A DNA stretch of 61,478 nucleotides, counting the filler, from Sphacelaria rigidula (lineage: Eukaryota), in assembly GCA_964200075.2 (NCBI GenBank). It is 10 parts of 10 records of this genome, joined end to end, with 100 filler letters (N's around TTAATTAATTAA, not from the genome) between each part and the next. Parts side by side here need not be neighbours in the genome. Positions count along the whole stretch, not along the records: positions 43,107 to 49,164 come from CAXNAA020022525.1; 9 more parts are not named here. One strand, given 5' to 3'. Positions 1 to 61,478 of this stretch are shown here, one piece after another. Every line of letters starts with the position of its first letter. Positions within the stretch are counted from its first letter, which is position 1. The notes below the pieces were generated by a model. It was not told where the DNA came from. It made no database searches and saw nothing but the letters and a program-made list of their open reading frames with translations. The position numbers and the translations under genes are program-made.

Positions 1-201
1 CGAGATCAAGTGCCTATATACCGCTTCTTCATTCCCGCCCACTACATACATGTTGACTGCACACTGCAAGCCATCGGCAGAGGGATGAGCAGAATTCATG
101 ACGGTAGCTCCTTTTGTCTTTCCACGGCCCACCTGGGTTTAGCGCCTCGTGAAAATGACCACGTTGTAGCATGTACACTCCTTCCCGGTTTCTCCGGTCG
201 A

Positions 202-506
202 CCCTGTGTTAGTGTAATTACTACGTTTTAGAATAAGATTGTGACCCAAAAAAGCCATCGGAAAACTCGGGAACACTGTACTTAGTGCAAGTAATATAAT
301 ATACCCACGTTCCAACCGCCCTGCACTTGGAAACCTGGGAAGGCTTATCCGGGCCAGGGATAGGGCCCCCACACGATCCTTGCAGTGGCATCACACTCGC
401 CAACGATCCCCGCGGTGGTCGTCCGGGTCTGGTTGATAAATTTCGCCTCGCCGTGATTGGGTAGGCCGCTCGAAGACTTATTTGTAATTTTTTCACTAAC
501 ACAGGG
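202..506. mobile_element. Non-autonomous TIR element with CCC...GGG termini, flanked by TCGA on both sides (piggyBac-like ends)
   Basis: TCGA|CCCTGTGTTAGTG at 198-214 and CACTAACACAGGG|TCGA at 494-510. A further TIR copy starts at 511, giving a perfect 30-bp palindrome at 494-523. Confidence 0.6.
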
Positions 507-530
507 TCGACCCTGTGTTAGTGGGGTTTC

Positions 531-627
531 GGTCCCAGAAAGGTCTCAAGTTTTTTTTTCGCACTCTGAACCCTTCCCCTCCCTCGGGACAAGTCTGTGG
601 TCTCAAGGAATCAACCCATCTCTCCCC
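531..627 (-). mobile_element. 5'-truncated copy (3' tail only) of SINE family B
   Basis: Matches the 3' ~90 bp of the copies at 5886-6058 and 9998-10290; ends in an A-run on the minus strand. Confidence 0.7.
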
Positions 628-2632
628 ACTACGGCACAAGTGTTCTCTTTCGATAGGGAGTCTTCACCTCCACCACCCTCCCGGTGTTGAAATATGACAG
701 GTGGGAGATGGACGCTGAAGCAAGCGAGGATATGATTATGTACTGCGCCGTCTTCGAGACTTCTCTGTACAAGGTAGGTACCATTTGCTGTAGTTGTGGT
801 GCTATGATGATAGCTTTCTGCACAGAGAATGTGTGGATCCGTTGCCTTGGCGATGGAGATTGACAGCGTGGTTTTTAAATTTGGCGGAGGGAAACGACAA
901 GAACTGACCAATGTTCGTGACGACCATTTGCACCCGTACCCGGTATGTAACACTATGCAACACCTCCTGTGTTTGTTGTTCGTGATTTGGTTTTCCATCT
1001 TCCATTGCATCTATTTCCGGGACGAACGGATGTTGCCGCACTCAATGAGAGGTCAACGATCTGATCCGAATGCCGGCGGAAGGTGGTCGCATTTCAGCAC
1101 CTCCCTGTTACCTTGAGTGTCTTGATGAGATCGCCGCACTGCAGATTATCGCTTTGCAGTGAAGAACGTGAGCAGTGGTTCGACTCGTACATTTCCACGG
1201 AACACGTCCATCCCGACAACACCATTACACTAGACGGAATACTTCGATCTGGTTCAAGATACAAATTGTTATCGTCGTGGGTTTCCGAAAATTCCAGCCT
1301 CTGACAAGAGATAGGCTTTCGACCGTAATAATAGTACCGTGATCTGTGGCGTTTGACTGCAGCAGCGGCAGCACCAACATCTTGTATTCTATGATATTTG
1401 GACACGATTCGAGATCGACACTCTTTTCCGAGTGTCAGATACTGTACGGCCTTATAAAACCATCGTCCTTGCGATTCCTACGCGCCTCTGCTTGCTCAAA
1501 CAATCGGGAAACTTGCAGACCGGCGGCATTTCCCCCGTCAAACTGGAGAAACTGTTTCCCGCAAGCACACCAAAACGTTCTACAGGCAAATAAATATGAC
1601 TTGACAACTAGAGTAGTATAATCCATCGCGAATCCATCACAAACACCCACCCCCATTGTTTCCTTGCCCTATTTTTTGTGCGTAGCTCGCGGTGTTGGGC
1701 GACATTTTTTTCGGAAAATGGTCGAGGCCCTGGTATAGATGGTGAAATGAAAAGTTATATACTTATTTCGACGCCCGAGAAACAATTTCCATTCCGGACG
1801 TTTCGTGCGCACCAAGTCATTTCCATGGTCAAGTCGTGCTACACTTTGTTTCATGAGCTCCAGTAACAGCCGAGAAACCAGTAAAACTTCTCCACGTCGG
1901 TTAAAAATGTATATTTTTGTTCACCACTCGGTGAAGTCGTGTTTCCTTGTTTCTGTCAATTGTGTTATGTTGGGTCTATCGTGGTTGTCTAAGTGGCCAT
2001 TTTCCCACTCGTTTGTTGCATGTTTTTCCCTTGTTCGAGGGAGGATAACGACCGCTAGTAGCCGTCATCCGTTGAAAAGTACTTCGAAGTATGACTTTAA
2101 TGAGTAATCACAGGCGTGTTTTTCATTTTTCACGTTGTCGTCGATTTCGATTTGCGCCATCTGCACCTGCGATCACTTTGCACCCACGTTTGTAGAACGA
2201 CGCACAACATTCAGCAATATTGTCTATCGACCAGTCCTAGTTACTTGTACCTCCGTCTAGGTTCCTGAAACGAGCAAATGTAGTAGATGATTTCGGTTTC
2301 AATAATTGCAACACCTCTGGTGCGCGATGGCCCCGCCCAATGCTGGTACCCATCCATCGCTTTGATTCCGGTATCTGCGCTATTCCGGAACTGGTAATCC
2401 GCCTGGGCGCGAACGACCAGGTGTGCCAAGTATCCATCGCTTACCTGGTGGGCAGGGCGTTGATCATGTTTCCGGTCCTGATGCACGTGTTCCCGAGGTG
2501 AGTGGCCCTATTTTGGCAGCTATTCTCCCGTCACCTCATCAATCGTAATCAGTGAGATCGGTCAGCAGAGCGATGTCGGCCTGAGAAGTCGAAATCGTAC
2601 GTTATCCCTACAGTACATGTTCGGACCCGCAT

Positions 2633-2688
2633 TGCAAGATGGGGTCTGCAAGATAGGGTCTGTAAGATAGGGTCTGTAAGATAGGGTC
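2633..2688 (+). repeat. 14-bp tandem repeat x4 (TGYAAGATRGGGTC)
   Basis: Four adjacent near-identical units. Confidence 0.9.
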
Positions 2689-3945
2689 ACTCCTAAAACA
2701 TCCACTGCCGAACATGAAGAAGTGAGAGACGTACGTGACTGGCAAATGCAGCGTGGAAGCCATGTATTTGCGCTCGCGTCACATTACCACGGTGCGCGAC
2801 GCACGAGTTTTTCGATTGCTGCGGCTACAGGCGCAGAGACGAAGCACCGTGTCATGGTGTCAAGACTTATTCCAAACTATAGAGGTTCTCCTGATTCTTC
2901 CATCGGGATAGGCATTCGATAGGGTACACACGGATCGTGGTAAGATTTAGGGCTAGAGCTGGGGCTCGAGGTAGAGGTGAAGCTAGGATAGACAATGATG
3001 GGTCAGTTGACCGGGACATGGGATTCAGAAAGTCATCAACCCTCTACAGAGCGCACGGCTGGCTGTGTGATGCATGCGGATGTGCGGATGCTGTCAGTTC
3101 TTGAGGGGGACACGATGAAACGTCAAACCATTGGTGACGTGGCGCATGCGGTGTTTTTCGACTGCCCAGGTGCAAGTACAGCCCGACGAAAATGTTCGAC
3201 CTCATGTACGGAAGAGAGGCAGAGGCAATACTGGCCAAGAAGTTGAAGATGGAGACCGATGCACCCACGCTCGACGGTGGGTAACGTTTCCCGTTGAACT
3301 CTCCCGTATGCGTAACGCCGTGACAAGTGCTACTGGTACATGGCTGGTAGAATATGTTCGCATCTCGCCCGATAATGAGGGTCATCGGACTCACTTGGGG
3401 TGCAAAGTGATGGTGAGGTAACACGGGGCCCCACCATAGTTTTCGGAGCGTCAATTTTTGGGTTGTTTATTCAAGAATCGATTTCATCGGTGGGTGACGG
3501 CCACCGCTGAAGCTGTCCGTGTTACACCCAAATACTTGGACCCATGCATCGAGTGAGTTCTGAAAATGGCAGGACAATGGAACAAACGAACTCGATGCAA
3601 AATGAACATGAAGGATCTGGACTCATATATGAAGAAAAGTCGGATTTTTCAGCGGAAATGGGCATTCTCGACGATGTTTGGCCGGAACTGAGGCACGTTC
3701 AACCAAGTACGATGCGAACTAGTGGAAGAAACGTGCGCCGGATGCTCGAAACGAAATTGCGACTAAGCCATCGCTCTGGCGTCGACGCAAGCCTATATTC
3801 TCACCATCTTACTGTAAGTAGCGCGTTCCTGGATTTTGTTTTTCGCGGCGAATGCGCTGTAACTTGGCGAGTCTCGTGACTTTTGTTACGCAATGTGTTG
3901 GGTATTAAACGTTTGGACAAGGGTGCCATACTGCCACATTTATTC

Positions 3946-4297
3946 CGGCTGCCCCAGTGGCTCGGTTGGTGACCTCGAAACCCTCTGACGGTTGGGTCGT
4001 GGGTTCGAATCTCGGAGCGATTTGGGATTTTTCTCACACAATGCCCAACAGTGGAGGGTGACTATGTCGTGGGTACACAAAATTCGACTTAATGGTCGAC
4101 GAGGCAAGAGGACTGCTGAACCCCTCTCCCGAGAAAAAATAGAGACAGGCACCGTAGAAGGAAGGTGGAGGACAAAAAACAGAAGAGAAAAAACTCCTGT
4201 TTAGGCCTTCCTCGTGTGTGACCCCAGCTGGTGCAGCCACCTATACCGAAAGGTGTAGACCGGCGTCCAGAATGGATAGGTCGACAACACACACACA
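3946..4297 (+). mobile_element. tRNA-derived SINE, family A
   Basis: A box TGGCTCGGTTGG (3958-3969), B box GGTTCGAATCT (4002-4012), non-tRNA body, 3' hairpin TATACC-GAAA-GGTGTA and (CA)n tail. Homologous copies at 39577-39921 and 53930-54241. Confidence 0.85.
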
Positions 4298-5135
4298 TTT
4301 CAAAACGACATACAGTAGTTGATCTGGAAGTGTATTCTATCCATCTGACCCTTCACTGTTGCAGCAGGCACAATTTCACCGATGTCAGCTTCACACGTCG
4401 ACATCTCGCGAATGATTGCGTTTTCTTGTTTTCGGACGTACACAACGTTACCTTTTTCCGACTTCCCAACACAAGTGGCCGCGTGCTTGATCGAAACATA
4501 CGATTCTAGACAAAATCCGCAAACGCGGACACCGTGTTCGACTGCTCTTTTTTATTTATCGGCCACTTCACACAAAACGTTTGAAGTAAGCCGTACAGTA
4601 TCGAACCGCTGCAAGCCTGAGCTCTTCCAAGTATACCAACCATGGCTTCATTGCCACTTTCATCGTGAGAGTCTCATGATGTGTCTCCAAATGTATTGTT
4701 TGTGGTGTTCGAATGAGGCGTGGTTACAAGAGAACAGAGGGGAACAACGAAGTGTTATCGCTAAGCATGCATGTGTATCATGTGTATTTATCAAGTCCTC
4801 TAGTGATCCAGTCATTCCGAATCCCAATGTGCTGAAGCCAACTGACATTGCAAATCAACGTTACGTTCACAAAAGTTTAACACATAACAAAACCTTACAT
4901 TCTTTCTGATCGAAAGTCGCTTTGTCGCGTGGGTTGGCGTCAGTACATGGGGTTTGGAACCATTAGATCACTAATGTCTGTATACGGGAAACAAAACACT
5001 GAGGTGGGGATGTATGTTTGAGCAACTCTCTATTTATTTGTTCTTGAAATAATTACCTCGAGTTTATTCGAACCGCCATCGTAGACCGCGTTGTTTTCTC
5101 TGGCTGGTCAGGTAGCGGACGAGCGGTTGCCCCCC

Positions 5136-5137
<2 letters not shown>

Positions 5138-5185
<48 letters not shown>
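5138..5185 (+). repeat. (CA)n microsatellite
   Basis: Uninterrupted AC run. Confidence 0.95.
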
Positions 5186-5189
<4 letters not shown>

Positions 5190-5885
5190 CCGCCCAACCC
5201 GCCCCGAAGATCCCAAAAACGTGCTGGAGTTTGTGAAGATCATCGCAACCGCGTCGTTACTTGATGTTGAAGACGTGGGCAGGTATTTTGTCGTCGAAAA
5301 TGCCAACCAGGCAACAAGACAGCAGACTGACCGATGGCCAACTTTCAACTTGACGGCACCCGCGCGGCACGGTGATGATGTTACTGATTGTTGCAGGCAG
5401 GGGTGACACGGTGGAGGATGTGTGCTTCAGGATCAAGCTAAGGGCGAATATTGCTCAAGTTGCTTTGTTGAAGATGATGCTGCTCGACCGCGTGTTCGAC
5501 TTTAATCTCTCAGCCGGGTGAGAGAGACACATGCGTTTTGATCTACCAAGTCCGAACGCCTTGTTTGGTATCCCGTCAGAGTAATCGGTCGCCTTTCTGT
5601 CGGAATTTAGTTTGCTATTATGTGTTGTCCCCGAGTATGAAAAATGTCCAACGGCATGCTCTCTCACTTCACGTCTATTTTTGCCCTTGTGTATGCATCA
5701 ACTTCTCGCTATGGAAAGACATTACGAAATTTCATTTCCTCGAGAATGAGTCTTTATTTACTAGGCGCTAGTTAGCAGGACTGACGCTAAACACCGTTTT
5801 CTATTCCTTGTTCGTTTTTTTGCATCGTGTAGTCAGCTTACCCCCTTCGCATTGACCATAATCCCCCTTCGTGGCGATGCTCTTC

Positions 5886-6058
5886 TTTTTTTGTCACACT
5901 TTGAACCCCTCCCCTTCCTCGGGACGAGTCCATGGTCTCAAGGGATCAACCCATCTCTCTCCCGGTACGCGCCTTTCATTTCGGTCTCGCGCATCGGGTC
6001 AGCATTCCCGCACCGCGTCAACTCACGCCACACAAATCCAGTCGACTACTTTGTTTAC
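5886..6058 (-). mobile_element. SINE family B copy, truncated by contig end
   Basis: Colinear with 9998-10160. Confidence 0.8.
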
Positions 6059-6158
6059 NNNNNNNNNNNNNNNNNNNNNNNNNNNNNNNNNNNNNNNNNN
6101 NNTTAATTAATTAANNNNNNNNNNNNNNNNNNNNNNNNNNNNNNNNNNNNNNNNNNNN
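6059..6158. other. Artificial contig spacer (44 N + TTAATTAATTAA + 44 N); identical spacers at 12217-12316, 18375-18474, 24533-24632, 30691-30790, 36849-36948, 43007-43106, 49165-49264, 55322-55421
   Basis: Identical 100-bp block with stop codons in all six frames, separating segments of 6058/6057 bp. Confidence 0.97.
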
Positions 6159-6378
6159 GATCTGATTTGCTCACAGCTAGCCGAAAAACATTGCCCAACG
6201 GACTGGGGTCCGAAAAAACAATCCACGGGAGAAAATCGCCTGTAGATGGGCTGGAATCCTCATATTTGTAAAAATCGGGACTCATTGCCATAAAAGTGGG
6301 TCTTAGTTGTAAACAAATATTACAGTGCGTTTGAATCCAACAACCGTGTCGCTCGGATATGTGTACCAAAAAAACATA

Positions 6379-8183
6379 CAGGCTAGGCCAGCCGACAGTG
6401 ATTTTTGAACGTATTTTGGCGATGCTGTGGGTAATTCGAAGAGTTGGGCGCTGAACTTTTGACACAACATTTTTTATCCTCATCACTACGCACAACATTT
6501 CTCGAGGTGCATTGGAAAAAACAAAAAAAACAGGAAGCTAGAGCGATTTGAAGTTTCTGCAAAAACTAGAAAAATGCTTCAACTCCGTGAAAAAGAAAAG
6601 AAATACGGATGCACCTCCAGAAATGTTGTGCGTAGTGATGATAAAACTGTTGTGTCAAAATGTCAGCGCCCAACTCTGTGAATTACCCACAGCATCCGGT
6701 TTTTCGTGTGGCACCCGGTGGTCCAACTGATAGAACCGCCACTTATTACAGAGGTCACGAGTTCGAATCCCGACACGATCATATTTGTTTCGCGCATAAT
6801 CTGGCATAGCGTCTTGCATCTGGGGGGTGTACAGCGCGGTTCGAGGTAGTACCCCTCCTTCTTACGGTGGTAAATGACCGTCGGCTGGGAGGTTCTCTCC
6901 CATGATGGAGTTGTTGACAACCTTGATGCCATCTTGCAGCACTACTCGTATCAGTTTGCTTTTGCCTGCGCATATTAGGCTTTTGCTTCTTATGCACGCA
7001 TATAATTTCGCATTAAACGGGGTTTTGCGCATAAGTATATGCGTTTTTCAAAAACATGTGTTTTTGGAGATTTCAGCATAACAAAGGCATAAAAGCTACG
7101 TTTTACGCATAACTTGACGCTTTCAGTGCTCCAACGGGATTATGCACCCCATGGTCAGCAGCTAGTACCTGCCCATGGGTGCTCCATGTGGTGTGGTTCG
7201 TGGAGTCGTGGCGTTTGTGTTCGTAATTTCTGTTTTCAAACTTTGTTGCGGGTCTGATACCGGTTTTGGTTCTGTATGTGAGCTACTCTACGTTCATGTG
7301 AAATTGATGACAAAATAAGTGTGTCATTTTTCACATCAAACAGCGGCTCCCGAAACAACGTCACACGCCAGTCCAATCCACAACTGAACAGTGTACAGCG
7401 CACAGAACACACTGCACCGACAGTACAGCAGTGAGCACTACACTACTCTGGCAGAGCAGAAAGAGATCGAGGTGACCGAGGTGCGGACTCCGGCACCCCA
7501 ACAGCGCGGCGCGAAGGAGACCGCTGAGGAGCAGGGGGCGAGAGAAAAAGCACAGTTTTTTCAATTATTTTTCATTATTTTATTTTTCTTACTTTTTTTT
7601 TCATTAATTTTTTCGTTATGACCTTCAAAACCAATGAAAGAAGAAATAAACGAGCGAGACTTCCTTCCAAGCAATCGTGAAATCTCGAAATGTTCAAGGT
7701 GCAGTCTTGTTTTCTTGCTGAAGATACGTTCCATGGGCGGTGCCGCCAGGAACCCGCCGAGAACCACCTCAAGAACAACGCGAAAAAGGCGAATAAGTCG
7801 CGCATACTTCACCAAAATAAGCATAAATCAGGGCATAATGTTCGCTTTTGAACATGAAAAGAAAAAACGCGCATGAGAAGCAAAAGCCTAGCGCATATCG
7901 TGTGTTCGTGTGCCTGTGCGGCCCAACTGTCTATCGGAATTCCACCGCATCTCGTGAAACGAAACGTAATCAGACACGCTGTCACACGACGACACGAGAC
8001 GTTCCCGGTACTCAGTGCAGTACAACATCATCGCTAAAACTTCGCCAATCGACCAACGGCGGTGTCGTGCATTACCAGGTTGGTCTGCAGTTCACAGCGA
8101 TATGCTCGAGTGGAGCTGCTTTGGTAAACTTGAGGAGTTATGGTTGGAGACGCAAATGCAGGGTGTACTGCTGCCCCAGCTCG
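6379..8183 (+). mobile_element. Long or composite member of the Tc1/mariner-like MITE family with TIR CGAGCTGGGCCAGC; contains an internal foldback (arms 6421-6512 and 6609-6696)
   Basis: TA|CAGGCTAGGCCAGC left end and GCTGCCCCAGCTCG|TA right end. Both subterminal regions match the copies at 41558, 51100 and 57265. Could be two partial copies. Confidence 0.55.
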
Positions 8184-8410
8184 TACGCATTTCCCAAGTT
8201 TTGAAATCTTGCACGGTCCTCATACCCCACAAACCCCACAAAAACACACCCACCAACCCACCCACACAAACAAAAGGACAGCTGCAGATTCTTATGCGCA
8301 CGATGTCGAGTTGCCCACAGGCGTGCGGTTTGCCGCCACACCATTGTCGCTAGAGCTCGGAAATAGTACCAGTTATAACTGGCCGTTATCGTGATAATGG
8401 TGATATATAA

Positions 8411-8896
8411 GGCCGGATGTTGTGGCACACAGATTTTTGGCCCACGGATTGTTGACTTTTGGGACGCTTGACCCACTTTTGGACCCCAAAACAGGGAAAA
8501 CCGCCAACACACGTTTCGGACACTTTGCATCACCCCACAGAGAGGAAGGAGCCTAGCCTACTTTTCAGATTCGCTTGACTCCGAGGTTTCGAGAGATTGG
8601 CCGCTGAACAATAATTTGTGCGCAATAATCTGTGCTTGCCAACATACGGTAGTTTGCTCAATCATCGGTAGAGATCGCCGTAGATTTCATTGCACAGATT
8701 ATCGTTCAGCGGCCACTCTTGAAACCTCGGAGCCAAGCGATTGTCGAATGTGGGCTAGGTTCCTCTCTGTGGGGTGATGCATAGTGTTCAAGACGTGTGT
8801 CGGCGATTTCCTCTGTTTGGGGGTCAAAAAGTGGGTCAAACGTCCCAAAAGTCAACAATCCGTGGGCCATTAGTCTCTGTGCCATAACATCCGGCC
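8411..8896. mobile_element. PIF/Harbinger (Tourist-like) foldback MITE
   Basis: TAA|GGCCGGATGTTGTGGC ... GCCATAACATCCGGCC|TAA; near-palindromic over about 210 bp per arm. Second copy starts at 61412. Confidence 0.9.
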
Positions 8897-9711
8897 TAAT
8901 AATGGTAATGGTTATACGAAAAAATTGGATAATGGTGTCGAACCATTATTTACCGTTGCCGGATTTATAAGTCGTTACCGGCTACGTATGCAACATACAG
9001 CCCTTGAAAATTGGCCCAACTGTAACGTATTTTTAGCTCTCGTGAAGCCAAATCGCGTAAAAAAGTATCTCCGGCATAGCGTCTCCAGCGGGGCCCCCTC
9101 TGCCGGGAGGGGGGGCTTTTTGGCTCGCGGCTGCGCCGCTCGATGACCAAACCATTGTGTAACAGTTAACTGGTTAATGAGTGCGCTACGCGTAACCGTT
9201 CAACTGGTTGATGGTTAGACAAATCCTTTCCAAGCTTTAGTGGTCGCAATGCGGGGCAGAACAGCCAAGCGAAAACAGTAGTACAGACAGACAGCAGTGT
9301 CTCATCTTTACATGAAAATGCCACACGAGATTGGCGAGGTCTCGTGTCAAAGCATTCCTTGCGATGTCCAACGTCAATGCCAAGAGCATGGATTTGTTCC
9401 CTCCCGCCTGCAACGAACCCCACACGGAAAACACACACACACACACACACATTTAGCGTTTGGGAGTACGACATACTTTCAATTTCAAATGTTTTGAAGC
9501 GGTGCTCATACGTACTTATTCCGTTTTTGCTCTACGAGTAGGGCAGCATATGATCCCTCACCTGAGACTTTACAGGCGTGCCTGAAAGGATAATGCCGAT
9601 ATCGAGACTGGCGCTACCACTTAATCCAAGTATTCTATCCTGAGTTATCCCACATTATGGGCAACTACTATGAGCGTTGAATCAACAACTCCTCGTCGCT
9701 TCTTGAGTCGA

Positions 9712-9815
9712 CCCTTTGACCGCAAGGGTAGGTCACCTGTTGAATCAGCATCAATATTCACTTTAACAAAAAGTATGCATGATCCAGATGAGCTACCCGC
9801 ACCGCGGTCTAAGGG
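9712..9815. mobile_element. piggyBac-like MITE (~104 bp)
   Basis: CCCTTTGACCGC ... GCGGTCTAAGGG|TTAA; inverted homologous copy at 48710-48811. Confidence 0.75.
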
Positions 9816-9997
9816 TTAACTGGTAGCAAGATCACATAAATTGGTGATTTTTCGTACAATATACAAAGAAGGTAGATGCACCCGGTGATGATTGTGAACA
9901 AACTGTTATTGTTCCTGTTTCTCGTCTATTCAACATCTTGGAGAACGCACACATCTATATAGCGTTTTGGACTAGTGCATGGCATCTTCTTTTCCCT

Positions 9998-10290
9998 CGC
10001 ACTTCGAACCCCTTCCCTTCCTCGGGATGAATCCGTGGTCACAAGGGATCAACCCATCTCTTCCCCGGTATGCACTTTTCATTTCGGTCTCGCAGATTAG
10101 ATCAGCACTCCCGCACCGCGTTAACTCACGTCACACAAACGCAGTTGACTACTTTGTTTACTTACGTTCTCACACTTTCCACGGTGGAAATCACACATTA
10201 GGAAGAAAAACTCCAACGCATCGGGAATCGAACCCCCGTTATCTCCACCCTGATGACGACAGTCGGACCATTACACCACCGGGGCGCGGC
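9998..10290 (-). mobile_element. tRNA-derived SINE, family B (near full length)
   Basis: Minus-strand A box TGGTGTAATGG (10268-10278) and B box GGTTCGATTCC (10224-10234), then a body shared with 5886-6058 and 531-627. Confidence 0.85.
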
Positions 10291-10859
10291 ATGGCATGTA
10301 CGAACGTTTTCAAAATATTTGTTCCAAGACGGTGTACGAGGGTTTCACGGCAACGAATCTCCATTTTGTTTCCAGTACTGTACTGTAGAGTTTACCAGCG
10401 TTGGGTTACAAATGTCCATAGTTGATATTACTTGGTTTAAGTGTGTGCAGCGAGGATCAGATATTTAATAGCACGGATTCGCGAGATCGGACTAGTGTGC
10501 GGAAGTAATGATAATAATAATAAATAAAGTAGGGCTGACAGTCCTGTGGGCTCCTCGCGTGCGCATTGACGCGTTTTGGTTGAAATCGGCGCCACAGGCG
10601 CCGATTTGGGGTCCAAAGAGGCTGCACTTTGCATAGAGAATCTACGTACCGTCCTTGCCCGAGGGTTCTCGGTATGCGTTGGGGTTGGGGTTGGGGTTAG
10701 GGTTAGGGGTAGCGATACTTGTAAAAATATGTCAACCATGGACATTTGTAGCCCAACGCCGGTAAGCAATCCTTTTTTTTTTTAGACAGGTTCGCAAACT
10801 CAAAATCAGGAGGACCGTTTTACGGTATCATTTATCATCACAGATTTGTGAAACACTCC

Positions 10860-11200
10860 TGTACACAGTCATTTTCTGCATCAGTGTGATATCACCTACT
10901 CGTGCATGAAGCCGAAGAGCAGGCGGGCGGTGTATGATCCTTCGAGTACAGTCTCGTACAGTGGTACCCTAGGGGTAATATAGTGCAGGGCACTCCATCA
11001 TTACAGTACATTATAATGTATAATGCCATGTGGCAATACACGATGGCACAGTCGATATTGCGAGAACAGTGAACAAACAGTGCGCGAGAATAGTTCAGTA
11101 GTACAGTGCCATACCCCATCCATCAAGTACAGCGACAACAGACTAGGATACCGTGGTACACTGCCGTTCGTGATAGTGATACATATGGCAGCGCAGTGCA
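10860..11200 (-). repeat. Interspersed repeat family E (same family as 50780-53720 and 33470-33555)
   Basis: Reverse complement matches ...GCACACTGTGCACTGTTCTCGCAATA... and the TAGGGTACCAC...GCCTGYTCTTCGRCTTCA tail. Confidence 0.7.
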
Positions 11201-11348
11201 GCAAAAATATCACCATCGCCGCAGGGTACGGCGGCAACACTTGCGACCCGCTTGTCAAACCCCGTGCAAAGCTGCTTCAGCAGCTGGCGCGGGCAGGCAC
11301 GCTCTACGTTGTCACGAGCCTGTCTTCTACTGCGGTTGCAAACATATC

Positions 11349-11699
11349 AAAACGCCTCGTACCCCACCATTGTACGCCACCTCCTCAAATTTGGGGGGAC
11401 CTCATCTTCCCCCCCCCCCCCCTCTTTTTCCAACACTGGGGGAAAAGACTTTTGTCGCTCGCGACCACCAGTTTTTCTCTACCCNNNNNNNNNNCCCCTC
11501 AAATTTGGGGGGACCTCATCTCCCCCCCCCCCCCTGTTTTTTCGGAAAATCGGGGGAAACAGTTCTGAGATCGTGACACCCCGATTTTCCCTCCCCCGAT
11601 TTGGTCCACATAGGTGTCAATGAATAAAATTCCCTGATTTTTTTCCCCCTGATGCTCGAAAAGCTCGAGTTTAGTGACTGCCATAAAACATAGTCTTAG
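11349..11699 (+). repeat. Interspersed repeat family G (begins AAACGCCTCGTAC, ends GCCATAAAA...GTCTTAG); other copies at 43107-43361, ~6160-6307, ~53770-53856
   Basis: Shared internal block GGGGGAAACWGTTCYGAGATCGTGAC and shared terminal motif. Confidence 0.65.
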
Positions 11700-12316
11700 C
11701 GTTCGAGCCTTGACTTGAAATTTTGGACATATCTTCGGAAAAGAGGTCAGCACAACATCAGTACAGTATCGGGGCCGTGAATGACGTCACCAGCTATTAA
11801 CAGTCGGGTTCTGTATTTTCGAGTAGTTTAGTCTTGGAAAAATAATCTGATATGGCTTCACTCCTCTCTTTTCCGAATAATTTGAAATTAGAGACCTCAA
11901 TTGTTCATACGAGGTGTCTGGTACCCGACGTTCCATCCACCGTACCCACACATACCTGTTTGCCCCGCATGCCACACGTCATGTCGATGTCAACCATTAG
12001 GCGGCGAGAATACGTCATCCGTTGAATCGGCATCAAATTCACTAAGAGTATGGATGGCAGGGTTGCATATCGGACCGGGAACAAAGTTCGATAGATATTA
12101 TTAGAATATCGATCCACAAACTCTCTTAATGCGAGTGCCGAGGCAAGCACCAAAGAAGGGGCAGTCACCAACACCACCTCCCCCACCGCTGATCATCGAA
12201 GCATCGGGCCAGAAATNNNNNNNNNNNNNNNNNNNNNNNNNNNNNNNNNNNNNNNNNNNNTTAATTAATTAANNNNNNNNNNNNNNNNNNNNNNNNNNNN
12301 NNNNNNNNNNNNNNNN

Positions 12317-12488
12317 TTTGGCGAGTCGCATGAAGGGTGAGCTGCATTCTGCTAAGATTATTCGGCCCGAAGCCCACTGATTGTCTCGCATTTGGATGAC
12401 AGCCTCCAATGAGTTGCATTGTTTTGTGGTATCGCCACTTCCAGAGACAGCCGCGGCTTATATACTGCCTCATGGGTGCCTCACCATT
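12317..12488 (-). mobile_element. Family F non-autonomous element, 5' half (cut by contig start)
   Basis: Colinear with 55887-56045. Confidence 0.8.
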
Positions 12489-15400
12489 TGAACACTACGT
12501 AGTGCGATCATCCCCATTGGGTGTGTGTGGGGGGGGGGATTATGTTAGAGCTGAGCACAACTTCGGGAAAATGGTGTAGCTGGCAAGGACACATCTGACG
12601 CATGAGCCGGACACCATTTTCAGGCTGGTCCGAGCGAAACAAAAGACCAAGTGGCCGTGGGACGAACAGCCTCATAGCTTGTGCAGGCACTCCGGAGTGC
12701 CACGCGTGGTCTGATCGGCCAGTCAAATACATTCATCGCTTCGTCTTCTATGCGGTCACACCAACAAACGGCCTGATGAAGGAAGTACAAGGGCGTTCGT
12801 TTCGTACAGTACTCTAGAGAAATCCGTGCCTGCTCTACTGTCCTGAAGAAGAGTGTCTGCGCGTCGCCAGTACATGGAGCATATTGATCTCATCCGATCT
12901 TCCATTCATCGCCGTCTAAACGTTTCGACCAAAACAAGTACTGGTCAATCTCCAATGTACGGGATTCCGAGCCTGTGGAAGCGTATACTCATGTATTCGA
13001 TTCTTTGCTTAAGATTCTAGAACTGCGGCCAGAAACGTCCAGGACGGACGCGCATCCAAAATAATTGCTACTTTTTCAGGTCCTTTCTCCTGGTCGGGGA
13101 ATCCAAGGGTGGATATATCCCTGAGATTCGACCGAATGGGTCCCTACGGAATTGCGCTGAAGAGCGAAGAACAGGTGGATGGGCTATGGTAGTGAAGGTT
13201 GTCGAATCGTCTATGTACTTCTTCCGTCAAACGTTGACGGCCTGAATCTCTGACTTTGAGCGAAGATTTTCTGGACGTAACTTCGATCTCTTGCGCCGGG
13301 ACTAGCCCGAATATTGTATCTCCAGTCAAACACGCTCTGCTGGTCTTTTCATTGCCTCTATAGCCGACCTTCGAGCTCGACTCAATCGATTCTTGCGATA
13401 ACCCGGGCCTTGGGTTGTTTCATAAACCTCGACAGTACGTCTTCCACTCACTGCGCACCGACATCGAGAACACCATGGCCTGGCCCAACAGACCCAATAC
13501 AACACTCCCCAATATATGTCTATCTAGCTGATCAACATCTATTAATACATCTATGTGAAAAGGTGATCCCTTGACAAGACACTTGTTGGAATTGGTCCCT
13601 TCTACGTGATGGTTCCCAGGTCTTCACATGGACTGCAACTGCGCTATATTTTCCCACCAATCATTTCATACATGAGACGAATAAACCATGGTTCGTCTAT
13701 ATTCATGTCTCTCACGAAATCATGGTCGTGAATCGCATATATATCGCGATTTTGATATGCTTGAGAGTTGTGATTCTTACAAAAGGACTCTTTCCGCCAC
13801 GTCCCCCACCTTTGATTGGTACGATACGAATAATTCCAAACATTTCCCCCACCCTTTGGCGGGTACACTACAATTCACTCCAACAGTATCATGTAAGCTC
13901 TTCAAGCGAGACTGGGCATTTCGATGAACCTTTATCAAAACTTCCTGTTGCATGAATTGGTATGAAGGAGCGGTATGCTCAGCGAATCAGCCATATAACT
14001 CAGACGCAAATTCGCACGTACTCATTCGTATTTGCACTTTTAGTATCGTCGAGAAACAAGGTAAGGTACGTGCACCCGGTGAAAAATCTGAGACGCCTCG
14101 CGTCCGAACGTGAACGATATTTCTCCTTGACTGCGCACCAATCCATTTTACTCCATTTCTGCCTACGCGATTTCTTCGTAGGTTCGATTTCCATGAATCT
14201 ACGAATAAACACTGGTCAAGGGGTCCCCTCAAATCCAAACAAGCACAAGCGAAGACTAGAGAAGCCAATCGTCAAGATTCGGGGATACAGTACACTGTAG
14301 TTCTCGACTGTTTGAACCGACCACGATCTCGCCGCAATTTTTACCTCAATCGATACCAAACCCTGTTCTGGTTCGCCAGGGCCGGGTATTACAGCGCACC
14401 GAGGTTTGCACCGGTAATCATACCGACAAGTGATAGTGAAGCTAGAGAGAAGAGGCGCAGACACGCGCAAGATATCTACACTATCACGTTGTAAACGTAT
14501 GGAAAATCCAGCCATTCCATTCGGGATGTGGAATGTGATATACCGCACGCAGCTCCTCATGTTTGAACCAAAGTGCAAGCTTTTATCCGACGGCGTCAAT
14601 GTGTCAACAGTGAAGTCAGCACCTCGTCTGGCAGTTTAGACGTTGCCATGGTGGCGTGGCCGGACTCCAAGTAAAACGGGTGCCAAGGTGGAACGTACGG
14701 CTACTATGGAAAATTTTGGAACGGATATCCTAGGCAGGACCATGAATCACCCACGCGCCTGAGACCCTGCTATCATACAGCACTCGTGGGAGAACAGTCC
14801 AAGACAAACAACAGGTGCGATTTCAGCCTCCATGAAGCGCGTCATGTGCGCGACTTTGGTGAAAACGACCCCAAGCGTGAGACTTCCCAACTGCTCGGTG
14901 TGCTTGGCTTGTCCTTTCGATTCGCAAATGTGTAATTGTCCTTCCTCAATCCAGCCACCTGTGTTGGGGGGGGGGGAGGGGGGGCGCTATTGCAGCATCA
15001 CTCGTGCATTACAGCGTTGGATATCAGTGACTATCGAGGAAACTTCAATTCGGGTGTGAACGTTTTGTGCCGCTGGCATGGAAACGTGCAACTTGCCGCA
15101 AAAAACGCCTGCAAGAGAGTTGGGAGGGGTTGATGGCGGGTGTGAGGTGGCGGTTCAAGGGGACTAGAGGATAGTAACCATTCAGCAGCAGCACGGTGAC
15201 ATCGTGAGGGGGAATTTGCCAACCTCATCCCCCGCCGCCGCCCCCCGCCGCCCCCCGCCGAGTTTCGGACATGACAAAATACATGTTTTTGTGTGACACA
15301 GCTCCGACTGCAGTAAAGAAACAACACCCCGGGTCTGTACTCGAGTGGTGCACAGGTCCATTAAGCAAGCGCTGATGCCGCCAACTGAGCTAGTGGCATT

Positions 15401-16179
15401 ACTGGGCACTGTAATACTAAGTTTGCTGATACTGCGGCCGTACCGGGCTGGGGTATGAGCCTCAGCAATAGTGGTTATCCGTCCGAAGAGTCTCACCTCA
15501 CCTAAGACCAAGAGTGTACAGGCTAGTCTTTTTCTGGGGTATGAGCGTCAGCAATATTGGTCACCCCTCCGAAGATTTTCACCTCGATTCCGTAGCCCGT
15601 GTTGCTCAGTTTTGTGTCCCTTGCGTTATTTGCTGTCTTGCTCCAATATTTGCTCTAAATTCAAGCATTTCCAATACTGCACCAGTAATTGAATGGTCAT
15701 ATGACTCGCACTTGAGCTAGATGTCACGTTCCCACCGGTGGTACCGTATACAACAAAGAAGTTGGCTGGTACCGCACTGGACTCAAGTGCTTGGCCACCC
15801 CACCCCCTGCCAACCCCACCCCTATATCTTCGTGAATCGAATTCCGACACTCCGAGTTTTCATTTTCCTTGTTGAGTTTCCATAGTGCCCCCTTGGCAGC
15901 ACCCCTCTCCTTGCCTCTTGTAGGTTAAATGTCGCAGCAACAAACTACCGTACATTCGGCCTGTGAGCACAGACACAGAGACACCAAACTACTGTGTAGT
16001 TTGTGTGTGCACTGCACTGTTTGTAAAGATACAGTGTGCGATGTTTCATTGAGGTAGAATGACACGCGCGTCCAACTTGTACACTACTGCAATACCAGAA
16101 GCCGGTGCAAAATCTTCCCCGCCATGACCCGGTAAGGTGATATTAAGACATGATGCCGGGTAAAAATACCGGGACTCTT

Positions 16180-17562
16180 CACTGGACGGGAATATCACGG
16201 GATACTCGTTCGGAGGAGACGGGGTAGCCGGTCCCGTCCCGACGAGTTTCAGCGCCACGCTTCCTTCCCGTCCCGTCCCGATACATCACCAAATGCCCCA
16301 TCACGTTTCCTCACTTGTTCAGTCAACAAGAAATGTACCCGCCCCGCCCGGTTATTTTTCCAATGGACGGGAAACACACCCGTCCCGTCCCGCCGTGTTT
16401 TTAGGGCCGCACTTCCTGTCCCGTCCCGTTCCATCCTGACCTTCTTTATTTTTCAAACGACGGGGAAAGTGCCCGTCCCATTCCGAGGCCGTTTTCGTCT
16501 TTCCTGTACTGTCCCATTCTCACGGGATGTCCTCCACACTTTCCTGTGTTATGTCACAGGGCGTCACGTCCCGCACGTGCGGGACACACTGTGAACGGGA
16601 TAGTATTTCCCGTCATATCTCAGCGGGACATGGTTGAGTACAGTACAGCAGCCAGCACAACTGTAGTGTCAGCAAGCTGTCAGAGCGTCCCCAGTTGCCC
16701 TACTGACCTTGAGCTGTACGATGGGCAACACTGTACTAAAATACCACTAAGCTGTCGAAGTACCGTCGTCAGCTGCTGTGCTGGCCCCGACCCGTTACCG
16801 GAGAACCGTGCATGCCAACATGCTTTGCCTGGTGACAAGCTGAGAGATGTCATGTGCAACTTGAACCTGAGCCAATATTCGCCTAACGTTCATTCAAACA
16901 CCATATGCTCGGTTCAACCTTTCAGGCTTGCACAAGAGCTCAAGTATTACACAGTGCTTGCAACAACCATCCTGAACATGAGGATTTCACGCCGAATGTC
17001 GCGACAGACGTCTGATGAAATCAACAAGCCCAGCCACCAGCCAGTATTGTCTCGCATGGTGATGTAGGGTCGACACATTCGGTAGTTGGTACTATTTTAT
17101 CGTCTTAGCTATCAGTAGTGGCTACTCTTGTTTTCCTCCGACTGAATCGTTGTTATAACCGCACCGATTTCATGTCAAATACGTTTTTGGATGTTTTGTT
17201 CTCCGAAAAAATGAATGACAAAAAGTTCTCACGGAACTTCTGCTTTCGAAACGGTTGGTTTAGGGTGTTGATGCACACTGTGTAGCAAGGAACGTAGGGG
17301 GTACCACGGGGTGTGCTTTGTATTTCCCGTGAAAGCAGGATGGAAAGGGAAGGGATGTCGCGGAACAAGGCTTACTAATTCCATGAAGACGGGCCAACCC
17401 GCCCCGAAGAAATTCCCCAAAAAAAATGTCTCCTCCAGAAATTGTTTCGGGCAACGTGAAAAATCTCCGTCCCGTCACATCATTGTCCGTCGTCTTCCCG
17501 TCCCATTCCATCCCCGGTAACGGGCTCTCCCGTCCCGTCTTGTTGTCCTGTGAACAGCCCTA
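16180..17562. mobile_element. Degraded TIR element(s) with many CCCGTCCC subterminal motifs (hAT-like)
   Basis: Motif clusters at 16230-16610 and 17320-17545, ending GTGAACAGCCCTA. A matching left TIR was not found. Confidence 0.4.
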
Positions 17563-18245
17563 GGAAACTACAGTCCACGCACCGAACAACTGCCGTCTGT
17601 ACTGTACTGTTCGTACGGCATTGCTTGCAAATTACAGTGTCACAAATGGAATATATTGAAGCACTCGCACGCCGCACTCGCTCTGCGTAGCGTACACTAC
17701 TGCGCTGCTCCCGTGCCGAACCCCCCCCGCCACCACCCGCCAAGGTGATAGCAAGAGTACATGTTGTGTCGGTAGATACGCTAATACCGTCCCACGGGTG
17801 ATAGCTGTGTGTCGACCAAGATTTGCTTGGGTGCCCTTTTTTCTTTCCTGCGGTGAGGGTCTTACAGCCTCGGTGGGGGTCTCCCAGACATTTCAGGGCA
17901 CAGGGCGCACCTATTCGCAACGGAGGCGATGAAATCTGCGGCGATCTCATGCTTCATTTTTTACACTTTTGTTAACGTGGGATTGTGAGGCACACAGTAT
18001 GGTCTACGGCGATAAGCAAGTCAGCGTGACGAGAATATTCAGAGCTGTTGACACTTCGATACCTCTGTTGATTCAGAATATAGTGCCCCCGTGAAGCTCT
18101 GATAACAATGTTGGCCAAGCGCGCACGATCTTGCCGAAAGGGGGAAGGCGACTCTACGTTGCTTACCTCAATTTTCTAACCATTGACCCCCCATCCTGTT
18201 CGAGACGGGGCCTCGCCGAATGGGGGGGGGGGCGGCGGGCGAGGG

Positions 18246-18374
18246 TGTATTCATGATCATGCATGCCATTGTCGTAAGACCATTGATCTCACATCCCTAC
18301 AAAGCCGGAACGGAGCACGCCGGGTTTTCGCCGGACCAGGCTCGCACTCAACCACCAAGCGCGAAGCGCCGCGG
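18246..18374 (-). mobile_element. Family F element, 3' half, abutting a G/C tract (cut by contig end)
   Basis: Colinear with 55752-55880; minus-strand end ATGAATACA followed by a C-rich tract. Confidence 0.8.
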
Positions 18375-19430
18375 NNNNNNNNNNNNNNNNNNNNNNNNNN
18401 NNNNNNNNNNNNNNNNNNTTAATTAATTAANNNNNNNNNNNNNNNNNNNNNNNNNNNNNNNNNNNNNNNNNNNNAATGGCCCAAAATACCCCCCCCCCTA
18501 TCGTAGGATGACTCTTAAGCTCACACGGGATTGACCGAGGGCCAGTTCTTTCCGATTCACATTCTCAGACAGCACAATACGTTATCACATCCGCGGTTAT
18601 CGATCGGGGCGGATCTACGAATTTTCGCATATGGGGACCGAAATATCACACTAGCTGATGCTCCGTTGGGAAAAGCGCATTTCGCAAAATCGCAAGAGGA
18701 GTGATCAATACGTCACGGATGACAACAGTCGACACAATAGTCCCACGTTTGAAGCACCACGTTACAAACAGACGGTATAGTGGTGGCGTTCCCGGCATTA
18801 GGCATCGCTCGTGGCTGGCAGGAAGGCGACATGTATCGTGGTATCGAATAAGCATCCGGTTGAGTCAAATCATGCGCATGCAAATACGTGATGATTAACA
18901 TATACCATGTTGGCTATGCCGGAACATGTTGCAAATACACCTGTGCACTGAACATTAATTTATTTTACTATCATGACGATATGTATCACATGCTGACGTA
19001 CCCAGTATGGTTCAGGGGGATCCGTACTGAAATGTCTCACCGTGTTCAGCAACCAACCAGCAAAGGCACAACAAGAGGGAATGCGTCCAACGCAGTACAC
19101 TTCACATGGAACGGCAAGGACCTTGATCACAGCTCCAGAAGCGATTCAGTTTCTCTTTCGTGATGGTGGTTTTGATAGCCTCATCATAAGATTCACATAA
19201 GCTCTTCGCTCGTTGTTGCTCATCGTCAAGAGAGTAAAACCGAGGGTCGCAGCGGGTCATGAAACCCACGGTGCGCAGGAAGGCGTGCCTGTAACCGTTA
19301 CAACGGACACTACTCCATCTCCTCCAGTTGAAATACCCGTAGGTCACACCAACTAGCCCTCCGAGCCCGTCAGTTGAATATCTAAGCTCATCCTCGTGCT
19401 ACCCTCGCACCATTACTCCGCGATCCATGA

Positions 19431-19940
19431 CACGACTACTACTGTCTGTAGTGCTGGAGAGTTGGTAGCCATGGACATAAATTTCATCAACCGTATCCAA
19501 CAGCCCCGACGGCGGGCGGGTACATTTGTGGTTTCATATAGAGGTGTACTGCGTAATGTGTAGGAGCGGAGAAATTGTTACTCCGGTACGCAGAACACCT
19601 TTTCCCCACAACAATGGCCGGCCCTCCTCCTACATCGAATTCCCGACGGCGGGCGGGTATGTTTTTTGTACAGTGTAGGAGCGGAGAGACTGCTGCTCCG
19701 GTACGCAGTACACTTTCCCCCCACAACCACACTAACACATACACTTTACAGTACGACTACTACTGCCTGTAGTGTTGGAGAGGTGGTAGCCATGGAGATG
19801 AATTTCATCAACCGTATTCAACAGTCCCGACGGCGAGCGGGTATGTTTGTGGTTTCATATAGAAGTGTACTTTGTACTGTGTAGGAGCGGAGAGACTGTT
19901 GCTCCGGTACGCAGTACACCTTTTCCCCACAACCATGGCC
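19431..19940 (+). repeat. Local direct repeat: ~190-bp units at 19431-19620 and 19751-19940, with an internally deleted unit at 19641-19728
   Basis: Shared blocks GTAGCCATGGA, CCCGACGGCGRGCGGGTA, GTGTAGGAGCGGAGA and CTCCGGTACGCAG. Confidence 0.85.
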
Positions 19941-21558
19941 GTTCAGCAACCACGTCGGCCGTCAACGCCCCCGACCGCCTATTTATTTCGTCAAGTGCTG
20001 TTGCCGCGGACGCAGTGATTGGCGTTCCGCCCTACGCGTCGAAAGATCTCTTTGGGCGTAGAATACTCCTTGGTCTCGGTTGTGTACCTTGGGGAGCGCT
20101 CACTACGTCACACAGTTCCGTTTGCGGGGGAGGTGGCGCAAGTACGATTGCACTAGCAGCGTCGCTGAAATTGTACCAATGACAACAGGCATAGCAGCCA
20201 ATCAGGCAACGGGCAAGAACAGCTTCGGAGTTTCGGTTCAGTTATGCCGCTGGGATAGTACGTCGAGTGGCGAGTTTGTGCGACAACGGCAGCAGCGATG
20301 TTCGCCCGCCGGTTCGCAAGCACATACATTGTTTGATGAGGGCACTAGCTATTTGCATGTGGTTACTCTGAGGTATGGTAGGGTGGCACTGCACGAGAAG
20401 TTGGCTCATCAACTCCGAGTGATACGCCGGCCCAAGAAACTCAGGGGGGTGCTCTTCTATGGACTGGGAGGGCAACTGGGAAGCTGACTGTTTGGGCACC
20501 TGGCAACAGATGATATGTAGCCTCTCGTGCAGAAATGTCCGACATTGTTTGTCCCCGAATGAACAAGAAATATTTTTTCACGGCGTAGACTCGGAGATCG
20601 ACGAAGAAGAGACCATGCGTCAAGTAGCAGAACAAGCAGCAGCGGCAGCAGCAGCAGTGTATGAAGCAAAGCGTGCGCGTGTGGAACACGTTTCACACTT
20701 GGAGCAAGCGGAACAAGCAGCAGCGACAGCAGCAGCTTCAGCAGTGTACGCAGCGAAGCGTGCAAGTGTCGAACTCGTCTCACGTATGACAGCTACAGTA
20801 CCGTACGCAGCGAAGTGACCAGGGGCCGCCACGCCTGCGGAACGACAACCAGTCCTGCTGGACCTAGAGGCAGGGAAAAGCGGCAGCTCGCTTGCGCCGG
20901 AAGAGTTGGCTTCAGGGAGGTCACTACCGGTGTTCGAGGCAGAATTTGCGGTGGAGGAGTTTGTTGAAGGGGGGACATTGCCGATTTTGGATGGGAAATC
21001 GGACGGTGAGGACAGCAGCTACCGCAACAGTGGTAGCGAAATTTGCTGCCGAAAAGCGCAAGTGCGCTTGAAGACGCAGGAGCACACAATGCTGCTGCGA
21101 GCTAGCGAACCAAACAGACGAACACAACATGCTTCGACGTGCTGGCCAAAATAAAGAGGGAAAAGGGAAAGCACACTAGGGGCACAACGTCTACGTGGGT
21201 GGTACCGAAGTCAACCGCCGAAGGGCAATCACATGCGGCGAGCGCATGGTGGCTGAGGAAGCAAGGGAATAAGCAACTCCAAGACTGCCAGGGGTCCAGT
21301 GCCAGTCATATGAAAAGCCAAAAGCGAGAATACTAAAAGCTCCAGTAGTCGAGGATGAAGGTGCTCCAAGCAAGGTCCATTCGTTGTCCGTGGTTGTGTG
21401 CCGAAGGAGGTCCGGTTGTAGGCTTTTGAAGAAGTCGGTGGGTGGCACTTGTGTGCCCTGGATGATGGAAGCAGGGGGAGATATCTAAACGACAGGGGAA
21501 GCAAACAAAAGAGAAAGTAAAAATGTCGTGGATCGGAAAGCAAAAGGTCTGAGGGAGC

Positions 21559-24462
21559 TTAGAGCGGTGCGGTAACATCATGTGTGCGATCGATATTATG
21601 TTGGATTCCATGGTGGAGGCCTTTGGATTTGAGTCGCTGAAGACACCAAGACCCCCGTGGTGCGGATGGACTGGTGGTATAGAGCTCTAGGCGGAGCTTG
21701 AGCTGCACGGGTCCGGGATCATCGATGAAGCGCACGATGTATATGTCAGGCGCGATGAGGTCTGTGGAGTGGGTCTGGCCTAGCCACCAGAGGTTGTCGC
21801 TGCCTTTGGACCAGAGGAAGGCGCCTTTGGGGAGGATTTCCTGTTTTGCGCAGATCTTTTCTTTCCAATGCTGGGTGGCTACCAATTCATAGCCATCGGC
21901 GACAAAGCGCAAACCTTTGTCACGGTGAAGTTCGCGTGCTGCTGCGCCGCGGCGCATGTTGCGATATTTCTTGTTGTTAGCAAGATGTTGCTGCTGAGGT
22001 TGTGTCTAGTACAGGAGAATAGCTCGGCGGTGCAGCTGAAGGTCGGATTCGCGTTCCCAAGACGCTCTTCGAAGGCCTTGCCAGTGAGTTTTGTACATGA
22101 CAGCAATCTTACCGCCTCGACCGCGGGTGATCTGCTGACCAGAAATGTGGAACACGGCGAGACGAAGGGGTTATTCCGTCACATCGTCGGTAGTAACGTG
22201 ATAAGGCGGTGACTTGGTCGAATAGATATTAAGTACGTACTGCGAAAGACCGGCAGGTAGATATTTGGGCATGTCTCTAGTGTCATGCGGATTGATGCAA
22301 GGTTTACAACGGTACACAGAGACGCGAGGTTTGGCGTCATGTCCTTGAAGATCGCGAGGAGGATCGAGATAAAGAAGTTTGCCACCAACAGGTTTCCCAT
22401 CAGGTGATGATGGCGAGGGCCCTACGGTCAGAATCTTGAATGGTCCTGCCCAGTTGAGGGATAACTTAGTCTTCAAGACGGTCTCGTTGGCAGCTTTATT
22501 GGCGCCTTGGCGAATGGTTGACAAACTGTTGTAAAGCCAAACCCAATCGCCAACCTTCCAAGTATGTCGTTTGTGCATCAGGTTGTAGAGAGCATCATCA
22601 GATCTCTCAAGGCACGAGGCGTTGATAGCGTGTTGTTCACGCACGAGAGTGAAAGCTTTGCGCTGGCGTGCATGGGCCAGGTCATGGTAGGATATCTGAT
22701 CCTGATCCAAGCCTTGGTGGCCATCAAAGGTGTGTTTCTCAAACACGGTGATGGGCAGGCGGGGGTAGCGACCGAGATGTAACTCGTTCGGAGAAAGACC
22801 GGTAGCAGCGTTGACGGAGTTGTTATAAGACAGCATGACATGTGAGAGATGGAGATCCCAATCGTTTTGTCGATCGTTGACTACCATAGACAGCATCTGA
22901 GTTATGGTGTGGTTAACTCTTTCTGTGCCATCGTTACCATTCGGGTGATGAGCGCTCGTGGCTATCTTTCGAATGCCCAGGAGCGTATACAGTTCGTCCG
23001 AGAGATCGGAGCAAAATTGCTGACCATTGTCGGAGAGAAGCCGTTTCGGGCAACCATAGTGCTTGATATAGTCGTGAACTAAGATGTTAGCGGTACCTGC
23101 CGCTGTGGAGTCTCCAGCGGTGACGGCGTACATGGCTGCGTGACGGCTGAACGGTCGGTAAAGAGCAAGATGTAGGTGTTACCACGATCAGTGGGCGGTA
23201 ATGGACCGAAATAGTCGAAAGACACGAGGGGACCAGGAGCGTTGGGAAGTGCCATCGAAATGACTGGCCAACGTATTGTCTGTCGTGAGGTTTTGCGAGC
23301 TTGACACTTGAAGCATCGCCGAATCCAGAAGCGAGTGGACACCTCCATACCGATCCATCAGTAAAAGCGTTCGAGTAACGCAAATATGCGCGTGACACCA
23401 AGGTGGCAAGACAAGTCAGTGTGGCAGCCTTTCATTACCCACGGTCGCATCAAAAATGGGACATATATCCGAGTGGGTTCATCGTCGAGTAGGCGTGCGT
23501 GACGTCCAGTGGGTGCGGATGAAGTTACACCCTGCCTAGGCGTAGGGCGGCGGACAAGCAGTTCGATTCCGTCATCAGTTGTGAAGATAGTACCTTTACG
23601 TGCGAGTTCGTACACTTCAGCGGCGTTTGGTGGTGGCAATGTGCCAACAGGGCCAGTAAATTGGCCGGGATAGGGGCAGGGCAGCCAGCAGGGAGGTACC
23701 GCATGGTTGCGCGGCAGAATGGTTCTGATTGTTGTTCACGAGCCCAATCACGACAGGAGTAACTGGCGAGAAATTCACGCAGTTGGCCTTCCGCCGGAGA
23801 GCCGTCGAGGCATGGTGGCTCAGGAAGCGGGAGGAACAGGTGACGGGGCGGAGGTGCCAACGTCGATGTGTACATCGGGAGCATCAGAAGGGGCGGGCAC
23901 GGACGGGGCCGCGGGGCGGCGATGTCGCAGTAGTGCGCGCCGGAGATCGCGCTCGGCGCTTGTTGTGAGAACTGCGCGTGGTGGGGGTTGTCATGGTTCG
24001 TGGTGCGGTGTTGCGGGAAGTCGGCGCTACGCTGCTCGTAGGAGCAGTAGGTGTTATCGGTGGCGGCGGGACGCGAGGAGGGTTAGCGCGGGCGGCAGAC
24101 CGAGAGCGCGTATAGTTGGAAATGAAATGGACAACTGGAGATGGCGAAACTGCAATATTTACGCGAGGACCGATAGTACGGAAATCGGTGAAATCGGCGT
24201 CTGTGGGTTTGAGCCCATCCAAGACTGCATCATACGGTAGGGGGCGAGGGCCGCCCATGTGCATACCCGTCTCTGGGCAATGAAGGTCAAGGGCGTAGAT
24301 GGGCGTTGAGAAACGTCGGATAGGGTACACGCCGGGTTCATCGGGTTCAGTTAGTCGGCAAATGGGGCTGAAATCGAGAGCCGTTGGAGGGAGGGGCAAG
24401 CGGGAAAGAAGGTCAGCATTCCCCTCTGTTTTGCCAGGGCGGTGCTTGACAGTATACTGATG
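21559..24462 (-). mobile_element. Ty3/Gypsy pol 3' part (end of RNase H, Pro/Thr-rich linker, integrase zinc finger, integrase core, C-terminal extension); frameshifted
   Basis: YTVKHRPGKTEGNADLLSRLP (RNase H end); CH...HLGVTR...FY*WIGM...CFKCQARK (HHCC); VSFDYFGPLP, LLSDNGQQF, HPNGNDGTERVNHT (DDE core); LNWAGPFKI (GPY/F motif). Confidence 0.93.
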
Positions 24463-24724
24463 AGTGATGCTACGGTAGGGGTACAGAAATAATTTCTGAG
24501 ATTAGAATTGTGAGGAGCCCTTTATCTCATCCNNNNNNNNNNNNNNNNNNNNNNNNNNNNNNNNNNNNNNNNNNNNTTAATTAATTAANNNNNNNNNNNN
24601 NNNNNNNNNNNNNNNNNNNNNNNNNNNNNNNNTCCTCGGTACTTCTGCTACAAACAGTTCGCGAGTCGGGTTGCGCACTTGAGCCTCAAAACAGAGTTAA
24701 ACCTCAATTCGCACAATTTTCTGT

Positions 24725-25270
24725 TTGGTTCAATTCGCAGCCAAAAAGGGGGTAGTTCGCAGCAGTATCAGTAAGGTATTGCGTGAATGGCTTAGGGTAT
24801 CACAGGACTACCGGTCCACAAATCACCCAAGAGGTCAGGGTACCGTTGAGAGGGCAGGGGCATGGACACATGGTATATTTTCCGAACTGTGCAAATCATG
24901 GCCTGACGAGTGGGACGGGTAGGTGGACCCAACGTGTTGGGCCAAACGTACACTTTCAGATCCATCCGTCCCTTCCAACATGCTCCAATTCAACTCCTCT
25001 TCGGCCGTACTCCTCCGGCTGCCCTAGACACTGTGGTACGGCAAATGAGCGACACTGACACCGCGTTAGGTCTACAGAATTTTGTGAAACAAACAATAAA
25101 ACGTAAACCAGACCAGGTTAAGGTAGTCCTGGAAGCCAAACAGGGAAACAAGCAAACGGCTCGACAGAGACGGAGTGCAAGCATCATGAGACACGTCCCG
25201 GGAACGTCGGCGATAGAGTGGAGACAGGTAAGGTATATGGTTGCCTTGATCCATACTGGCGCGTGAGATA
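24725..25270 (+). pseudogene. Decayed Ty3/Gypsy integrase core
   Basis: NHPRGQGTVERAG...LCKSWPDEWD and QLLFGRTP motifs, with stops and frameshifts. Confidence 0.8.
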
Positions 25271-25554
25271 CCCGAACGACGAGTGATTGAAATTCAGCAG
25301 GAGGGAATTGCGTAAAATTAGCAGTTAAGAGTGAGTGATATCCTGTACATACCGACAACGGGCTGCAAGCTCTAGGTAGCAGAAGCCATGCCACCAGACG
25401 CGCATCCCCCCAAGTGAGTGATCCACAGGTGGAGAACCTGGTGCAGGATGAACACGGGTGGAACATCCACTCCCGCTCAGAGATGCAGTAGAAAATGAAA
25501 ACGTTACCTGGTCTCACGGGTGTAGCCGAAACGGGTGGCAGCCGCATCTGGATG

Positions 25555-25760
25555 TAGAAGAAACGCGCCTCTATCCCGTACTTTCCCGGTGGAAAGCTAT
25601 AGACAAGTGTGTATGAAACTGGGTGCAGCCGAAACGGGCCTCTATCCCGTATTTTCCTTGTGAGAAACTACAGGGAAGTGTGTACGAAACTGGGTGCAGC
25701 CGAAACAGGCTTCTATCCCGTATTTTCCTTGTGGTAAACTATGGAGGAGTGTGTATGAAG
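25555..25760 (+). repeat. ~70-bp tandem repeat x3, 3' of the Gypsy relic
   Basis: Unit GCAGCCGAAACRGGCYTCTATCCCGTATTTTCC...GTGTGTAYGAAACTGGGT. Confidence 0.85.
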
Positions 25761-25845
25761 CTCTGCCATCATACCACACGGTCCCTGGTTGATTGTGCTA
25801 GTGTCAACCCGATCAGGTATGCCGGGTAAAGTACTTGGGGAGCTA

Positions 25846-26171
25846 CGTGACGCTATGTTACAAGGTAAATAATGACCCTGTAGAGAAGACTATGAAGTGA
25901 TCCAACTGCGGGTCCTGATACCTTAACCCGCGCGAGGATGAGACAAAACAAACAACGGGATAGGCGACTGTCGGTGACCCCTCCGCTCAGGAGAAAAAGA
26001 ACATGAGCCCAAAACGATCTCTGAGAGCAATATTCGCCACTTGATGATGAACTGCACTCGACCACTACTGAACACTGAATATGACACCACCCACCCTTCA
26101 CGAAGGAATAACCTACATGCTGAACGTTGTGCGTGCGTGCCCCGTCTCTCTACTGCGTCGGACTCGTGACA
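25846..26171 (+). repeat. Candidate 3' LTR of the Gypsy relic
   Basis: Preceded by a short purine tract (TTGGGGAGC) and ends CGTGACA. No second LTR is available for confirmation. Confidence 0.3.
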
Positions 26172-28230
26172 GGTAAGATCTATCCGTGACGTAGAGTCAT
26201 TGTATTACTACTGTAGCCGTGGTAAACTATAACAGGGGGTCCTAGAATGTCTTGCGTAGACAATGCACCCATCTAGTAGGCTATCCTTCACGTCTAACCA
26301 ATGCAAAAGATTGCCTGTGTCACAGCTACTCAGCGAAAAAGTGGCGTTGATATGCTGCGAATGGTGTACAGTATTCGTCAACTAGGGGTAGTTCTAGCTC
26401 ACCGTTGATGGTGGCCAGAACCTGCTTCGGGTCCGTGGAGAACAGTCCAGTGCTGAGAAAGCCCGGCAGGACGTCCACAAGTTCCCGTTCCTCCGACTCA
26501 CCCACCCATTTCATGTTTGTCCTATACGCTTACCTTGGAGGCGAGTGGGTCGAGCGGCACTGTTGCAACGTGCTGCACGGGGAGGAGTTGTGACGGGGAT
26601 CTATTCTACATGTGTTTGAGTCGACCTTCCGCTGCTCTCACGAGTATCTTACGGATCCGCGAGTTGGGAGGTCAGAGGCAGCGGTACGTGCATCGGGGGA
26701 ACCTTACTTTGAGCAGGGATGGTAGCGCAGAAACGCCTGCCGCGCTAAGGTGAAAAGAGTACCGTCTCACATGTCACCTTACGCTACAACATTACTGACA
26801 CATAGTTGACTAATGCCGAGATAGCCCCCCCACAAAAAGTGCACCGCCGCCGTCCAACAAACCGGGTGCGATCCTACTATTGGGCTTGTTTTCAGCAATT
26901 GCGCTCAGATGAAGGCGTGTAGCAGTCCGAAATCAGCTAAAACGCCCAAATGAGTCGCGTCGTGCAGCACGAAATCAGTTTTAACGGCATTTATCACCAT
27001 CGCCTCCGTGCACGTTTTTAGCCGGTTCGGGGGGGGGGCTATCTCGGCAGCAGTCAGTTACACCACCTTTTCCGATGTCTAGCAAAACTTCCATTGGCCG
27101 CGATTGGTGGAGCCACTGTCGATGCCCGATCTTGTTAGAAAATGAGGCTGTGGAGCCATGCCCTTCAACGCTTCGTATGTTATTGATTTTATATATATAT
27201 AATATGTAGTTTTGGGATCGCAGGTACCGGTCACGAAGGTTTGGTCTCATGTGGGGGCGTATAATGTGGGATAGCAGCTGTTATACATGAAGCACTCTTC
27301 TCTTGACCGTGTACCCCGGTGGGTTGTTTGTATTGTCTTGCCCACAAGCGGCACCTTGAACACTATCTCCAGCCTACACTCCGAAGCAGCCTGTCTGCTT
27401 GCTTGGCTTGACCGCCATTGCGCCAACTCTAGCGACCACGACAAAGGGGTTCCGAGTGAATCCTCCAACAGGTTTATTGAGCCTCGATTCGTGTTGGTGC
27501 TGACGGCGCGGACGTTGGACCTTGGAAGGAAGGAAGGAAGGAAGGAAGGAAGGGCAGCAGCAAAAGGACAGATCTTTGCTGGAAAACAACGTGAGTTGAG
27601 TCAAAGTAAGACGGCACTGTGTGTGCCTGGCACTACAACAGTGCGCTGCGTTACGATTGAGGACGGCACTCACTTTGTGCGCACCTGGCATCATCGCAGT
27701 ACGGAGATATCGCTGCGGTACGAAGTGATGGTTTTTGAAAAGCGGAACAATCGCAGGTGAACAGGAGTAGCTCTGCAACTGTGACGACACGCATCTACTC
27801 TCGACTGGCACTACAGCAGGGTACCACAACCTGAACCGAGCAGGGCGTGTGATCTATTCTTTGAGGAGACGACAACAGCGTGCGCAGCACCACGGCTGAC
27901 CTGCGGAAACAGTAACAGTCAGTAGCCGGATCCTTTTTCGGAAAGAAATTTTTCCGCGCCTACTAGAGAAGTGCACAACCGTACATTGTGTGTAAAACAT
28001 CTTGTACACTTAATTTTTATCTGTACCTCTCGTGCCGCCCCAATCCAGCGGCGTTGTGAGGGGCCGCTCTCGTGGTGGGGGACACATCTGGATTCGGTCC
28101 ATCTGCGTTCTTTTTTTCGCGACCTCCCTCGACAAGTCAAGCGGCGGTGATCAACGCCGATCGTCTGGTGCTATCGGAACACGTTATACTATACTCGTTA
28201 CGTTGGAGCCAAGCGACGAGGAGGATTATC

Positions 28231-30690
28231 ATGGCGGACAATGAGAGTATTCGTGCGGTACTTAAGTTGTGTACAAAATTTGATGGCAGAGAGAAGGCTA
28301 GTTTCCGAGAGTACCAAGACAAATTACGAGTGATCCTCTCTCTCCACCATAATGCGGCCGCAGAAATTCTGCAGGGGCGGCAGAGACCCGCACGCACCGT
28401 AATTGGTGATGCACCGTCAACCCGTGATACGGCAGCTTCACTGGCTTGGAATCGCGCAAACAATGACCTGTTCAGCATCTTATTTTTCACCACCGAAAAA
28501 TCAGCGAACAATACCGTGAGACGTTTCATGGGGAAAACCCAGGAAGACGGGGTTAGTAATGGCCAAGCAGCGTGGGCAGCGGTGCGAGAAAAATATGACG
28601 GCAACACAAAAGAGGCACGCAGGGAATTCCATGATAAACTCCACAGTACGACGTCGCAGTCAGGGGATGATCCGGAAGATTTTTTGTTTGTCATGGATGA
28701 TCACCGTGACCGCCTGGAGGAAATGGGGCAGTCCGTGCCTGACGAACGATATGAGGACATTATCCTTCGAGCCTTACCTGCCGAGTACGATAGGGTCCGC
28801 ATTGCTAGCTGTGAGAGGCGCGATTGTAATTTGTCGGACCTCAGATACATGGTCAGCACCATGTATGCTGACTACCTTTCAAGACCGGACGCCACCAACT
28901 CGGTCGCAGGCCGCAGGGTTGCTATGCAGGCTAGTGGACGGAATGATGGCAGTAAAAGAAATCAAGTAACATGCTACCACTGCGGAAAGCAAGGTCACGT
29001 ATATTGTCCCGCCCGAAGTGCGACCCGAGCACTGACAGGGGAAGACGGTCAGGACGGGGGAAACAATCGGAAGGTAGGCAGGTGGTGCTCTTTCGACAGG
29101 TCAACAACCCACAGCGAAGAAGAGTACCGTTCCTTGCAACATCGCAACCAGCAGACAGCCAATTTCGCACAATGGTCAGGGTATGCACCAGCCACCGGTA
29201 CAAGGGAGCACCCTCCCGCCATCTCTTTTAATGCCCTAAAAGCGCCCAAAGCGAACCATCCCCAAGCGGACAACCTTTGGCCTTTCGCTCTAACGAACAA
29301 ACCCGTTGCTTCTTTTGACAGCAGCGGCCTCTTCGGCGCCTTCGAAGGGGTCGACGGAAGAGGAGGCCGGGGGTCCGGGGTTCTGGCGCAGAGCTCGCAA
29401 CCTACTGCAGGGAATCAGGGAGACACTTTCCCCACTAGTGCGCGCGCTGGCCGTAATAGCCGTAGTCCACTACGTCTGGTTGATATTTGGGAGCTCATTA
29501 TACCCCCGGGCCACGTCGAACCCCGACGACACCGCTGAAATGTTTAGCGGAATCACCCATGCTGATGATGGGACGCAAGCTGCAGACGCCGCCACGCCGT
29601 GGCATCGGAGGATGGGACACTTGAACAGCAATAGTTTGCATCTTCTCAAAAACGTCGGAAGCAACGGGGTGGATTTCGGTGGAGCAGTTCCGGACTGTGA
29701 TATTTATGCTGTTGGGAAAAGTCATCAACTGGCCCACCCGAAAAAAGCCAACAACAAAGTGCAACGCTCTTTTCAACTAGTCATGACAGATTTGATGGGA
29801 CCCATCATGCCGGAGGCGCTGGGAGGCTTCAAGTACGTCTGCAAGATCTCCGATGAGTATACCAGATGGACAGAGATTTACCTCCGAAACCCAAGGACGG
29901 CACTCTTCATGCATTTCAGTCCTACGCACAGTCGATAGTCGTTCCTGGTGGTGTTCGGGTCGAACGACTAAGGGCAGACAAAGGCGGTGGGTTCATTGGC
30001 AACGAGTTCAAGTCGTACTGCCGACAGACAGGCATATTGCTAGAGTTTGCAAACACCAACATACACAACAACAAATCGGCCTGTCAGAGCGCGTAGGAAG
30101 GACGCTTGCAGCCATGGTCCGGTGCATGCTTGCTGACAGTGGTTTGCCGACTTTTCTCTGGGGGGAATTGATGTTCACAGCGGCCTATCTTGCAAACAGA
30201 TCACCGCATTCGGCGCTTGCAATGTAGTCGCCTCATAAGATGCTGAAGGGGACAGAACCGGATCTCAAACACCTTCAAGTCGTCGAAGCCAGGGCTTTCG
30301 TACATATCGAGCGGCATACTTCGAAACTTGCTCTCAAAGCAGTTGAAGGACGACTAGTTGGGTACAGTAATGACAGTAATAGCTACCGAGTCTACAACCC
30401 GGCCACACGACGTATCATTGAGAGCAGGAACGTCGTCTCCATCGAGACTCCGACACACCTTACCCCGACGGGAGAGCCAAAACTTCGGATACACCCATTT
30501 TCACTTGGTGACCAGGACTCCAACAACAGAGAGGTCCACAATTGTGTCACCGACGACGACTTATTCCGTGATCTTCGCGATCACACCTCCGTACTAGCTC
30601 AACCGGCTCACGCCTCCGTTGATCATATCACTGCCAGCGGGATCTCTAACGATCCACAGGTGGCCGAGCTTCTGGAGAGAATCAGCGCCA
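28231..30690 (+). mobile_element. Ty1/Copia gag-pol (gag, zinc knuckle, GAG-pre-integrase, integrase, SH3-like region); frameshifted, truncated by contig end before RT
   Basis: Gag with GQAAWAAVREKY and DIILRALPAEYD; CYHCGKQGH knuckle; WHRRMGHLN...CDIYAVGKSHQ; LVMTDLMGP, RLRADKGGGF, GLSERVGRTL; GRLVGYSNDSNSYRVYNP...IIESRNV. Confidence 0.95.
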
Positions 30691-30790
30691 NNNNNNNNNN
30701 NNNNNNNNNNNNNNNNNNNNNNNNNNNNNNNNNNTTAATTAATTAANNNNNNNNNNNNNNNNNNNNNNNNNNNNNNNNNNNNNNNNNNNN

Positions 30791-30840
30791 AGGGAGGCGT
30801 GGCCAAGGTACAAACGACAAAGGCAACAAACAAATGAGTA
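30791..30840 (+). mobile_element. LINE 3' terminus followed by poly(C)
   Basis: Matches 45700-45750 (GCGTGG...AAACGAC...GGCAA...CAAATGAGTA), then a C18 run. Confidence 0.7.
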
Positions 30841-31419
30841 CCCCCCCCCCCCCCCCCCTCCCTCTCTCCGTTTCCCGCCGAGATACGACCATCTCAATTT
30901 ATATCGTCGAATTATGATAGTCTTATCTCGGCAGCAAAGAAACGAAGTGGCGATAGGCTCGCGATGGGTCGACGAGTATCTTGCATGTGTCCAACTTTAG
31001 AATCTTGACTCGAAAAAACCAGGGGTTTACACGTTACACGTGCCACAACGATACACGTCACGTTCACGTTATGTTTTGGCCGAAACATAACGTGAACGTT
31101 TTTTTTTTCACGTGATGAACGTAACGTTAATTTTAAGAAATGAAACGTTCACGGAACGTTCAATTTTTTTAACTTGCCAAACGAAACGTAACGTGGACGT
31201 TAAATTCCCCAAGTGTTCAAAACACGGAACACGAAACGCTTCATGGAACGTGTAGCGTCTATTACACGTTACACGTGCATTGGACGCTACACGTTACATG
31301 GAACGCCATAAATACGTTACATGAAGCGGTGCACACTTCAAGTTTGCAATGATTTTTGAAATCCGAGGAGACAAAGTAACCACTATACAACGGTACATGC
31401 ACAGGCCGTGTATTTTGCT

Positions 31420-31710
31420 ATCAGTACGAGGTTACAAGCACAGGCTGTACTTTGCAAACACAGTGCAAGTGCAGGCTGTAGGCTGTACTTGTAACCTTGT
31501 ACTACTGTATTTCCGACTACAGGCTGTACTCTGCAGCACAGTAATGCAAGGTTACACGTACAGCCTGCGCTTCGCACGCTGCAAGTACAGTAGTGCAAGG
31601 TTACAAGTATGGGCTGTACTCGCGAACAAAGTACGAGGTGGTTGCCGTACTTTGTGCAAATGCAACAGACAGTAGTAGTACAAGGGTGCAAGTACACCCT
31701 GTACTTTGCA
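31420..31710 (+). repeat. Degenerate minisatellite (GCAAGGTTACAAGTACAGGCTGTACT-like units, mixed orientation)
   Basis: At least five recognisable units. Confidence 0.7.
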
Positions 31711-32007
31711 TAAACAATAGTATGATGTGGTCAATCATTTTTTCGCGACAACGGGAGGCAGGCTCGCATCTAGCAGCGGTTATGTCGGCAATGTCTTCAC
31801 TTTTACACGGTCTTGACTGTAAAGTTCAAGGCTACATGTAGATGCACGTACATGGTGGTTCATGTAGATGCAGAGGATATGACTTCTGCCTGCACTACGG
31901 TACATGTGCAGACTCTACTTCGTTTGTCATATTCAAAACAAGTGGGCTCCCGAACTATAGAAGACGACACAAGGTCGGTCACAATGAAAGGTGTGGGTGG
32001 ATTTGTA

Positions 32008-33986
32008 CAGGGCTCTTTACTTTACACGTCACACGTTCGTTACACGTCACAAACGTCACGTCACAACGGTGTGACGTGACGTGGCGTGACGTATTTTTGT
32101 CGAAGGCGTCACAAGTGTGACGGTCGTGACGTGACGGTGAAAATTTGTGACGTCACGTGCCATATCATTTTTGAAAGACAAATTTGTCACGTGACGTCAC
32201 GTGACATTTTTTATTGAGACGTCACATCAACGTATTTTGAACGTTTCTTGTAACGTGTAGCGTAATCTATACGTTACATGTTTGTGACCTCTAAACGAAC
32301 GTCACAAACGTCACACGCTTAAATTGTATCACAATTAGTATGAGATTCGTGGGTACGTGCATGTACATATATCGTACATGATACTCGTATGATATGATCA
32401 ATGGGTTCATGAGCGTGTGTATACGTCATCATAATACGCACGCTATGTAAGCGCATGTTCAGCGCCGTAGCACGCATTGCCGCACCACACCCAACCATGG
32501 AACACGTGGATACCTACAAACGTAGAAGCGAATATCGAAAATCCGACAGCACGGGTTTCGAATTTCCGAATTTCCGAATTTCAAACTTCGATAACACAGA
32601 CGGGGCGAGAGCGACGTGTAACGTAACAAGTGACAAGCGACGAGATACCGTAACGATGAGCGCGGTCCAGGGTTCCACTTCAGAGTATGGCATGGCAGAG
32701 AGAGAGGATGCCGCAGGAGAGGGTAGTGCAGCAGCGGGGGCTGCTGGACCAGAGGGGGCTGCTGGACCAGAGGGGGCTGCTGGACCAGGGGGGGGCGCAG
32801 CAGCAGGGGGGGTGGTCTCCCGGCGAACAATGGGCACGCTCGCGATACTGGAACTTTTCAAATTTAAAGAATCAAAGATCGCTTCGCATAAGGATGGATT
32901 TACCCTGAAAAACCCTGTGCTGTCCAGGCCGGTTCCGACGGATCGTAAAGTATCTATCTTCACCCAGTGTTGCATGTGCGCGGCATTTGGATCGCCATCC
33001 TGGGAGTTGACAGGGGTCTTCCGCGTTCGGACGGCGTTCTTGAGAGTTCTGCACAGACAGCATTACATATACGTGAAAAGATGTGTTGGGACTGGAGTGG
33101 CACCTGCGCACGGGGGGTGTCCAGGTTGATGGTCCTGTGTTGGAACTGCGCAGGGTTTTCACAGTTTTGCTACGCTGTAGACTGTAGGGGTTGCTTACAG
33201 GGATGCCACAGTGGCTTGATCCTGTGAGGGACCTGCGCAGGGACTCACAGCACAAAAGCCTGTCCAGGACTTTTGCATGTTGCTACGATGTAACAGGACC
33301 GGGATCCTGTGCACAGAGGCCACCCAGAAGTTAGGATACTATGCAGGTTTTCCACAGTGAGAGCACAGGCTTCAATGCCTGTCGCAAGCCCGTGACTGGC
33401 CTGCACATTTAGCGCCACTGCACAGGCCTCTGCAGGGTTCTGCAGGGGAAACCTTTGCCCACCTGTGTGCTCTTGAAGGATGATTCACTGTCTGCCTGTT
33501 CTTCGGCTTCACTGTGATACCACACCCCTGCAGAAAATGACCCTCCGTTTACACGTTGAAATTGCAACGTGTGAGTCAGGAACGCATTAGTGATACACTA
33601 GCTGAAAAGCATTCTTACAACGTCAAAATAGAGATCAGAACGCGCCTCATGCTCGAACAAGGCAGCCACCGTGAACCTCCCGTACCAAGTTGCGCTACAT
33701 GAAACGTTACAACGTCGTACGTAGCGTTCATTTGCCCTCAACACGGTTGAATTTTAACGTTTTTCTTGACGTCACACGTCACAAACGTAACGTATTTTTA
33801 CCTCACGTCACAATAAACGTTTCAAAATACGTTACTGTGACGTGAAGTGACGTATAATTCTTCAAGGTTTCACAAGTGTGACGTGACTTGACGTGATGTT
33901 TTCAAATTGTTCCGTGATGTGACGTATTATTGTCAAGACGTCACAAAGTGTGACGTGACGTGTAACGTGTAACGTAAAGAGCCTTC
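32008..33986 (+). mobile_element. Second hAT-like element nested in the first, with probable transposase remnants
   Basis: TIR CAGGGCTCTTTACKTTACACGT; degenerate 8-bp TSD GATTTGTA/GGTTTTTA. Ala/Gly-rich ORF start at ~32655-33030 with CxxC; RISDTLAEK...RQN at ~33583-33630 resembles the hAT C-terminal dimerisation region. Confidence 0.75.
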
Positions 33987-35187
33987 GGTTTTTAGTTCCC
34001 CCCACATGGGGGATACATGGGAGGATATAATTTTTCTGCTAGATGAATACATGGATTGCCTTGACCGCGTTGTAAGCCTGTCATACATATATATCTATGC
34101 ATACATACGTACGCCTGCCTTCGACGAACGTGATGAACCATATTAATTGTTCATGTATACATGTATACATATATAGAATCAAGGGTACCCGATATAGTTT
34201 TGTCTGCGAAGTGCCACGGCGACTCAACCCGGCGTTCAATCACGTTTACGATCTGTTGTGTGTACAGCATGTGTTGTTGTGCGAATAAATTAGCATTTGA
34301 AAATTGGAAACTCAAACAAAAATGAAAAGAAAATAGAAGATATGAAGAAATTACGGTAAAAAACGAATGCACGATACGCTGTAGAGAAAGTAACGTTACA
34401 CAATCAGACAATGCGCCTACGCTCAAACATACGATGACTCACCGTCAGCGTCATGTACACGGTAACGTTACGCGTTACACGACACGTTACAACGCCTGAA
34501 ACACCGGTGAACGAGCCGCGACATGCACAGAATGAAACGTTACATTCGAACGTTACACGTGTCCACGTAACGTTATACTAGACGTTACACGTTACATGAA
34601 ACGTTTCATATACGTTACATGTAACGTAAGGTAACGTCCTTTTTTTTTCATGATAAACGTAACGTGAACGTAACGTTGAATCTTGAAATGAAACGTTGAC
34701 GGAACGTTTTTTTTTTGTACGTGACATACGTCACGTAACGTGAAAATTAAATGTTAGAAACGTGATGAACGTAACGTGAGCGTAAACGTGTAACGTGTGG
34801 ACCCCTGGAAAAAACGAGTCGTGTGTTGCGATTTTGGCGAATATCCCCGCCTGTTGGCCGACCCAGCTTGTACACGATGTACATATTCTTTTGAAAGGTT
34901 TACGTATTCCAACTTTTTGTTGTTCGTCGATGAGCCTCTCTTATGGACACCTCCATACCCCCTATCCCCACGGCAGCCGACTCCGTTCTGTAATCTAGTG
35001 ATCTCCGGCCGTAACACTGTCTCAAAGCAGGCGAGGGTGCTTTGTTGTTGTCGCTGCAAATGAGGGCATAGTACCGTGGTTGTGTAGTGTCGGTTGGCTA
35101 CTAAAGCATGGCCCATATTTCGTTCATGTGGTTTGAGGTACGACTGCATCGCGTCCCCTTGTGATGTCCTGAAGCATGAATGGATGT

Positions 35188-36660
35188 CAGGGATGTGTAC
35201 GGAGGACAATCCGCTCCGCGGTGCGGGTTCTTTTTTTCAACCTCACGAAGCGGATATCCGCATGTGCGAAAAATTAAGGATCATGACGGAGCGGATACCC
35301 GCGATTGAAAATGTCACGGATTATTGCGGAGCGGATACCCGGCCATCATTATGTCACGGAGCGGTGCGAATGTTTCGAACATGGTGTTGAGCGGAGCGGA
35401 TATCCTCTAGTGGCAAAAATCACGGATTGTCACGGAGCGGATATCTGCCCGCCACAAGAGCACGTATTATTGTGGAGCGGATGTCCGTCGTATGGATTTG
35501 TTCACGGAGCAGATTGTCCCCCTCCGTGGAACAAGCCGCACAAACCGCGGCATCTCCCCACGGTGCACCGTGGCAACATTCCGTTAAAATGACACGGTTA
35601 TCTGCCAAAATTGTATGGATATCCGCGGATAAATACCAAGAATTACGAACGGAGGCGTTTAGTTGGGACTTCCAGATTCTGGGCAGGGGGAAGGGCGGAA
35701 AAAGTGCTCCACATACAACGTCGCGTCGCGTGTCGAACTCATGGAAATATAGCCACATCCCTGAGATGACCCTAGCACCAGCGTCCACCGCCACATTGAA
35801 CACCGTGCGTCGAACGCTTTTCACGGTCTTGGCGGGAGGTGTGGGGATGGGCACAGTTGAGTCGGAAGAGTTCTTACGTGAAGGAGAAGGTGGAGGAGAA
35901 TTGGAACCGGGTGTGGAGGTGGACGTGCACCTCCACCTCACCGTCTGAAGTAGGAGACTGCTCGGCACTGTTTTCGTTATTGGAATCCATGGCATCAACC
36001 ATCCAAGGTCCGCGCACCGCCTCCGTGTTTGCATTACGCTTTCCAGTTTGAGGTGCACGCGTGTGTGTGCTTGTGTCGTGCAAACCGCGGTTGTTGTGAT
36101 CCGCAGCAGAATTTCAGAACCGCATCGGTCAGTTGCTCATCAAGAACAATATCTTTTGATAATTCGAATTCCAAGTTATCGGGCATTTGGAACAATTTCG
36201 TCCGTGGAAATCCGTGGCTTTCCAGCGGTTCGATCCGCAAGTTACGCTACGGAGAACGCATGGATGGACTACGGAGTGGATAGAACTGCTCCATAGAAAA
36301 ACCGCGTTTCACGGTTCCAACCGCGCAGCTGTAATCCATACGGAGCGTTTTTTTATTTGTCACGGAGCGCGGCGGATATCCGTACACCGAAAAACTCGCG
36401 GATTATTGCGGAGCGGATATCTGGCCTTGATTATGTCACAGAGCGGATCGAATTTTTAGAATATGGTACGGAGCGGAATCCCCCCCCCCCCCCCCCCCCC
36501 CACCAACCCCCCCCCGACACCCCCCCCACACCNNNNNNNNNNGGGCGGGGCCCCCCCCCCCCCCCCCCCCCCCTACAAATGCCACAGAGCGGTGCGGTTT
36601 GACAAACCGCACTCTAATAACCCGCCCAGCTCACTTATTCTTAATCCGTGCACATCCCTG
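35188..36660 (-). mobile_element. hAT-like deletion derivative with transposase N-terminal remnant
   Basis: TIR CAGGGATGTGYACGGA; many CGGAGCGGAT subterminal motifs; minus-strand SGMWLYF...VVC resembles the start of a BED finger. TSD is weak (4/8). Confidence 0.7.
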
Positions 36661-36779
36661 ATGAAAACATACTACGTGGTGAATATGTCCCCCCACACGA
36701 GTCGGTCATTCTTCTTTTAAACAGTTCGAGCCACGTTTCCAAGGGTCACTGCTCACATCCATCATACTCCAGGATCCCA

Positions 36780-36848
36780 CGAGCTGGGTCAGCTTCAAAG
36801 CTGCTAAAAGTTGCTCACACCACAGCTTCCCCAGTTTCCCGAATGAAC
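36780..36848 (-). mobile_element. End of a CGAGCTGGGCCAGC-family MITE, cut by contig end
   Basis: Matches 41558-41626. Confidence 0.75.
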
Positions 36849-36948
36849 NNNNNNNNNNNNNNNNNNNNNNNNNNNNNNNNNNNNNNNNNNNNTTAATTAA
36901 TTAANNNNNNNNNNNNNNNNNNNNNNNNNNNNNNNNNNNNNNNNNNNN

Positions 36949-37008
36949 GCATTTGGATGACAGCCTACAATGAGTTGCTTTATTTCCTGGTACTGCCACT
37001 TCCTGAGA
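36949..37008 (-). mobile_element. Family F fragment, 5'-truncated against a G/C tract
   Basis: Matches 12387-12448; followed on + by GGGGGGTGGGGGGTGGGGG. Confidence 0.7.
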
Positions 37009-39576
37009 AGGGGGGTGGGGGGTGGGGGGAAGGTTACAGTCCCGAGTGCTTACATCATGCACAGCACGGGTATTTGCCTAAATTGGCGGTTCCTTCCCCG
37101 AGGATTCTCGGTACCTCTTGGGGTTGAGGCTAGATCGTGCCTTTTTAGGACCGGAGAACAAAGAAAAAAAAAAACGACAGAGCATTGCAGACGCGTCCGA
37201 AAGCAGCATCGTGTTGATTGGTCATGACATCACGCGGCGGGATGACGGCCAATAAAAATCCTGCTTTTGAATGCTTGCTTTTGCTCTTGTGCCGTTTTGA
37301 TCAGTCCGTTAGGGTGAGATGCTCTGACACAGATCACGATTTTTTTTCGCAACAACAGCACTCGTAGATTATGACCATATTCCCATCACTCTATGGCCCC
37401 AAACCTCCGAGTCACGTTGATTGTTGCACCAATGAATTTCCTTTCGATATAATTTTCAGTGGCCAAACTAGGATCCATCTGAGAGACTTTCGCGCCCACG
37501 AGGTCGCAGAGAATGCTGCTCTCACAATACAGTACGTCTACAGCGAAGTCCCTGGGGGTGACACCGGTAAATTTTGCAATAAACAACACAGAATTCACAC
37601 GTCGGACAATCCAACTCATATAACTGGCTCAGTTTAACCGCATAGCTAAGCGGTACCGTTTTCCCCTTCTGATAGCTGAGTTGTGTGCTATAACTCACCG
37701 GGAAATTTTGCACTGGATGGGCTTTCCCACAGTAAATGGGGTGTCTCATGACTTCTCTGACGTAAAAAAGTTTTGTTGCAAAGGGTTAGACATAATTACG
37801 TTCATGCCAAAAATTAAGACACCGTGATTGACGTTGCAAGACATGTAATACCTTTGATAACTTCGGTTCAAAATATCGCGTTAGACTCAACTTTTCAAGA
37901 CCTGTCCGTACCACGGTACGTTACGGTTTCTTGTATTGGTACACCACTTCTGTCTGTCCCGAGATAAAACAAAATCATCACACCCATCAACTCGGACGCT
38001 ACGTTGTAGGTCTCAACTTACCCAACCACGCAGAACATGCACGCGATCGGTACGTGACACAGCGGGCCGTTACAAAAATGTTTTTCGAGGCATGACGTCG
38101 ATGCCGTGAATTGCACGACGTGATATGAGCTGGATCATGTTACACATGAGTATCTCTTCAACGGACTGAGCGTCCTGCAGTTGGTCGAGAGTGAACTTCA
38201 TGATTCGCTCTGACTCTACCGATTCTTCTTTCTCTTGCTTGTATCAACATCGGGTGCTTCCACAGCTACCCGCCACCATCATACTCGAATATCGGAGATC
38301 CATGTGGCAAGTGGCAAGACACTACAGAACGCGTAGAAGGTCTCCCATAAAACCTGGAGGGGCATCTCGTCAGTGAAACTGCTTCAGGCATTGTTCGACT
38401 ATTCCGGTACTCTGGTGTTGAAGATTTTTAATAAACAAGGCCAATGCAGCAACAGCAACAAAAACACCGTTTTCATCACACGGCTAAGAGCTTTCATTCC
38501 AGCCGCTCCTTGACTGGTTCGGCGAAGTATTCCTCAGGAAACACAACTCCGTAAAATAGATAATGATTTATTTCACACACTGGAAAATGGCAATATAGTC
38601 TTTTGTGAGAAAATGTACCGCGTACAACAGTATGGCATCTATTGCCTGTGTCAACAGGCGCAGTAGTCGATGCTGTACGCAGTACACTTTTTGACTGGGT
38701 ATTATTTTGTCCAGGATATGAATGATTTCCCCTCCATCGGATTTTCACTCGCAATTAGATGCTAGACACCCGATCTGACGAACACTCCGTTGTATTCGGT
38801 GACTCCGGAGTGGACTCGACTACACTCAGGTACAGCTTGTATTCGCCACACAGTGATGCGCCACGCGAAAACTACCCCCCTCCCCCCCCAAAAGGGCTGG
38901 TCTGAGGGGATAACATCTACATGGGAATCAAAATGACAAATGAGCATACCGAGCAGCCGGGAACTCCCATGCTTGGGAATCGTTTTCGCCGATGTCAAGT
39001 CCAGAGAAAAGTCACGGGTTTATGTAAATTTGACTATTTTTTACCGTTCTAGGACAAAAAGTCTTGTTTTTGCAAAAATGGAAACTGCTGCCACCGGAAA
39101 ACGGGAATGTGTCCTGGAACCGCCTCAACTAGTAGAACAAGTCATTCCAAGGTGCCAAACTCCGCCTAGCTCTCTTTCAGGGCGTAAAACGGCCTGAAAA
39201 CTTCAAAAAGGCTTCATCCACATTTCCATTCTTGTCTGTTACTGGGAGCGACCCAAGGATGAAAACTCTCATTTTTTGTTCCGCGAGGAAGTACGGCGCA
39301 AACAATTACATCCCGATCGGCAAAAAGAAATTCCGCGTTGTCACATGGTTGTGATGTTTAACCGCTGGAAACGTGTCCTCAGTGCTTCGAAGCATACCCC
39401 GTCATCTACACACACGCTGAACGCCTCATCCCTTCAGGGGAAGCCTCAGTTTACCATAGTTTGAAGCAGTGCTTCTCCAGTGACGTACGTTGCTACAATA
39501 TTGGGCGAGCAACCGTCAGTAGACGCCTCTTGAAACCTCGAGGTTCCCGGTATATTCAGTAATAGTAGAATATACT

Positions 39577-39921
39577 CGGTCGTCCGGGTGGCTCAGTTTG
39601 AAACTTCAAAACCTTCCGACGGTTGGGCCGTGGGTTCGAATCTCGGAGCGATCTGGGATTTTTTCTCATGCCCAAGGGTCAAGAGCGACCATGTCGTGAG
39701 TACACACAAATCGACTTGACGGTCGACGAGGGAAAGGGACTGCCGAACCCCTGTCGCGATAACAAATAAAAGGGTGAGCACGGCAGAAGGAAGGTGGGAG
39801 TACTACAAACAAATAAACAAGAAAAAACTCTTGCGTTTCCTTTCTTTCTGTGTGACCCACTTATACCGAAAGGTGTAGACCGGCGTCCAGAATTGATGGG
39901 ATGACAACAAACACACACACA
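39577..39921 (+). mobile_element. tRNA-derived SINE, family A
   Basis: TGGCTCAGTTTG A box, GGTTCGAATCT B box; same body, hairpin and (CA)n tail as 3946-4297. Confidence 0.85.
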
Positions 39922-41047
39922 TGTCGCGAACCTCGAGTGTGAGATACTTGTACTAGAACGGGTGGAAATTTGATATTCTTTGCTTTTTGCGAAATTGTCA
40001 GTTTTGACCAAAAACGATATTTCCGCGAAATTCAGAGTTCAGCATTGGTCCAAGACTGTGCTTTGTTATTCGCTTCAACTTGGCCAATTTTCCACTGTGT
40101 GTGTTTTTTTTTGCCCGTAACACTGCCGTGTAATTACAGGTCGATATCATGTTGTTGTTGTCGTCCTCGTTGTCGTCGCCGTCGTCTTCACATTGAAAAC
40201 CGTTCCGATATCTGCGCAGTTCTCCACCCAGGGTTCTCAAAGGCTTCAGTGGCAAGCTACTACGTGAAGGTCATCAGGCCTCGTTTAGGGGCATTTCGAA
40301 ACCGAAATATTTCATTCATTAATTGACCGCTTCTCACCCTCAATCGTATCCTTGACTTCCGATCTCACGAAAACGCTGTTCAAAGCAGGTATGTGCTCCA
40401 AAAGCAGACGACGCTGTTTTCATTCTCCTTCACTTCACGGCCGATTGCAGCAGAACCGAGCACGAAATCAAGCATCAACTCATCGAGATCTACGCTCCAG
40501 ACTAACTCGAGCCTTGTGCTCGCGCGCCCTTCTACATATTTCATTACTACATCGACGTGTCAACAGCTTCACACATCGAACAGCTCATGAGCTACCTTAA
40601 TATTACTCATCCTTAGTGTACCCGATCCGGATCATGACCTAGCTCATTCGGCACATATTTTCATATTTGCTTTCTACAAGCTGGACGCCGGGCACGTGGA
40701 GTAGCGCAAAGATAGCGCGTTGGCTCCTTGGACCCGTTTGCCACATGTCTTGTTTTTTCGGGCAAGGGTTCTGTCTGATGGTCCTTCTCTTCGATTAGCT
40801 TTATAGGTAGCTCATGGGCTGTCCTACGAGAGCACAGCTTCCACGCCAGGACGGGTCTTCGGACATGATTTTTCAATCGAAAAAAAGTGGCGGTGGAGTT
40901 GATACGAGAGAAGTTCGCTCAATATTGTCGTATTGGGTCGAAGCGAACTTTCAAGCTTTCGATCGAAAAAAGACAGTGAAGTTCGTGAAGCGGTACATGG
41001 TGGGTTGCCCGTGTACAGTACAGTGTGAGCTGTCTGCGCTGTTTGCA

Positions 41048-41050
<3 letters not shown>

Positions 41051-41095
<45 letters not shown>

Positions 41096-41100
41096 CGTGT
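41051..41100 (+). repeat. (GT)n microsatellite
   Basis: Direct observation. Confidence 0.95.
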
Positions 41101-41557
41101 TTCGTACAGTATGATGTGAAAGAGAAGCGGGCAACGTGCAGTACAGACAGCGCAGGACTGTCTGGTCTCTCTGCTTACCACTTGCAGAGCCCTACCCCAA
41201 AACGACTTGTACAAGGTGTACTGTAGCTTTGTACTGCTTGCATTGCATTGTCCATGAGTGTGTACGCATTCATTAGCGTGTACGCAACTCGGTACCCACC
41301 CTCCCACGCGGTTCCGTCGCTGGTTCCTTTCATGACAGGAGATGCTCGAGTTTTCGCCAACAAAAAATGAGCTTGATCTATACCTGTGCTCACTTGTGCT
41401 CTATGCTCCAGGGTTGGTGATACCTTAAAATGAGTTACATGGAGCTTGCATGGTTCCATGAACTGGTGGTACGCGGCGTGGTGGTCTGTAAGATGGGGGT
41501 CAAGTGCCGCTTCGTGAATTTCGACCGAGTGTTTTCGATTGAAAAAGCTCACGAGTA

Positions 41558-42169
41558 CGAGCTTGGTCAGCTTGAAAGCCGCTGAAAGTTGCCCACACCA
41601 CAGCTTTCCCAGTTTCCCGAATGAACCCGATGTAAGCGAATCACTGTGAAATCCAGACCCACCTGATGACAGAGGACTGCGTCGCTGTTCGATTGACGTC
41701 GTATTGCCGATGACGTTTTTGTACTGCATAGAGTACGCGGTGCGTCTCATATTGTTGGGCGATAGCGTGTCGGGGTGCGTTTTTTTTTTCTTCATGGGGT
41801 GGGTTTCACGTCAGCAATCACCCCGCACTGGGTATGCGGGTATATGTAGGGTGCAGCAGCGTCGCGCGAAACGTTGCACGCACGGCCCAATTCGATGACT
41901 CTTGAGCTGAAATTTCACGAAGACCTTCTGCGACCAAGGAAATGACACATCCTGGGAGCAGCTGCAAATTCTCATTTTTTTCCTGTACTCATGACACTAT
42001 CTTGTTTCTGCTGGAATTTCAGATCCCCGTAACACCCTTTTGTTTTTTTTCTCTGTCTTCGCTGTTCTCGGGATGTTTTGCATGCCGATTATAATGGGCT
42101 GCTGTCAAAATTTTAGCGTCCAACCCATAATTAGCGAGAAAAGTATTCACTGTCGGCTGGTCCAGCCCG
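41558..42169 (-). mobile_element. Tc1/mariner-like MITE (612 bp), CGAGCTGGGCCAGC family
   Basis: TA|CGAGCTTGGTCAGC ... GCTGGTCCAGCCCG|TA; 41845-42030 is the reverse complement of 51250-51437. Confidence 0.8.
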
Positions 42170-42337
42170 TACTTTCCCTGTTCCTCCATTTTAATTTTTC
42201 TCCGCGCGCCGATACTGACAATTTTGAGTTCAAGCTTACAAGGAACAGAGATGCGGTGGACGCAACAGATGGAGAAGGAAAAAAATCGACTGCACTTTTT
42301 CCATGAAAAAAAAAAGCACCAAGACACGCCCTGGTAA

Positions 42338-42523
42338 GGCCGTGTCTTAGCACATCAGTTTACGATCGAAAAAGTGCGGTGGAAAACAAAAATCTTGATG
42401 TAATAGCCGTGATTTCAACCATCTTCCAAATTAATCATGGTTGAAATGACGGACCTATTAGATCGGGATTTTTGTTTTCCAGCGGACAATTTCGATCCAA
42501 AACTGGTGTGCCTAGACACGCCC
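42338..42523. mobile_element. Foldback MITE, probably PIF/Harbinger
   Basis: TAA|GGCCGTGTCTTAGCACATCAGTT ... AACTGGTGTGCCTAGACACGCCC|TGA. Related TIR ends at 42321-42331, ~42695 and ~48907. Confidence 0.75.
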
Positions 42524-42908
42524 TGAGGGTTAATCCGTGGGTCATGAAATCAATTTTTCTTTGTTGATGCGCCTCGTGAAATTCCTCCAGACGAAAAAAC
42601 GCGAGTGGCAACGGAACAGCAACCAGTTAGGCCGCGGTCTCTCGCTCACGAGTAGCAAACGTTTTTTTCAAGACAGACCGCTCACTCGGAGTTAGGCCGT
42701 GTCTTCACAAGGCGAAAAAGAAGTGGAAAAAGAAGAATTCAAAAGCACCAAGTTACGTCGTAATCACGCCTCCTTCGCTCATGAGTATACAAATTGCTGG
42801 TGGCAAAAGCGGTTGCGCAAATAATCTCACTATGGTCCAACTCAGCATATATCGAGCAGTTTGTCCGTGTGGCTTGTTGGACGAGGGCGGCCGAGGGGTG
42901 GGGGGGGT

Positions 42909-43006
42909 GTACTCATGATCATGCATGCCATAGTCATCAGACCTTTGACCTCGCATCCCTACAAAGCCGAGACACAGCACGCCGGATTTTCGCTGGACCA
43001 GGCTCG
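42909..43006 (-). mobile_element. Family F element 3' end abutting a G/C tract (cut by contig end)
   Basis: Minus strand ends CATGAGTACA|CCCCCCCCACCCC. Confidence 0.8.
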
Positions 43007-43701
43007 NNNNNNNNNNNNNNNNNNNNNNNNNNNNNNNNNNNNNNNNNNNNTTAATTAATTAANNNNNNNNNNNNNNNNNNNNNNNNNNNNNNNNNNNNNN
43101 NNNNNNTTAAACGCCTCGTACTCTGGGAGTGTACGTCAATGCACGCACGTCACCTCAAAAAAAGCGAGGGAGTCACTATCACGGAACGGTTTCCCCCGAT
43201 TTTTTTCGAAAAACCGGGGGAAACTGTTCCGAGATCGTGACTCCCCGACTTTTTCTCACCTGATGTGGTCCAAATCCGTGTCCATACAACGCATGCCCCG
43301 ATTTTTCACCCCCGATTTTGAAAAAATCGAGATTGGTGCTTGCCATAAAAGTGGGTCTTAGCACTTTACCATACCGTGGAATACGTGTACCGTGACCATT
43401 GGGTGGTGAGGTCTTGGGATCCGGAAACAAATCACCCGGAGGCATTACGGGCTGGGCCAGCCTAAAAACAGGCTCAAATTGTCACACCCAAATCTCGTCA
43501 ACGCAGAAAAAGTGGGTTGTGATCCCCACATCCTGGTAATCGTCCAATCGAGGGGCCGCTGTCCATCTACTCAACAGGCCGCTCACATGTTTTCTCGTTG
43601 ATTGAACGCCATATCGAGTAAACCCCGTGACGTGCGGAGACATCTCGAAACTAAAATATCTACGAAACCCCGTCACATGAGAACGTTCCTGGGGGGGGGG
43701 G

Positions 43702-43817
43702 TGTACTCATTTGTTGCTTGCTTTAGTCGTTTGACCACTGACCACGCATCCCTTTCGAGACAGAGGGGAGGGGGGCGTACTCATTTGTTGCTTGCCTTCG
43801 TCATTTGAACATTGACC
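43702..43817 (-). mobile_element. Two tandem, heavily 5'-truncated LINE 3' ends (43702-43760, 43776-43817), each followed by a C tract
   Basis: Both match 45694-45750 and end CAAATGAGTAC. Confidence 0.8.
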
Positions 43818-44333
43818 GTGTTCCTTGGGGCAAGGGGAAACGATCAATATCCTCGTCTTTCCCTGATTCGTCATTTATCGAGAGATACGGCATTCTTTCC
43901 ACTCAATATCAAATTCAATACATCGCACTGAATATCCTACATCTGGTTTTAGCAGCTTGATTTTGAAAGTCGTGGTTTGAACTTCATGATTGAAAACCGG
44001 AAGGGCATCATAAAAGCGTTACGCTACGGAAGACGCGGAATTTCTTTCATGAGTTTAGGATGTGTTGTAAAAAATGGATATTGTTTCTTGTCCTCAACTC
44101 ATGAAGATAAAACTCAATTTCTCTCGGGCCGTTTCTTTCTTGTGCCCTTGTCATTCTCCATACCCAAATTTCGAAGCACATCTCTCAAAAGCAAGCTACC
44201 AAATCCAGATGTAGCGCATTTTGCGCAATGTATTGAATTTAATATTGAATCGCAAAAACGCCAAATATCTCGATGGATCACGAATTAGGTAAAGGTCAGA
44301 GTATCGATCGTTTCCGCGTACCCCAAGGAACAC
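43818..44333. mobile_element. Foldback element with ~150-bp inverted arms
   Basis: GTGTTCCTTGGGG ... CCCCAAGGAACAC, with continuing imperfect complementarity inward. No clear TSD. Confidence 0.75.
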
Positions 44334-44541
44334 TCCACCAAAAATAAGCGTCATCTGTTGATTCTCACGTGACGGGGTTTCGTAAAGACTCTATTATCCA
44401 GTCCAGTACACTGCGAATGACGTAAGGTACGATGTGTAATGTCCATACGAGTATGCGCCATCTCCCCTTCAAAAAAGTACATTTGCTGTTGTTGTCAGCT
44501 ACCCAGGGGGCTCTCACCCCCCCCCCCTCCCCCCCCCCCCC

Positions 44542-45750
44542 ATACAAGAAGGAACGGGGTGTGCCAAACGGGGAAATGCGGGACGTGAACGAAGATAGCA
44601 TGAAATCGCTAGATGCGTCAGATAGAAGGGAGAAAACGATGGCTATATAGTAGTCAGCGTCAGAAGTATGCAGAATTCGTAATTCCTTCGTTTCTCAACG
44701 ATTTCCCAAAATTGTTTTGCTTACCACCGCTCATAACAGTAACTGTTGGATGCCAAAAAATGGGCATCTGGAAATATTTTTATCCTCTTGGCAAATATTG
44801 AAAAAATATATATCGGCGATCAATATTGAATATTGAGTGACTTACAGGCTTGACCGATCTTCGAGGGTCCTGCGAAAGTGCAGCCCCAGGTTGTAGCTTT
44901 TTGGTTTTCGGTGGAACGACTCGATCCCGATCATATAAGTGAAGACTCAAAAAAGAATAGTTTTTTTAATCTTCACCTATTCAGTGCGATAAAGCCAGAA
45001 AACTGTGCTTCTTGGACCATTCACTGTCAAAAACACCCTCCTGATAAACGGGGTATGTACTCCGTATCGCCCCCACAACACCAACTTCGGCATTGTGATT
45101 TGAGCACGGTCTGATTATTTTGCCGTAACTATCTACGCTCACACTTTCGAAGTGCTGATGGAAAATGTTGACGAAAAAAAAAAAGCCCATCCGCAGAAAA
45201 TGCTTGACAGATCTGTGCAGTATAGGAGGGAAACATGATCTCGATCGTTATTGTGAAGAATTGTATATGTATTAATTTACCTAGATATTTACCGTTTCGT
45301 TGCGGAAGAGCCGGAAAACTGTATTTATTGGACCAAAAACAGTCAATTACACCCTCCTGATAATGGTATCTAGTCCGTATCGCCCCGACAACACCAACTT
45401 GGGCACTGCAGTTTCAGCGCAGCCTACGCTTTACCCTAAATTTACCGGCGCTAACAATTTTAAGTAGTAATGAAGAATAATGCTCGAGAAAAACTCAAGA
45501 ACTACAACAACTACGAATTCTGAAAACTTCTGATGCTGACTACTATACCAGGAGATAGCTGGTGGCCACAGACGGCGGAACAGGACGGGGATAAGATATG
45601 TATTGTAAAAGCTTTTTGTATATTGTTTGGAAGAAACATAATGAGCGCAGGAATATTGGGGGTGGCTCTATCAGGAGTAGGAGCGGGGCCCCGTTTCGAA
45701 AGGGATGCGTGGTCAATGGTCAAACGACTAAGGCAAGCAACAAATGGGTA
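44542..45750 (+). mobile_element. 5'-truncated LINE (ORF2 C-terminus and 3' end), C tracts on both sides, interrupted by a DNA transposon
   Basis: YKKERGV...REKTMAI / PGDSWWPQTAEQDGDK joins across the insert and is colinear with 55422-55628. LINE assignment is by resemblance to non-LTR ORF2 C-termini and the variable 5' truncation. Confidence 0.7.
44648..45545. mobile_element. Tc1/mariner(pogo)-like non-autonomous element (898 bp)
   Basis: TA|TAGTAGTCAGCGTCAGAAGT ... ACTTCTGATGCTGACTACTA|TA; the empty site is seen in the paralogous LINE copy; internal direct repeat at ~45000-45190 and ~45315-45490. Confidence 0.88.
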
Positions 45751-45903
45751 CCCACCCCCCCCCCCACCCCCGCCCCCCCCCCCCCGCCGCCNNNNNNNNN
45801 NCCCCCCCCTCCCCCTCTCCCTGTCGGGCGCAAGCAGACCACCCACAAACACAAACAAAAGGAGGCCCCCCCCCCCCCCCCCCCGGGCCCCCTGCCCCCG
45901 TGA

Positions 45904-46266
45904 CGATCTGGGCCAGCCTAGGAGCGAAGCTGTTTGTAGTTGGCGACTTAGAAGATCGGTTATGAGAGTTCTACTTTGAAATTTGGTACTGTGGGGAGAA
46001 TCGCAAGAACATCACACCAAAAAAGTCATCCTCCGTCAGACATGGAGTTCTCCTTTCATGGGTTCATGGGTTCAGGACATTTTGTATCAGATGATTTTTT
46101 TCGTGCCCTTGACTACTGTAATGAAAAGAAGGACGTCAATTTCTTAGAGCCCTGATGTGCCCTTGCGATCCTCCATATTAACTTTCAGAGCACACCTCTC
46201 AAAACCGAGCTGCTGAATCACCTACTCGTACTTCGTTTAGGTTCGCTCCTAGGCTGGCCCGGGTCG
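45904..46266. mobile_element. MITE with ~25-bp TIR related to the CGAGCTGGGCCAGC family
   Basis: CGATCTGGGCCAGCCTAGGAGCGAA ... TTCGCTCCTAGGCTGGCCCGGGTCG. Confidence 0.75.
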
Positions 46267-46753
46267 AAGTCCCAAGGGGGGTGGGAGGGGTGGGTGGGAG
46301 GGGGACCCCTGGGTAGCTGACAACACCATATGTATTTTATTCAAGCGGAGAGGGCATACACTCGTATGGATCTCATACTCTGTACCTTCCGTTACTCGTA
46401 GTATACTGTTGTGTCGGGTAAAACCGAGGCTGAACTGTCATCGCTGAAGCGCTACCGGAGCGGACCCGGGGGGGGGGGGGGGTTGCTCTGTGGAGTACTG
46501 TACATAATAATACCAAGATAGATTAAGTGCCCCAAAGCGTGAAATCTCGAACAAGGTTTCGATAAAATACTTGGGATATGCTCAGGGACCGAACTCCAAC
46601 CTCTGGATAATGGTTGACAATGACACGATATACTTGAACGGGGGGTGTTGTCCTCCGTGATCTGAAGGTCTTCACCCTACCTGGTCAAACTGGCGAGTTG
46701 ATTTTCTTGGCTCTACAGTGGAAAAGCACGACGAACGATAATTTATCCGCTAA

Positions 46754-46930
46754 GGCCAACTCTTATGGGAGCGTTTGAAATGTTATTTTGCAACAATTTC
46801 AGAGGAGTTTTTATTTTCTTTGTCATCATGGTGAACAGGCACAAAATAAACAACTACGTCAAACAAAACAAAAAAATTCGTTTCAAATTATTGCGAAATA
46901 AAACTCCAAACGCTCCCATAAGAGTTGGCC
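46754..46930. mobile_element. Tourist-like (PIF/Harbinger) MITE, 177 bp
   Basis: Perfect 24-bp TIR GGCCAACTCTTATGGGAGCGTTTG; TAA TSD on both sides. Confidence 0.93.
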
Positions 46931-48288
46931 TAACCACCGAGATTTATTTGGAACTGAAAATAACGGTACAAATATCTGTAGATCATAGTTCGTTGGAATA
47001 CCCTCTGGAGGTTCGCAGTAAACGGATCTGTAGTGAACATCTACTATAACAGCACAAACTTACTGGCGGGGCATGTTGGTACAATGCATTATTGCACAGT
47101 ACAGTAGTATTGACATAAAGGGTATAAACAACACGCATTCGTGCTGACAAATGGTTAAACCGGGGCTTTGGAGTCTCCCGAGCTCCCGGCACTTGGAAAA
47201 AGGTGACCGCACGATACAGAATAAGAGACAGTACAGACCATATCTAAGCGGACCCCTCCATCAATACACACGGTCTACCCCACGTGATGTGTAGATGATC
47301 GTATGCACGAACAATATGCAGTCTGCTTGACTCCCTTTGTGAACGAATGTTGCCGATAAATAGCAGGTTGTCATGCCTCAGCATCACCTGACGGCGGGCT
47401 CGGTGATTGACCGCTACCCAGAGCTTCTTGCTTCGTTTTATCTATGGCACACTGAGCCAAGCCACACCCGTTGTTCTGCAGATTTTATCTCCTTGTACCG
47501 GTCACACCCATCGGTGGAAAGGATACCGGTGCACAGTATAATCAATGTACACAAGATACCTACTAGACAAGCACATAAACAGATGTTATCGAGCCCTGCA
47601 GTGCTCCGCCCCCCAAGTACCCAGCACGCCAGCGTGTTGTCGCAGTGCGCAGAAGAGGGAGCGAAAACACAGCAGCAGATGGGTATGGTGTGAAATGCCG
47701 CGTCCTATGCTTTGGTCAAGATACAGCAATACATCAGAGAGGAATCACCCACAAAAATCTACACTCTCGCCGCTCACTTTCTCTCCAGATCAAAAGCAGC
47801 TACTGTTGATGCGTGCACCGGCGGCCCTCCTGCTCCCTCTCACAACGATACCACGACTGCACTGTTGTGGGCTACACAGTACCGAACGTACGATAATAAT
47901 TAAACTTATGCACATCTGAGAGTATGGCAAAAGGTCAAGCGTACCGAACGATATGGTCATATCTCGCCTTCTCTTGCAGTAGATATCGGCGGAGCATTCC
48001 ACATGAGTTCTGGATAGCTGCAGTTGATGATATTTTTCAATGAAGAAGGTGCAGAGCACGTGGTAGACGTTAAAAAATATATGAACAGCAGAGCAACTAG
48101 TGACAAAAATCCATATAATACTGGGACCAACAGTACGGAAGAATACTCATACCTTCAAAAAGATTCAGCGAGTCTGGATACAAAGAGAATGTTATACATT
48201 ATAAAACAAAATATTGACGTGCGCTGATCAACCACGGCGACGATCGGGTTGTGTTGTTCAACCGGAATCCTCCGCCAACAATCCAACA

Positions 48289-48534
48289 ATGCTTCAGAGG
48301 ACACGACTCGGAAAGAATTGGTCTCTTTCTATTCTTCTCCTTGTGTGTCCTTTGCTGCTTAGCACTCTCGTCTTAACACCAACTACATCAACATCAACAG
48401 CAACTGCAACCGCGTTCGTCCTCGCGCCGGGTCCTCACTGTCGGCACAGTAGTTGCTCTATCAAAGGGTCGGGGTTTTGTCGACGACAGCGGCGGCATCC
48501 AATGGCTTCCATGGATACCGACAGAGCAAATCCG
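48289..48534 (+). CDS. Probable first coding exon of a nuclear gene for a plastid-targeted (or secreted) protein
   Basis: CAACA-ATG start; hydrophobic stretch SLSILLLVCPLLLSTLVL; ATA-FVL cleavage-like motif; Ser/Arg-rich transit-like segment; in-frame donor CCG|GTGAGT. Confidence 0.6.
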
Positions 48535-48709
48535 GTGAGTTCAAACATACAGAATATCTGGTTTTGCATGCCGATTTCTGGGGGCTTTCGTCGGGTCCTA
48601 GCTCGCTGGCGCAATGCACGACTGACAGCTGCACCAACGTGACACATGCTCATGAACTCTATCTGAGTTACATGGCGGTGTATAACACCCCTGATAACTC
48701 TTGGTTTAA

Positions 48710-48811
48710 CCCTTAGACCGCGATCCAAGTAGTCCATTTGGATCACGCACACTTTTTTCGAGTGAACATTGATGCCAATTTAGCAGGTGACTTATCTTCG
48801 CGGTCAAAGGG
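48710..48811. mobile_element. piggyBac-like MITE (102 bp)
   Basis: TTAA|CCCTTAGACCGCG ... CGCGGTCAAAGGG|TTAG; homologous to 9712-9815. Confidence 0.78.
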
Positions 48812-49264
48812 TTAGAACTACTTGAGCATCAGATGCTAGAGACGGATTCTATGTCGACCACAGGAAATATACTCTCTCCCTCTTCATAAATCACAGAGGT
48901 ATATAAGGGCCTGTCTTAGGGCCTGTCTTCGCACTTTTTTTTTCGATCGAAATAGTGCGATCGAATTTTTTTTTGCCCATCTGATAGGTCCACCGCATTT
49001 ATGTTCCTCGAAGGCTTCAAATCAAAATTATAATCAGCGGCGCGTGGAGAAGAATGCAACGAGAATTTTTCGCTCGGATCGATTCCACCGCCCCATTTTC
49101 CTGTTAGTTGGGTCCGGATGGATTTTCAAGCTTTCGATCGAAAAAAGACAGTGAAATTCGTGAANNNNNNNNNNNNNNNNNNNNNNNNNNNNNNNNNNNN
49201 NNNNNNNNTTAATTAATTAANNNNNNNNNNNNNNNNNNNNNNNNNNNNNNNNNNNNNNNNNNNN

Positions 49265-49450
49265 CTATCCCCTTGTCCATCTTTCCTGTCTGGTTTCTCG
49301 TTATCCCTTTTATCCCTGCCCACATTTGTTTCATACCGCCATTGAAATCTTCATTCGTTTTTTCCACTACACCTTCCCAAACTTCCTTCTTTTTCTGCTG
49401 TACCATATTTTTTACTTCCTTCCGAGCTTTGGTACACTCCTGCCATCCTA
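49265..49450 (-). pseudogene. LINE ORF2 fragment (linker between endonuclease and RT)
   Basis: WQECTKARKEVKNMVQQKKKEVWEGVVEK...KQMWAGIKGI, typical of this basic helical region; cut by contig start. Confidence 0.65.
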
Positions 49451-51099
49451 CCGTACTGAAGGGGGGGGTTCCTCGCCGCTGACGCGACGCCAGGAAAATG
49501 TGAAACCCATTTCTCTAGATCTTGTGTGTAAAAATCGACTGTGATCTGTTTGCGTGTTGTTACCCACACAGCATTTTTAGTACGTGTACAGGACGTATCA
49601 ATTACTTTTCCCTGTATTGGACGCTGCCTTACATAGCATTTTTAGTACGAGTACAACAGTACGCATCAACTTTTTTCCTCTGTATTGTTTATTCTCCTTC
49701 TCGTGCAGTAGGTGGTTCGCGTTTCGACCTGCAACAATACCCATACCCCCTTGCGCGTGACTGTCGCCCTCCTTGAAGTCACTGGTCTGTTCGCGTGCTG
49801 TTCTACCGTCTCGGTATCACTTGTTTATCACCCTAGATTGCTAGATCAGGACGGCACATGTTTTCTCATTATGCTCCTTTTCCACCATTAGAAAGGAAAA
49901 GAAAAAAAGAGTATTGGAAGCGCGATGCAAAGCAGAGCAATCTATTACATACATTGTTTCTTTGTTATATACTCAACATAATATAAACTATTATAAAAAT
50001 ACTCGCTCACGACAAACCCCCAGATGAACTGGACAATTGGTTCTCTCGTAGCCATTTCCGGTTTTACTTTGAGGCCCTCAGGGCTGAAAAGGCTTTTACT
50101 GATCGTAAACTCATTAATTGTCCGTCCTATCCGTCCGGACCTCATTACGAAGCTCCGAACCACGCACTTTTTTTGCCGGGTTGATTAGAAGCCGCGCTGC
50201 GCGAAAACACCATCGCATCGCTCATCTAACATCAATCGAGACGCCCTCAACAAGTTTCAGCCTCATTGGTGCTCATGGCGTTGTGTTTCGCTTCTGTCTG
50301 TGGTCGCTCTCAAGAACACCCCAATTCGGCCAATTTCGACCAGACCGAGCTTTGGTTGAACTTCTCAGACTTGACTGTCGCAAGTTCAATCAAGGCACCT
50401 TTGGAGGTTACTTTTTGAGGTTGGAGGCGTCACACGCAGAAATCGTCTCTCGGAATCACTTCGCTCACCCTCAAGGAGGTTCAGCTATATTGCTACTTTC
50501 TGCGTTGTCTTCGGTTGTGCGCGCCGACGCTGTCCGTGGCTGAGGCGAAGGGGGTGCTAAAGTGCGTGATATGATTGGTTCGAACTACTCTCGGTATGTC
50601 GACAAACGGCAAACATACGGGCGCTTCTGGTCACAAGGTACGCGGGCGGCGGAGACGTCTCTCGGCTTCCACGGTGACATATGGAGACTATACAGGTGCA
50701 ATCTTGCACCGCTGAACTGTCTGTGCTTGCAGAGCTGCGCTTCGCACGGGGTTTCACAAGCGGGTAAAAAATGTTGACGCCGTACCCTGCTGCGATGGTA
50801 GCATTATATACTGTACTGCGCTACGGTGTGTATCATCATAACAAACGGCACTGTACTATTCTGCACTCTGCTGTATCTTCACTTGAAGGGCGATGAATGG
50901 CACTGCACTCGTTAAGTCTTGTCGCACACTGTGCACTGTTCTCGCATATACCGACAGTACCGTCATGTATTACCACACGGCATTACCGTGTACTGTGATT
51001 GTGGAGTGTACTGGACTGTATCGTACCCTGCTGCGATGGAAATACTTTATGCTTCACTACGCTACTGTGTGTATCATCAAAACAAACGGTACTGTACTA

Positions 51100-51697
51100 T
51101 GAGCTGGGCCAGCCAACAGTGGTTAGTTTTCTCGCTCAGGCGGCGCACAGCGTAAAACTAGGAGTTGGACGCTGAAATTTCGACATCAGCTTATTATGAT
51201 CGATATGCAGAACATGACAAGAGCAGCGAAAAACAAATGAAAAAAAGGTCATGGGGATTTGAAATTTCAGCACAAACAAGATAATGTCATGAGTCCAGAA
51301 AAAAAGCGAAAATCTGCAGCTGCTCCCGTGATGTATCATTTTCTTGGGTGCAGAAGGTCTTCGTGAAAGTTCAGTTCAAGAGCCGTCGAATTGAGCCGTG
51401 CGTGCAACATTTTGTGTGACGCTGCTGCACCCCTACAATTCAAGTGGTAGAAGACTCCAATTATGGAGGTCATGAGTTCGAATCCCGACAGATTCTCTTT
51501 CTTTTCCGTCCTTCGTGAAGGCCATATATTATGGAGTACATTTTTTTCCTTTTTTTCCTTTATTCAGCGGCGGTGCCGTATGTTACCAGGTTGGTCTGCA
51601 CTTCATAATGATATTATGCTTACATCGGGTTCATTCAGGAAACTGGGTAAGCTGTAGTGTGGACAACGTTTGGCCGCTTTGAAGCTGGCCCAGCTCG
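51100..51697 (+). mobile_element. Tc1/mariner-like MITE (598 bp), CGAGCTGGGCCAGC family
   Basis: TA TSD shown by comparison with the uninterrupted unit CTGTACTATCCTACAC at 53428-53443; 14-bp TIRs. Confidence 0.93.
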
Positions 51698-52241
51698 TAT
51701 CCTACACTCTGCTGTCGCTGTACTTGAAGGGCCATGAATTGCACGGCAATCGTGAACCCTTGTCGCACACTGTGCACTGTTCTCGCTATACCGACTGGAT
51801 CGTCATGTATTACCACACGGCATTATCATGTGCTGTGAGTGTGGAGTGTACTGCACTATAGTATACCCTCTAGGGTACCACGGTATGACGCTGCTCTTGA
51901 AAGATTATTCATTGCCTGCCTGTTCTTCGACTTCATCGTGACACCACACCCCTGCAGAAAATAACCCTCAGTATACAGAGCGATTTCAATGAAAAGACGA
52001 GCGGATAAGAAGTGTTAACGCCGTACCCTGCTGCGATGGTATTAATAGTACTTTATGCTGCACCACTGCGCTACTGTGTGTATCATCATAACCAACGGTA
52101 CTGTACTATCGTCCCCTATGCCGCCGATGTACTTGAAGGGCGATGAATGGCACTGCACTCGTGAACTCTTGTCACACACTGTGCACTGTTCTCGCAATAC
52201 CGACTGTATCATCATGTATTACCACACGGCATTACCGTGTA

Positions 52242-53326
52242 CAGTAGTAGACCCGATTTTATGCCGATTATTATATGCCAGATAATTTTTATGCCGATAT
52301 TTCTCAGGGTACACAAAAAAAGAACATGCCCCTTTTCCCTTGGGCTTCGGTACACGGCATATAATCTGGTTTCATGCGGGTTCGGCATAAAACCTGGCGC
52401 CCAACTTTGTGCAGACTGGGCATCAAAGCGAACAATTTAGCGAGTACAGCAAGGCTGCAGTCAGTAACATAGCAGCAAACGTGAGCTTGAACGCCATGCC
52501 GTGTGCGGCAGGGCAACGGTGCAAGACGAGGGAGGTTCCGGCGACGCTGGCAACGTTGAAGGCAGAACCTCAGAAGTCATCGTCAATCCGCCTCCTTATG
52601 TAGCCGTAGCAGAGGAGGTTGGAAAGTTGGAGGCTACAGCCAGTAAGAGTTGCATAGAAGATGTGTCATATTACCTTGAGAAGGCGAGGATGGCATGGAT
52701 CAAAGCGCATGCTAGAAACAACGAATTTCAACAGCAAGATATTTGCACTTATTTTGACCCATGCTACTGTAGGAAATATGGGTGTTGGTGATCCGTGCGT
52801 GGGAGAAGCTGTTGGGGGGGGCGTACTCACCCCCCCCCCAAGCTGTGGGGGTGAATCGTTCAGATAGAGCGTCGCAACGCGCAACCTTAACTTTGACGAA
52901 AAGGACCAACCGGTGCTTCTTGTGACTAGGTCGCGAGGCGCTATCATGAGAGCAACTGTGAATCAAGGGCGGGTAGATATAGCAGATGAGACTGCCGTAT
53001 TGTGGAGTACAGAAAGGTAATTTCCTTGAGCTACACAAATGTCTTAATTTCTTTCTGCACAACAACAGTTCTTGAGACAGCGGCCATCCATCCGTGCTTC
53101 AATGTGCACTCAACATTTTTCAGAACCGCGCGGTTTCACGTTCTCTGGGTGTTCGTTAAAGCACAATCGTGCTTGGCTTGTTTGTCTGATTATGTGTCTA
53201 ATCGGTGTAAAATCGGACGGACCCCGTTTTTATGCCGAGTTGGCATAAAAGCGATTGTATCCCCACTAAATATTATAACGTTTTTTTCGGGGTACGCCAC
53301 CCGGCATAAAATCGGGTTCACTACTG
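52242..53326 (+). mobile_element. pogo/Tigger-like deletion derivative (1085 bp) retaining the transposase C-terminus
   Basis: TIR CAGTAGTRRACCCGATTTTATGCCG; TA/TG TSD within a family E unit; ORF remnant at 52501-52791 containing a PIP-box-like QQDICTYF near its end. Confidence 0.85.
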
Positions 53327-53929
53327 TGCTGTGATTGTGGAGGGTACTGCACTGTATCGTACCCTGCTGCGATGGTAATACTTCATGCTGCACTGCGCTA
53401 CTGTGTATATCATCAAAACAAACGGCACTGTACTATCCTACACTCTGCTGTTGCTGTACTTGAAGGGCCATGAATTGCACGGCAATCGTGAACTCTTCTC
53501 GCACACTGTGCACTGTTCTCGCAATACCGACTGGATCGTCATGTACTACCACACGGCATTACCGTGTGCTGTGATTGTGGAGTGTACTGCACTGTAGTAT
53601 ACCGTCTAGGGTACCACGGTATGACGCTGCTCTTGAAAGATTATTCACTGCCTGCCTGTTCTTCGACTTCATTGTGACACCACACCCCTGCAGAAAATAA
53701 CCCTCAGTGTACACAGCGATTTCAACAAATCTGTGAAACGATGACACATACAGACGTACAAACGAATATGATTTTTGCGAATTTGAGTCCCCCGATTTGG
53801 CACAGATTGAATTTCCGCCAGATTCGGAACTGCGTGCCATAAAAGTTGGTCTAACGCCACAGATTGAGAAAAAGTGAGCTCCCGAATAAGAAAAGACGAC
53901 GCAGGATCGGTCATAATTGAAGGTGTGGG

Positions 53930-54241
53930 TGGCTTCTTAATTCCCCCTATATGGGTGGGTACACTTTTTTCGCACAGAGGAAGGCTAACACAGGAGTTTT
54001 TCCCTTTTTCTTTCTTTCAGGCACTCCACCTTCCTTCTGCGGTGCTTGTCTTTCTTTTTACCGAGAGAAGGATTCAGCGGTCCCTCCCCTCGTCGACCGT
54101 GAAGTCGACACTCACGACATAGCCGCTCTCCGCTATTGGGTATGGTGTGAGAGACAATCCCAGTTCTTCCCGAGATTCGAACCCACGTCTCAACCGTCAG
54201 AAGGTTTCGAGGTTACCATCTGAGCCACGGGGGCGACCGGC
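53930..54241 (-). mobile_element. tRNA-derived SINE, family A variant with a different 3' tail
   Basis: Minus-strand TGGCTCAGATGG and GGTTCGAATCT boxes, same body; diverges after ...GCCTTCCTCTGTG. Confidence 0.85.
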
Positions 54242-54533
54242 TGCTACTCTGTGTTCCTCAATCCTGTCACCCCTGTCGTTCATACCGGTACCCGACAGTT
54301 TTGTAAGTTCTGTAAGTTCATCACACCCCTGGTGGACGATTCTGTAAGGTCTGTAAGCCTCCCATAATCCCAACCCAGGGTCAGGGTATACTGTTGTGCG
54401 GCTATCCCATGCAGGCGAAGTACGGGTATATGTTCGGGGGAGATATGAGCATTGATTCAATCCCTACGCAGTCTGATAACTTGCAATTGTTCCCTAACAC
54501 ACGTGGACAGATAGCACCCTGTGGGGCAAGTCT

Positions 54534-54702
54534 ACAGGGTTCAGGGACACTGTGCAGTGTTTCTCGCGGGGATTCGTCTGTAGGGTGTCTTTTGCGCCAC
54601 ACAGTACGCTTCACAGGGTTTCAAGGAAGCTGTGCAATGTTTCTCGCGGGGATTTGGCTGTAGGTGTTTTTTTCGCGCCCCACAGTCCGCTTCACAGGGT
54701 TT
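54534..54702 (+). repeat. ~80-bp tandem repeat x2, downstream of the chromovirus pol end
   Basis: Duplicated ACAGGGTT...CTGTGCARTGTTTCTCGCGGGGATT...CACAGTMCGCTTC. Confidence 0.85.
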
Positions 54703-54974
54703 TGTCACCCCGAGTACTGTTCATTGTTGTTAATATGCTTTACAGTGTTTATAGCTCCCGCACAATATACTCCACCATTCAGCATGGGCATCAATCCAGG
54801 ATCTCCTGTCCCCTGGCACTGCTCCAATCATGCATGCGATTATACTGAAACCTACGGCTTGGTATCATTTGGCTACAGCACCCTCAAAACGAGTTCTAGA
54901 CAAACGAACGAGCTTGACAACCAACAACAACCAAGGCGAAATCGCATGCGCCAGATCACAAACAAATAACATGC

Positions 54975-55321
54975 TCCGAGGCTAAATTTACTGGTCAGCG
55001 CCCACGCCAACCGCATTTTACGCAGTTCCTTCAAACCAAACTCAGGCGCATAAGAATGATTCTTGCAAAGAGACTCCCACGTACGTTCTTCAGCACCGAA
55101 CCCTTCCCGATCGACCAAAACAATGGCATCAACATTGTCATCCTCAGCGACGTGCACCAAGGTATTCATCCGACAGTCACCTTGAGCGTACGAATGCTGA
55201 AATACATCTTTTAGTTCCACAGTGATGTGCAACTGCGAGTCAGCATAGAAAAGTAAACGAGCGACATGGGCCGAGTGCACGGCGCCAGAAACAATGTTCT
55301 GCACCGAGTACACGTGAGCGT
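54975..55321 (-). pseudogene. Ty3/Gypsy (chromovirus-type) pol C-terminus with degenerate chromodomain
   Basis: HVARLLFYAD (SH3-like end), followed by VLVDREGFGAEERTWES (chromodomain). Confidence 0.8.
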
Positions 55322-55421
55322 NNNNNNNNNNNNNNNNNNNNNNNNNNNNNNNNNNNNNNNNNNNNTTAATTAATTAANNNNNNNNNNNNNNNNNNNNNNN
55401 NNNNNNNNNNNNNNNNNNNNN

Positions 55422-55628
55422 ACGTTTCTTCCATACATTACACAAAATCTCTTACATATCTTATCCTCGTCCTATTTCGCCGTCTCTGGCTACCATTTAT
55501 CTCCTAGTACAGCCATCGTTTTCTCCCTACTATCTAATGCATCGAACGATTACATGCCACCTTCGTTCACGCCCCGCATTTCCCCCTCTAGCACGCCCCG
55601 TTCCTCCTTTTTTCTACACGGAGCACCG
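55422..55628 (-). mobile_element. LINE ORF2 C-terminal fragment (same family as 44542-45750)
   Basis: KKEERGVLEGEMRGVNEG...DSREKTMAVLGDKW, colinear with the interrupted copy. Confidence 0.7.
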
Positions 55629-55752
55629 GTCCTCTTCCTGACGGAGACAGCTTCAACACACGTGGACACTCTTTACATCTTTCCATACTTTAAACAAGAT
55701 TTTGTTCTGCATGTCTTCGAGGAGAGGAGCAGAGGGGGGGCGCGGGGGGGGG

Positions 55753-56045
55753 AGTGCTCGTGATCTTGCATGCCATAGTCATGAGACCATTGACCTCGCA
55801 TCCCTACAAAGCCGAGGTGGAGCACACCGGGTTTCCGCCGGACCATGCTCGCAATCAATCACCAAGCGCGAAACGCCGTGTTGTGTTCGGCGAGTCGCAT
55901 GAAGGGTGAGCTGCATCCTGCTGAGGTTGTTCGGCCGCCCCGAATCGCACTGATTATCTTGGATTTGGATGACAGCCTTCAATGGGTTGCTTCACTTTCT
56001 GGTATCGCACTGCCTCACACACGGTGTCATGAGTGTCTCACCATA
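55753..56045 (-). mobile_element. Family F non-autonomous element, full-length copy between two G/C tracts
   Basis: Joins the halves seen at 18246/42909 and 12317/36949; G runs at 55734-55752 and 56046-56053. Confidence 0.85.
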
Positions 56046-57264
56046 GGGGGGGGTGGTGTTTCCGTGCTCGGGCGCCCTTGTTCCGAACCTTCAGCATCTC
56101 GATCAGTGCGCCCGCCGCGTGTTACCGAACGCTGTGTAAGTGAAAACATGACATCTGTAAAATATTTCGGATAGGAAACTCTTCAGTGTGTGTGGAAGTT
56201 GCACCCCGACAATGATTTGGGGTTGAGAAATGCATAGCCTTGGGGGGAAGTGAGGTATGCTCCATCACAAACCGTTATGATGTCGTGCAGTTTATTGAGA
56301 CTCCCACCTCGTACACGCAGTACGTGAAACTACCCCAACCCGTGTGCTACGGCGTAGTTGTTTGATGTAGCTTTTTCTAGAAGGTGCGGGTTTCGAAGAA
56401 ATGGACCAAGCGCGGGTTTGCGAAGCTCTCCACGAGAGGAAAGGAGGGGAAGTTCCGCGGTGGGAAGCCCTCAAGGGCTGATCTAGTCTCGCCATACGTC
56501 ACCATATTTCTTGACATTCACCCCGTCATTCCTTGCAGTTTACGCCAGGTGAAAAGACTCATCGCACAAGTGTGCTATACCGTGCTTCGCCGTACGAAGC
56601 TCGGACGATATGTCATTAACCGTGTCCCGGAAGGTTTTCATGTACGATGCACGGCGAACGGTGCCGCAAAAGTGTTTGGCTGTACACGATGAAGGCAGTT
56701 TTTGCTCTTACTTGCTTCGATACAGTAGACCGGAACGTCGACATTTTGTACAGACAAGCGTTTTCACATGAGGTCTACCGCGCCCGCCCGACACTCTTCT
56801 CCGCGACCACAAGCCGCTGGCAGAAGGAACTACGCAACGGTACACGTGAGAGAATCATGGCTTCACCGAACGGCCAGAAGGAGGGTACTCGGAAAATAGC
56901 TCGCAGTACTTACTGCACTGCATAAGCCAGCCGCTTATTTGCGCGGTATGCTCATAATCTGATCGATTGGAGGTACAGAGTGGAGCACGTCGCCGGGCGG
57001 ACAGTCATTTATGTGTCATACCGCAAAAAAATGTTCCGACCGCGTGATCGACCCGTGGTGGCCACCATTTATTCCCCATTGTGCCGGCGGGGTACTGGTT
57101 GGCGGACCGGCACCGTGTCCATGTCGTGGCCGGTTTAAATTCCAAAACTCGCACAGTAGTAGGCGATACTGCATATACTTTACTGTCAGAAGCCTGTACG
57201 CCGTGCGAGGCTACACTGGGCAAAGGTGTTCCAGACCCGAAATGGCCGGGAAAACTGCCCTTTA

Positions 57265-57872
57265 CGAGCTGGGCCAGCAGTAAATCCCACATTCGCTTTC
57301 CACACCGCAACTTCTCAAGTCTGCCAAACCAGCGCGACCTGAGCATATCGCTGTAAAGTGCAGACCAACCTGGTAACACACGGCACCGCCGCTGAATGAA
57401 AAGAAAAAATGAAAAAGTGCTCTGCGTATATACGACCTTAACGATGGACGAGACAAAAAAGACTGTATGTCGGGATTTGAACTCATGACCTCCTTAGTTG
57501 GAGTCCGCTGTATCACTTGAATAAAGGGGCGCGGCCGTGTCACACGAAAAGTACAACGCAAAGCCCAATTTGAGGTATTTTTGACCGAAACTTCACCAGG
57601 ATGTCGTTGACGGGAGTGCCCGTATGCGTTGGAGCGTTGTCGTCGTTTTTATCATTTTTTTCAAGAAGTTAAATAGTAGCATTTTTCCTGTTGTTCTTGA
57701 GGAAGCTTCAACTAGCACTAAGTTGCTGTTTTTTTTTTCCCCTCTGAACCATAATAGGGTTGCGTGGGTCGACTATAAAAATGCCGTGTCAAATTTTCAG
57801 CGCTTAACTCTTCGAATTACCATTGACATCTCCACTCTTTGTTCAAAAATCACTGTTAGCTGGCCTAGCTCG
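57265..57872 (-). mobile_element. Tc1/mariner-like MITE (608 bp), CGAGCTGGGCCAGC family
   Basis: TA|CGAGCTGGGCCAGC ... GCTGGCCTAGCTCG|TA. Confidence 0.9.
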
Positions 57873-57939
57873 TACTATTCAATCGGCGGTTGCTTCGAGG
57901 GAGCAAGTGGGCGCCAGCCAAGTTGCTTTTCAAAATTAT

Positions 57940-58358
57940 CGGGGAGGGATACGTGACACGTCACGTTTTAACGTGACACATCCGAAAACACCCAACTTTG
58001 GGTCATTTAGCGCTACGCAAGATTTGATTTTTTGGATCGGACATATGTAACGTAACGTGATGTAACGTGTGGTCTTCGGGTGAACCCCAACATTGATTGC
58101 GTTTTACTTTCCAAATGTGACGAAACCTCTGCTTGTTTTCGTGAATTTGTCACGTGTCACGTTGAAAATTCACAAAAACAGCCCTTTTCTACTTAAAGAA
58201 AAAACCAAGAGACACTGCTTCAAGGTCCACATTTTACATCACGTTACGTTGCATCTGTCCCGTACAAAAAATCAAACCTCACGTAGCGTTGAACGACCCA
58301 AAGTTACGTTCTTTCAGGTTTTTTCAAATGTGTTAGGTGTGTCACGTATCCCTCTCTG
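57940..58358. mobile_element. hAT-like MITE (419 bp)
   Basis: TIR CRGRGAGGGATACGTGACAC; degenerate 8-bp TSD AAAATTAT/AATAGTAT; ACGT-rich interior. Confidence 0.8.
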
Positions 58359-60407
58359 AATAGTATGAAGGTTCTCGGTCGTCGCTGCTGAAAGCAAAAA
58401 CAGGAATGATAATGGGCGTTGGGCGCGATGCTGTTGGCGCAGCAGCAGCGGTCTGGAAAAAATAAACAGGAGTAGCAGCAGCCGGGAGTCACCTTCATTG
58501 CCTGTTGCGCTTCTCTCTCTTGCGGCCTTCAAATCCGCGATCCAGAGCGGGCAAATTGCGCCTGTGCCATCAAGTCCAACTACGCACCCTGGAAAATTTC
58601 AACGTTGCTCTCATGACAAGCTGGACACGCTTATTATAATAATAGCTGTGATGGTCAGCAGACAGAGGGACACCGGTTGGTTCTATTTATACGAGTGTGT
58701 ACTCCGTTTGCTCGAACTACGCAGTGGTTCGGAAAAGCGCGGAACGGCCACGCTTTCATCGCGTTCGAAAAGCCACAGGATCGTTCCGCGAATATTCTTC
58801 AAGGAGGAGGTGAAGCGGGACATTGTACTCTATGTACTCCATCAGGGTCTCTCTCTCGTCGTCCTCTCTCCACTCCGAGCTTGTGCAAGGTGAGGCGGGA
58901 AGTACGATGTTTGAGGTGCTGCCTGCAGCACCGAAACTGGCACAAGATTGTGGTGGTCGCCCTCAATGATATGTGCTAGTACTCTGAAAATGGTATCGGT
59001 GTCAAGACGTGCAGACGGTACAGTAGGTACGCCCGCGAAGCCCACGACGAGACCGGTCCGAGGTGCTGCACACAGCTGTCGTGTTCCCGTCTGTGCAGAA
59101 TTGGGCCGGGACCGAAGTGCTGTCTACGACTATACAGAGCTGAAAAAATCGTGCGATGGCTGTGCAGCTGTCCATCATGTGTTCTTTGGTGCTCCAGTTG
59201 TTGTCGGGTGTTGTGTGATCGCGGAAGACGACACAAGGGGGATGCCTCCAGGTTGGAGTAGACGAAATGAGCCAGCAGGGTACAACATAGTCATCCGTGG
59301 TATCCCACACGGGCCGCGACCGTTCCAAAATGACCATCTCGACGACGATAAGAACATCTTTCCAATAGGATCGACAGTAAGTGAATGCGTAAATGAGTAG
59401 GCACAACACATATGCCCTCTCCAGTGCGTACACTGCTAGTGTGCGCACTACAGTAGTAGGAGCTTTGTCCTCCTTATCTTCGTTCCATTTGTTGGAGATT
59501 CATGAAACTGCTACGGCAGCAGGCGGTATATATATGACGACGCCGCGCGTGCTGGCACCGATGTCACTGACCTCTCCTGCCGTCCGGAGCAACCAGCGTG
59601 CAGCGATGCACTGAGAACGAGGTTGCGAGAATTCCAATTCCTTCTAGCATAAGCCCTATGGATGGGACAGAATTTCGATAGACCAGGGGCGAGAGACAAA
59701 CGGACACCCAAGAGAGAACATGTGAAAGATTGAGCACGCCTCGAAAATTGAATGTTGTACTGCGCCGTACAGAGCAACTCCACGAGTGCCTCAGTGTTCC
59801 GCCTGATTTAGTGTCACGTCGTTTATCATCCCTGAAGAAGGACATAAGGTGGGGCTGGCAGACACGATGAATCATGAAACCACAATCATGTGAGCCTTCA
59901 CCTCCATATTCACATAAATATTTTCCAATCATTCCGGCTCCACTCTAAACACCGCAGCGCACAGAGTGATGCTCGATTTTTCCCAGCACTTCACACTTCA
60001 CACGACAGGTACATCCAGGGTGCAAGATCCGAACGCGCTTTCCATTTATTTTCCATACTCGGCCCCGAGTCGCGTTTGCACAAAACTCAAGCTGTACTGC
60101 GCAATATATGCCGCGTGTGTACGAGCTGGTCCAGCCTTGACCCCGAATTTTTAGTTTGCAGGCCCCACCCCCACCTCAATTTTGAGAGTCGGACTCTCAT
60201 GTTCGTTACAGGATACGGCAAGGGTCTGTCAAGAGAAACTTCAAAACTTTTCGGACACGGACCGCCCTCCCCCTTTCCCGGAGGGCATTTTTTCGAGAAT
60301 TGCCATGATATTTTTGTTCTTGATATCGTTGAAACAAATAGATCAACAAATACTGACTTCGCGAGGTTCGTATATTTGCTTCTGCTCCTTGCCCACCCTG
60401 TCCCGAT

Positions 60408-60618
60408 TGTAATACGTGAGAGGACCGCGTGCTTTGAGGACCATATCGCAATTTACACATCCCCATGATTAGGGTTTGGGCTAGGGTTAGTGTTGGGGTA
60501 AGGGTCAGGGGCGTGGTACCTGCAGGGACTGGCTCGATTGGTTCCGAAAAACGCCGATCCTGGGGTGTTTCGGACTACGGCGCGGTCCTCTAAGCACGCG
60601 GTCCTCTCACGCATTACA
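60408..60618. repeat. 35-bp inverted repeat enclosing a degenerate (TTAGGG)n run
   Basis: Arms at 60408-60442 and 60584-60618; TTAGGG-TTTGGG-CTAGGG-TTAGTG-TTGGGG-TAAGGG-TCAGGG at 60469-60510. Confidence 0.8.
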
Positions 60619-61411
60619 CCGATGACCTCGGATGCCGGCAACGCTCACGCACATATATGTACAATACACAAGCGCATGGCAGCGACAGCCTGTACCCAAA
60701 GTAGCAACACTATCTCACGCCTCGCCAGATTTTCCCGGACTAGTGGTAGGTAGTCGAGGCACACGACACGAAACATTATCCCATAAACATGATCATGGTA
60801 GGTGATGAGCTTGGAGGGGCGGTGTGTCCGTCATCCCAGCGGTCTCCATGCCAAGGATCTCTGTACACGGCAGCTGACCGCATTCGCCAACGCTTCGGTA
60901 TTCAACTAGGGGACAGCAGGCTGAGTACCCGCCCCCCCCCCCCCCCCCAACCTCAAAAACTCGAATTTTCGATCCTGGGGCCTACGTGTCCCGAAATACA
61001 TTCTTGACAGACCCTTGCTTAACTAATGGAAAAAAAAAATGGTACGCTTGTATTTTTTTCATGCCCTATGCACTGTGCATGCCAAATTTTAAGCTCCAGC
61101 TCTGAATATTTTTCGGCGAATTCACCTTTTGAAAACCGGCTCGGTATTAATTCGGAACAGTATTTCCCAGGACACTCACTGGCCCACGTTTGGTTTCTAT
61201 GTTTTGAAATTTTGTGGGGGCCCTCGCTACGGCATAATTGACCAAACTCAGTGGGTCAGGTTGATTTCTTTTCTTTTCTTCACTGGTTTAGGGTGTTCCA
61301 TTATAGTATAGTAAAGAATATTTTTTCACGAGAACGCCCCAACCTCCATGAGAAAAAAAAATAAAGGCCCGCTTTTTTTGTTCGTCACACCTTCGTGGTT
61401 CTCCATGCTAA

Positions 61412-61478
61412 GGCCGGATGTTATGGCAAACAGATTTTTGGCCCACGGATTGTTCACTTTCATGACGTTTGAGCCATC
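61412..61478. mobile_element. Start of a second copy of the 8411-8896 Harbinger MITE
   Basis: TAA|GGCCGGATGTTATGGCAAACAGATTTTTGGCCCACGGATTGTT. Confidence 0.88.

What the first reader, a model, noticed from the sequence alone, without database searches (positions are those of the whole stretch)
43691..45810. Candidate poly(C)-targeting retrotransposition system: a LINE and a non-autonomous partner share an ATGAGTA(CA) 3' end embedded in C tracts
Seen: all four LINE 3' ends in the window (30840, 43702, 43776, 45750) end ...CAAATGRGTA(C), have no poly(A), and run directly into a C tract. The three 3' ends of the otherwise unrelated family F (18246, 42909, 55753) end ATGAATACA, ATGAGTACA and ACGAGCACT and also run into C tracts. 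Where a 5' junction is visible (44541, 43761, 56046, 37009), a C-rich tract usually sits there too, and two LINE stubs are stacked at 43702-43817. Bare TGAGTAC+C-run sites at 52815-52839 and 60923-60948 may be extreme truncations. Known: some non-LTR families target microsatellites or telomeric repeats (Tx1-clade Kibi/Koshi, R1-clade TRAS/SART/Waldo), and SINE-LINE partners share 3' ends. Inference: this LINE inserts into (or tails with) C/G homopolymers and mobilises family F, which could generate the many long C runs that break this assembly. I am not aware of a described poly(C)-specific family, but could not search.
Basis: partly seen in the sequence, partly recalled or inferred. Interest (0 to 1): 0.75.

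Follow-up and report, generated by a model that had tools for sequence, protein, structure and literature searches.

The report
Known C-tract-targeting seaweed retrotransposon pair
This is a real jumping-gene family and its short passenger that insert at runs of C in a brown seaweed genome, but a system with the same features was already catalogued in the model brown alga Ectocarpus.

Summary
The LINE ends ATGAGTACG and family F ends ATGAGTACA, both running into C tracts without poly(A). In an unbiased 519-kb sample, 39 of 43 complete 3' ends are C-rich against 7% of random sites. 5' junctions are C-enriched, and 13 of 133 copies keep target-site duplications, each at a run of 3-10 C. The LINE is a 5'-truncated endonuclease-RT element whose RT groups with two Ectocarpus families. 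F is about 560 bp and is not unrelated: it shares about 65 nt of 3' tail and 41 nt of 5' end with the LINE.

It is not new in kind. The 2025 Ectocarpus transposon catalogue (PMC12477816, supplement) lists RTEX-1/-2_Ec32 with '(C)n 3'' ends and C-rich duplications, plus a 607-bp partner, RTEX-N1, sharing a 60-bp tail. I could not compare DNA with those consensus sequences.

The idea that these elements made the genome's C runs is not supported: 14 of 175 long runs follow an element end. One proposed extreme truncation (60923) belongs to another repeat. What remains open is the mechanism: priming from G onto a C-ended RNA.

The parts
43691..43701 (-). C11 tract at the 3' end of LINE stub A
   Evidence: covered by contigs of other sequencing runs (records 9, 17, 25)
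43702..43765 (-). LINE 3' stub A (~63 nt, the whole two-hairpin tail)
   Evidence: 93.7% over 63 nt to L162
43765..43775 (-). C tract of stub B, forming the junction between the stacked stubs
43776..43817 (-). LINE 3' stub B (42 nt)
   Evidence: 93% over 43 nt to L162
43820..43830 (-). 5' copy of a probable 11-nt target duplication around the stub pair (C4; the 3' copy at 43685-43695 has C11)
   Evidence: score 5.5; 6.6% of shuffled pairs reach 5, so weak alone
44321..44331 (+). Same 11-nt site without insertion in the sister arm of the palindromic host repeat; carries only 4 C
   Evidence: arms 43818-43984 and 44167-44333; alignment; sequence
44517..44541 (+). C tract at the 5' junction of the split LINE fragment
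44542..44647 (+). 5' part of a ~310-bp 5'-truncated LINE copy
   Evidence: 79% over 106 nt to L162
44648..45545 (.). Unrelated ~900-bp non-coding element with ~39-nt terminal inverted repeats and TA on both sides, inserted in the LINE copy
   Evidence: TIRs 89.7%; second copy in L033 at 82.8%; joints skipping it
45546..45752 (+). LINE 3' end, encoding the ORF C-terminus (...GCVVNGQTTKASNK); the TGA stop inside ATGAGTA is TGG in this copy
   Evidence: 58-68% aa identity to database EN-RT C-termini; 83.7% to L162
45751..45810 (+). 3' C tract broken by a 10-N scaffold gap (45792-45801)
30791..30858 (+). LINE 3' stub at a contig start plus C18
18157..18214 (-). Decayed fifth LINE tail stacked behind the F copy
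   Evidence: profile E 2e-7
18246..18374 (-). Family F 3' part, cut by contig end
   Evidence: 84% to full-length F of L044
42908..43006 (-). Family F 3' part, cut by contig end
   Evidence: 88.7% to full-length F
55753..56045 (-). 5'-truncated family F copy (~300 nt), C tracts on both sides
   Evidence: 86% to full-length F
36949..37008 (-). Family F internal piece with C-rich 5' junction
12317..12519 (-). Family F internal piece
   Evidence: 85% over 203 nt
52815..52839 (-). Possible extreme truncation: G10 + TGAGTACG + C8 between two copies of a 12-nt C-led word
   Evidence: duplication score 5.9; nulls 6.6% at 5 and 1.7% at 6; no homologous flank among held loci

Best explanation
A brown-algal RTE-X-type LINE (one endonuclease-RT ORF of about 1,350 aa, about 5.7-6.6 kb) and a ~560-bp non-autonomous partner spread by target-primed reverse transcription at short C runs. 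Shown: 5' truncation, fixed 5' ends of full-length copies, C-led duplications of 8-21 nt, a shared ~65-nt 3' tail, and C enrichment at both junctions. Inferred: the endonuclease nicks the G strand so that the primer ends in G's; these pair with C's at the RNA 3' end, the G/C mirror image of L1's T/A priming; the second nick falls 8-21 nt away. The 3' tract is therefore part target and part added (RNA C tail or slippage). The RT recognises the shared tail, so F is carried in trans. Each insertion leaves a new C tract, which invites stacking. The RNA's C's most simply come from read-through into the donor copy's own C tract. The family is old here, and it is the counterpart of RTEX-1/-2 and RTEX-N1_Ec32.
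For: LINE: RVT_1 at 93 bits (cut-off 29.6) on a locus RT; endonuclease domain on a 75%-identical intact homologue; copy lengths 29-2212 nt all anchored at the 3' end. Target: C>=5 within 30 nt of the 5' junction in 46 of 118 unstacked copies and 12 of 30 in the random sample, background 3.0%; 13 of 133 copies have a junction-anchored duplication scoring >=7, null 0.7%; all 11 full-length LINE 5' ends printed sit behind C tracts. Added C: in 14 duplications (those 13 plus the window pair) the 3' run is >= the 5' run in 13 and longer by >=2 in 7. Partner: shared tail 76-78% over 64-76 nt; 41-nt 5' motif 74-80%; stacking in 15 of 133. Conservation: three marine metagenome contigs at 96, 80 and 52% protein identity all end TGAGTACG + C8-C11. 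Prior art.
Against: 120 of 133 copies show no confident duplication. 57 of 118 5' junctions lack a run of 4 C. Two of the 13 duplications are mostly A and may be chance. Junctions were inferred from BLAST ends and can be off. No empty allele appeared: runs from two further samples carry the stub insertion. No RNA evidence. One locus-derived endonuclease piece scored below the Pfam cut-off (23.1 vs 27.4). No full-length copy lies in one contig; the length is summed from separate loci. Longer 3' runs could come from later slippage.
Confidence: 0.85

Rival explanations
1. Tail only: the element carries (C)n as its own 3' repeat and inserts without preference; 5' C runs reflect a C-rich genome or stacking.
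For: Nearly every 3' end has C's while only about half of 5' junctions do; the 3' run is often longer; the Ectocarpus table writes '(C)n 3''.
Against: 5' enrichment remains after removing 15 stacked copies (46 of 118 vs 3.0%); all 14 duplications have >=3 C on the 5' side.
Confidence: 0.07
2. Target only: the element ends at GTACG/GTACA and every C is target DNA, later lengthened by slippage.
For: Several duplications have equal runs on both sides (L008 8/8, L009 5/5, L110 3/3, L134 5/5).
Against: Slippage should lengthen both copies alike, yet 7 of 14 are longer by >=2 at the 3' side and only 1 is longer at the 5' side; copies with no C at the 5' junction still have 3' tracts.
Confidence: 0.12
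3. Artefact: the C runs are assembly or sequencing noise at repeat edges.
For: C/G runs are enriched at contig ends (11 of 98 vs 1.3%) and a gap sits inside the 45751 tract.
Against: Hundreds of contigs in each of four runs show a C run after the same end (table 7); unrelated metagenome contigs and the Ectocarpus curation agree.
Confidence: 0.01

Closest known systems
RTEX-1a/1b_Ec32 and RTEX-2_Ec32 (Ectocarpus sp. 7; PMC12477816, supplementary file 1)
   Same: Single EN-RT ORF, '(C)n 3'' or '(C)n termini/TSD', C-rich duplications, 5.5-5.9 kb, thousands of copies. Our RT lies in a 100/99 clade with two Ectocarpus-named families; one ends in a near-identical C-terminal peptide...VVNGQMTTASNK.
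   Different: Copies here are older (mostly 77-84% to each other). The Ectocarpus-named proteins come from other Ectocarpus strains, not Ec32. DNA identity to the published consensus could not be tested. The 63-bp 5' array and the stop codon 5 nt from the end are not in the parts I read.
RTEX-N1_Ec32 (607/604 bp) and RTEX-N2_Ec32 (188 bp)
   Same: Non-autonomous; '60 bp 3' end 83% RTEX-1/RTEX-2'; 'weak homology to 5' of RTEX-2'; tandem copies; C-rich duplication; head of unknown origin. F matches each point.
   Different: F is about 560 bp and begins with a 50-nt direct repeat of its own subterminal module, which the table does not mention.
Bipartite non-autonomous LINEs (RTE, Ingi, Vingi, R2; PMC5786205, passages)
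   Same: Keep both 5' and 3' LINE parts; F has a LINE 5' motif and a LINE tail.
   Different: F's LINE-like 5' motif is only 41 nt and starts 65 nt inside; about 350 nt of its middle has no LINE match; RTEX is not named in that paper.
Mammalian L1/Alu (A-tail, TTTT/AA nick; nick motif recalled, A-tail recognition in PMC3747384 passages)
   Same: Homopolymer at the RNA end mirrors a homopolymer at the target; duplication begins with the run.
   Different: C/G instead of A/T; LINE and partner share a specific tail (stringent type), unlike L1 and Alu.
Microsatellite- or telomere-targeting families Kibi/Koshi (Tx1) and TRAS/SART/Waldo (R1) (recalled)
   Same: Preference for simple repeats.
   Different: Here the preference is loose (3-10 C, about half of sites). 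Clade relationship to them was not tested.

Membership tests
APE-type LINE | Non-LTR reverse transcriptase | tested here: met
   RVT_1 93.2 bits on P0001
APE-type LINE | AP-like endonuclease upstream of RT | tested here: met
   PF03372 47 bits on P0003; genome loci match its N-terminal 330 aa at 43-69%
APE-type LINE | Variable 5' truncation, fixed 3' end, target duplications | tested here: met
RTE-X clade | RT groups with labelled RTEX references | not testable with these tools
   No labelled clade references were available; the tree holds only hits. The label rests on the Ectocarpus curators' blastp.
RTE-X clade | C-terminal CCHC zinc knuckle (recalled as typical) | tested here: met
   C-P-C...H...C motif in translations; nearly invariant in alignment A1
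RTE-X clade | Separate ORF1, with esterase in some members (PMC3905857 passages) | not tested
   The 5' region holds a 63-bp array; I did not scan it for ORF1. The Ectocarpus members are listed as single-ORF.
RTEX-1/-2_Ec32 group | (C)n 3' end | tested here: met
   39 of 43
RTEX-1/-2_Ec32 group | C-rich target duplication | tested here: met
   13 of 133 vs 0.7% null
RTEX-1/-2_Ec32 group | Length 5.5-5.9 kb with one EN-RT ORF | tested here: inconclusive
   Summed 5.7-6.6 kb from separate loci; intact homologues 1328-1360 aa; the copies I translated are broken
RTEX-1/-2_Ec32 group | DNA identity to the published consensus | not testable with these tools
   The paper's two FASTA files cannot be read here
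RTEX-N1-type partner | About 600 bp, ~60-bp shared tail, weak 5' homology to the LINE, tandem copies | tested here: met
SINE (Pol III head) | tRNA, 5S or 7SL-derived head | tested here: not met
   0 tRNA genes in 8 of 8 loci; no Rfam match near gathering score in 5 loci

The most novel reading that the evidence does not exclude
The transcripts end in a C tail that is added or trimmed by a dedicated step, and the endonuclease is a true G-strand nickase. A 62-65-nt two-hairpin tail, which overlaps the ORF's last codons, would be a self-sufficient substrate, and a pseudoknot shared by LINE and partner 5' ends would define transcript starts. This would be a G/C-primed retrotransposition route kept across brown algae that I found described only as table notes, with no mechanism.
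Probability: 0.15. Interest if true: 0.55.

Novelty: new member of a known kind. Interest (0 to 1): 0.22.

Why it matters
As a discovery it matters little: the pair, the C tail and the C-rich target are already recorded for Ectocarpus. What this adds is measurement and anatomy: a quantified target preference, evidence that the 3' tract is part target and part added, conservation of the TGAGTACG(C)n end in a family only 52% identical in protein, and a negative result on the origin of the genome's C runs. Intact relatives exist in public data (P0003, P0004), so G/C-primed insertion could be tested directly, which would show how far target-primed reverse transcription depends on A/T.

Tried and rejected
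Element origin of most C runs: rejected (14 of 175). 60923-60948 as a truncated copy: rejected. A second LINE subfamily ending AATAAG: rejected, its tail agrees in 83 of 84 columns. Ribozyme or RNA-gene head: no Rfam match near threshold in F loci or LINE 5' loci. 5' pseudoknot: 83% of cells pair, but 31 of 500 shuffles reach that and covariation is at chance (225 of 500), so inconclusive. Tail folding: both hairpins are predicted in LINE and F and hairpin 1 changes compensatorily in L165, but one tail tested against shuffles gave z = -0.7 and hairpin 2 has a mismatch in L165. Empty allele: none seen in four runs, one of which may be the source sample. No RNA holder listed. That F is the 'Sower' repeat (name recalled) was not resolved; the word is absent from the 2025 paper's main text. 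A distant relative, L164 (41%), shows no C tract in the ~340 nt after its match, but its 3' end was not located. Earlier scan findings: none in three look-ups. The random sample lacks the shortest quarter of contigs (60 of 80 planned stretches).

Full report
Setting. The window is ten separate contigs of about 6 kb joined by 100-base linkers; the first is G000:C22518 in a 244-Mb, 27,214-contig assembly. Copies in different segments are independent loci. The named protein hits are all Ectocarpus and one holder of the DNA is an algae metagenome, so I infer a brown alga.

Observation. A 193-nt LINE end gave 2,536 first-look candidates and F gave 3,957 (lower bounds). To avoid picking by score, I fetched 60 evenly spaced contig stretches (518,861 bases; the 20 planned from the shortest contigs were not obtained). 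Profiles of the last 70 nt, ending at GAGTA, found 27 LINE and 19 F ends, about one per 11 kb. Three were cut by a gap or contig end. Of the other 43, 39 have at least 6 C in nt +3 to +14 (background 7.4%) and 30 have at least 8 (0.83%). The LINE covers at least 2.4% and F at least 0.66% of the sample.

The LINE. Loci translate to endonuclease, RT and a C-terminal CCHC knuckle, and the ORF's stop codon is the TGA of ATGAGTACG, so only about 5 nt separate it from the C tract. RVT_1 scores 93 bits. Intact homologues of 1,328-1,360 aa are 72-75% identical in RT and end in nearly the same peptide; the cluster of one contains Ectocarpus proteins. In a 29-row RT tree our sequence sits in a 100/99 clade with two Ectocarpus-named families; the tree has no labelled clade references. 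Full-length copies have a sharp 5' end, about 350 nt of leader, an array of a 63-bp unit (2-19 units per locus) and about 0.9 kb more before the ORF. Summed across loci this gives 5.7-6.6 kb. Copies are mostly 77-84% alike and those I translated are broken.

Family F. Full-length F is about 560 bp with a fixed start. It opens with a 50-nt repeat of its own subterminal module, then carries a 41-nt motif 74-80% like the LINE's 5' end, and closes with a tail 76-78% like the LINE's over 64-76 nt. No tRNA or Rfam head was found. It behaves as a non-autonomous partner; I would not call it a SINE.

Target or tail. Of 172 distinct ends in all loci held then, 133 had both flanks. Fifteen are stacked behind another tail. 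Of the 118 others, 46 have a run of at least 5 C within 30 nt of the 5' junction (background 3.0%); in the random sample alone, 12 of 30. Thirteen of 133 have a junction-anchored duplication scoring 7 or more against 0.7% of shuffled pairs. In these 13 plus the window's stub pair, all have 3-10 C on the 5' side, the 3' run is at least as long in 13, and longer by two or more in 7. Inside the finding, the stub pair sits in one arm of a palindromic repeat whose other arm keeps the same 11-nt site with 4 C, while the filled 3' side has 11. So a short C run pre-exists and C's are often added. Against this: 120 of 133 copies give no confident duplication, 57 of 118 lack even 4 C at the 5' junction, and runs from other samples carry the same insertion, so no empty allele was seen.

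Mechanism (inferred). The geometry of the duplications puts the first nick on the G strand, leaving a primer that ends in G's, which can pair with C's at the RNA end. Many copies stop at 63-70 nt (11 of 74 LINE copies), and 237-283 contigs in each of three runs have a C run joined at window position 45691, the base of the first predicted hairpin. That marks the shared tail as the likely recognition unit, though the folding evidence is weak. Three metagenome contigs at 96, 80 and 52% protein identity end TGAGTACG plus C8-C11, and the most distant is followed by an F-like tail, so the system is older than this genome.

What fails. Only 14 of 175 clusters of 8 or more C follow a detected 3' end; 2 more have the motif and about 10 lie at 5' junctions by eye. 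Several others recur inside different repeats. C/G runs lie at 11 of 98 contig ends and 2 of 9 internal gaps. The site at 60923 is part of another repeat. The site at 52815 has a borderline 12-nt duplication.

Prior art. PMC12477816 (abstract, passages, section 5 part 1 of 2, supplementary searches) describes RTEX-N1_Ec32, a ~600-bp non-autonomous element with more than 6,000 copies that shares its 3' end with RTEX-1 and RTEX-2. Its supplementary file 1 gives '(C)n 3'' and '(C)n termini/TSD', C-rich duplications for all six RTE-X rows, a 60-bp tail at 83%, weak 5' homology and tandem copies. The FASTA supplements could not be read, so identity rests on anatomy and protein relationship. PMC5786205, PMC3747384, PMC5753468, PMC3905857 and PMC11203168 were seen as passages only. 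Searches listed no paper on the mechanism of C targeting; the library lacks most subscription journals and Repbase.

Verdict. Real, correctly read in outline, and a new member of a described brown-algal RTE-X system. Interest 0.22.

Noticed in passing
window, nine linkers (6059-6158 ... 55322-55421): The window is ten concatenated contigs sorted by length; nothing across a linker is contiguous.
   Followed up: yes
window 44648-45545; L033:13-921: About 900-bp TA-flanked non-coding element with terminal inverted repeats and an internal ~260-nt duplication; high copy number by depth.
   Followed up: partly
L172-L191, L098, L034, L004: The LINE 5' region holds a tandem array of a 63-bp unit, reminiscent of rodent L1 monomers (recalled); up to 19 units per locus seen.
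   Followed up: partly
L176:221-263 and F position 65-105: LINE and F 5' motif can form an H-type pseudoknot with a second stem shifted by one base between families; covariation not significant.
   Followed up: partly
window 52815-52839: G10 sits at the 5' junction of the minimal insert; G runs are rare there (2 of 118). Non-templated C addition by the RT is one guess.
   Followed up: partly
window 55422-55760; L031, L032, L034, L040, L049, L057: F copies joined to rearranged LINE 3' pieces recur with shared flanks, suggesting composite units copied together or LINE-F tail recombinants.
   Followed up: no
window 60860-61010; L123, L124, L103, L014, L039: Separate repeat family with an internal C run of variable length.
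   Followed up: partly
L108, L110, L113, L129, L136, L142: Another repeat family carries a C8-C14 run right after a recurring motif ending TACGATAG; one more source of C runs.
   Followed up: no
window 28060-30690 and 22171-24501: Broken LTR-retrotransposon coding fragments (Copia-like gag and integrase; Ty3-like integrase and RNase H), named from motifs by eye.
   Followed up: no
window 43600-44420, 43146-43267, 8406-8901, 42337-42524, 57944-58354: Several palindromic fold-back repeats; one hosts the stub pair.
   Followed up: partly
P0012, P0016 (46-48% RT identity): Distant relatives of unknown host keep a GCV(V/A)(N/D)G motif near the ORF end, the same codons that overlap the shared RNA tail here.
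   Followed up: no
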